A stretch of DNA of 64,000 nucleotides from Octopus vulgaris (lineage: Eukaryota). Shown here one piece after another: positions 1-64,000 of the stretch (positions are counted from its first letter, which is position 1; the number at the start of each line of letters is the position of its first letter). Position numbers and translations under genes: made by a program. The DNA is taken from NCBI GenBank assembly GCA_951406725.2, contig OX597825.1, positions 22,568,001 to 22,632,000 of the forward strand, read 5' to 3'. The notes beneath the pieces are model-generated. The model was given only the letters and a program-made list of their open reading frames with translations, had not been told where the DNA came from and did not search any database.

Positions 1-87
1 TTTTCCATATATATATATATATCTGTATATATATATATATATATATATATGAGGTAGAAAATATTTTAGTGGGAAAACACACGTGGT

Positions 88-145
<58 letters not shown>

Positions 146-147
<2 letters not shown>

Positions 148-612
148 AAAGAGAAAACATGAAAAAACACTGATTTGTTTTACAGGACTTAAAAATATAA
201 ATATATTAGAAGCATGATAATAAAGATATTATACAAGTTTGTACAAAATAAGGTTTTGTTCTTTAAATATAATTGAAGTAAGGACCCTTTTCGCATTGCT
301 TATCAAACTGACAGTTGAAAAAGGCATATTGCTAGGTGAGATAAATGTTCACTCATTTATTTTGCTGTAAAGCGGGGGTAAATCTGTAATTTGTATTTTT
401 TGCCTTTTTTGGTGTTCTCTACTTTATTCTGGCTTATATCTAACATTAGATATAGTAATTCCTTTATTTTTAATATGGGTTCATATTTAATTCTGGTTTA
501 TATTTGTGGATAAACGAGGCCTCTTTATTGAGTCTTACTTGTGTTGAGTCCCAGAAGAGATGTTGATAAAATGGGAAAATTACGAATTCTTGTTTTAATC
601 GTTATACACATT
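146..612 (-). mobile_element. Penelope-like element 3' end (GIY-YIG C-terminus plus 3' UTR/pLTR), inverted copy
   Basis: Minus strand 586..470 translates FVIFPFYQHLFWDSTQVRLNKEASFIHKYKPELNMNPY*, matching the PLE GIY-YIG C-terminal pattern (IFPFY..R..KE..FI.KYKP.LN). It is a diverged inverted homolog of 968-1440, has a degenerate hammerhead at 283-306 and abuts (TA)n. Confidence 0.75.
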
Positions 613-939
613 TGTCAGTTAAGTAATAGCCATACTTAATAATGATGAGTACTACGAAAAAAATCAACAATTACACTCGCAAAATAATAATGTAAAACCT
701 CTTTTCAATAAGTCAAACCCATAGAAAAGAGTTAACAACTAAACGAAGTCGACTATTTGACAAACTTTAAATGTAAACCCAGCCTTTTCTACGGTCTATC
801 TAAAATATACAGAAGCCAAACTATAAACGAGGCCATCAAAATTCTCCAAAGGCGTACATGCATATTCTAGCACCAGGAGACCTAAAACTATGGCTCACTG
901 TCGCTGGACCATCCTGTGAAACACATCGATTAAGTTGCT

Positions 940-1440
940 TTATGGCCATTCGCCGGAAACCATTTCTAAAATGTATGTGCAGAACGATAAAAAACATTAT
1001 TCGTAATTTTCCCATTTTACCAACATGACTTCTGGGCATCAACACAAGTAAGACTCAATAAACCGGCCTCATTTATCCAAAAATATAAACCAGTATTAAA
1101 TATGAACCCATATTAAAAATAAAGGACTTACTCCATCTAATTTAAGATATCAGCCAGAATAAAGTAGAGGACACACAAAAGAAATTAGGTTTACCTCCCT
1201 TTTAATGCAAAATAAATGAGTGAATAATTTATCTCACCTAGCCATATATTTTTTGCCTCTAGCAATAAAACTTTTCAACTCTCAGATTGATGGGCAATGC
1301 GAAACCGATCCTTGCTTCAATTATGTTGAAAGAACAAAACCTTATTTTGTACAAAATGTATAGTATCTAGATTATCATGGCTCTATTATACTTCTAAATC
1401 CTGTAAAATAAATCGTCTGTGTTTTTTCATCTTTTCCCCT
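940..1440 (+). mobile_element. Penelope-like element 3' end (GIY-YIG C-terminus plus 3' UTR/pLTR)
   Basis: 1000..1116 translates FVIFPFYQHDFWASTQVRLNKPASFIQKYKPVLNMNPY*, preceded by an H..CA remnant with stops. Hammerhead-like TTGATGG-GCAATGC-GAAAC-CG-ATC at 1287-1310. Followed by (CT)n(TA)n. Confidence 0.75.
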
Positions 1441-1910
<470 letters not shown>

Positions 1911-2573
1911 TTTCAGTATGTATCTATTATCTATCTGTGTCTGTACTTGTGTTCTTGCAAGTGTGTATGCGTGTGAGTTTCTATACGTGTACGTATGTAT
2001 ATGCGTGCTTCTATATTGTGGCAGACATTGGCATACATATATGCGTTAAGTAAAAGAGAGAACGCACAGGCTGAATATTCTTTCAATGTACTACAAAAGA
2101 TACATCTAAAATACTGCTCTTAGAAATCGACCTCCCCTTATGGATTGGATGAACGCCTTCAACCAAATAGCAGCAATATAAAATATATGTGGTATTTGAA
2201 AATCGTAGATTAAGGTCACAATATCAAATAGTCTGCCAGTCATATTTCATTGTGGTTATTTCAAAGTCCAAATTCCATATTGACCGCATTTTCTTTCTAT
2301 CATTCCTAGATACAAATATTACATACGTCTTAACTATAAAACTTAAGTAAAGTCTTTTGTTGCATGTCAATGCTAACATAGTTTTGGTCGATACAAGCTT
2401 CGAATTCTGCATTTTACCTATTTTATTTACGTCTATCAATTCAAATACAATCTTTACAAGCATCCATATATGTAAAGACTTCAAAGAATGCATATTTATG
2501 TAAGTGGACTTCGATTTAACTCTGTATAATGTGGTTACTTTGTACGTGCGCGCACACACACATGACAATAGAT

Positions 2574-2656
<83 letters not shown>

Positions 2657-2705
2657 GCATGTTTGTGTACATATATACATGTGTGTGTGTGCATGCAGAT
2701 AGATA

Positions 2706-3016
2706 GGTGCGTGGCTTAGTAGTTAGGGCATTCGGCTCATGATTGTAAGGTCATGGGTTCACATCACGGTGATGCGTTGTGTCCTTGAGCAAGACGCTTT
2801 ATTTCACGTTGCTCTAGTCCAGTCAGCTAGATGAAATGATCTGTACCTGTATTTCAAAGGGTCAGCCTCGTCGCACTCTGTGTCACGCTGAATCTTCCTG
2901 AGAACTGCGTTAAAATTACACATATCTGTGGAGTTGTCAGCCACTTGCACGTCAATTTCATGAGCAAGCTGTTCCGTTGATCGTATAAATTAGGACCCTT
3001 GCTGTTATAACCGACA
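2706..3016 (+). mobile_element. tRNA-derived SINE (family D: B-type core plus C-type tail)
   Basis: A-box-like TGGCTTAGTAG head. Core GTTGTGTCCTTGAGCAAGACGCTTTATTTCACGTTGCTC is shared with 19148-19459; tail CTGTACCTGTATTTCAAAGGG...CTGTTCCGTTGATC is shared with 31393-31776. Confidence 0.85.
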
Positions 3017-3029
3017 TATGATCCTACTA

Positions 3030-3072
<43 letters not shown>

Positions 3073-3084
3073 CATACACTCTAG

Positions 3085-3280
3085 CAAACCGGGCAAAATG
3101 CTTAGCGTCATTTTATCTGTCTTTACCTTCTAAGTTCAAATTCTATTGAGGTGGAATTTGTCTTTCTTCCTTTTGGGGTCGATATAATTAGTACCAAGAC
3201 GAGTTCTGGGGTCGAGTTAATAGATTAGCCACCTCCCCAAAATTATAGGCATTGTGCATATCATAAGAAAGATTTTTATC
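3085..3280 (+). mobile_element. degenerate SINE family F
   Basis: Similar to 33575-33795 (GAGTTCAAATTC...CCTTTYGGGGTCGATA..AGTACC). Confidence 0.75.
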
Positions 3281-3289
3281 AATATTATT

Positions 3290-4450
3290 ATTCTTGAACA
3301 AGAAGTTTCGGATAGGTAATTCATCAGCGGATTGTGATTTGTTAGAGTTACTCTTGCCTTTGTATAGTCTCATTTGAGTTGAAGTCTTCTGAAGATGTTT
3401 GAGTACCAACGGGAGAGAAATTAGAATTTCATGGTCGGTTGCTTTGGTGTTTTACGGTCGGAGAAGCATTTTGAAAAAAATGATTAATTTTGGGGTTATG
3501 TTATTGTTTAAAATTATTCATGAATGTATAAGTTTTTATACAAGCCTGTAAGAATTTTTCATTTGTTTGTTCGACACAAGATGCGACAATAATTTTGTTA
3601 CTTTTGGTATTACTGGATTTAATCCCTTTGCTCAGAAAATGTAATGGTTAAAGTCACTTATGCTTAAATACTGACCTTTGTGCCTTTGACCTTTGCATTG
3701 AAAAACAAAAGGATTAATCCAGTTGTACTAAAAGCCATAAAGATACTGTCACACCTGTCTACTTAACAAAAGCGAAACAACTAAACACAGTTTACAAAGT
3801 TCTCTATACATGGATAAATCATAAATACTAGCTTAACCACAAATTCACTCAATTAAAAGTTCTTCAGAACACCTCTACATACCATCTAATCATAAATTCC
3901 TAATTCTTACCCCACTCAAATCCGCAAACTTAGAGCAGACTAATTCTAATCCATCACAATCTAAGAATGACTTAGAATATATTTAAATCGTTATGTTAGA
4001 AAAATGTTATAAATTTTTCTTTATAGTAATATAGTTTTTGGAGAAATAACCGGTTTCGTACTTTCTTTTCAAATTTCTCAAATTTCTTTACCTATATTGC
4101 CTCATGTTTTTGTTATGTTATGAAATACGGAGTTCCAGACGGGGTAAGGTAATCAGGGATATTTTCGGTATTAGGGAGATAATCGAAAAGTTTGGGAATG
4201 ACTAGGTTTTAATTAATTTAACATGATTTGGTTGAGAAGGAATAGAATGTTACAAGTGGTTAGGTTTTGTTTTATATTTTTTCAATGTGCTTTACTAAAC
4301 TTTGTGCCTTTGACCTTTGCATTAAAAAATAAAGGATTAATCAAATTGTATCAAAGGCTATAAAAATACTGTCAAATCTGTCTATTTAACAAAAGAGAAA
4401 CAACTAAACACTTGTTTACAAAGTTCTATATACATGGATAAATCATTAGT
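3290..4450. mobile_element. cluster of decayed Penelope-like 3' ends (direct and inverted copies)
   Basis: 3676-3822 and 4300-4445 are direct copies; ~3470-3630 is a diverged inverted homolog. Frameshifted translation gives DLCIEK...LLNK(R/S)E...C, like a PLE GIY-YIG tail. CTGATGA...GAAAC...GTT lies on the minus strand at 3293-3332. Confidence 0.5.
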
Positions 4451-4634
4451 TAAATTGAGGCCCCTTACTAGGTCGGTATAATCCGCACACCCAAACGGAT
4501 ATTAATTGAATGTTGAATAACAAGACACCATGCAAAAGTGTTTGTACCTGATATTCCTGCCATACGTGCAGAGAACGCGAGCCAACTAAGTGAAGATATC
4601 TGCTCTTGGTAATTCAGACATTTACTTTTATAAA

Positions 4635-4800
4635 GGTACTTTGTATAGTACATTGTTTACATTATTTATAATTGTTGTCAATTTGTTGTTAACGCGAATT
4701 TTCGTCTGATATACCCGCCAAACCTCATCAGCTATCTTGGGGAAATTTCGGACCTGGATTCTCATTCCTAATGTATTTTTAGATGTTGTTGTTGTTATTA
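4635..4800 (-). mobile_element. hammerhead-bearing SINE, 3' half (second copy of 43368-43757)
   Basis: The reverse complement aligns with 43583-43730 and contains CTGATGA-G-GTTTGG-cgggtata-TCAGAC-GAAA. Confidence 0.75.
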
Positions 4801-4865
4801 TAATTATTCTCATCATCAACATCATCATCATCATCATCATCATTATTATTATTATTATTATCATT

Positions 4866-5325
4866 GAGTGAAAGAGCGGTGCATGCCATCAAAGTGAGAC
4901 TGGGGTAAAATATACGAAGCCCAGTATACCAATCAGGACTGCCCGTCTGATAAGGGTACTCCAGGCACATGCATCACAACCATATGTGCGCGACATGGTG
5001 ATCCCATATCAAGATAAACAGCACATGACCTTGCAGGTGGGACCCAGTTAGAATTTTCTTCTGGCCGAGTAGCCCATCCAGTTCAAAAGGTCCCTGAATA
5101 AGGACTGTTTAAGGATGTTGAACGAAACACCCATGTTTCCAGAGGTAAATTATTCAAATCTCAAAGAATTCCTCTCAACACATGCCTATGATGCTCCCCC
5201 ACTACTTCTGCTCGTGGTCAGAGATGCACATATCGTCAGCCACTAAGGGACATGGTCAACTGGTTAAGGTCAAACAACTGACAAGCAAATCTGTGGTATT
5301 GAGCAGAATATCTGTTGTAGCCCAT
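4866..5325 (-). mobile_element. 3' UTR or non-autonomous derivative of an R4/Dong-type LINE in a trinucleotide repeat
   Basis: First ~120 bp on + match 39817-39933, the 3' end of the LINE. Flanked on both sides by ATT/ATC/ACT repeats. Confidence 0.7.
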
Positions 5326-5342
5326 ATTATTACTATTATTAT

Positions 5343-5413
<71 letters not shown>

Positions 5414-5439
5414 TTTAGAATGAATATACCGACAAAATA

Positions 5440-5795
5440 ACATGAATCTTGGATGGAAAAAGTTGAAGTCTATGACTTTTCTCTTTCCTGTCCCTAATCC
5501 TAATCCACTAGATTGTACTCCTCTGCTATTGTCCTTAAACCATGAAATGACTTCCTTGCTGTTGCGCCACAGGGCGAGGTCAGAGGCGTAACTAACGCCG
5601 TTACTGATCTTCCTGAGGAAACGTTTGCTCACCGATCTCAGACTTCGCCGTGTTTATCATCCTGCATTTAGGGTAGGATGTAAAGTTAGGCTCATTATCC
5701 TCGATCTTTATAAAGGCCACTTTCTTCACAAGCGTCTCTACTCTATTTTCTATACGTAGATTAAAAACTATATCTCTGGCCTTCTGGTCAATACT
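5440..5795 (-). pseudogene. Penelope-like reverse transcriptase fragment (frameshifted)
   Basis: ORFs 5601-5846 and 5411-5632 join to AFIKIEDNEPNFTSYPKCRMINTAKSEIG/SKRFLRKIS...LWRNSKEVISWFK, matching the PLE RT pattern AFITLKDHK.NF...PKCRLINPAKSEIGK.SK...W.NT..VI.WFK. Confidence 0.75.
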
Positions 5796-6440
5796 GTGTG
5801 CGTGTGTGTGTTTATGTTTCTGTGTATCTCTTATGCCAACCTTCAACGTTCAGCCCTGCCCCTGCAGATCAAGCTGAATACCAAGCCGTTGTCCACTTCG
5901 TTATTCATTCGCTTTTAACCGCATATCCTGTCAATTACTGATTATCATTACTTTACAGGAAATAGATTTTCTCACTCTAACATCTTAGCAAATATTCCGT
6001 CTGTCACTTATTGAATTTCCTTTAAAATAAACTCAGCTGTGCTTGCGTTAATACATTTATGCCTATGTCTGTCCGTATTTTACATCATTCCAACCAGGTA
6101 ATTTAGAATATATACGCTATAGACACTTACACATACACACGGGCGCGTATGTATGTATGTGTGTAACTGTGTGTGTGTGTGTAATTATAAGATCCAAAGA
6201 TCTAAGTGTAGGAAGTTTGTAAACATCACCCAATCCGTGAGAGCTCTAAAATCAACGTCCAGGACCAATAATGATTTATTATCGAGTGTTGTAGTTTTTC
6301 CGCTATCAAAGTTTGATAAGCAGACATTATTATTATAGCTTACGGTTAACAATTTGAGTCGCTATGAATGCGTTAAACTAATTCATCTGTTTGTTGTCTA
6401 CACCACTTGTCTTCTTTTGTTTCGCTTTTGTGAATGCTCC

Positions 6441-6524
<84 letters not shown>

Positions 6525-6677
6525 AAGGAAATGAAGAAAATGCTGACAAAATAATTTAAGTAAGGGAGAGTGTATTTAATTAGGTGAAAGTTATTTTTAC
6601 CGGTTGCGCATTTGTTATGCTTATCAAAAGATATTTTTTTAAGAGAGATAGAGTTCATTTCTGATAGATTTTTTTCT

Positions 6678-6732
<55 letters not shown>

Positions 6733-6733
6733 A

Positions 6734-7036
6734 GGGGAAGGCCGGTTTAAAAAATTACCTTACGTTTCCCGTCCATAAAGGGCTTACTTTATGACGTATT
6801 GTCAGATCCCGAAAACATGTTGGCTCATGAGCTCTTAAAAATATTTTAAGGATACAACGTTCAACTTCTCTCTCTTTCTCTCTTTATTCCCGTTCCTCTG
6901 CTTCTTTCCTAACAATCCCACCCAAATTCCACTCCTAAATCTTTGACTTCTTTTTCTTTTTCTCTTATTCTTAATTATTTTACCCCCTGTGAATTTTTTC
7001 TTTAAAGAAATATTTATGCATAAACCGGCCTTCCCC
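6734..7036. mobile_element. short element with 16-bp terminal inverted repeat and a degenerate hammerhead on the minus strand
   Basis: GGGGAAGGCCGGTTTA (6734-6749) / TAAACCGGCCTTCCCC (7021-7036). Minus strand 6805..6761 reads CTGACAA-stem II-GAAAC-GTA. Confidence 0.5.
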
Positions 7037-7142
7037 ACTTTTACTACATACTTCTCTACAATTAGCGTGTGCTTCTTTCGGGTTTATGTATTTTAGAAAC
7101 GATATATATATATATGTGTGTGTGCTTGTATGTGTGTGTGCT

Positions 7143-7204
<62 letters not shown>

Positions 7205-7227
7205 CGTGTGTCTGTGTGTAAATATAC

Positions 7228-7384
7228 GGCGAGCTCCTTTAATTTTTCCTCTAGCAAATTCACTCGCAAAGCTTCGGCTGGCCTGACGCTATAGTAGTTA
7301 AATCTAGCCCAAGGTGCTACGCAGTGGCACTGAAGCCAGGACCATGTGTATGAGAAGCCAGCTTCTTACCACACATCCATACCT
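7228..7384 (-). mobile_element. degenerate SINE family A head
   Basis: Similar to the head of 51407-51828. Confidence 0.7.
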
Positions 7385-8047
7385 AATCAAGTAGAGGCAT
7401 ACCTTAAGGTTATAAAACAAAACATCTGCAAGAAGACACTCATACATATAATGGAGAATATTTTTACTGTAATATATCCATATCTATCACAGCCACATTC
7501 ATGCATACAAAATCCATGTACACGCAGAGAAAAATTACATTTAAATACGTCATTATGCTTGATGCCATGGTGACAGATTCTCATGACATGCCCGGAAATA
7601 ATATTTGAATATTTCAAAAGAAAAAAAAATCAAATCCGAACACTTCATTTAAAAGACAAAAATACAAAATTGTCACTGACAGCTACAGTAACAAATGTTA
7701 ACAGATATTCTTTAAAAAACTGTTATTTATGTATATAACTCCTTGTTTATTTACCTATTTGTCCATTGGAATATTTCCTTTTTGCGCAGTCAGCTAGTGA
7801 GTCGAGTAACTTAGAATACATAGACAAAAGCGTTAGATTAATATGTCTGATAAACTTACTTGGTGGATAAAAATTTCAGTATCGAGTAGACATTTTGTTT
7901 TTTTCACTTTTGTCTCGTCAACGAATAATTACTGACGTCAATTTGGGGTAATTATTTATGCACAGCTAATTATCTTTACATAAATAATGCACATAACCGG
8001 AAAAGAAAATTGTATGTATGTATATATATATAATTTTAACATGTGAA

Positions 8048-8144
8048 AGATGCAGGTAGAAATAGGAAAGAAGTAAATCTAAGACATTTCAATTCTAAAA
8101 TGAAACGTCTTAGATTTACCTCTGTGCTCTTTCCACCTCCATCT
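8048..8144. repeat. fold-back inverted repeat (~44-bp arms, 9-nt loop)
   Basis: Inner arms 8073-8091 / 8101-8119 match 18/19; outer arms are more diverged. Contains GAAAC-GTC. Confidence 0.75.
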
Positions 8145-8581
8145 GATATATATATATATATATATATATATCACCCAGCGAACTTCCACCATGGGTCATC
8201 ACAATTGCTTAAGGTAAAAATGAATTCCTCGCTCTTTCGGAAACATCAATCTTCTGTATTGACCGCTTTCCACCACTTTGATCTGTTTTTTGTATTGAAT
8301 ACGTATCGCCACCGTGAGCCACTGCATCGAACACTTTGAACATATACTTCAAACTATATATCAACTATACATGAACTATATATCAACTATACATGAACTC
8401 TAAGATGTCTGACTCCGTTGTGTATTATAAATGAATTTCTTGTGTTTGACGGCATGAGCTGTCTTTTTTTTATATATAACTTTTTTTGATAAGGTTCATT
8501 TCAGGAACTGAAACATGTTATAATGTATATATAAAAATTAAAAATTGTATAATACAGCAGCATTTTCGAACTTCATTTTTT

Positions 8582-8585
<4 letters not shown>

Positions 8586-8642
<57 letters not shown>

Positions 8643-8814
8643 ATGATATATATATATATAGAGAGAGAGAGAATGATAGGCAGAGAGATTGATAGTTACA
8701 GGGATAAATAGATAGAAATACGTGTTTGTGTGTACATGCATCTAAAATTGAATAAATATGATGATATATATGTTGAATACGTCCATGCATTCATAAATAT
8801 AATGTAAATGTGTG

Positions 8815-8845
<31 letters not shown>

Positions 8846-8865
8846 ATACATACATATACATACAT

Positions 8866-8910
<45 letters not shown>

Positions 8911-9016
8911 CATATACATACATATACATACATATACATACATATACATACATATACATATATATGTATATATATATATATGTATATACATACGTATACT
9001 TATATATGTATGTATG

Positions 9017-9065
<49 letters not shown>

Positions 9066-9075
9066 GTATTATATG

Positions 9076-9112
<37 letters not shown>

Positions 9113-9135
9113 ATGTATGTATATTATATGCATAC

Positions 9136-9177
<42 letters not shown>

Positions 9178-9180
9178 GGA
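8586..9180. repeat. compound (TA)n/(GA)n/(TACA)n microsatellites
   Basis: Directly visible. Confidence 0.9.
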
Positions 9181-9319
9181 GATGGAAAGAGAACGAGAGA
9201 ACGAGAGAGAGAAAGAGTGAAAAGATTTATGTACGGCTTGTCATCATTAGTGCATTTCCATTTTTATTGCTGTGAATATTACCATTCATAGGAAGGTTCT
9301 TTGATAGTCAGAAATGTCA

Positions 9320-9932
9320 GAAACTTAGGCAGAATCCCTTGCGGTATTTCCTCCGGCTCTTTACATTCTTTGTTCGAGTGACGTTTAAATCAACTTTGGG
9401 CTTCATCTCCCCGGTACAGTACTTGACCAGTAGCGATGTCGGTATAATCCTTTAACCCTTGTACTCATGAAATTTACTGCCCTTCTATCTAAAATTAGAA
9501 AGAAATATTACCATTGATATTATCGGGTCCCCTCAAAAGATGGGTAGCTGGCAGAAGAGATAGCACACCGGAGAAATATTCTTAGTAGCGTTTCGACCAT
9601 CGTCACGTTCAGAGTTCAAATTCCGCTGAGGTTGACTTTGATTTTCATCCGTTCGGGGTCGATAATATAAGTACCTGTCAAGCACTGGGGTCAATATAAT
9701 CGACTTACTCAGACCCCGAAATCGCTTACCTTGTGCCAAAATTTGAAACCATTTTTATCGTCTCCCTCAAAATGCTTAGCATCAGTATGCCTCTCTATTC
9801 TGAATTCAAATTCCTTCAGGCCGACTTTGCCTTTCGTCTATCGGAATCGATAAAATCAGTGCTGCAGTCATTGAAATCTTTGTATATATTTCCGCTCCTC
9901 CAAAAGTGTTGGTCCTGTGCCAAAATTTGAAA
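9320..9932 (+). mobile_element. three tandem degenerate SINE family F copies (~9320-9500, 9543-9750, 9770-9932)
   Basis: Repeated GAGTTCAAATTCC...GACTTTG...GGGGTCGATAA...GTGCCAAAATTTGAAAC modules. Confidence 0.75.
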
Positions 9933-10881
9933 CATTAGCCTCTCCGTACAGTTTTATATCTCTTCCTATTTTAACACTAATGACAGATACAGCAATATAT
10001 AAGTAAAATTTCACACGTTCAGTTTTACTCCGAAGCATTTTCGTATCTTTTTTTACGTAACCATAGATTTCGAAGCATTGTAAAGTCTACCAAATTCAGT
10101 TATGCAATAAGTTTTCACCCTATTATCAAAATTTCACCTCTTGCTTTCTCCTTCAACTTTTCCTTTCGTATCGTTTTCCAAAATGTTAATTGAAGTTAGT
10201 CATAAAATTCCCAAGGGAATTCTCTAGGAAGATATGCTAATTAGTCGTCAATATCAAACTTTAAAATGTATATAGTCAACAGCAGCAGCAACGACAGCAC
10301 GATGATCACGGCTACGGTCACACCTCAAAAGTAGCACAATTGATGACCTGTTAAACTCTACAATGCAAAGACCTTCACTGTCCCATTCTTCATTTTCTCT
10401 TAACACAACAACTGACCCCTCATCATCATTATCATCAACATCATCATCGTCATCATTTTCATCATCATCATTGCTATAATATACTACTTCTACAACCACA
10501 ACCAATACTATTATCACGTTTTTCTTGCCACCACTGTCCACATCAATTTGAATGTATACTTCACAGCTCCATGATAAATATGCTAAGTGTACATAAAGTA
10601 AAAATCTATAAGCACATGATACCCCAAAATATGCCAGTTTTCTCAATGCAAGGGACAATGCATACGCAATAGCTGCAATTCCACTCATTTACCTGGGACA
10701 AAACACACAATTCGTAACAGAAACACCAGCCAACGCCAAAACATGCGTCTTATGTCACTGCCGCTGTAGCCGCAGCCACCCTCCTCCACCACTTGTAAGT
10801 AATTTTTCAAATTGCTACCTTCAGTGCGGTTTTGTTAACCAGTTTGTCTGAGTCACTGTGTGTGTGTGAGTGTGTGTATAC

Positions 10882-10961
<80 letters not shown>

Positions 10962-11006
10962 CATTTTAGCGCTTTCTTCTGTTATCGGATTTATGTAAGT
11001 AAATAA

Positions 11007-11038
<32 letters not shown>

Positions 11039-11126
11039 ATATATACATATATAGATATGCGTATGTATGTATATATATATATATACATGTATACATATGT
11101 GTATGTGTATATATATATATATATAT

Positions 11127-11209
<83 letters not shown>

Positions 11210-11236
11210 TGTGTGTGCGTGCGTGCGCGCGTGTGT

Positions 11237-11386
11237 ATGTGTGGTACGAAGCTTGCTTCCCAATCACATGCTTCCGGATTCAGTCACTTAGCGTGGCAGC
11301 TTCGGCAAGTGTCTTTTACTATAGACTCTGCCCAACAAAAGCCTTATGAGTGCATTAGGTAGATGGAGTCTGAATGAAGCCCGTCG
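11237..11386 (+). mobile_element. SINE family A head
   Basis: GTGTGGTA...CCCAATCACATG...GGCAAGTGTCTT...GAAGCCCGTCG. Confidence 0.75.
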
Positions 11387-11599
11387 TATATATACTGTCA
11401 CCATTTTCTATTTTTAATTTCACGTGTGTGCATTGTTTGCACACGACTACTCAGTGTGGTAGGGTCAGGTGGGTACCGTCTGTGAGAAAAACAGCACCAT
11501 GACGCAAGCCGTTGATTTCAGTGTCTGCTGTGCGCGACTGGCTTTGAAATGGTTGATTATCTCCCTATGTTAGTGATTTGGTTCCATTTGATTATCATC

Positions 11600-12200
11600 C
11601 GTTTCCCATCATGAGAAAACTCTCGGCTGGACACCAGTATCACTGTCATGATGACATCTTATCTGCTGTTGATGACTATTTTGACCAACTGGATAGGTTC
11701 TTCACCTGTGCGACCCAAGCGCTCCATTACTGATGGAATTGTGTTAACAGTAAGAGGAACAATGTTAAAAGATGAACTTCATTTGGTCTCACTCCATAAG
11801 TGTCTTACTCAGCCTGTGAATATTTCAGCCGAACCTCATAATGAGAAGAATTATTATTATACCTGCATTTGTTTTAATGTTAACATTAAAAAAATCCACA
11901 TTTTCGTAAAAATAAATTGAACTTGGGTTTGCAACCGCTAAGCAAATTTTGTGCCGAGCCACTGTTGAGGTGGATAGAAAACCTGCTCTCGCCTTCAACA
12001 AACACATTTGCTTCACAGAACTAAATGTGAATTATATATGCTAGCATACTTAATTTTCAACGCAAATTTGGAAAAAAATTCACTCCAGCATAAAATGTTT
12101 GTTTTTTCCTCAATTATTCTTCAGACGACAGTGTCGGTAAATCCATCATCGATAACATGTTTTGTGATAGAGAAATACTGTTATAACGCCTGGAAAATCT
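11600..12200 (-). pseudogene. possible highly decayed DNA-transposon PIN/XPG-like nuclease fragment
   Basis: Ordered remnants HVIDDG ... KARAG ... LGRTGEEP ... KIVINSR*DV, weakly resembling VIDG / HEEAD / V.S.DTDV. Many stops and frameshifts. Confidence 0.25.
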
Positions 12201-12910
12201 AAACTTTTCTTTTACTGCTTGTTTACACAATAAGTATTTTTAAGAAGTTTTACACAGAAAAAGTAAACAACAGGTCATTGAACTGTTAAATTTTATTAAG
12301 TCTCACTAAGAAGAAAAATATGTTATTGAAATGTGTACAGGAATGTAAAAGGTGTAAATGTTTGTTTAACGAGCGTGATTTCCATTTATTTACCATTGAA
12401 AGACATTAATACAGAATAAAAATAAAAGCGCATCGATATTTTGTGATAGTAATTTACAGAAGTCACCGAAACATAACAAATATTCCCAAAGACAGAAAAT
12501 GCAGACAGACTTAACTCATTTACGTGATTCAATATGAAAATCTATCTTAGCGCAATTTGTTGTCTAAAATCAAAGAAGAACAACTTTTTTCTGTTAGTAG
12601 CTTTATACAAGAGTCTTTATAATATATTAGTCGGGAATGTAATGTTTTCCAGTCTGTAATTGTATACGTGTTTTGTGATAAAATTTTGGTCATTTTATTT
12701 GAAACGGTGCAGAACACAAATATTTCGAATATAGCGTTCACCAGAAAAATGAGATAGAATTAGTTAGCTAGAGAGTTATAATGTGTTTAGGCTAAACGAA
12801 AACCTGCTGCATGAGGTAATTATAAAGAATTTCAATTTTGAGAATGATCGAAATAGAACAGAAGCGTAAGAGAGCGGGAATTCTTGAGTGACAAAGTATA
12901 ACGAGTACTC

Positions 12911-12985
12911 CAGAGAGGGTGTATGGATATGGTGCAGAGAAGGTGTATGGATATGGTGCAGAGAGGGTGTATGGATATGGTGCAG
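12911..12985 (+). repeat. 24-bp minisatellite x3
   Basis: CAGAGA(G/A)GGTGTATGGATATGGTG at 12911, 12935 and 12959. Confidence 0.95.
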
Positions 12986-13275
12986 GCTTTGCTAGTTTAA
13001 AGGACTGTGTAACATAACCAGAGATGGACAGTGAAGAAATGTGCACAACAGGTAGCCTAGCTCGTCTATAGCCATGTCTTTTACAATCAGCCACGGAACC
13101 TGCATTTAAATATCACTCAGGTGTATACGTATCAACGTAGTTGTTCTACATTTATCAGCTGTCGTTTAGCTGGCGTTGTAGGGGAGCTTTGACGATGAGT
13201 TGCAGTAATTCTTCAGAAAGGAAATATTTCAAACGCTGACGACTGATTGGGTTATAGGAAGTTTTTATAATTTAA

Positions 13276-13673
13276 CTAGCTGTATCGCCCGGCGTTGCTC
13301 AGGTTTGTTTCGACCCTTTAGAACTGGAATTTTTGAAAAGTAAAAATTTCGCATTATGTAGCTTCTTATTCTCTTTAAATGAAAATGTTTCTGGTTGAAA
13401 TACACCGTAAAATGGCGATACAGCCGTCAAAAAATCGTAAAAAATAGGGATTTTCATAGTAAAAAACCCCAACTTTTTGATGTAAATAATGTTTGGTGTT
13501 AACATGTTCCGAGTTGAATTTTATCTTCTACGGAATGACGAGCAAGCCTTCTTCTATCATACTCTCAAATTTGGTCAACTTGCGCTGCAGGGTCTCGAAG
13601 GAGATAGTGTTAGTTGAAGCCTACCAAACCTGCAACACACACAGAGACAACTTCAGCTTTATATATATATGGA
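13276..13673 (-). mobile_element. non-autonomous Helitron (~400 bp)
   Basis: Minus strand reads A|TC CATATATATATAAAGCTG..., ends in a subterminal GC-rich hairpin CCTGAGCAACGCCGGG and CTAG|T. Inserted between A and T with no TSD. Confidence 0.8.
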
Positions 13674-16600
13674 TTTGCTGTTTAGTTTAATTTGCGGGTT
13701 TTACTCTTACTCGAAGCAACTCCCTCAGATTCTATACATGAACAGTTTTATATTAATTTTATTTCATGCTGGCATTAAACTCACATTATTTCAACCTTCT
13801 TCTCTTGATTCTTATATATACTTCTGTATACTGATTACTGTCACAACTACCAGAAATTTTAAAATTATCGTCTTCCTACGACAAAGAAGTTTTCACCAGG
13901 GTTGTCGATTCACCCCAGCCTACGATCTTTCATTAAAAATACACGAATGTAGAATCCCTCTGTACTGACTACTAGCATCTCTAGACTTCTGAATAAGTCT
14001 AATACTTTATAAACTCTATGAGGCAATGTACTTGCTATTTGTCAATGCCACGAATATTTAGTCTCTGAGTTTATCAGCAATTATTTTGTAGATAGCCCAA
14101 TTTGTAATTTTCAATTGCATATTGTTGATGTAAAGGGAATATTTAAATCATGGTACTTTAATTTCTTTGATTTTTTTTTTGGTTAATGATTATTTAGCCT
14201 TTCTGTTTATTTATAAAAGCTATTCACGCGAGAATTCAGGTCGTGTAAACAGAACAAATCTAATTTGAAGTCTCTATGTCGAACTCTGAAGACGCATATA
14301 TCAGGAATGCTATGTGAGAGTAAAAGATGAAGAGAAAGGTATCATCTGCCAAGGGGTTTATGTAGAAAGAAGCATCAAGATTGTTATTGATATACAGAAT
14401 AATGTGTGGAAATAGTGTGCAATATATATAGCTCTAACTGTTAGTAGTAATTGAATAGACAAAGTATCAATCATAAAGAGCTGCGATGGAGAGATCTGAC
14501 AAGAATAATGAGTCCTAATAATAAAGAAATAGTAATTGACGACACGCCGTATAACAAGGCAAATATCTTAGAATCTACTGGTGTATCTTGGAAACCATAT
14601 TTTTATTGAGAGCGAAGTATTGACTACCTATATAGTAAAAGATTCTCATGTCATATAAATGAAAATCTGTTCAAATAATGGAAAAACTTTGTACAAGACG
14701 AAGCAAATTTAATGTTTAAAACATTTTAATAAAAGAAAAAAAGAGAGAAAAATATTTTCTTTCAAATATTTTGGCACCAAATTAAATCTCGTTGCAGTTT
14801 TATTGGTAGACGTAAAGCAGCAAATATGTAGTCGGTGTTTTGCGATGGAAAACAAACCTATATAAGTTACCAGATCAATATTCCTGCTATGTTACTTTAA
14901 AAAAAAACATTGTAACAGCCTTAACCAGCTGAAATCGTGCCGAGCTTTAAACTGACAGCAAGATAATTCTTTAACTTAGTTATGCATTTATTCCACGAAT
15001 TCCTATCTAAAATGTGCATTCAACCATGACCCAGCCAATATGTGACGGACTATTACTGTTATATGACAGATAATATAGCTAAGAACGTGCGTGATATGTT
15101 CCTGATATTTGAGAATTAATTTAATTATATTACTTGTGGAAAGCCTTCACAAGTAAATTTATAAAAGCCGAATATTATTTTATTCTTGTCAATTTCTGCT
15201 GTCACTATGTCAGGAAATATAGGCTCGTATATTTTACATATTGTTTGCCAAAACAATTCATGCAATCAGAACATTCCTTGTATTAGATGCATCAAATTTT
15301 CAGTGAGTTAAGTTTGCACCTCCGAAAATATCACCACACATGGACAATCAACTTTCCCAAACTATCCACAGTCAAGGTTGTGGAATCATGTTCTAGATCG
15401 AAATTGGCAATTATGCTATCAATGCGGATTTTAATTATCATTAACCTGGGGCCAATACAAGACATAGATTAATTTATTATAATGCATTTTGCTGGGAAGT
15501 GATTTCGTTGATAGTATTAGGTCTGTCATCCTCTTGTTTAGAAGCCCTTTCCTCTGTCGGTTCTTATGTTTTAATGCTGCATTTCTTAATACTATTATGT
15601 GCGTATGTCTGGAATGATTTACAGACGACAATTCTAAGTGTGTCGTTAAGATGATGATCCGTGACAGATCATGGAAATTCGACAGGTGAATCAAGTACTA
15701 ATTTCCTCGATGTAGGTTATATTTCGACGTATATAATTGAGGTGAGAACATTAAATTTTGTAGACAACATCGATTTTATTTTGAAGCACTGCTCTTCCTA
15801 TTTATGCTAGTGAAGTTCAAGTGTATATACACACATAAGTTCTGTATAATTTGAAGTGGTCGGACAGTAGCAAGATATATAGAAGGCGTTAGCAGAAAAT
15901 GTATATGTATGCATATATACGTATGTGTGCATGTGCGTGAGGAAGACGCAGCGTATTTGCATACGTATTTGGATAGAGCCATTCACACTCATATTATACG
16001 TGTGTACACACATAATGGATCGTGGCATCAGCTTGAGAGTAATTCTAGTTGTTGCTTCATCAACAGAATATTCTGATCATTGAATTACAAAGCAAATGGA
16101 TGATCATTTCACGGAAAACTACTCATTTAATGAAATCTTCAGGTTTAATAAACATAAGATTATGTGACATGTCTGAACTTTTGTATCAGATAGTCTACCA
16201 GAGTTGCACATACCACCTACCTACACGCGGACAGACAGAAACACACGCTAACACATATTTGTATACATGTAAGAGTGTTTACAAATGGTTATAAAACTCC
16301 AAATAAAAACAGTGAAAGATGTAGGGCGTTATAGTAATTTTGCTCTTTCCAAAAGTACATTAGAGCCACCTTAATGGATTGAAAGTCTTTTTCTAGTAAA
16401 GTTAATAATATTTTGCCGTATTACTTCATGTCCTCCACGTTTCGATTTCAAATTTCACTGAGGCCAACTTTTCTCTTTATGTAACTAAGTTCGAAACTCT
16501 CTTTCCACCAAACATATTTGTGAAAATCCGTCCACAAGTTCTTTACCGATAATTAAATTGAATGAGAATCAGGTCCATACGTTGTAGGATAAATACAAGA

Positions 16601-17135
16601 AGATGTGAATTTTATTTTATTTTCAATCCTCACAACAATCCTAACAAGCCCTGCTATTGTGACCACCCACTGGGTTAAGCAATTCTGTAAACTGCCGTTT
16701 TTAGCCAATAAGGAATGGACAGACGTGGTACGGCAGTGCCTAAATCCTGGTCAAAATATGGTAGTGCAAGACAGATGAACAGATGATATTATTCTAATAA
16801 ACATATATCACATTCTTGTGAAAACCCACCATAAATAGGTACCTATGTAATAAACAAATAAACATATACTGTTATTCAAAAGCACGCACGCTTTCTCGGT
16901 CTCTTTCTTTACCACATGTTTGTTTTTATCTCTGAAAATATATCCATTAAGGTCAAACGCAAAAGCAAAGTAAATAAGTAAGTAAAAAGGCTAAACTAAG
17001 ATTGAAAGCAAGTTTTAAAGTTTGATTCACACAAATTTTCCAAATGTTTTACTTTGGAATACTAGATGCTGTAAGTTACTGCACTGCTTTGATCAATAGG
17101 AAATATATTGAATCTTAAATTTTAAACGTATACAA

Positions 17136-17177
<42 letters not shown>

Positions 17178-17298
17178 TTACCTAAGATATACCTTGTTGC
17201 TTATATGGATTATAATCACCCCATAAATTTATATGGAAAATACCATACAACATTCTGGTGCCTCTGACTTAAGTACCATATTCATCGGAATCTAAATC

Positions 17299-17365
<67 letters not shown>

Positions 17366-17371
<6 letters not shown>

Positions 17372-17497
17372 TATATAGAAGGAGCTTCTACAGGACTAGA
17401 ACTGTTTCATTCAAGAGAAATCTTCAGGAAGCTTCCTGAAGATTTCTCTTGAATGAAACAGTTCTAGTCCTGTAGAAGCTCCTTCTATATAATAAAT
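17366..17497. repeat. perfect 132-bp palindrome (66-bp arms, no loop) inside (TA)n
   Basis: Centre AAG|CTT at 17431/17432; arms are exactly complementary from 17366 to 17497. Confidence 0.95.
17430..17480 (+). ncRNA. type I hammerhead ribozyme (mirror copy on minus strand 17383-17433)
   Basis: Stem I AGCTTC/GAAGCT; core CTGAAGA (17436-17442); stem II (T)TTC-tctt-GAA(T); GAAA; stem III ACAG-ttctagtc-CTGT; cleavage triplet GTA ending 17474. Confidence 0.75.
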
Positions 17498-17561
17498 TAA
17501 TTTTACTCTGCTATGTATTGAGTACCTTATTTACTGTGGTTAACCCCGAATCAACCCGGGA

Positions 17562-17611
<50 letters not shown>

Positions 17612-18245
17612 TCGACGAAACAATATATTTTATTAGGCATGGTGTACTGATTAAATGTCTGTGTAGAAACACACACACCCACACACATGGATGACTACAT
17701 GGCTATGTTTTTGTCACGAGGCATGATTGATAATGTATTAAACGTATGAAACACCGTTGATATCCTTTCATGTATTTCGATTTTTCGTACATCAATTATG
17801 TAATTTATGTCTTTTAAGATATCTCTCATATAAGTGATTCTAGATTAAATCCAGTAATTAATATGTCTAAAACTTTTGTAGGTAATGTGTATTTAAGTTC
17901 GTTAATTTGTGTAAATCATAAAAACGTTTTGTCACTTTATATCTGATATGTTATTCCAAGATAAAACTTTGCAATTAATTTCAGTTTTTATTTGCATCGT
18001 TTCATGTAAGTCATAAAAAGTTGTTCTGCGATTCTAACTTTTATAGAAATCAATGTAGATGATTCCATACTAAAATACCAAGTAGTGTAATGTTTATAGC
18101 TTTTAATGAAATCAGATAAGCGTTCAGATATATATTACTTACATATTCAATGTTAAACTTCACCTTCTTGGAAATAACTATAAAAACATATTACGAGTTC
18201 TAGAAAATTATGTTTTTAAAACTTGTTTATTTATTTATTTATATA

Positions 18246-18678
18246 CTCTTTTACTCTTTTACTTGTTTCAGTCATTTGACTGCGGCCATGCTGGAGCACC
18301 GCCTTTAGTCGAGCAAATCGACCCCAGGACTTATTCTTTGTAAGCCCAGTACTTATTCTATCGGTCTCTTTTGCCGAACCGCTAGGTGACGGGGACGTAA
18401 ACACACCAGCATCGGTTGTCAAGCAATACTAGGGGGACAAACACAGACACACAAACATATACACACACACTTATATATATATATACATATATACGACAGG
18501 CTTCTTTCAGTTTCCGTCTACCAAATCCACTCACAAGGCATTGGTCGGCCCGGGGCTATAGCAGAAGACACTTGCCCAAGATGCCACGCAGTGGGACTGA
18601 ACCCGGAACCATGTGGTTGGTTAAGCAAGCTACTTACCACACAGCCACTACTGCGCCTACTGCCACTACTGCGCCTAC
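18246..18678 (-). mobile_element. full-length tRNA-derived SINE family A
   Basis: Head GGCGCAG..GTGGCTGTGTGGTAAG...GGTTCAGTCCC, internal (TA)/(TG) tract, tail GACTGAAACAAGTAAAAGAG; short tandem duplication at its 5' end. Confidence 0.9.
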
Positions 18679-18894
18679 TAATATATATTTTTATTGGAAC
18701 AAAAGTGAAGAATTTGTCTTCATACAGTTGAGAAATGAGTCTGGCAACATCCAGTGTATTTCACATATCTGACATCGGGGACACGGATAATGACAGTATA
18801 CGATGTAATGAAACATGCTTTTTTTATGCTTTTCTTCTTCCGGCTACCACACACCTGTAGTTTTGCTGTAGGTTAGTCATAACGGAGAATATAT

Positions 18895-18942
<48 letters not shown>

Positions 18943-19103
18943 TTAGATAAACTTAGATATGTTTCGACCAGAGATTGGTCCAGGCCATGTCTAACTTAAT
19001 AGCACCACCTATAGGATTATTCGAATCCTGTTTAAGTCAAGTTTTGTTCAAGTAGTGAGTTCTTGTTGGGTGAGTTGTATCCAATTATGGGTGGGTTGTA
19101 TCC

Positions 19104-19147
<44 letters not shown>

Positions 19148-19150
<3 letters not shown>

Positions 19151-19459
19151 GGCGCATGGCTCAGTGGTTAGAGCGTCGAACTTACGATCGTGAGGTTGTG
19201 AGCTCGAATCCCGGACCGGGCTGCGTGTTGTGTTCTTGAGCAAGGCACTTTATTTCACGTAGCTCCAGTTCACTCAGCTGTAGAAATGAGTTGCGACGTC
19301 ACTGGTGCCAAGCTGTATCGACCTTTGTCTTTCCCTTGGATAACACTGGTGGCGTGGAGAGGGGAGGCTGGTATGCATGGGCGACTGCTGGTCTTCCATA
19401 AACAACCTTGCCCGGACTTGTGTCTAGGTGGGTAACTTTCTAGGTGCAATCCCATGGTC
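19148..19459 (+). mobile_element. tRNA-derived SINE family B
   Basis: A box TGGCTCAGTGG, B box GCTCGAATCC; near-identical copies at 28296-28631 and 48540-48870. Confidence 0.9.
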
Positions 19460-19469
19460 ATTTTTTACC

Positions 19470-19530
<61 letters not shown>

Positions 19531-19532
<2 letters not shown>

Positions 19533-19758
19533 TCTCTCTCTTTTCTTTACTCTTTTACTTGTTTCAGTCATTTGACTGCGGCCATGCTGGAGCACCACTT
19601 TTAGTTGGGCAAATCGACCCCGGAACTTATTCTTTGTAAGCCCAGTACTTATTCTATCGGTCTCTTTTGCCGAACCGCTAAGTGACGGGGACGTAAACAC
19701 ACCAGCATCGGCTGTCATGCAATGCTAGAGGGACAAACACAGATACACAAACATATAT

Positions 19759-19851
<93 letters not shown>

Positions 19852-19980
19852 TATGACAGGCTTCTTTCAGTTTCCGTCTACCAAATCCACTCACAAGGCT
19901 TTGGCTGGCCCGAGGCTATGGCAGAAGACTCATGCCGAAGATGCCACGCAGTGGGACTGAACCCGGAATATGGTTGGTTA
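19531..19980 (-). mobile_element. SINE family A, 5' end cut off by a rearrangement
   Basis: Aligns to 18246-18620 and stops abruptly at 19980. Confidence 0.9.
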
Positions 19981-20126
19981 GTGTCCCCGAGGTCAGATAT
20001 GGGAAATACACTGGATTTTGCCAGACTCATTTCTCAACTGTATGAAGACAAATTCTTCACTTTTGTTCCAAGAAAAATATATATAAATAAATAAACAAGT
20101 TTTATAAACATAATTTTCTAGAACTC
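19981..20126 (-). repeat. inverted duplicate of 18195-18245 joined to 18680-18784
   Basis: The reverse complement reproduces both flanks of the SINE at 18246-18678 without the SINE. Confidence 0.9.
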
Positions 20127-20299
20127 CGGCAGGGGATGGTGATCCCTTCTGTACTCTTTCACCACTCTTTCTCCCACTCTTTCTTCTGTTGGCCTGCGCG
20201 CTTAGCCAGCGGGGTGGCATCATTCGAAGGTTAAAACAATGCGAACGCATTGTGACCAGCGATGTGTAACTACATCTGATGGACTGGTCGGTCACGTGA
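20124..20299 (+). mobile_element. headless SINE with family C core and a different tail
   Basis: CTCCGGCAGGGGATGGTGATCCC..GTACTCTTTCACCAC matches family C; tail TTGTGACCAGCGATGTGTAACTACATCTGAT recurs at ~54914-54950. Confidence 0.75.
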
Positions 20300-21308
20300 A
20301 AGATATATCACGTCACTTGATATATATATAAAGAAAACACAAAGTGGTATGCTTTAAACAAAAGATGTTGTTGCTGTTTTTGTTGTGTATGTACTTATAT
20401 TTGTAGCAATTCAAATGTTGGATTTACTAGAGGAGCAATATAGAGGAAAATCCTTTAGATTAAAAGGAACAATGATCAATGGTCCGAGCAAAAGAGAACT
20501 GACAATCCATTACTCTACCAAAATACGATGTTCAAGTATTAGCTCTCTTCTTCATAAACTTGCTGATACAAGTAGGTAAAATAATATTCCTAATTTTCAG
20601 CAGATTTTCGATATTGCTGAGACGATTATGCCAACGAAGTTTTTCGCAGACTCTATTTTATAAATGACGTGTTCTTTCAAATATACTTGATAAATCGAAA
20701 TACTATTATAAGTCATTTCGTACATCGTTTCCACCCACCTATTCTCTCATTATACCAAATGTGTATTGATCGCCCAACACTGTTTTATTGACTCACTTCC
20801 TGGTGACATCTCTCAGCGTGCTTCATATAAACGCTACATTACTTGGTGCAAAAATTGTATGCTGAGATATTTTTGTATTTTGATAAGTTAATATTTAGTA
20901 TTAAAAAGCAAATGCTGTTACGTGATTATATTTCATTCTTTATCATTTAATTGGTTGTATAACAGTATTTGAAGATGCTCTTTTGACTACCTCACTCATA
21001 TCGTGCATCTCTCTCTTGATATTAGTAAAGAGGATATTGGAAGAAAACGGAAAGCATTAGTACTATCAAGCAAATATTAAAATACTCAGCAAGCGAAAAA
21101 TAAAGTACTGAATGCGTAATTAATAAAAGTTAATTAATGTATGTATTTCATGGTGGAAATGATTACAATTCTAAAATATAAACGTTTGTTTCTCTCATTG
21201 TGTAAATAAGCTTGTGTGTATGTAGCGAGTTGACATAAAATTGGTTGTTGGCTCATATTTACAGTACCAAGCGGTAAAGGAAATTACGCTTTTAATTTTT
21301 CCCAAATA

Positions 21309-21728
21309 GGCACAGGAGTGGCTGTGTGGTAAGTAGCTTGCTAATCAGCCACATGGTTCCGGGTTCAGTCCCACTGCGTGGCATCTTGGGCGAGTGTCTT
21401 CTACTATAGCCTCGGGCCGACCAATGCCTTGTAGACGGAAACTGAAAGATGTCTGTCGTATATATGTATATATATATATATGTATGTATGTGTATGTGTT
21501 TGTGTGTGTGTGTGTTTGTCCCCCTAGCATTACTTGACAACCGATGCTGGTGTGTTAACGTCCCCGTCACTTAGCGGTTCGGCAAAAGAGACCGATAGAA
21601 TAAGTACTGGGCTTACAAAGAATAAGTCCCGGGGTCGATTTGCTCGACAAAAATGCGGTGCTTCAGCATGGCCGCAGTCAAATGACTAAAACAAGTAAAA
21701 GAGTAAGAGTAAGAGTAAAGAGAGTAAG
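21309..21728 (+). mobile_element. SINE family A
   Basis: Full head, internal microsatellite and tail. Confidence 0.9.
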
Positions 21729-24487
21729 CAACGAGGACAATAGTCAAAATGGCATTTACAGAAATCCACATAGCAACGGCAAACCGACTTTCACAAAATT
21801 GTCTGTAAAGTGGTTTATACCTTTCAGTGTACCTGAACACATTCGATTTTAATCAAAGACGCATACTGAAGCATCCATAGAAATGTATGTCTCACTTCAT
21901 GTTCAAATGTTTGCTGCGAGAAATGCGATGGAAAAAGTTTTAATAACTTGTCGATAAAAAAATAATATTAATGAAAGGGAATGCGTTTCGTTCTGTATGA
22001 TCTTCAAGAGCTAATTCAAAGCATATCGCATATTGTATGTTCCTTTTCATTATTTGATATTATTAATATATTTATTGCTTAATTTTTTTGTTAATTTCGT
22101 CATGAAGATTATATTTCTATTTCTTTATTTAGAAAGCTTCATGCGATTTCAGATTAATTGTTTTCTTCATCGACCAGACGCCATATTCATTATGGCACAG
22201 CTTTGTATTCCTTTCTCTTTGTTTTTTTTTTCTTTTAATTAACAATTTCAGATTCAAGCGATAAATTAAAAATAATCTCCAAACCGACCGTGGATTATGA
22301 TTGGTCGTTTTTTCCCCCTCTATTATTTCTGTATGGCGTGGAAATATCTGTGGTTGTGACTCCATGGTTTAACCAGAAAAATTTAAAAGTTTTCGTTGAG
22401 ATTATACTGTTAGAATTGAAATTATTGTCACGTTTTGTTTCTCCTCCGAGTATGATCAAAATGTTTTAAAAGTTGAAAGCGAAAACAACATTAAGAAATA
22501 ACAAAGCACTCACCATTTAAATAGTGATGTTACCAGATCATTCAGCTTTATAATACATACGTTCACAATTTACTGTGCTGGGTATATCAGTGAGAAATAT
22601 TTTCACACTTGACACAACACGACACTTGTGTTACGACTTGCTATTTATACTGCTTCTTTGATACGTTAGCTCTGAAGTTATACGGGAAGAAGGCGGATAA
22701 TGGTGAATTTCTATTTGAGAGATAAAATCATTCAAATATTTTTTGCTCCAAAAGTGTTTTGTTAGTAAGTTCTGGAAGTAATACGCCGGGTACCAAATGT
22801 AAAGGTAATTCGCTACGCTCTTGTTATATATCCTCTATAACTATGTTATTAATACCTGAATCATTCCTGATCAAAGCAAACCGCCGGTCTTCAAATACGT
22901 TCCAACAGTAACTATTCGTTATTTTAGGCATAACTAGGGCTATATTTTCGTTTCTTTAAGACCAGAGGCAGGCAGTTATTTCATGGAACACAAGTGTTAT
23001 CTGTAACTAGTCAAACATCTGCTGGCTCGCCATGCTAACGTATGAAGGCAATAGGAAAGTTAGTTCATGGTGGATGAGAACATTAAGGAAGATATTCAAA
23101 CACCACATCGTAAAATAATAAACGAAAAAAGGAAAGGATAGCTTCTAACAAAGCAGAGAGGGAAGTTGAAAAACATTTATTTATTTCAGGCACAAAAGCC
23201 CATCTTCAGAAGGCTAAGTTTAAGAAATGTGAGTGTACGTTGATCCTGCTGTTCGGATAACCAAATGGGAAGTAAGGCGGCTTAATCCAGTGACTGTGAG
23301 AACAGAGCCCAAAAATGGAGTCATTATCGGCGTAGAGGTCATAGCGGGAGCGGTGGTGGATTGATGACTGTTGTTGGTATCAGTGGTGCTGAAGGTGACT
23401 GTCGACATCGGTGCGCTTGGCGATGGTAGTAAATGCCGTGGTAGCAATCGGTGGTAGCTTTGACGGCGCTGATGTTTTATATCGTTGAGGTAGGCGAGGG
23501 CAAGGTGGTGACTAACGTGGTAATTAAGTGAGACTTTCTTAACCCTATTCGGTTAAAATGCTGCTGGAGAAATAAAATGGTGTAAATCAATTTTGATACC
23601 ATGTTGCTCTCATTTCAAATTAACCAACAAATCAAAAAAAAAGAACGAGTAAAGTTTTCTATGTCACTGCAGTGTTTTCTGTGACTATAACTAAACACAG
23701 ACTAAAACTGCATATTCAGTCTTAAAACCAGATAGGCAACATACACATATATTCAACTAAACGAGATAATGTCATTGTAGTATTAAATGCTGAGTAGGTA
23801 TACAGCAGATAGTATCAAGAAATATAGGTTGAGAGGTGAGCTTCTGGTAAAGAGAATTTGCGAATCGCATTTATTCACACATGTAATTACTTCATTTCAA
23901 TCACATTATTAGTGATCTTGAGAATGACAGGCCATTCTTATTCCAATTCTCTTGGTATTATCAGGTTTGATTCCAATATCTGCTGAATGATGACTCAACT
24001 GTTCTGAGAAAACTGGAGAATGCAATTATATGTTAGTATTCTATTGTAGACAACGTAACATTTAAAAAAAATTCTTTACGGTTCGTCACAGGAGCTGCAG
24101 ATAAGTGTGCCGGTGTCAAAATGTTAGTTTTCAGCTTTGTGGTTTCAGATTCGATGCCTCATTCATGTACTTTGCGTAAAATCTCTTTTAGATTAGCTTT
24201 GTGTTCAGGGATGTTTGCAATACAAGGAATTATTTAGAATCCAGTTGGATTAACCGTTTCTGGTGCTTGAAGGTAAAGTTATTCCTGCACCGTACCTACT
24301 TTAAAACCACCAGTAGATACTACAGGGTTCTTTAAGGGAGTAGGACCGAAGTGGCATTTGGTCCGACTCATGGTGCACTGGAGCTCAAATCCCACTTTTG
24401 ACTTTGTGCTTCATCATTTGGAGACAAAAAATACACTATAATCAATGAATAGAATCCGTTCATTCTTTCCCATCTCTCTTTTCTCCG

Positions 24488-24598
<111 letters not shown>

Positions 24599-25766
24599 TG
24601 CTGCTATACTGAAATGACAAGGCAAATATCGTTCATTGTCCACGTTTTTTCTTTTTATATTCAAAGTTCTTGTAACTATTGCAAATATTAATATCTCATC
24701 GGTTACAAGCACTTTAATTGCATTTACTCCGGATGATATAATATCATAGAAACAATGAACAGCGGCAAACGAACGTCGTGCATTACGCTCTTTGTCACCT
24801 GCCTGAGTATGCACAGTGATAAGGCCTGTGCAGTGATCGTGTGCCAACCCTTTTATAACAGAGATTTAACGATATTTAAAAATTAACACTATATTTAGTC
24901 TCACTCAAGTTTTTTATGGACGAAATAGCAGTAGCATTTATGAGCGTGGTGTACGTATTTTTGGGATAGAAAATACTCCCAGAAAGAATGTGAGAAGAAA
25001 ATATGCAAATGAAATTTCACTGCGTCGCTTCGGAATTAAATTAATAATCTCTACTTCATAATTAATAGACACATTCGATCATGTAACATGTTTTTTGTTT
25101 TTGTTTTTGGCTTTTTTGCACGTAAAAGCAATCTAATTTCGTACCTTCTAACCAGGTTTATTTCAGTTTTCAGAATCCATAACAGGCAGTTTCGGCAGAA
25201 AATCTTACGTATATTAAAGATTTATACATCTCGATAACGCAACACTCTGGAACATAGAGACATTTTCTTACTGAGTGGTATACTAATGCCTCTGAACGGA
25301 CACAGACTGAATTAAGTTATATATCGTTATCAAATAACATAGATTCTGTGGCCGAAGTCATAACTGAGAGAATTATAAGTCAACTACTTAATATCAATAC
25401 ACTAGGAACTTAACACCCGCACTTGTGGTTTCCTCAGGGCATTGCTGGAGCTGTAGAGAATAGATTAGATTAGTATTTTAGATGCATCACAGAATTATTG
25501 ATATAAGATTCGTGGTATGATGATTCGATTTGGAGACAATGTAGTGTATGAAACGGAAAATCTCAAGAAAACATCAGTCGCTTTTAAAAATTGTTTACGA
25601 TAAAAGGGTTTAAAAGGAATTGCTTGGAGCAATGAATAGGAATTTGGTTATAATGTAAAAGAATATACACGGAAAGAAACTTTTAAATGTTATATTAAAT
25701 TTAAGTTGAAGCCTTTCGAATGAAAAATAGGAAAACAAAAGTAAAATATAGTCTTTGGAATTGCAT

Positions 25767-26162
<396 letters not shown>

Positions 26163-26497
26163 GCTTAACGTGCATGCATTCATGTAAGTTTGGTAACACT
26201 GAGGTGAAAACTGTCGCCAAATTAATCAAATTTCGAGCTTGCCAGATGTATCTTTTGCCGTTCTTATAATATTTCGCACTCTGAAGTTGGAAAGGTTAAA
26301 CTAAATGCAGAGAATTAATTTTATTTCCTCCCTATTATGTTGTTTGCGTTCTTCCATCGACTTCGAAAATAAGACCTCCTTAGATCAACTGGCACAAGAT
26401 CACGCTTTTATAGGAGAAATGTATTGTCGATTAGATAGTCTTCCACTGCTACACTGAGTGTTTATTTTCTCTAACTTATAAGAAACATATCGATATA

Positions 26498-27020
26498 GGC
26501 GCAGGAGTGGCTGTGTGGTAGGTAGCTTGCTTACCAACCACGTGGTTCAGGGTTCATTCCCACTGCGTGACACCTTGGGAAAGTGTCTTCTACTATAGCC
26601 TCGGGCCGACCAATGGTTTGTGAGTGGATTTGGTAGACAGAAACTGAAAGAAGCCCATCGTATATATATATATATACATACATGTCTGTACCCCTCTGCG
26701 AAGTAATTTTATTTAATTCCTTCGCAGGAAGGACTAGTTCCACGAGTCGTGTTCTGTCCAACCTTCGAAACACGCTGGAGTTGAACTAGGGACAGCTGAC
26801 GAGGGGGATTTTTCCTTGTATAGTTTGTCTTGTACTCTGTCTTTTTCGTTTAGGTCCGTTTCCACGTTTGTTTTTACGTTTTCGTTTCTCGTTGAGTTCT
26901 ACGTCTATTTGTGGTGTCCTGTACTCACGTATATATATTTATATATGCATGTATATATACATGTAGATGTAGGTACGTACATATATGTATGTATGTATGC
27001 ATATATTTTATTTATTACAC

Positions 27021-27057
<37 letters not shown>

Positions 27058-27315
27058 ATTTGTTTGTGTGTGTGTGTGCGTGTGTGTATGTGTGTATGTT
27101 TGTGTGTCTGTGTCTGTCACCCCAACATCGCTTGACCACCGATGCTGGTGTGTTTACATTCGCGTAACCTAGCGGTTCGGCAAAAAGACACCGATAGAAT
27201 AAGTACTAGGCTTCCAAAGAATAAGTCCTAGGGGCGATTTGCTCGACTAAAGGCACTGCTCCAGCATGACCACAGTCAAAGGACTGGAACAATTAAAAGG
27301 GTAAAAGAGTAAGAG
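26498..27315 (+). mobile_element. SINE family A with a foreign cassette nested in its internal microsatellite
   Basis: Head 26498-26660, tail ~27105-27315, insert ~26685-27015. Confidence 0.85.
26685..27015 (+). mobile_element. short repeat with hammerhead-like fold (homologous to 58477-58750)
   Basis: Shared ACCTTCGAAAC...CTGANGA...GTCTTGTACTCTG...TGTCCTGTAC...GTAGATGTAGGTA. Confidence 0.7.
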
Positions 27316-28260
27316 TATATTTAATTTCTATTGATCATTATTATACATATTTCTGTTATTGAATGAAGCATTTATCGTTTATATAATAGTCTAAAGGCAA
27401 GAAATATTAATATATATGAAAATGTCACAATTGTACGAAAATGAACTTCGTGTCTAATTATATGCTCTCACCATATGATTATAATGTCCACCATTATTAG
27501 AGAATACAGTATACTTACATAGCAACGTATTTGATGTAACAAATCAAATTAAAGATACATGTTATTTATAAAAAACAACAAGCATCGGTGTTTATGTATA
27601 TTTCAAATATATTGTGTTGACATATTTTAAGAACTTACCTATACGCAGACGTATAAAATATATCTGCGAAGTATCCTTAGAAAATAGTTGAATATCAAAA
27701 TATCCTGATTGCCATTCTAGACCAATATGGCCTTTACGCCATACCAAAAGAAGAGGAACTAACATACTGGATTAGCATAGTGAACAACATAAAGCTAAAT
27801 TAAAAGAACGGAAACTGCAAACCCACTTCGAAAGCTAGGCACTATGTACAAAGATGCACATGCGATACATTACAACATAAGATGCCTTCGTTTTATTCAG
27901 AAATGTTTCCTGGAGTAGTTGCGATAATGTCAATTCAATAAAGCAAGCGTGGACCAATTGTATATTATGACCTCGGTTCAGCATAATCTTCGTATTTAAT
28001 ATTTGCCCTTTGGAAAAGTATACTATTCTTATAATTATCATATGGGCTATTTGAAAAAGTATGTTATTCTTATGATTGCATTTATGTTTCTATTTCATTG
28101 GCACAAAGACTTCCGACATTATCGAATAGTAAATAAATCATCTACGTTTAGGGTTAACATTTTTGTTTCGATATAGTGATATAAAGGCAAAATAGGCACC
28201 TTCCAAAAGAGATACAAAATAGATAGAGTGATCTTACTCACGATGACAGCCACTCCTTCG

Positions 28261-28295
<35 letters not shown>

Positions 28296-28631
28296 GAAAC
28301 CCGCTTCGGTCACGACACAGACCATGGGATTGCACCTAGAAAGTTACCCTTCTAGACACAAGTCTGGGCGAGGTTGTTTATGGAAGACCAGCAGTTGCCC
28401 ATGCATACCAGCCTCTCCTCTCCACGCCACCAGTGTTATCAAAGGGGAAGACAAAGGTCGATACAGCTTGGCACCAGTGACGTCGCAACTCATTTCTACA
28501 GCTGAGTTAACTGGAGCAACGTGAAATAAAGTGCCTTGCTCAAGAACACAACACGCAGCCCGGTCTGGGATTCGAGCTCACAACCTCACGTTCGTAACCT
28601 CGACGCTCTAACAACTGAGCCATGCGCCTTC
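28296..28631 (-). mobile_element. SINE family B
   Basis: Reverse-complement match to 19148-19459. Confidence 0.9.
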
Positions 28632-28652
28632 ACATGTATATATATATATATA

Positions 28653-28787
28653 GCTGTGAGGTAAGAAGCCTGCTTCCCAAATACATGGTCCCGGGCTCAG
28701 TCTGCATGGCACCTTGGGCAAGTGTCTTCTATCCCCTCGGGCCAACCAAAGCTTCGTGAGTGATTTGCCAGAAACTGAAAGCGCATC

Positions 28788-28790
<3 letters not shown>
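28653..28790 (+). mobile_element. degenerate SINE family A head
   Basis: GCTGTGAGGTAAG...GGCACCTTGGGCAAGTGTCTTCTA. Confidence 0.75.
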
Positions 28791-28838
<48 letters not shown>

Positions 28839-29802
28839 CACACACACAATTAAATAATGTTGAGGAAATTATACGCTATACAAAGACATATTGAAACCTA
28901 AACTACAATGTTCAAAGCGAGGTTTCTTTTTTTAGTACATTTTAGGAGTGCAATCCAATTCGCTGTCGTGCAAAAGGACGAGATCATCTGCAATGTATAT
29001 GGAAACTGCCGACATCTACATGACTTAATTAGCTTCATAAATTCTATCGATGTCTTTGAGTGCTTGGTATAATTCTTCTAATTGTATTTACTGAACGAAT
29101 GAGTACAATTATGCTAATGAATATTACAAAGGGACATAAAACGAGAACATTATACAAAACCGTCCACGAGCAATTTAAGACGATGATTTCAATTTAAGAC
29201 CATGAGTGTTACTTTGCTGTCCATGAATATATAAATAAGAATCATTATTGCTGGTTGCCTGTTCACTCTGCTTTTAAATATGTATTGTAAATCAAAGAGG
29301 AGCTATATAAATTATATTATTGGTTACAAACTTTAAGCACTACGCGACTCTATTCTCCAAATTATTCTTGGGTGAAGGATATTTGTGTACTCTTGTTGTT
29401 CCTGTATTTGTCTCTCTTTGTTTTAACCTACTTTAATTTTTATTTTAGCATACCAAGGATGGTAAAGTAGGTTTGTAGGAAAAGAATATATTTTGTTCAC
29501 TACGTGCTATTTTGTAGGCCATCTTATTTCACTGATGAAAATAATATGTTGATCAATGAATCTATTTCTATGGTCATCCGAATAAGGCGACGGCTGAATA
29601 TTTAACAGTACGAATGAATGTAATCAGTAAAGATAAGAGCAACTATTATTGAATCAGGATCTAAGTGTTTGTATTGTTGCCTTACCTACGAATATATGTG
29701 GTCACCAACACAAATCATCGATGATTAATTTTTTTATTTTCCGTATGGAGAAGAAGCTATAAAGATTCTTTGATTATTTATGACTACAGTATGGAGTTGT
29801 TT

Positions 29803-30063
29803 GTGGAGGCGCGTGGCTTAGTGGTTAGGGTGTCAGCATCATGATCGCAAGATTGTGGTTTCGATGCCTGGACTGGGCGACGCGTTGTGTTCTTGAGCAA
29901 ATCACTTCATTTCACGTTGCTCCAGTCCACTCAGCTGGCAAAAATGAGTAACGCTGCGATGGACTGGCGTCCCGTCCAGGTGGGGAACACATACGCCATA
30001 AAACCCGGTAAACCGGGCCCATGAGCCTGGCTAGGCTTTAAAAGGGCGCATTTATTTATTATT
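29803..30063 (+). mobile_element. tRNA-derived SINE family E with 12-bp TSD
   Basis: A box TGGCTTAGTGG, B box GTTTCGATGCC, B-type core, GCGATGGACTGGCGTCCCGTCCAGG segment and (TTTA)n tail. TSD TATGGAGTTGTT at 29790-29801 and 30064-30075. Confidence 0.9.
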
Positions 30064-31140
30064 TATGGAGTTGTTAAATGTGACATTTTGGGATTTCAAG
30101 ATTCTGCTCACAGGACATATTCATATACACGTAACACATATCATTTTAGTATTGATTTGTCCTTTGAAAGATCTTTCCTGAAACAAAGACAGCAATATCT
30201 TCACTTTTTGAAGGAATTACTGTGCAATATATCCACCTGTACAAAGTTATAAATTCAATAATGGGTGTAATAAAGGAAATATCAATTAAATAATGCGTTA
30301 ACTGCCGGCCACTTTCTACAATGATATTCTTTATTTAATGTTTTAAAATCTGCTATGCTCAAATCTATTTTGTTCAATAGGCACTTCAGTGAAATTATTT
30401 GCCTGTGAGCTGCTACAACACTATATAATCAATGACAATTATTCAATGAATAACTGTTATTATTTTAGATTAATATTTTATGAGGTCTATTATGTATAAG
30501 GTTTTGATTGGCTATTATTGCTAAATTCATATTAACTCGCATTGGCTTCTAAACGACGTAACACATAATATGTAACACCAGTAATATGCAGTAATTAATT
30601 GGTGTGGCAAATATATTGATATCTTCTCGTCTAAATTCATACTTGGAATTCCTCATTAACGCTTGTACGATTTAAAAATTCCCGGTTCTATCTATGTCGC
30701 ATGAGGATGTCAGAGTACAATAGCTTCTATATGTTGTTCGCTCTGTTAAGCTGTAAATCGCCCCTCTAATTCCTTACCTGTCTTATTAATTTTTAATTAT
30801 TCTCACTTGGTCAACAAAGTGCTAACAACTTCAGTATTTCATTCCGTACAAAGAATAATTTAGTTGCAACTGAATTATATGCACAACTATGGCACAGAAG
30901 TGAAAAGTCATGTAATTTTATGATTGTTGCAAAATGTCTAGATCACTTAACCCTATAATATTCCCTATAAATTGTTTCCAATTTTTTGAATATTGTCACC
31001 TAACGGAGGATATCTCTTAGTTTTTATGTGTTTAAAAAAAACAACAAAAACCAACGGTAAGTAGATTTCTGGTCATATTCAAGATAGCGGAGTAGTACCA
31101 TTAAAATTATAAAATATATTTACCAACAATTGCTGTGCTG

Positions 31141-31208
31141 TTGTGATGATCTGAAAAAGCCTTATAGAAACAATTGTGATGATCTGAAAAAGCCTTATAG
31201 AAACAATT
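31141..31208 (+). repeat. 33-bp tandem duplication
   Basis: TTGTGATGATCTGAAAAAGCCTTATAGAAACAA x2. Confidence 0.9.
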
Positions 31209-31392
31209 ATTAATAGAAACAATTATTCACAATCAAGCAGGAGTAAAAAACAGAATAAGAAAACTGGTTTTAATTTACTAAGGTCAATTCTACGAACTTC
31301 TACTAGATTCTTTCAACTAGAGTAATTAATTATGCACGATTATTTACAATCAAACAGGAATGTCTTTTAAATATTGCTGCCGTCAGTCACTT

Positions 31393-31776
31393 GGAAGCAC
31401 TCCGTCGGTTACGACGAAGAGGGTTCCGGTTGATCCGAATCAACGGAACAGCCTGCTCGTGAAATTAACGTGTATGTGGCTGAGCACTCCACAGACACGT
31501 GTACCCTTAACGTAGTTCTCGGGGATATTCAGCGTGACACAGAGAGTGACAAGACCGGCCTTTTGAAATACAGGCACAACAGAAACAGGAAGTAAGAGTG
31601 AGAGAAAGTTGTGGTGAAAGAGTACAGCAGGGATCACCACCATCCCCTGCCGGAACCTCGTGGAGCTTTAGGTGTTTTCGCTCAATAAACACTCACAACG
31701 CCCGGTCTGGGAATCGAAACCGCGATCCTATGACCGCGAGTCCGCTGCCCTAACCACTGGGCTATTGCGCCTCCAC
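31393..31776 (-). mobile_element. full-length tRNA-derived SINE family C with TSD
   Basis: Head GTGGAGGCGCAATAGCCCAGTGG...GGTTTCGATTCCC. TSD CGT(C/T)AGTCACTT at 31381-31392 and 31777-31788. Confidence 0.9.
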
Positions 31777-32027
31777 CGTTAGTCACTTAACGTAGAAGGG
31801 TCAGTAGAAAATAAACGAAAACGAGACAAATAAACCGTCAGATACATTTTCCATATTTCTTTTAAAATTATTTAATACATTTAAACATTACGGTTGTAAA
31901 CGGATATAATATATCTAAATATTTTTAACAAACGGTGTACAAAGTTACTGGAAAAAAAGAAACATCAATTAACTGATTGCAAAGTTTGGGTTTTAAATCG
32001 TAGAATATAATTATTATGCATATCATA

Positions 32028-32080
<53 letters not shown>

Positions 32081-32227
32081 CTTGTTAGAAGAGTATTATG
32101 TATATAGCAGAGTAATTTAATGACATATTATTATGTATATTCAAGGCATTACATTTTGGAATGCAAATAAATACTGAATGATTCATAGAATGTCTATGAC
32201 AGCACGGCTATAATGTTTTCACACACA

Positions 32228-32298
<71 letters not shown>

Positions 32299-32399
32299 AT
32301 ATACATATATATATATATACTCACACACACATATATATATATACCATTTTATATACATATATATATACTCACACACACATATATATATGTTCATATTTG

Positions 32400-32435
<36 letters not shown>

Positions 32436-33036
32436 CACACAAATCACACACATACACAGACACATGCACACACACACACATATATACATACTAAGACGGA
32501 TAAATAAGTATTAGCCAACCCATTCATTGAATAGCCTCAACTTGAATATTCATTTATGTTCAATTCAAAAGAGAAGTGCTTAATACAAAATATATTTCGA
32601 TGGTAGACTCTTGAAAATTTTCCTCGATGTATGTATGTCATACAGATATAAACAAGTGGAAAAAATACTCGCATAAGCCATGGTAATAAACTTTATTAAT
32701 GCGATTTCCTAAATTTACTGCTTTTCCTTGGACTGTTAATTTGAAATTATATTCAAACATGAATTCGTAAATTTATATCTAAACATGCAATTACGTGCAT
32801 GTTCTCTCTCACACTCGCTCTCACCCTCCCTCTATCTCCCTCTCTCTCCCTCGCTCTCTATCTCTCTCTTTTTCTCCCTCTCTTTCTTTCTTTATCTATC
32901 TATCTATCTCCCTCTCACACACTCAGTGTACTGTTTATTGATACTGCTCTTTTATTCTGAATAATGTGTGTGTGTGTGTGTATATATATATGTGTGTGTA
33001 TATATCTATATACATGCATATATTCACCGACACCCT

Positions 33037-33075
<39 letters not shown>

Positions 33076-33448
33076 CACACACACACATTCATGAAACATG
33101 TTTTTAACAATATGCATATAAATGCACGTATATTATGTGAGTGTGTATGTGAGTATGTGTGTGTGTATATTTGTAGGTTTGTGTTTGTGTATACTTATAC
33201 ATACATGTCTGAAAAAGGAGAGCGTGTTTGTAAGTAGTTGTAGTTCAATTACATACATGCAGAAACAGTTTCCAGGCATAATTTCAAACTATAAATTTTA
33301 CACTTATTTTACAACATTCAATAGGATATAAAGAAAAAGACAAAGAAATTCTTCATCCGAAATAAAACATATTCCTGCAAACCCATCCTTGAAATAAAAT
33401 TGCACACATATTTTCATATACACTGATCTACCTCCACAAGCATGCATA

Positions 33449-33494
<46 letters not shown>

Positions 33495-33574
33495 TATGTG
33501 TGTGTGTGTATATATATGTATAGATATAGATATAGATATATATATACATATATATATTTATATATATATATATA

Positions 33575-33792
33575 GGCGGCGAGCTGGCAGAAACGTTATA
33601 TAAATGCTTAGCGGTATTTCGTCTGCCGCTACGTTCTGAGTTCAAATTCCGCCGAGGTCGACTTTGCCTTTCATCCTTTCGGGGTCGATAAATAAAGTAC
33701 CAGTTTCGCACTGGGGGTCGTTGTAATCGACTTAATCCCTTTGTCTGTCCTTGTTTGTCCCCTCTATGTTTAGCCCCTTGTGGGCAATAAAG

Positions 33793-33795
<3 letters not shown>
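33575..33795 (+). mobile_element. SINE family F (Nin/Deu-like core), best-preserved copy
   Basis: GGCGGCGAGCTGGCAGAA...GAGTTCAAATTCC...GCCTTTCATCCTTTCGGGGTCGATAAA..AGTACC; flanked by (TA)n. Confidence 0.85.
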
Positions 33796-33833
<38 letters not shown>

Positions 33834-33886
33834 ATATGCTGCCCATTGATAACATTTTTTTCGAAAAAAAACTTTATCCTAGATTA

Positions 33887-33929
<43 letters not shown>

Positions 33930-33986
33930 CATCTATAGATACGTATGAGGAATAACCACCGAGGTGGATTCGTAGTAAGCTAGTAT

Positions 33987-34040
<54 letters not shown>

Positions 34041-34659
34041 TCACAGACCCTAGAATCAAAATTAAAATTAGATTAATTAGTTAGGAAGATTATATGTAAT
34101 ATCACATATCTTCTTTTAACTACTAATGTTTTATTTAAAAATAGCCATTATGGTTCCCATCGTTATAACCTTATCACATTTATTACAGAAAGCTAATCCT
34201 CGTCAGCTGTATAAATCCTAGATTTGTACATAATGTGTAGAAGTCTGTACCTAAGTAGACATGAATTCATTGAGACTTTTCGGCGTGTATACTGCAGAAT
34301 AAGAACGTTATGGACACGGGCATATATATTCGTGTTGTTTTTCTAATATAGTACGCTAATTACTCTTAAATATATGACTATATTATCAGATACGAACATA
34401 GCTATTTGAATTCCATACAGTCCCGATCGCACCCACTGGATTTTTGTTCAGCTGGGCAGATATTCGCAACATCAGTGGGTGTTTTATTCAATGCTTCGCA
34501 TAACAGAGATTGTGAATTCACATTTAGCCATGTGGCTAGCTGCGAGCAGAGCGATATGCGTCTGATGTTTACTCTGGTGATTTTTTTTCTTCCTCCGATA
34601 ATTATGAAAATATATCGTGAACTGGTTTATGAGTAAAGTATATGCATTAAGTATGACCA

Positions 34660-34862
34660 AGGTGCCACCCAGAACCATGTGGTTGGTAAGCAAGCAACTA
34701 ACCACACAGCCACTCCTGCGCCTACAGTCGAACAAATCGACCCTAGCACTTACTCTTTGTAAGCCTATTACTTATTCCATCGGTCACTTTTACCGAACTT
34801 CTAAGTTACGGGGATGTAAACACAGCAACATCGGTTGTCAACCGATGGTGGAGGGACAAACA
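34660..34862 (-). mobile_element. fragments of SINE family A
   Basis: A head piece and a tail piece, juxtaposed. Confidence 0.7.
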
Positions 34863-35304
34863 CACACACAAATAACACACACTCACACACACACACATAT
34901 ATATATATATAGTAGGTACAGACCCAGTAAATATATGGCACAACGAAGTACCGATATTTACTGGAAATAGCGAACGTAATAATACGACGCCAATGTATAG
35001 CTTCACCGCGTATGTATTAGCAAAAATGCGTGTGTGCAACAAACTAGAAAAGATTGTCTTACCTCCAGGGAGAACATCTGAAAGATGAAATACCTGGAAA
35101 AGGATAATGTGGGACCTGCAGGTTTCAGATTTTACAAGATATGTCTGCCACCCATAATCTTGTTATCTTCATCAGCCAAGCATATACCATGACAAAATCT
35201 CAGATGTTACCACATTAAAGCCATTACAATTGACTGAAACGCCGAAACGCCAACAGCACGAAAAAAAGCCCGTCATATATATATATACATATATATATAT
35301 ATAT

Positions 35305-35416
35305 GACGGGCTTTTTTTAGTTTCCGTCTACCAAATCCACTCAAGAGGCTTTGATCCCGGAACCATGTGGTTGCGAAGCAAGCTTCTTGCAACACAGCCA
35401 CGCTTACGCCTGCGCC
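35305..35416 (-). mobile_element. internally deleted SINE family A head
   Basis: TTTCCGTCTACCAAATCCACTC...CCCGGAACCATGTGG...GCGCC. Confidence 0.75.
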
Positions 35417-35831
35417 TATTGTATAAATACATTTCTCATTTCATTACAAAACAATCATTATTAATGTTTGTGTTACATAATATTATTGATGAATGAAAAT
35501 AAATCCTATCAGAGGTGTTAAATGAAATAAGTCTTATACACTTTGTTGATTATCAAACTTGTATAAAAATTTCATTCACACCGAAATATAAATTTCTTTT
35601 CTTCAGGTTGATCAAGACATTTGAAATAGTTATCATATGTACATAACAAATTTGGCGTGAAAAATGGAAGACGAATAATCAGTACAGCTGTACCGATAAC
35701 AGGGAAAATTAAGTTACCTGAGGAAATATAATTATATCATACATAAATAGTATTTATTTTATTAAGGTCAGACACTAGGTTAAGAACGATGTAATTTCGT
35801 AATGACTGTTTTAGAATATTCTTAATATCTA

Positions 35832-36385
35832 AGGCAGTATCGTTGTCAGAATCGTTAAGCACACCGGACGAAATGCTTAACGGCATCTCGTCTGTCTTTG
35901 TGGTTTGAGTTCAAATTCTGCCAGGATCGACTTAGCTTTTTGTCCTTTCGGGGTATGTAAAATTGGTTGATCACTGGGAGTCATGTAATCGACTTACGCT
36001 CTCCACATCACCCCCGAATCTGCTGGCTTTGTGTCGGAATTTAAAACCAATGTACTTTATATCTTTTATTTGTTTCAGTCATTTGAGATAATGCTGGAGC
36101 ACTTCTTCGAAGAGTATAAGCCAAATTTATTTTATTTATCCTTTTATGGTCGGGCCGCTACGTTATGTGGTTGCAAACAAATGAAAGTCTCTTGTCAAGC
36201 GAGGTGGTGAGGAACATAACACAAAAACACAAACACAAGCGCAGACGAAACTGTGTGGTACGATGTCTTGCTTCTCAATCACATGGTTGCGGGTTCTGTC
36301 CTATAGCGTGGCACCTTGACCAAGTCTCTTCTACTGTATCCTCGGGCTGACCAAAGCCGTGTGAGTAGACTTGGAATACGGATAC
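35832..36385. mobile_element. degenerate SINE F followed by SINE A fragments
   Basis: F core at ~35832-36050 (+); A tail (-) at ~36060-36230 and A head (+) at ~36240-36385. Confidence 0.65.
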
Positions 36386-36550
36386 TTAAAACTTAAAATT
36401 AATATTTAACATTATAATTGATGTTTTGATTTAATCATAATCGTTAAGTTTCTAGTTTGATAATATAGTTTTTTATAAGTAAAATTATTATATTATTTAT
36501 TTCTTAAAAATATTGTTTAAATATTTATGTTTACTTATTAAAATATTACA

Positions 36551-36650
36551 ATTAACCTGAAGATTGACTGTAACCATAATTCCAATTATTAATTGAATTT
36601 AAATTATTGTTATTCGAATTGGTTACGGGCATGAAACGATCGTAGTGTTT
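36551..36650 (+). ncRNA. hammerhead ribozyme motif (long stem II loop, weak stem I)
   Basis: CTGAAGA 36557-36563; stem II TTGACTGTAACCA/TGGTTACGGGCAT; GAAAC-GATC-GTA with palindromic ACGATCGT stem III. Confidence 0.6.
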
Positions 36651-36759
36651 TTACTATTTATCTTATATTAAACTTGTAATACTTTTTGATAGTTATATAA
36701 TTTACAACAAAAAAATAAATAAATAAAATAAAATAATAAAATAATAAAATAATAATAAT

Positions 36760-36804
<45 letters not shown>

Positions 36805-37914
36805 AAGTTTATAAGTTTGAATTATTTAAATCATTTTTAAAATTTTAACTTTAATTTAAATATTTTAATTTGGAATTTTATATTTTATATTTTTTTAATT
36901 AATTTTTTTCTATGTATTGGCTTATGATTTTCACTGTTTGATTTGCCTAATGGTGGTTTTATCGCTAATTTAATATAATATTTTTATACTATAAAATTGG
37001 ATTTAATCCTAAATCTAATTTTTCCCTGTAAGTTTGGATTTGCTCCCTAATATTATTATTATATGTATTTCGCGACTGCCATGGGGAACACCTGCGAAGG
37101 GAATAATCCTGTGTTTGAAATCAGGGATAAAAACAGCCGTAGCTAAATACTATGCAGCATTTTGTCTTCGTCATAAATAATGCGCAACGACCCAGTGTTT
37201 TTAAAGGTTTAATGCTATTTCTACGTAACGTATACAAGGTCTTTTTGCTTTTATTTTTGTCTTATTTGAAACTCTCAATGAAACTTTGCGCTTCGTGATT
37301 GATCGCACATGAGTAGGTGGACGTTTTTTCTAAGCGCGTGTAAATACACGTTTGCGTGCACGCGATGCTTGTTCCTTCGTGCGCTTATTTTTATCATTTC
37401 AATTTATAACTCTTGTGGGTTTGTTTTCTTTTTATTTTAAACTCACACTCTTGCGTAATACAATTGAAGCTTATTAAGAATACTCTGTGACTGTAATAAC
37501 TACTTCGTAATTAGACACGACTCTTTGTGTCTTTTATTAGATGGAACGTCATGGCTTCAGTCGTGGGCGTTTAAAGAACAGTTGTTCCGAAAACAAACTA
37601 TAACATCAGTAAAATGGAAAAATAAAAGCTTAGGATCTTACACCTGACATTGTCTTTGTAGTTTTCCCTTAAATATTGGAAGCAAATTATTTAAATCAAT
37701 TATGTGATGGTAGCCTAATATTTCATCAAATATGGCAGTTTGTCGTTCCGTGTAATTTTAACAAAATACTTCTTATGTTAATATCTTTTATGATGAATTG
37801 GTCCTAAAAATTTATTAATTATTCCAAAATTACTTTGATCAACGCAAAAGGAATTTATATATCGGTTTTGTGTTCATATTAATGTCTCGTAATATAGCCA
37901 CTTATATAAAAAGA

Positions 37915-38895
37915 CACGAGCTGACAGAATCGTGAGTGCGCCGGAGTGAAGTCGGACTAAATTCTTAGCGGCATTTTGTCCGTCTTTATGTCATGGGTTC
38001 AAATTCCGCCGGGACCCAGTTATGTAAGAAGATCCGGTTATGTAAGAAAAAAATAATAATAATTTTTAGATAGTTTACCACATTAAAGTAGCATGCTACA
38101 TTATATCGTTTCCATTAAAGGCACAAGGTTTTAATTTTGTGGGGGAAGGGGCTAGTCAATTATATCGGCCCCGGTGTTTCACTGGTACTTAATTTATCGA
38201 CCCCGAAATTTTGAAAGGTAAAGTCGACTTCGGTGGAATTTAAAAACAGAAGGTGAAGACAAGCGAAATACTGCTAAGCATTTCGCGCGATGTGCTAATG
38301 TATCTGCTAGCTCGCCGCCTCATTATTCTACATTATAAAGAGTAGATAAGGTATATGTGCATTTTATGAGAGGCAAGGAGTATTAGCGTTACTGATAACG
38401 CTTATTACTAATGTATATATAGAGATATAAAAGGTAGTGAGCTGGCAGAAATGTTAGTACGCCGAGAAAAATACTTAGGGTATTTCCTCTATCTTTACGG
38501 TCTGTGTTCAACTTTCGTCGAGGTCAACTTCCCTTTTGTCCTTCCTGGGTCGATAAGTTAAGGACCAGTTGCATAATAGGGTTGATCTAATCGACTGGCC
38601 ACCTCACCCAGAATTTCGGGCCTTGTTCCTAGAGTAGAAAAGAATATATATATATAAACTGAACATTCTATTAAATTTCATTTTGATTTAATAAATATTT
38701 GTATTTTGACAAAACCAAGGCGCCGGACAATGTGCTTAGCGGAATTTCGTCGGTCTTTACGTTCTGAGTTCAAAATCCATCGAGGTCGTCTATCATTTTA
38801 ATATCCTTGAAATAAATACTAGTTGAAAATAGAGGGCGTTGTAATCAACTTAACTTCTTCAAAACATTTCGTGCCTTGTCCCTATATTTCAAAGG
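37915..38895. mobile_element. cluster of SINE family F copies (37915-38015 +, 38118-38320 -, 38432-38644 +, 38720-38895 +)
   Basis: Recurrent F head and core motifs. Confidence 0.8.
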
Positions 38896-39583
38896 ATTAT
38901 TTTGTAACCTTAGTATGAAATGGGGGAAAAAACGTAGTATTTAAATTATTGTACCTATCTTAACATTACTTGGTATTACACTCTATGATAAAATGATATC
39001 CCATCCTACCATTAGTTGTCAAGTCATAGACGACTCACAGCCTTGATTTATATGATTGTCAATGGGTGTATGTTAAGTTTTTCTAATAGTTTGTTCTTTT
39101 ATAAAACTAAATCTGTGCCAACCTGATCAAGAATTTTGGAATTAATTATAATCCTTGTGTTGTATTGGAATTAGAAAGTTCGCGAACCTATGATCCAAGA
39201 TATTTTTCTTTACTTAACAGATGTTTATACAGCATAAATAATTCGGATTTCATAGATAATAGATTGTTTTATAGATTATTAAGCTAAATCGTTCTCGAGA
39301 TAGTAATTACATAGTTTGAATGAACGACAATTTTGTACATGCCGTTTCTCACAGAATAAATATTGTTTTCGTTATAAGAATGGTAGAATTACAAGAGTGA
39401 TTACTTCGGATTTTCTTGAAAGCTCACACTAGTTGTTTTTATTCAATAATCAATAAAGCTTTCGTGGGATTTATATGTATCATATGATATCGCATGATAG
39501 CATATTTTATAGTTTACTGTATATGGTAGTCAGTGGTAAAGAAAATATTCTTTGATAGTATAACGAGATAATGTAAGGAGACG

Positions 39584-39613
39584 GTGTTGTTGTTGTTGTG
39601 ATTATTAATATTA

Positions 39614-39666
<53 letters not shown>

Positions 39667-39741
39667 GATATTATTATTATTATTATTATTAATATTATTT
39701 TTATTATTATTAATACTATTATTATTATTATTAATACTATA

Positions 39742-39816
<75 letters not shown>
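39584..39816. repeat. (ATT)n microsatellite, tail or target of the LINE
   Basis: Directly visible. Confidence 0.95.
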
Positions 39817-40785
39817 GAGTGAGAGAGCAGGGCATGCCATCAAAGTGACACTGGCGTACAAATATACTAAGCCGAATATAGCTATCATGACTACTCGTCT
39901 GATAAGAGTACACCAGACCCATATATCACAACCAGGACTCCGACAATTATTGGTACTGCTACCACCTTTTTCATCGAGCACAACTGCTTAACCTCCCAAG
40001 CTAACCTGTAATATCTACCGAATTTTTTCTTCCTTATCGCATACCTTGTCAGCTGAGCATGCATAGTTTGCTTTCTTTTTCAATTAAGATTATGCCTGGC
40101 TTCCTATTCTCTATCTCATGGTTGCACTGACTCATAAAATCCCACAGAATCTTTGCATTATCATTTTCGATGATGCCTTCGGGTTTATGGTCGTACCAAT
40201 TTTTTGCTCTGTCAAGTCCATACTTGTTGCAAAGTGTCCAATGGACAACTCTTGCTAAATATTATTGGCGTCTCTTATATTCTTTCTGGGCCAGTGACGT
40301 ACATTCACTGGTAATGCGCCATACGGTTTCACCATTTTCTCCACAAATTCTGCACTTATCACTTTCTGATGTGTTGTCTATTCTGTATTTTATGTAATTT
40401 GTTCTTACTGCTTGTTCTTGAGTAGCAAAGATTAGAGTCTCTGCTTCTTGTTTTAAATCCCTTTTAGTGACCCACAGCCATGTCTGTCTTATCTTCAGTT
40501 CACTATGAAATTGTCCATGCATTCTTTTCTTTACCCACCTATTTTCAGTTTCATTCGTTTTCAATTTCTTCTATAGTGCTTTATCTTAGCAATCTTTCAT
40601 CCTACACAAGCCTGCCCTACTTACTCTTAATAATAGGGGATCTTTGGCATTTTTAGATACCATGCAATGTTGTTTTCTTCTGCTCTAATTCTGTGTTCGC
40701 ATCCAATAAGCCCTCTTCCCCCTCTTTTTCTTGGTACATACAGTCTGTCTGTGTCACTTTTTGTGTGGAACGTCCCATATCTAAT
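39817..40785 (-). mobile_element. 5'-truncated R4/Dong-type (restriction-like endonuclease) non-LTR retrotransposon
   Basis: Minus-strand translation: DRLYVPRKRGGRGLIG (post-RT), MHGQF, zinc knuckle CRICGENGETVWRITSECTSLAQKEYKRR, ILWDF, RKPGI (degenerate PD motif), VPIIVGVL. Bounded by (TAA)n. Confidence 0.85.
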
Positions 40786-40824
40786 TAGCGACTTCCTTTT
40801 ATTATTATTATTATTATTATTATT

Positions 40825-40940
<116 letters not shown>

Positions 40941-40969
40941 CATTATTATTATTATTATTATTATTATTC

Positions 40970-41518
<549 letters not shown>

Positions 41519-43367
41519 ATACAAACGTTCTCTATGTATATGATTTTATTCGTCCATTTCCTCCGATGGTTAGGCATAGAGCCAGCCATTACTCCCAATG
41601 GATTATGACTAGGTAAAATGTTCCTTGTTAACCTAGTCCCATTGCTAATAGTTTTAGGTGCTTGTGCAGTCTTAAGGAAACACACGTCCTCTTTAGTTCA
41701 CATCCTTGATTCAATAGAACGTCTAGGAAGAAGAGAGGAGTCTGCACCAGCATACGGCAGGTGCTCATAACATCGGAATTGACTGGGGCGAAGTGAAATA
41801 TCTCTCGCCTAAAGACACAACGTACTGTCGTATTCATAAATTGAAACCATGGTTTTATGTCCATCGATCGAATATCTACATGTACTAGGTCATGTGTATT
41901 TAATGGTTAAGTATCATGGAGAGAAACTATCGTCAATAAATATGTACGAGACCACACTTATCTCTGATTTGGTAGCCAATTGATGAAATCTCACCAGATG
42001 ATTGATATACATTTTATCGATCTGTGACAGACAAAGTACACGTTAAACTCTGGACGCGTAGCATCTTGGGGAAGGGTCAAAGTCCAATGCACTAAGTCTC
42101 TTCCAAATTCTTCAAACGCTCCGCTTCTTTTCCCAATAATTAAATATTTCCTATATTTTCAAGATATGCGCTAGAACGACTAAAATCCTCATCAATCATA
42201 GATTTACCATTCCTGCGCTATTCAATTTGCAAGTTATTGAAAATGATATAATTTCTAAGAAAGTTTCTGTTTGTATGTTATATTCTATATTAAAGTTTGA
42301 ATCACTTCGGTAACTGGAATGGTAACAATAGTCTTCAGCATAGAATATATTATTGGTCGTGTGTCATTGCTGTTAGATTATTAGATTACTAGTTTATGAC
42401 TTGAATCTCCATGCCAACGTATTTCGGGTTATATCCGAGGAACAATACGTTGTGAGCATATTTAGTTCAACTGGTTCACATCCACAGAAAGCAACATTGA
42501 TGGCAACGTCAAACGTATCAAATTTAATTTACATACATCTTGACATTTCATGCTCCCTCGCATAAAGCCGGTTGTTAAGTCAGGATAAGACAAAGTTTTT
42601 CAATTTTTTATTCATTCTTATCGTATCCTTCCTACACAAATAGAATTTCAAATACCTTTTCTGAAAAACTAAAATCAAGAACATTATCTACCAAGAAAAT
42701 ACTGCTGAGCAAAAAATACAGCGGTATGACAATAATTTATACTGAGATTATTTTCATAATACAAATTATTTGAAGGTTTTGCTGATACTGAATATTTATA
42801 AGATAATCGTATTTATGGATAGTTGCTCTGTCTTCAAATATTAATTGAATATAGATCGTTAGTGGCTGCCCGATTTGACAAGCTTTTCTAAAATATTCAA
42901 GAAATGTGGTAGTTCCTATTGTGTCACTGATTTCATGTGTTCAGTGAATTTAAAACACACAGAACATTTATGGAATAAAATGCGGAGTGATCCTCACAGC
43001 TTACAGCTTTATATAAACAATGCAAAACATTGATTTCCTTTTACATCAGAAAACAGAAAACTTTTACATAGAAATAACTTATTATGGTATTTGATTTCTG
43101 CATATTTATTCTGGTTTGTTCAAAATAAAAAGAGGGCAGGTAAGTTTGACTTTTGTGATAGGCGAAGGCAGAATCAAGGGCGAAATATATCAGTTACTAC
43201 AAGCAAAATATCTAATATTCTACAATTTTTGAAAGTCAATTGATGATGTTATCGTTCTCCATATCCTTAAAGTCAAATATTTCTACTGATATTGCCGTCA
43301 TCATTTCTAATTCATAGAAGTACCAGAACTATATTAGAAAAGATTTCTTCAAAGTAGCAGAACTAGT

Positions 43368-43504
43368 GTGCATTATTTACATTATTAACCACTATGCCAT
43401 ATGCCCACAGGTATATACAGCAGTGGTTAAGAACGCAGGCTAATAACCTAGAGATTCCGAGTTTGATTCCAGGCAGTGACCGGAATATCAATAATAATAA
43501 TAAT

Positions 43505-43586
<82 letters not shown>

Positions 43587-43757
43587 TCGAAAAATACCTT
43601 ATGAATGAGAACCCAGGTTTGAAATTTCCCCAAGATATATGATGAAGGCTGGAGGGTATACCAGCAGAAATGTTGTGTTAACAACAAACAAGATGAGAAC
43701 AAATATCTGTCAAATGTAAATAATGTACATAATTCCTCATCTCTTAAATGTAGAATT
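43368..43757 (+). mobile_element. tRNA-headed SINE with internal (AAT)n and 3' hammerhead motif, preceded by a deleted inverted copy
   Basis: A-box-like CAGTGGTTAAGA, B box GAGTTTGATTCC (43459-43470), (AAT)n, then ATGATGA-A-GGCTGG-agggtata-CCAGCA-GAAA-TGTT-GTGTT (43639-43679). 43368-43383 is inverted to 43713-43728 (15/16); 43385-43405 is inverted to 43409-43430. Confidence 0.8.
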
Positions 43758-44020
43758 TAATACCAAATTAGTTGAAAAGTGTTCTTAACATCTTTACTGA
43801 TTTTGTATGTTTTATCAGTAACATTTCCCTTGTGTAAGTCGTTGGTCTCGGCCCTAGTGATTATTCTTAAAGATTGGCTTTTATTCTATCGATTGTTTGT
43901 GTCGAGCCGCTTAGTCCCGTGGACGTAAATAGACTAACACTGATTTTCAAGCTGTGGCTGAGGTGGGCAAGTACCAATAAAAAGAGAAACACAGACATAT
44001 ACACATGTGTGTATACATAC

Positions 44021-44090
<70 letters not shown>

Positions 44091-44115
44091 ATGTGTGTGT
44101 GTGTATGTATGTATG

Positions 44116-44151
<36 letters not shown>

Positions 44152-45136
44152 AAGAGAGAGTTAGAGAGAGAGAGTAAGAGAACGAGAGAAACAGAGAGAG
44201 ACATAGATATGCATATATATATATACTTACATATATGTATGTATGTGTGTGTGTCTGTGTGTGTATGCGTGCGTATGTATAAAACACGTGCCCATGGGCT
44301 ACGTATCAGCATGATATGTATTCTTCGACCAATCTTCCAAAGAACAATGTGGAGGTAAGGGTGACTTTCCTAATAATGCTTCGTGATTCAGATTTGATAT
44401 GAGACATCCGCCCATATTTGAAGATATTTCTCGAACGAAATACGGTGAATGTTGTATTTTCCCCTATTAAACTCCATTAGAAAATACAAAATAGCGTTTA
44501 CCAGATTTTCCCTTCACAACTGAAAACTTCCACATTTGCTGTAGCCGAAGGCATGGTAAATATATACTAAGACAAAAAATATCTTGGAACGGCACTAGTT
44601 GCAGTGTCTTATTTTCAAATCACAAATTGCATTATTTTCTCCATCCTCAAAAAAGTTTCCGTTACAACTACCTACATATCTGTTTCCTTGGAAATGGTTG
44701 AGTGTCAGTTTTATCCATTCTTCAATTCCTTCTCCTAAATATAGAGTACTTTCTTTTAAAGAAATCAAAGATATTCAGTCATGTTTGAAATATTTGTAGT
44801 GGTTCCGGTTTAGGAATCCTTCTTTGATTTAGATGACAGTAAAACTCTCGTAAGACTGTGAAGGAATCTATAGAACTATCTCCGAGGGAATTCCCCATTG
44901 ATTTACATATTTTTCACCTGTTACTTACCATATCGATTTGAACTTCCTTTATCAGACAGTGTTCGATATCAAATTTTCCTCTCTTTCTGTCTGTTTTCCA
45001 TTTATACAAATACATGCATATGTACATAGATTCACACACACACACACACACACGCGCACAAGCGCATACACTAACACAGACATGCACACACACATATTTA
45101 TATTATACATAAATATATTTGTGAATGTGTAGAAAT

Positions 45137-45190
<54 letters not shown>

Positions 45191-45227
45191 GTGTATGTAT
45201 GTATGATGTATATATGTAAGTGCTTGT

Positions 45228-45425
45228 GTGCCTGTGTTTGTTTCACCACCATCGCTTTGTCAACCGATATTGGTGTGGTTACGTTCCTGTAACTTTGCAG
45301 TTCGGCTACAGCGACCGAGAGAATAAGTATTAGGCTTTCAATGAATAAGTCCCAGCGTCTCTTTGTTCAACTAAACGCGAAGATCCAGCCTGGCCGCAGT
45401 CAAGTGACTGATACAAGTAAAAGAG
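45228..45425 (+). mobile_element. SINE family A 3' half
   Basis: CAACCGAT...GAATAAGT...GGCCGCAGTC...ACAAGTAAAAGAG. Confidence 0.75.
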
Positions 45426-45493
45426 TATGCGTGTGTGTATGTGTATTTACATATGTCCCTTTTCCTCTTTTCTCGTAGATTTGTGTTTGCGCT

Positions 45494-45599
<106 letters not shown>

Positions 45600-46384
45600 C
45601 CACACGTATGTACGTATATATTTGAATGTGTCTCTTTTACAATTATATGTGCGTTGGTGGTCTTGTTTTTCTTTGATCCATTCTTCTTAAACATTTTCCT
45701 TCACTGGAAGTAAACCAAATTAATAATAGGTGTGGAATTTGATGATAAGTAAAACGTGGCAAGATATTAATTGAATTGAGGATGTGTTGAATATTTTGCG
45801 AAGCTGAGAAAAAAGAATAATCAAAAGTAGCACGCTTTATTGATCTGCGTATATTTCATCTTCATATGTGGATTAGACGGAGTGATACCAGTTCGCTATG
45901 CCAAACCATAAATTCTTTTTACGTTACATATTGCGTCAAAAACGGAAACCAGATAATTTATAGCATATATACTTTATAACCTACATTTCCTTTATTCTTG
46001 ATAATGGGGACGAGACAACACAATTTATAGATCAAAGTCGATCATTTGTAGTATTTAGAGTGAATTAGTAAGAGGCAGGAAAAACGTTGGCATATTTATA
46101 TATGTTGTTCACAAGAGAATGTTGCGAGCGTAACAGTGGAAGACACAAACGAACCGATAGAGAAAGAAAGATATGTCACTCTATATCTAATGTAGAGCAA
46201 AAATAGATGATTGCGTTGGACTGAATGAAGTCGATTGAACTCGATATTCTGTTGTCCAAGATTGTGCTAACGTCGACTGAATAGGACAACCGCGTTGGAT
46301 ATATATATATATATATAATATATAATAGAAATATTAAAATTACTAAGTCTCTCTAAAAGAGAAGAACGGCAGCGTTCCCGGAAA

Positions 46385-46585
46385 ATAATAGTTATCGCCA
46401 TACTAATATGGCATTCTTATAAAAATAAGAATAAAGCTGTCCGCTTATTAGCTCCATGAGGCCATCGCCTTAAGTTAGCTATTTGAATATCAAATAGCTA
46501 ACTTAAGGCGATGGCCTCATGGAGCTAATAAGCGGACAGCTTTATTCTTATTTTTATAAGAATGCCATATTAGTATGGCGATAAC

Positions 46586-46591
<6 letters not shown>
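46385..46591. repeat. perfect inverted repeat (102-bp arms, 3-nt loop) next to (TA)n
   Basis: 46385-46486 is complementary to 46490-46591. Each arm contains nested hairpins GCCATA-ctaa-TATGGC and ATTCTTAT-aaaa-ATAAGAAT. Confidence 0.95.
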
Positions 46592-46638
<47 letters not shown>

Positions 46639-46714
46639 ACAGGTTTCTTCAAGTCATATATATATATATATAAATATATATGAATGAATGGAGTTGAACG
46701 ACGAATTAACAAAA

Positions 46715-46813
46715 TTCCTTTATTTTCGACATATGTTTCGAAGGCTGCATATCCCTAATTGCGAAGGAATAAGGAGTATATTATGCCGCTTTCTCATCAG
46801 GAAAATCAAGGAA
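46715..46813 (-). ncRNA. type I hammerhead ribozyme in a ~190-bp cassette between (TA)n runs
   Basis: Minus strand: stem I TTCCTTgATTTTC/GAAAATaAAGGAA; CTGATGA; stem II GAAAGCGGCATA/TATGCAGCCTTC; GAAAC-ATAT-GTC with palindromic ACATATGT. All core positions are canonical. Confidence 0.85.
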
Positions 46814-46868
46814 CTTATGTCAACATCAAGATGCACAAAACACTTTTAGATGACTGCTCATACGGAGC

Positions 46869-46907
<39 letters not shown>

Positions 46908-46909
<2 letters not shown>

Positions 46910-47070
46910 CGCAAGACTGGCTGTGTGCTAAGAAGCATGCTTAACAACCACATGGCTCTAGATTCAGACCCACTGCGTGGCACCTTGGGCAAGTGTGTTC
47001 TACTATAGCCTCGGGCCGACCAAAGCGTTATGAGTGGATTTTGTAGACGGGAACTGAAAGAAGCCCGACG
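46908..47070 (+). mobile_element. SINE family A head
   Basis: Matches the head of 51407-51568. Confidence 0.85.
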
Positions 47071-47128
<58 letters not shown>

Positions 47129-47180
47129 TACATATACATATACATACAAACATACATACATACATACATATATAATTACA

Positions 47181-47320
47181 CGACGGGTTCTTTCAGTTTC
47201 CATCTACCAAACCCATTCACAATGCTGCAATAGCAGAGACTCACTCTAGGTTCGACGCTGCGGAACTGAATCCTGAGCCATGCGGTTGAGATGCAAGCTT
47301 CTTACCACAGCCACACCTGC
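47181..47320 (-). mobile_element. SINE family A head (inverted relative to 46908-47070)
   Basis: CGACGGGTTCTTTCAGTTTCC...CTTACCACAGCCAC. Confidence 0.8.
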
Positions 47321-47552
47321 TCGTTATCTATTTTTTTCTAAGATTTTCGTTCCTTCTTGCAACGAAACCGTTGCAATAATTAACATATTCACCGTTCTTG
47401 CAACGTTTAAAATGTTAATTAATATGGCATTAAAACATAATGACTCTCTCCAGGCAAAATTAATTATGCTGTAACAAACGAATTCACATAGAGATTCTCG
47501 CAAACGAAATACAAAAACGAAATATATATATATATACTTGTATATGTGTGTG

Positions 47553-47591
<39 letters not shown>

Positions 47592-48235
47592 TTGTATTTG
47601 AGTGCGTATGTGTGTGTTCTGGAGAAAGTTATTCGGACGAAAAGTGTTCATTTCATTATCGCATAAACGGTGGATGTGAAGAAACTCACAGACGAATCAA
47701 AGCCACAATTTAAGTTAAATGTCGCATAGAATGACGTCGTATGGATCGGTATTTGGGGTTTCGAATACATAAAATTAATAGTTAATGTGAGAGGGAAACA
47801 TCAATAGAAAATGCTTTATTATTTGGCATCTAAAAAGGATGAACTGTAAATTGATAGCTAGGTAGATTAATGTCTCACAAACCGATAGTGGTTACATTAT
47901 TAAGCATTTTATTGAAGATAAAGGAATTAACAGATTCGTTATTATAGGTATATTTTTTGTTGTCGCTATCACATTACAATAGGGGAAAAACAAAGGAAAA
48001 TCTGTTTATCCCTAAGATTAAATTAGTATTGCAGATTTAAATCAGAGATGATTAAGAAATATCGCGTAAATTCCCGATGACCAATAAATATATCGTTTTT
48101 AACAAGCATAACAAGAACTATAAAGGCTTTCTGAGCTCCGTCCATCACTCATTCGTTATTTGTGCAAAGTAGAAAATGATGTGAAGGGAAGTAACGTCTG
48201 AAGTAGATCAAAGAGGAAGCGAGCATAATTATGTG

Positions 48236-49148
48236 GTGTGGCTGTGTGGTGTGTTGTGGCTGTGTGGTGTGTTATGACGGTATAGTAAGAAGTTTGGTTC
48301 AAAACCAAATGACTCCAGATTCAGTCCTACTGTGACGCACCTTGAGTAGATCTCTTCTACAATAGCCTCGAGCTGACCAAAATCTCGGTAGTGGATTTGG
48401 AAGACAAAAACTGAAAGAAACCTCGCGTATGTGTGTGTGTGTACATATATGCATGTATGTATGTATGTATGTATGTATGTATGTATGTATGTATGTTTGA
48501 ATGTATGTATGTGTATGTATGTATGCATATATGCATGGTGAAGGCGCATGGCTCAGTGGTTAGCGCGTCAAGCTTGCGACCCTGAGGTTGTGAGTTCGAA
48601 TCCCGGACCGGGCTGCGTGTTGTGTTCTTGAGAGAGACACTTTATTCCACGTTGGTCCAGTTCACTGAGCTGTAGAAATGAGTTGCGACAATACTGGTGC
48701 CAAGCTGTATCGGCCTTCGCCTTTCCCTTAGATAACACTGGTGGCGTGGAGAGGGGAGGCTGGTATGCACGGGCGACTGCTGGTCTTCCATAAATAACCT
48801 TGCCCGGACATGCGCCTGGGAGGGTATCTTTCTAGGTGCAGTCCCATGGTCAGCCTTGAACGAAGGGGGCATCAGATTTCAGATGCATGTGTGTGTACAT
48901 ATATGTATGTATGTATGTATGTATGCATGAGTGTGTTTGTGTACGTGTCCCCTAACACCGCTTCACGACTAGTGCTCGTATGTTTACGTCTGCGTAAATT
49001 AGTGATTGTGCAAGAGTGACCGATAGACTACGTACAGGTCTTTAAAAAGAAATAGTACTGGGGTTGCTTTATTCGGATAAAATTCTTCAAAGCAGTGCCT
49101 CAGTATTGCCGCAGACTAATGACTGAAACAAGTAAAAGAATAAAAGAG
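48236..49148 (+). mobile_element. old SINE family A split by a family B insertion
   Basis: Head 48236-48427 and tail ~48930-49148, with SINE B between them. Confidence 0.75.
48540..48870 (+). mobile_element. SINE family B
   Basis: Matches 19148-19459. Confidence 0.9.
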
Positions 49149-49949
49149 CAAAATATCTGTAGCAGCTTTTTCACAACTTATATTACAAGTATACGACTGT
49201 TAGACAACACACAAATATCAGATTTCCTGCTGCTTTCTAGAGATTCTATCACATCACTAGATAAACAGTAAATAAATGGACGAGACTCTCCATATTATTT
49301 AGTCTGGTAGTAAAATATAAATGGTTGCAAACGGTAAGACTATAAAACAATACGTAAGGGAGCGATTCTTTTCGTGTTCTATTCCGATCTCTTGCTGTAT
49401 TGATTTCTACCAAAACAGCAGCGAAGGAGAGAATACTGGTCTGGACAAATTCTTTTGAAAATAAAGTTATGGCCGTTCTGTACTTAAAACAAGTTCATAT
49501 TCCTATATTTACTAAGACCAATAAAGTTATGTATTGACGGTGGGATCTATCTATTAAACTCCTTTCTTAGAAATATTTGTCTTGGTGTCAGGCCACAACA
49601 TTATTATTTCGTTTCGTTCCAGTTAAGAGCGCCATTAACTCACTTTGCTTTGTATAGATATTTCGTGCTTCTTTTGCAAATTCCCTTTGATCTAGACGAC
49701 TAGATTTCGTAAATATTGAGCTTCTGATAATAATATTTGATGAAAATCTAAAGCAAACGGAATTCCTGTCATACCCCGAGTTTAAATCCCTTCATAACTT
49801 CAGAAAAGTGTCTAACTTTCGTCGGTAGCTCCCTCATTATTTGACTAATTCTCAGCTTAGTCAAATACTTTCCTGTCCACTCTTTATTGAAGAGTAGATC
49901 TACCGAACCTTACCTGTGTAGAATCATCATAAGTGATGAAAGTAAGTTC

Positions 49950-50650
49950 TCTATAAGCATATCGAACGAAAACGACAGCCAACTAAAATGGTAAAACCAA
50001 CAAGTACTAGGCCCCAAAACAACAATTCTCTTTGTTTGGTGGGATATGATGAGTATAGTCTGTAATGACGTGTTAAACCAAAACGAAACGGTTAGTTCAG
50101 AGATGTATTGATGCTCGAATGGTAGCATTACACAATAATTTGCAGAAGAAACGCTCATCATTGGTCCCTCTTAAAGGGAAGTTGCTCCGCTCTTAAAGGA
50201 CGATGCATGACCACATATTAACTAAGATAGGGAAGGATTATGGAATTAACTATTGACGTTTTCTTCGTCTAATTTACCCCTCCGACACTTTTCTGTCTAA
50301 CTAATATCTCTTCAGATCATTGCAACAATATTTAGATGGAAAATAGTCACTTAACTATGAAGAGGTTAAAATGATATCGAGTGTTCTTTGTTTAGTCATC
50401 TAAAGAATATTACGCCGGAAGGATCAACCACTCGCCAAATAGAAGAGATTATGTTATCATTATGTAGGGAACTATTATCCCGATTGAATACATCAATTAC
50501 GACCAAAGAATCCCTTCCATCTTTCCCATATTAAAATGTAACAAGACTTTCTTTCCAGCCTGACATGTTCAAGTCAACGAGTTTTCGTGTTCGACCATCG
50601 CTTCATTTATTCAGATATCGTGTATTGCAGTATTTATTATGTAATGTCCC
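49950..50650 (+). pseudogene. possible highly decayed CR1/L2-type LINE RT remnant
   Basis: Ordered remnants QVLGP..ILF, FAEET (FADDT-like), EEVK.. (KDLGV-like) and VRPSL, with many stops. Confidence 0.25.
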
Positions 50651-51406
50651 CTTAGTTTTGTTATCAAGTGACATTGATATGAGTTGAAATATGTTTATGT
50701 TTATCCTAGTCGATTGACATGACTCACAGTGCCACTCTAATTGATTCTATATTTATACAGTAAGATATTTACTTTGGAATTCAATAGTGGGCTCATATTT
50801 CTACTACACATTCACCTGTGATAAATAAATATGCATTTCGCTTGATTATATTTCAGAATCATATTACGCCGGATATTTCAAGATTACACGCGTGGATTAG
50901 AGGTCACGCATTTTTAATTAGAAGATGCCGAATATCTTCCACAAATTCACGAATAATCAAATTTCCTTACGAAATATTAATTACTCAAGAAACGAGAAAA
51001 TATAAATATTGCAATTAAGGAACCAAGACTACAAAATTTTAAGAATATTGTGAATATTGCAATAAAGACAAAATAAAAACGTAATATTCGAATAGCGTGA
51101 TGAATGCTATCAATTTAAATTCTTTAAAAATTTCATAATTGCTTTCCGAACAAGAAATCGTACATGTAAGAGCACATTTTAACACACATTACTAAATTAA
51201 AGTTAGGACCAAAATATATAAAGTTCTGCATGAAAGACCACTAATTACGACATACACACTCAGACCTACACACATACACACACGAACACGCTTCCTCCGC
51301 ACGCACACGCACCTATAGATATAATATACAATATATATACGCAATATATACATTGAAAACAAACATTTATGCATATATCCAACTTTTTTTACAATGTACA
51401 CATATA

Positions 51407-51570
51407 GCGCAGGAGTGGCTGTGTGGTAAGTAGCTTGTTTACCAACCACATGGTTCCGTGTTCAGTCCCACTGCGTGGCACCTTGGGCAAGTCTCTTCTA
51501 CTATAGCCTCTGGATGACCAATGCCTTGTGAGTGGATTTGGTAGACAGAAACTGAAAGAAGCCCGTCGTG

Positions 51571-51618
<48 letters not shown>

Positions 51619-51828
51619 TATGCGTGTGTGTGTCTGTGTTTGCCCCCCTAGCATTGCTTGACAACCGATGCTGGTGTGTTTATGTCCCCGTTATTTAGCG
51701 GTTCGGCAAAAGAGAGCGATATAATAAGTACTGGGCTTACAAAAGAATAAGTCCCGGGGTTGATTTGCTCGATTAAAGGCGGTGCTCCAGCATGGCCGCA
51801 GTCAAATGACTGAAACGAGTAAAATAGG
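51407..51828 (+). mobile_element. full-length SINE family A
   Basis: Head, internal (TA)n(TG)n and tail. Confidence 0.9.
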
Positions 51829-51928
51829 GAAATATGTGAATATATGTATATGTATATATATACATATATATAGGTGTATGTGTGTGTGTGTTTGTGTGTG
51901 TGTATGTGTGCGTATATATACACATATA

Positions 51929-52068
51929 TGGAGACGCAATGGTCCAGGGGTTAGGGCAGCGGACTCGCGGTCGGAGGATCGCGGTTTTGATTCGTAGACC
52001 GGGCGTTGTGTGTGTTTATTGAGCGAAAATGACTGAAACAAGGAAAATAGTAAAAGAGAGTAAAGAGT
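51929..52068 (+). mobile_element. SINE C head fused to SINE A terminal tail
   Basis: C head up to GAGCGAAA, then ATGACTGAAACAAG...AAAAGAGAG. Confidence 0.7.
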
Positions 52069-52994
52069 ATATTATCGAATTTGGAATGACGAACCCAAAA
52101 CAAAAAAAAATCACCCAACCGTTCTTCTCATTGATTAAGATCTAACACAAAAAAGACCATAACATTTTTTTCCTCTTAGGCAGTCTACAATTGGAAGAAC
52201 CAATTACACATTTCTGTTCCTCTACACAGTGGCTGAAGAGAAGAAGATATCCCAGAATGGAGACCTTTACCGAAAGCTTGCTTAATAATACTTTTAAGTA
52301 ACAGCATGCAACGAAAGTGATACAATGTTAAACATAGCGATAGATAGATTAAATCGGGTTCCTTAAACAGGGTAACCAAATATTTTCTGTCAGAAATTTC
52401 AATTGGAAAGCGTTATAATGACTATCTGGTAATGGTAAATATTGGTAAATATCTCTGAAATTACACTGTGCGTCACTCTTGATAGATATATGCATCTGCT
52501 TCTTTCTATTCTTTATAAAATTACATCGTATGTGATGTCTAATATTTAATATTACATGTAGCTCTAGTATTTACCAATCGTTCAATTTCACCAAAAAAGC
52601 TTTCTACATGTTATATAAGATTTAGCGTTTGCTCTAGCTTCTTCTCAACTAATGTATATGTATGTGAGGGTATGTATATGTACATGTGTGTGAGTCTATG
52701 CGTGTATATATATATGCATACATACATATAGTCATATATGTATATATATATATATATATTATATGTGTGGGTGGGTGTGACCTCCTATGCGTGTCTGCGT
52801 GTGTGTATGCGTGTTGAGGTATGTGTGTCTGTGTGTGTTTATGTCCTTGCGTATACAAAGAGAAATGGACAAGCAATTAGAGAGGGAAGGCATTGGTACA
52901 TATGAGATTCTACATACTTATTGGAGTTTGTCTAATCTACGCTTATACTACTTATATGTGTGTGTGTGTGTGTGTGTATGCATACATATACAAG

Positions 52995-53046
<52 letters not shown>

Positions 53047-53739
53047 TGTATGTATATCCTCAAGAAATGGATACGTAGCGGAATTCATTTATAAATGAAG
53101 TTCTGTAAAGAAGGTATCGATCAAAGCTTCAAAGATCGTGACATTACGATCAGAGCATGAAACAAAGACACAAACAGCCCATCACAAATACGCACACGCA
53201 CTCGGGCACGCAGTGCGTACTCGCACACACATGCAAACACACACACACACACACTTTTAACTGAGAGTGAGCAAAATATATGTACGTATCCTAACAGTTA
53301 ATCTTATCGTGTTACGCTCATGTATATATCCATACACATATTGCAGTTTGCTTGCATATGAGTAACTCGTTCTTTGAATTCATATCCCTTCTATATTCGC
53401 ACACAAACGCACAAACGTAAGCTTGCGACACACTCACGGAATCACACACAGTACTACACATACACAAACATGGACAGACACACATATTTTCTCTGAACTG
53501 TCGCTGGTCTCCGACGTGTTCCTCGTTGTAAATATCAATTATTTTTAGTTACAATAAACACAGTTGACATCCTCTGAAGACGCTATCGGGAGAAATAATA
53601 ATATCACAATGCATATAATTGCCATTTATTGCGGAAAGAAATTATTTTGCTTGATTAATCTTATTTTAAATTAATCTATTAAGCGCCGCCGTGGCACATG
53701 CTGTACTCAAACAGACATACAGACGTGTACATACATATA

Positions 53740-54134
53740 CTCTCTTTTACTCTTTTACTTGTTTCAGTCATTTGACTGCGGCCATGCTGGAGCACCGCCT
53801 TTAGTCGAGCTAATCGACCCCGGGACTTATTCTTTGTAAGCCCAGTACTTATTCTATCGGTCTCTTTTGCCGAACCACGAAGTGACGGGGACGTTAATAC
53901 ACCAGCATCGGTTGTCAAGCAATGCTAGGGAGACAAACACAGGCACACAAACACACACACACACACATACATATATATATATATGCATATATACGACAGG
54001 CTTCTTTCAGTTTCCGTCTACCAAATCCACTCACAAGGCATTGGTCGGCCCGGGGCTATAGCAGAAGAGACTTGCCCAAGTTGCCACCATATGGTTGGTT
54101 AGCAAGCTACTTACCACACAGCCACTCCTGCGCC
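53740..54134 (-). mobile_element. SINE family A
   Basis: Near-identical to 18246-18658 with a short deletion. Confidence 0.9.
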
Positions 54135-54285
54135 TATATACGTATGTTTTGTTCAAGTATGTAAGTATGTATATGTGCGTGTGCGCGCGTCTGTGTGATT
54201 GTGTGTGTGTGCATGTATTTACAAACACAAGACACATCACGTGTGCATATATTTACAAACACAATTTCATCACGATACATTTTTT

Positions 54286-54670
54286 GGAGGCACTCCGTCG
54301 GTTACGACGATGAGGATTCCGGTTGATCCGAATCAACGGAACAGCCTGCTCGTGAAATTAACGTGTAAGTGGCTGAGCACTCCACAGACGCGTGCACCCT
54401 TAACGTAGTTCTCGGGGATATTCAGCGTGACACAGAGAGTGACAAGGCCGGCCCCTTGAAATACAGGTACAACAGAAACAGGAAGTAAGAGTGAGAGAAA
54501 GTTGTGGTGAAAGAGTACAGCAGGGATCACCACCATCCCCTGCCGGAGCCTCGTGGAGCTTTTAGGTGTTTTCGCTCAATAAACACTCAGAACGCCCAGT
54601 CTGGGAATCGCAACCGCGATCCTATGACCGCGGGTCCGCTGCCCTAACCACTGGGCCATTGCGCCTCCAC
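54286..54670 (-). mobile_element. full-length SINE family C with 13-bp TSD
   Basis: Matches 31393-31776. TSD TCACGATACATTT at 54270-54282 and 54671-54683. Confidence 0.9.
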
Positions 54671-56365
54671 TCACGATACATTTCGGAACTGAGATAATTC
54701 GAGAATGGAATTGACAGAATGACGTTGCCGATAAATACTTGAGCAAGCTCAGCTGGGCCATACATCTTGCAAGATTCACTGCTGCCGAGTTGTAACCAAG
54801 TTATGGGGAAAGGAGACTCGGAAGGCCTCCACCTCAATGAGAAGGCGATTTAGCTAAACGACTTCTCCTGAGATGGAAAACAATGGTGCAATAAAGAAAG
54901 AATTAAATGTTCCTTGTGACCAGCGATGTATAACAACATCTGATAGTCTGACAAATACAGCGAGGCAGTGATATAGTGATGTGTATACATGTATGTATAC
55001 GTGCACACGCATATCCACTCTACGCAGGTATTAAGCATTCAAAAAGAAAACGGTAACAAAACAAAAATAATCGTCTTAGACTGATACTTGTAGAAGCAGA
55101 ATCAGAATTAGAGTTCATTAACACCTCAAAGCAAAAGATCTCACATTGTATCAGTAATCTATTGTTTCGGAACAACTGCGAGTTTTATGTGAATAATACT
55201 GTCTTGTTAAAGATAAACGTAGTTGCTAATTAGCTACATGAATAATTGATCAATAAACAAAGTCTAACTGACATTACGACGTGTAGAACAAGTCGCCACT
55301 TATTTTATCCGAAACATTGCCAAGTTTCTTAATTTGGTTTAAGCTTCACCTGACATCGTTTTGAAATCATAAAAACAAATACATTTTCCTATTAAATTAG
55401 ATTTTCTGCTCGTTTATGTCTTTCAGAATATCCTTTACCCGCCTTTGTTGTAAAAAGAAATTGAAAATGTTATAGGTACAGGAAAGACATTACCTTGTAT
55501 TTAACATTTGTGCTATATTACAGTGATAAAAACATTGTAATTGATAGAGCAAAGCTATATCAAATAGATATATTTTAAACAAGAGTTAATTCTTTGGCGA
55601 AGGATAATTGTCCATTCGGTGTTGTTGCTCTGAATACATTTGCATATAATGCAAATTATCATTGGGACACCGGATGCACTGATATTTCATTGCTCTTTAC
55701 CTCTACATATTTAGCGTTTGCGAATTAGGAGAATTGGTTTAGCCTCGGATACAAAGACCAGCGGTATGTGTTCAGACGATCTAGAATAGATGCGGTGTTT
55801 GACTTTGTTCTATGCTCTCGGTGTTCAAATGCAGTCTTTAGAGTCTTTGGTCGAGAACTTAATCTTTCATTTGGTTTAAAAACACCTCTGGCACAATATG
55901 AGTTTTTAATGAGACCATTCTATTAAAAGCATTCGTGTAAGATTTCGGATTTGAAAAAATCTTCCACACTTCACCTCACCAATCTTTCAAAAATAGTAAA
56001 GGGCGATTTGCACTACATTCCTTTCTCACGAAAGGACGTGTGTGTGTGTGTGCGTGTGTGTGTGCATATGTACGTATGTGCGTGTAGCTCTAAACACAAG
56101 TGCACACACACGTGCACATACACACACATACAGATACACACACATATATATATGTTGCATAATAGAGATATACACGTTGTATGTATATGCACAAATATAT
56201 TTTGCACACACACACATATATATACATATATACACATACATACATAAATATCACGTTCATGTTGAAATTCCAATGAAGGAGCCTTGGATTTAGGTTACAA
56301 ACTGGTTATTTCTCTATTGGAAAGAAATCTTCAAATAAAACTGAATAATGACATGCATACATACA

Positions 56366-57308
56366 TCTTACTAAAATGGGCGTTATGTCCGTCTGTCTGC
56401 TCGTCTGTCCATATGTCCATGTGTTCCCTCTTCACGGTCAAACGGTTGGACCAATTTTCACGATAGTTTTCGGGATTACGAAGGAGGTAACTAGGAAGAC
56501 TTGTAGCAAAAAAAAAAATAAGAAAAAAAAACACGTGAGAAAATATGATTATTTAGGTGATATTAAGTTTTGTATTAATAGATCTCCTTTGATTTTTTTT
56601 TGTTAAAATTCCGTCGACGAGGTTTAATTATGGATTCCACTCCAGCCCCCGTATAGTTCGTGAATTTAGAGGGCTTAGATTTGCGATACTATCCCTTTAT
56701 TTCCCATCGTAGATGGGCAGATTTGTTACGTTACTATAATGGGCGTTTTGTTCGTCCCGCTGCCCGTCTGTCCGTCTCTTTTTCTGTTCCCTCTTCACGG
56801 CCAGACGCCAAGGATTACAAAGACGGCAGCCAGGAAGATTTTTAACATTAAAACTCAGGAAGTATGATTATTTCTGTGGATATTAAGTTTTGCGCTAATA
56901 AATCACCTGTATTTGTTAAAATTCCGGCGACGAGGATTAACTCAGGATTAACCCCACCCGCCCCTGTATAGTTCGTGAATTTAGAGAGCTTACATTTGCG
57001 ATGCTATTCCGTTATTTCTCATCGTAGATGGGCAGATTTGCTATGTTACTAGATTGGGTGTTTTGTTCGTCTGTCTATCCGTCTGTCCGTCTCTTTGTCT
57101 GTTCCCTCTTCATGAGACGCGTGGATCAATGGTTACGATACTCTTCAGGATTACAAAGACGGCCGTCAGGAAGGTTTTTAGCAGTGAAAAATCAGGAAGT
57201 ATGATTATTTCTGTGGATATTGATTTTTGAATTGATAAACCGCCTTCGCATTTTTATTAAAAATTCACCGACGACAAGTAACTCTGGATTTTCATCGTAT
57301 AGTTCGTG
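56366..57308 (+). repeat. tandem array of ~2.8 diverged ~320-365-bp units, Helitron-like 5' end
   Basis: Units start at 56366, 56731 and 57046 (TTACTA.A.TGGG.GTT...GTCTGTCC...GTTCCCTCTTCA). The first begins A|TCTTACTAAAA and has AACGGTTGGACCAATTTT, as in Helitron 5' termini. No 3' CTAG terminus seen. Confidence 0.7.
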
Positions 57309-57414
57309 TCCCCGTTGTAGATACGAAGAGTGTCGCAATGATGTTTAATAGCAGAAATAAAATCGAAAAAGCGTGTCAGTATATAGTGTGTGTGATTATT
57401 TAGCGGTTATTGAA

Positions 57415-57540
57415 GGACTTATTCTTTGTAAACTTAGTACTTATTCTATCGGTTTCTTGTGCCGAACCGCTAAGTTAAGGGGAACATAAGCACACCAACA
57501 TCGGTTGTCAAGTGATGGTATGGGGGACAGATGCAGGCAC
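57415..57540 (-). mobile_element. SINE family A 3' fragment
   Basis: GGACTTATTCTTTGTAA...GCCGAACCGCTAAG...CATCGGTTGTCAAG. Confidence 0.8.
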
Positions 57541-57564
57541 ACAAACATAAATATATATACACAG

Positions 57565-57722
57565 GTCGCCAGCCACTACACATTCTTTATTTTCTCTCGT
57601 TGTTTCTTTCTGTGTTCCTGTCTGTGGAAGAGCGTAGGCTCGAAACGTTAAAGAATTTTTCACTTCCCGAGCGTTATACTAATACATCTCTTTGTTGCCT
57701 ACACCACCTCTCTTAGTATTTT
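57565..57722 (+). mobile_element. short repeat with minimal hammerhead-like motif; 3' part also at ~6370-6440
   Basis: CTGTGGA-A-GAGC-gtag-GCTC-GAAAC-GTT-AAAGA at 57622-57654. GCGTTA.ACTAAT.CATCT.TTTGTTG.CTACACCAC is shared with 6370-6408. Confidence 0.55.
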
Positions 57723-58343
57723 GCTTTAATCGTTTATTACTGTTCTTATTTCATTATTATTTTAAAACTCATGTCCATTGTCCGGGAATCTTTCATCACA
57801 GTGACATTTTTTGTTTTTGTGTGTTTTTGCTCGACTTATTCCATTCTGTCAGAATGGAGTAAGTGGAGCAAAAACAAACCCGAAATCGGACACACACGAA
57901 AACTAAGAGTGTCGCTGAAGAGGTCATACATGCGTGACGAAATATTTCCGGAAAATGGACATGAATTAAAATAATAAAATAAGAACAGTAATAAACGATT
58001 AAAGAAAAATATATAGTGCGTGTGTTTTATTCGAAAAAAAACATTGATCGTCCCGATATACAACAATATCTGTTTCAACACATGATTTCACATCAAGAAT
58101 CTTGCAACTCGAAATGATAAACATAATAACACAGGTTATTCTTTCCCCAAAATATATTCCGTCCAACGGCATTAGTTGAATGCTTCATAAAATAACTTCT
58201 CTTCCGTATATACTGTGGGGATGTACATGCGTAAGTGTTTGTGCGTCCGTATGTATGTATTTGTATGTATAGTCATGAGTATGTGTGTGTGTGTGTGTGT
58301 GTGTGCGTATATATATATATATATATATCATATATATATTTAT

Positions 58344-58806
<463 letters not shown>

Positions 58807-59286
58807 TATGCTTTTTTTAATTTAATCTAATTTTACTTAATATGATTTCTTCCAACGGTCAAAAGCATAAAATTCTATATTAATATTCTTACAGATCTCT
58901 TAGAATTCGTCTTGTTTTCTCTTGTTAATTATGTTACATTGAGTGACATCAGAGAATAAGATATAATTCTCAGGTGACAAGAAACATATACCATATCTCT
59001 ACAATTATTACACTAATGGCATCTGATAAAAATGCGTCCCTTGACTATGAGTGATAATAAAGAGAGAAGGTGGTCTGGTAACTGTTACTTGTCACAAACT
59101 TCCATTTCGTCTCAATGTATACACAATTTAGTTAAAGCATATTATTTTTGAAACGGATGTCTTGCTTGTCAACTGCTCTATAATTTTGGATAATTAATCG
59201 ATCCAATGAAGTCTAAATGAAATATGATGCGTTTGTCTAGCGGCAGGCTATATCAAATACGTTTTTATATATATATATATATACAA

Positions 59287-59353
<67 letters not shown>

Positions 59354-59479
59354 TTATCTGTTACCTGTTTTAGTTGTTAGACTGGGGCCATGCTGGAGCA
59401 CCGCATGATCAATTAATTGAAGACATGAAGATGAAAAGTTAAAAGTTAATTATTTATTATTAAAAGAATGAATATCTTT

Positions 59480-59585
<106 letters not shown>

Positions 59586-60845
59586 CATATATGCCGTGAC
59601 TGCTGCTAATGCAGGATGCATGACAGTAACGGGCAAAACGTTCTTGACGGGAAAGTCTGCAAGAGTTCGATCCATGTATAGTTGACAATATAGCTGCCAA
59701 GCATATAAAAATTTAATTCTCTGAAATGACAGTTTCAATTACTAAAACGAACGTATCGTTCTTTTAGAAGCTAGGAAGTAAAATATGAAAAATATGATCT
59801 GAAATGTTATAACACCTGAACACAGTTTATCATATGACTTTTGTCGGGTGACATAACAGGGAAGTTTTTTTGACCATTCATGTTTGAAGCAGCTACCATG
59901 TATCAATAAGCTATTGTTTCGAAATATCTTTTATTATCTGAATAATGTTGTCTTGAAACAAATAAACTGACTTCGTAATTAGCTTGGCGAACAGTTTATC
60001 AATCAACAAATTGAGATTGCAGTAACAGCACCAAAAACATGGCGCCATTTATTTTAATGTAATTATTGAGAGGTTTCGTAATTTCCTTTAAGCATACTCT
60101 AGCATTTTCGAAAATTGTAACTACAAGTAGAATTTTCCGCTGGAATTGTTTCACCGCGTTTTTATGGCCTTTAGGATATCACTGGAATGCAGTTGCATGG
60201 AAAATGAACACAGACAGTCTACGTATGTTAAGTTCCATAGAGATCTTTCTTTAAATATTCATTAGAGCAAACAGCAAAACAGTGTCACTCATATAACTAA
60301 CGCCTATGGAATAGACAACGTTTAAACTGGTGATCGTCCGCTTGTACAGAATGATTGATGTTTGTTTCTATTTAGTGACATTGATTTACACAGCTTTACG
60401 TAAAAACAGAAATTATCACTAAATCCAGACAACATAACACTTCTGTTCTTTTTTCCAATTTAGATCTAATTCACTTCTTCCCGACTGTCACTCTCTCTCT
60501 CTCTCTCTCTCTCCCCATATCCTCTCTCTATTCCCTATGCTCTCCTATTATAATTTTACTTATTTCCTACAATGGACTGAGCTACCGTTCGGACACCGAT
60601 TTCAAGGGATTCATCAGAAAAAAAATTAATCCCGGTATTTATCTGATTTAAACTTAGTGCTTAATCTATCTATCTTATTATCGCACCACTAAGTTATGGT
60701 GGCGTAAATAAAATAACACAAAATGTCAAGTGGTGTGTATATACGCATATATACACAGCTGCCCGCCTGCATATACATATATATATATACATTATATTTA
60801 ATATATACATATATGGGAATGTATTATATACATATATAAATATAC

Positions 60846-60894
<49 letters not shown>

Positions 60895-60915
60895 GCATAT
60901 ATATATATATATATA

Positions 60916-61305
60916 GGCGCAGAAGTGGCTGTGTGGTAAGTAGCTTCTCTACCAACCCCATGGTTCCGGGTTCAGTCCCACTGCGTGGCACCTTGGGCAA
61001 GTGTCTTCTACTATAGCCTTGGTCCAACCAAAGCCTTGTGAGTGGATTTGGTAGACGGAAACTGAAAGAAGCCTGTCGTATATATGTATATATATATATA
61101 TGCGTGTGTGTGTTTGTGTGTCTGTGTTTGTCCCCTAGCATTGCTTGACAACCGATGCTGGCGTGTTTATGTCCCTGTTACTTAGCAGTTCGGCAAACGA
61201 GACCGATAGAATAAGTACTAGGCTTACAAAAGAATAAGTACCGGGGTCGAGTTGCTCCAGCATGGTCACAGTCAAATTACTGAAACAAGTAAAAGAGTAA
61301 AAGAG
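60916..61305 (+). mobile_element. SINE family A
   Basis: Full head and tail. Confidence 0.9.
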
Positions 61306-61337
<32 letters not shown>

Positions 61338-61615
61338 TATATGTGTGTGTGTGTATATATATATATGTATATATATATATAAATATATATATGTATATAT
61401 ATGTATATATATATGTATATATATGTATATATATATGTATATATATGTATATATATATGTGTATATATATGTATATATATATATATGTATATCTATGTAT
61501 ATATATATGTATATATATGTATATATATATATGTATATATATGTATATATATATATGTATATCTATGTAAATATATATATGTTTATATATATATATATCT
61601 ATGTATATATATATA
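61306..61615. repeat. imperfect (TA)n/TATATG microsatellite
   Basis: Directly visible. Confidence 0.95.
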
Positions 61616-61856
61616 CCGGTAAACGTTTTTGATTTTCACTCTCGATAAATTCAGCCCCTTTCTGTTCCCAGCACTTGGCATCCTAATTTAGGAGCCCTTA
61701 ATTGTATTTCTACATGAACAATATTTTTCTATATGAATTATATTTTGTCTAACGACTAATTCGTCTTTTGTGCTGGGCACCTGGTAGTAACAAATATTAC
61801 CACCCCTCTTGTTTATATTCGCATATCTATGTATATATATATATATATATATATAC

Positions 61857-61900
<44 letters not shown>

Positions 61901-61954
61901 TTGCATATATATATAAATGTGTATATGTGTGTTTTTATAATATATGCATATATA

Positions 61955-61999
<45 letters not shown>

Positions 62000-62440
62000 T
62001 GAACAAAATGTCTTGGAGGAATGTATTTTATTACGGTCGCACGATTTATCCTTGCTGGGGGGGCAATGTGAATCCAGGTGTTGGTAAACCCTTTTCCACT
62101 ATGTCTCTTTCACTAGATATTCTGATGTTTCAAGATATATGCAACGCCTCTGAAACTAAATGAAACTAAGAAGGTAGTATGTTACCAAGTCATACTCTTT
62201 CAAGCATAAATGGAATGCTTCGTAATGCAACGAGGAACAGGTTTCAATTTCTGCTTACCTGTTGCCCAACAACTTCAAATACAAATTTCTCTGCAGTTCT
62301 AATGTCCCATTTTATAAGAATCGCTCCTCCAAAAGAAATACATGAAACAATACCGGAATATTGTGGGATCTTAAAATGGGATCAATATTTATTTTCCCTT
62401 TAGCTAGATGCAGCATATATAAATTGCAGGCTGGATGAAC
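62000..62440 (-). pseudogene. decayed DNA-transposon ORF fragment (PIN/XPG-like, Academ-type C-terminal part)
   Basis: Minus frame AEKFV...LR...LPS...LH...LPPQQG* resembles LEKFV...LPPT..L..H...LP.P..GW. Confidence 0.35.
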
Positions 62441-62559
62441 GTGTTTGGTTCCAATTTTTCTCTAAGGATGTTAATTGTTTATCGAAATCAGATTATTTAA
62501 TTTAGCTATTTCGATTATTTATTGTTCTCTACCTTGTTCTATTCTAAACTATAAGTATC

Positions 62560-62772
62560 GTCTTCAAATTTTGGCACAAGGCCAAAACGTTTGAGGGATA
62601 GGGTAGAAAGATTACATCGACCACAGTACTCAACTGATGCTTATAATATCGACCCCGAAAGGATGAAAGGCAGAGTCGACCTCGGCGGAATTTGAACTCA
62701 AGATGTAAAGACAGACGAAATGTGGCAAAACCTTTTGTCCGGCGGGCTAACGATTCCGCCAGCTCGCCACCC
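62560..62772 (-). mobile_element. SINE family F
   Basis: Reverse complement of 33575-33720 plus GTGCCAAAATTTGAA tail. Confidence 0.85.
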
Positions 62773-63699
62773 ATCTCAACTACATATATCCACACTTCGT
62801 TCATTTGGATGATTTATAGAACTTTAAATATCACAATGGATCTCGCGAATATGCAATTCAAAGATTAGAGAAAAGTTGCACGATACGAAACATGTATAAT
62901 GTAGAATACATCACAAGGTGTCGCAATCAAATGTTGAAATAATTATATTTGCGTTTTATTTTAATCTTTTGTTATTCCAGTTTCTTTTTTTTAATAAAAT
63001 CTAAAGTCTTCTACAATCTATTTCACGTGAAATATGGATTAATTGAAACTCGCCTAATTGACCGTAACTGATGTAGCTGTAAGGTTTCAGGTAACAAATA
63101 CAAGGTAAAAAAAATAATAAATAAAGCAGAACGTACGAAACATGGCAAGAGAAACCAACACAGTTAATTTGGAGATAATTCTTTCGTTTAAGGTTTCTCT
63201 ATTTGTTATCGATTGAATGGAAATATAGTTTTATGTTGCCTTTGATGTAAATTCATATTTTCTACGATTAATATCCTTCTTGCTTAAAGGAAGATTCAAT
63301 GATAGAAGCCAAAGTGTCAAGCTAAAAATACTTTGGTGTTTATCACATTCCTTTCAATTATGAGTTCCATCACTGCAGAATTCCACGTCGTCTTTCATCT
63401 GTTCTGTGTTTAAGAAACTAACTCGCAATCAATTCATAAGATTGCTTTAGACGTATTCAACCCAGCATGGGATGTATTGGGTGCTTGCGTGTAATTCTTA
63501 TCTCGTTCTTAATTAGCAACAAAACAAACGACATAAAGAGGAAATAATACTTCGTATGAGACCTTCTATCATTGACTGACGAGGGAACAATCTATGTATT
63601 ACACACATTCATAAAATCATACTGGATGCATTAAAGAGCAGGGTTATGCATCGTAGGATTTCAAATTTTATTAAAGGTTAATAGCTGTTCAATCAAATT

Positions 63700-64000
63700 C
63701 ACATGCTCGCCGATATTTTTTATAGCATCACCCCAGAGGCATTAAAGAAATTCATCAATGTTTGATAATTGCATCTTCATTCAACCATTACGTATATTCC
63801 TTGTATATCACATCAAATGTCTTTTATTCCTTTCGTAAATTCATGTTTACTCTTACTTGTACTTGTGGCGACATTCACCCTGGGCGAGTTGAGTCGGCTT
63901 CTTCCTTGGAAGAAATTTCGTGGAAATATGTGGATTTAACAAGCGGTCCCCAACAATCCCGCATGTAGAGACATCCTTTTTGCCGCAGATTGTCCGCAGA
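63700..64000 (-). pseudogene. decayed DNA-transposon ORF fragment (upstream part of 62000-62440)
   Basis: Minus frame EISSKEEADSTR (HEEADTR-like), then FFNASG (FHA.SGCD-like), in the expected order upstream of AEKFV. Confidence 0.35.

Follow-up and report, generated by a model that had tools for sequence, protein, structure and literature searches.

The locus raises the question of what a hammerhead is doing in a 190-bp island (46681–46870) inside a (TA)n tract of the Octopus vulgaris genome: is it a working ribozyme placed to cut a host transcript, or a part of something that moved there? The window analyzed is the whole 64,000-nucleotide stretch of contig OX597825.1 from 22,568,001 to 22,632,000 on the forward strand, and window coordinates are used unless a locus is named. 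A sequence-only reading of the window had described the motif as near-canonical, likened it to the hammerheads of Penelope-like elements (PLEs) and retrozymes, and suggested that it could cut pre-mRNA if the region were a minus-strand intron. A type I hammerhead is indeed present on the minus strand at 46813–46715, with a predicted cut after 46728, and all of the elements described could be located:

46801–46813, minus strand: stem I, 5' strand; 12 of 13 positions pair with the 3' strand, with one G·A
46794–46800, minus strand: core box CUGAUGA (C3–A9)
46782–46793, minus strand: stem II, 5' strand; 12 positions, 2 mismatches
46752–46781, minus strand: loop II, 30 nt, with a predicted inner hairpin
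46740–46751, minus strand: stem II, 3' strand
46728–46739, minus strand: GAAAC-AUAU-GUC, core box plus palindromic stem III (ACAUAUGU); predicted cut 3' of C17 at 46728
46715–46727, minus strand: stem I, 3' strand

Stem I stands as it was described, with 13 positions and one mismatch; stem II pairs at 10 of its 12 positions, and its two mismatches (A·C at position 4 and G·A at position 7) had gone unmentioned. The motif has the CUGANGA, GAAA, and NUH core around three helices with an open stem I that define a type I hammerhead. A hammerhead descriptor run on both strands matched the window only at 46813–46715 and matched none of 30 block shuffles; a stricter version, in which four stem II pairs had to be perfect, had no match in the window and missed this motif too. 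The Rfam search that had been proposed as a check also went against the motif, which the Rfam hammerhead models left unmatched both at gathering score and at E ≤ 10, probably owing to the long stem and loop II. A match to an Rfam covariance model is no defining biochemical feature of hammerheads.

The identity of the island emerges from its copies elsewhere in the 2.8-Gb, microsatellite-rich genome. The 190-nt island returned 1,463 first-look candidates, the best 40 of which were scored and show ~97% identity on many contigs. In 30 fetched loci, the homology often extends 5' of the island and stops 3' at (TA)n, with an inverted partial copy at the 5' end in many of them. Walking 5' of the island in the longer copies, at 87–96% identity, leads through a 3' UTR into a GIY-YIG nuclease (Pfam E 3–5e-4 in the flanks, below cut-off) and then into a reverse transcriptase (RT) that carries DKT, KDHK, YRDD, and FLDVTL; the two domains form a single ORF with the GIY-YIG at its C terminus. 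Pfam assigned no RT family to these PLE proteins, and they found no match in the PDB. What follows the hammerhead on its 3' side is the 5' UTR of the element itself, which in long copies leads up to the start codon, and the hammerhead therefore sits in a pseudo-LTR. The hammerhead occurs on both sides of the ORF, in arms that are tandem or inverted; the 3' end is repeated before the ORF in 21 of the 30 loci, a partially tandem organization, and tandem copies in L063, L105, and L106 have periods of 3–4 kb. An RT and GIY-YIG in one ORF, a partly tandem pseudo-LTR that bears a hammerhead, and 5' truncation with an inverted truncated copy at the 5' end are all traits of EN+ PLEs. The unit measures ~3.5 kb, with an ORF of ~895 aa in a sister subfamily. 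No intact full-length ORF of the window subfamily was found among 25 loci, and a family-derived model detected no second copy within the window.

We consider it highly probable that the 190-bp island represents a Hydra-like PLE reduced by 5' truncation to its 3' end, that its hammerhead comes from the terminal repeat and likely requires dimerization or the element's protein for cleavage, and that this solo copy is likely an inert passenger. The last point follows from its being the clipped tail of a PLE with many copies in TA repeats. The window hammerhead is thus an expected part of a PLE end and no host ribozyme; the likeness drawn at the outset to PLE and retrozyme hammerheads is borne out by its place in a PLE terminal repeat, but the island as a stand-alone unit is not, its copies continuing into the PLE ORF. 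With its surroundings, it reads as follows:

46670–46873, minus strand: very probably a pseudo-LTR piece from the 3' end of a Hydra-like Penelope-like retrotransposon, truncated at its 5' side; 97% identity to the best copies over 190 nt
46670–46682, minus strand: short fixed 3' terminus of the PLE family, AU-rich, merging into the TA target, ~+47 to +58 after the cut
46656–46669: (TA)n at the 3' junction
46871–46907: (TA)n at the 5' truncation point, with a 3-nt TAT microhomology to the element
46325–46591: two-armed, 5'-truncated fragment of a 363-bp non-coding retrozyme-like family in the same TA tract, with a 102-bp perfect palindrome

The 3' end of the window element lies 58 nt beyond the predicted cut, and another copy, L030, is truncated at the same 5' point. 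The pseudo-LTR hammerheads of minimal and variant type described for PLEs (PMC4209133) share with the window motif the type I topology, a long helix II, G10.1–C11.1, and a palindrome formed by 15.2–16.2 plus loop 3; they too are mostly solo copies from truncated PLEs with inverted pairs nearby. They differ in that the octopus motif has no unpaired base between A9 and G10.1, a long stem I (13 positions), and a 30-nt loop II.

The neighbor in the same TA tract invites a different assignment. Its fragment contains a perfect 102-bp palindrome at 46385–46591, and its own hammerhead does not lie within the fragment. The family is very young (627 candidates, 99% identity), and its full 363-bp units (L116, L117, and L119) carry a type I hammerhead of canonical geometry, in which stem I measures 6 bp, stem II measures 4 bp, and the core has U3–A8, a covariation that has been reported in hammerheads (PMC4209133). 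Judged by these sequence features, the family fits the non-LTR retrozymes (PMC7229834). The island resembles it in being short, non-coding, hammerhead-bearing, and inserted in (TA)n, and it shares with metazoan non-LTR retrozymes a type I hammerhead in a dispersed low-GC repeat (PMC7229834; bioRxiv 10.64898/2026.07.22.740005); moreover, retrozymes have been proposed, on phylogenetic grounds, to derive from PLE pLTRs (bioRxiv 10.64898/2026.07.22.740005). The island could then be the monomer of a non-autonomous non-LTR retrozyme instead of the tail of an autonomous PLE, a reading that is largely refuted by copies that run 5' into the RT-EN ORF at 87–96% identity. Whereas those retrozymes are non-coding tandem units of 150–450 bp, each with a hammerhead, the island is contiguous with a coding PLE, and the 30 loci contain no short tandem array of the island unit, the tandem periods being 3–4 kb. 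We therefore hold a retrozyme monomer to be extremely improbable and retain the assignment to a PLE end.

Within that assignment, the solo copy might still be an active, monomer-competent ribozyme that cuts host pre-mRNA or a minus-strand read-through transcript. Folding z-scores are modest, at −1.69 for 99 nt, −2.71 for 131 nt, and −0.70 for the full 190-nt island. In the window copy, the hammerhead fold is predicted to lie 2.3 kcal/mol above the minimum, with stem I paired at P 0.95 and stem II at P 0.93. Stem III in the monomer reaches a predicted P of only ~0.02, as against −7.0 kcal/mol for the self-duplex of ACAUAUGU, a perfect palindrome; together with the retention of this palindrome in most subfamily variants, these modeled values lend support to the earlier suggestion that stem III suits dimeric cleavage. 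A typical young copy, L005, is predicted to have its hammerhead fold 4.1 kcal/mol above the minimum with an ensemble P of 0.02, which speaks against the explanation that we prefer. The alleles of the window copy at 46806 and in loop II fold better than this typical copy (2.3 vs. 4.1 kcal/mol above the minimum), the core is complete, and invertebrate retrozyme hammerheads with a 2-bp stem III (tetraloop) cleave well as monomers (PMC7229834), all of which would suit an active cutter. However, position 46806, which is A in the window and C in most young copies, where it gives a 2×2 internal loop in stem I, is not private to the window, as A is shared with copies L006 and L064. The low pairing probability of stem III also counts against monomer cleavage, as does the 12-bp stem II closed by a 30-nt loop, which departs from the 6-bp/4-bp geometry of canonical loop–loop contacts (PMC4209133); a loop 1–loop 2 tertiary contact, if formed, would have to involve this 30-nt loop and an internal loop in stem I, 5 bp out. 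The copy is, furthermore, one among more than a thousand candidates. Of 181 screened window frames, the 150 that were scanned yielded no host gene at the Pfam cut-off, in itself a weak test, and no exon was found. Contigs of four sequencing runs that we guessed to be RNA contain pieces of the PLE family; the unique flank at 45620–46305 is uncovered in every run, the unlabeled large run included, and the runs are uninformative on the locus. Cutting of pre-mRNA by the window hammerhead is thus unsupported, and we regard an active host cutter as very unlikely.

Conservation of the motif was examined across the family. The core pattern, whose absence from homologous copies had been named as grounds for rejecting the ribozyme, is intact in 46 of 57 near-complete arms, a set biased toward window-like copies, and in 13 of 13 ends of the sister subfamily. 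We aligned 29 rows, comprising the window, one young copy, and 27 of 42 distinct arms; the rows were hand-chosen for divergence, and the 15 arms left out were near-duplicates or damaged, so the invariance of C3, U4, G5, G8, and A9 in 29 of 29 rows is flattered by the choice. Among these rows, position N7 varies between U and A, and H17 between C and A, all of which are permitted in hammerheads. In stem II, 5 of 11 pairs show double-sided changes, and 93% of cells are paired compared with 35–47% in slid controls, a score reached by 0 of 500 shuffles in a control that ignores relatedness. The stem III palindrome is kept as ACAUAUGU, ACAUGU, or ACACGUGU across subfamilies; AUAU, AU, and ACGU in loop III preserve it, and AUGU or AUGA in three rows makes it imperfect.

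These patterns bear on the possibility that the hammerhead of the window's young subfamily is a decayed relic, free of selection. The A·C at stem II position 4 is fixed in the young subfamily, the window included, whereas older subfamilies have G-C; the young subfamily has yielded no full-length intact ORF among the 25 loci; and a PLE has been found to insert in vitro without a working hammerhead (PMC11167929). The core and palindrome nevertheless persist across subfamilies that have reached saturation at synonymous sites (pS 0.78), and in all 13 3' ends of the intact-ORF sister subfamily. A relic is accordingly unlikely in our view, and a hammerhead carried as part of the PLE terminal repeat remains the preferred account.

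The protein places the element within a known kind of PLE. It contains QSDKTRN (DKT for DKG), IRWL (the RW motif, with L instead of K as third residue), KDHKPNF...RLICP, and YRDD, and it lacks CCHH; in the nuclease, CxxC and CxH flank the conserved E and N (CGVCNSE ... INT ... CMH), with a single Cys between GIY and YIG. These features match the description of the Hydra clade and, by eye, the alignment text of Craig et al. 2021 (PMC8557442); the clade, one of C-terminal EN+ PLEs, shares the single RT plus C-terminal GIY-YIG ORF, DKT, the RW motif, CxxC/CxH around E and N, the KDHK...RL[IL][NC]P region, (TA)n targets, and, close to the 3' end, a type I hammerhead whose short stem III is palindromic. 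In contrast to that clade, the octopus family has lost the CxCX5C linker, has an Asn-rich insert, and measures ~3.5 kb where Hydra elements are generally <3 kb; its 12-position stem II with a 30-nt loop is longer than in any Hydra row of the supplement table (PMC8557442). We file it as Hydra-like, and not as a full member of the clade, because the linker is missing. An identity with Naiad/Chlamys was rejected on the C-terminal position of the nuclease. Hydra-1_Obim, also from an octopus, has a hammerhead with CUGAAGAG, a 7-bp stem II, an 8-nt loop, and ACCA-A-UGGU (PMC8557442); its hammerhead and protein text differ from those found here, which makes the present elements another family and led us to reject that identity as well. 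Full-text searches found no literature on this PLE family, on a linker-less Hydra lineage, or on PLE–retrozyme chimeric insertions, although the family may already be catalogued in Repbase/Dfam. The main text of one study lists Penelope families in an octopus and contains no ribozymes (PMC13282606). The family is new but of an already known kind, and its hammerhead in itself is ordinary, as PLE ends carry them.

The missing linker sets this lineage apart. None of 21 distinct family loci has CxCX5C, nor does any of the 14 long sister-subfamily ORFs that gave a full-length frame (L132–L146 without the broken L141). A protein search returned 681 relatives at E ≤ 1e-3, the best of them with 43% identity. 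Among the matches listed, 83 of 120 include a nuclease domain, and 79 of these 83 have the linker. The sister subfamily L132–L146 (e.g., G000:C10:96298537-96301188) contains many intact, linker-less 895-aa ORFs with 71% protein identity, and its hammerhead reads CUGAAGA and ACACGUGU with a predicted GUA cut site; 13 of its copies have a median identity of 98.9%, and all 13 retain the hammerhead core and end in (TA)n. The sister subfamily has probably been active recently. Another Hydra-type family in the same genome (L129–L131; 836 aa, 38% identical) keeps CxCX5C; the hammerhead of that family likewise combines the ACAUAUGU palindrome with a long stem II region. Comparison of the two linker-less subfamilies gives a pN of 0.09 for the RT and 0.26 for the nuclease region versus a saturated pS of ~0.8, values indicative of a linker-less lineage that is under purifying selection. 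In a tree of 39 RT segments, whose outgroup is too distant and long-branched to root it, the three linker-less rows cluster as a single branch (100/100), nested within a group that also contains linker-bearing rows (100/99), and a single loss of the linker would be the simplest reading. The linker-less lineage may be trans-complemented by a linker-bearing family.

Mapping of the termini gives an indication of how such elements reach (TA)n. Outer ends fall at two places after the cut, ~+47 to +79 and ~+169 to +191 nt, both AU-rich, and 24 of 25 distinct two-armed loci have one end of each type, the exception being L011, in which both arms are long. The homologous two ends of the sister subfamily lie at +59 to +66 in 3 of 13 copies and at +212 to +220 in 10 of 13. 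Of 30 copies, 26 have (TA)4 no more than 35 nt from their 3' end, compared with 9.5% of random window positions, and L012, one of the four copies counted without it, ends in TA by end mapping. The upstream pseudo-LTR, present in 21 of 30 loci, starts upstream of the cut in 13 (−6 to −911) and downstream in 8 (+41 to +170), and never at +1. This scatter, with no start at the cut, gives no support to cleavage as the process that defines 5' ends; starts on both sides of the cut indicate instead that the template spans the cut site, uncleaved or re-ligated. A template of this kind agrees with the Poseidon PLE, whose hammerhead is assisted by protein and can be dispensed with for insertion in vitro (PMC11167929), and with minimal PLE hammerheads (min-HHRs), which show no activity as monomers and little as dimers (PMC4209133).

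A close parallel is Poseidon_Ac (PAc) of the green anole (Frangieh et al. 2024, PMC11167929), a PLE that starts reverse transcription at two internal sites and cuts and extends both strands. PAc shares with the octopus family genomic ends that are set by two internal start sites beyond the hammerhead on its downstream side, the use of both DNA strands, AT-rich targets, and inserted RNA that is read through the cut site. The PAc sites are 30–40 nt apart and lie in the ORF (PMC11167929), whereas the sites mapped here are ~130–160 nt apart, AU-rich, situated in the 5' UTR, and paired one per arm in genomic insertions. In the mechanism that we propose, the element's nuclease would nick both strands of a (TA)n tract, and each nick would prime reverse transcription inside a more-than-unit-length RNA, tandem or circular; priming would take place at one of the two AU-rich sites, 3' of a hammerhead that is either uncleaved or re-ligated. 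For the window copy, cDNA synthesis would have begun at the short site, ended after ~200 nt, and joined the target through the TAT microhomology. From the literature, we infer that the ribozyme would process multimeric element RNA and be dispensable for insertion.

One insertion suggests that the two strands need not be primed on the same RNA. At L111:6572-6696 (G000:C5, about 87,812,070-87,812,200), the inverted arm is 363-bp retrozyme-like sequence from the long end, and the other arm is a near-full-length PLE that ends at the short end; the two are joined without TA, with ~5 nt of microhomology. This single clean case points to a PLE enzyme copying retrozyme RNA. Pieces of the 363-bp family also lie directly beside PLE ends at L074:4458-4578 and L069:6175-6247; these were not counted as chimeras, as TA runs or orientation permit independent insertions. 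(TA)n targeting has been tied to the cysteine linker (Craig et al. 2021, PMC8557442). We tentatively propose, with slightly less than even confidence, that a long-lived Hydra-like lineage targets (TA)n without the linker, through its nuclease and the pairing of nicked TA strands with two fixed AU-rich RNA sites, one per strand, and that the strands may be primed on different RNAs, L111 then representing a PLE enzyme that mobilized a retrozyme. A lineage that lacks the linker yet resides in (TA)n bears on the tie drawn by Craig et al. 2021, and the young intact sister ORFs (13 copies, median 98.9% identical) make the need for the linker testable in vitro. The L111 chimera and the end maps likewise bear on the unsettled role of the PLE hammerhead and on the route by which retrozymes are mobilized.

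Several other features were noted along the way. An array at G000:C20:23,329,000-23,355,000 (L105 and L106) comprises at least seven diverged PLE copies at ~3.2–3.7-kb spacing, the hammerheads of which read CUGGUGA, a core change at A6. The Argonauta hians protein P0006, annotated as GATA zinc finger domain-containing protein 14-like, aligns as a Hydra-type PLE RT, and its name looks like a mis-annotation on the strength of that alignment. L123 holds, at about 1–840 on the + strand of the locus, what we take to be a Neptune-like PLE RT fragment near a copy of the 363-bp family. In the window, open frames at 40052–40968 and 41518–41906 (minus strand) encode a zinc-knuckle-like CRICG...ETV motif with no Pfam match and presumably represent a degraded non-LTR retrotransposon end. 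The island itself is flanked by copies of a very abundant SINE at 46908–47073 (plus strand), about 47178–47320 (minus strand), and 48275–48493, which we assume to be an octopus tRNA-derived SINE from its appearance.
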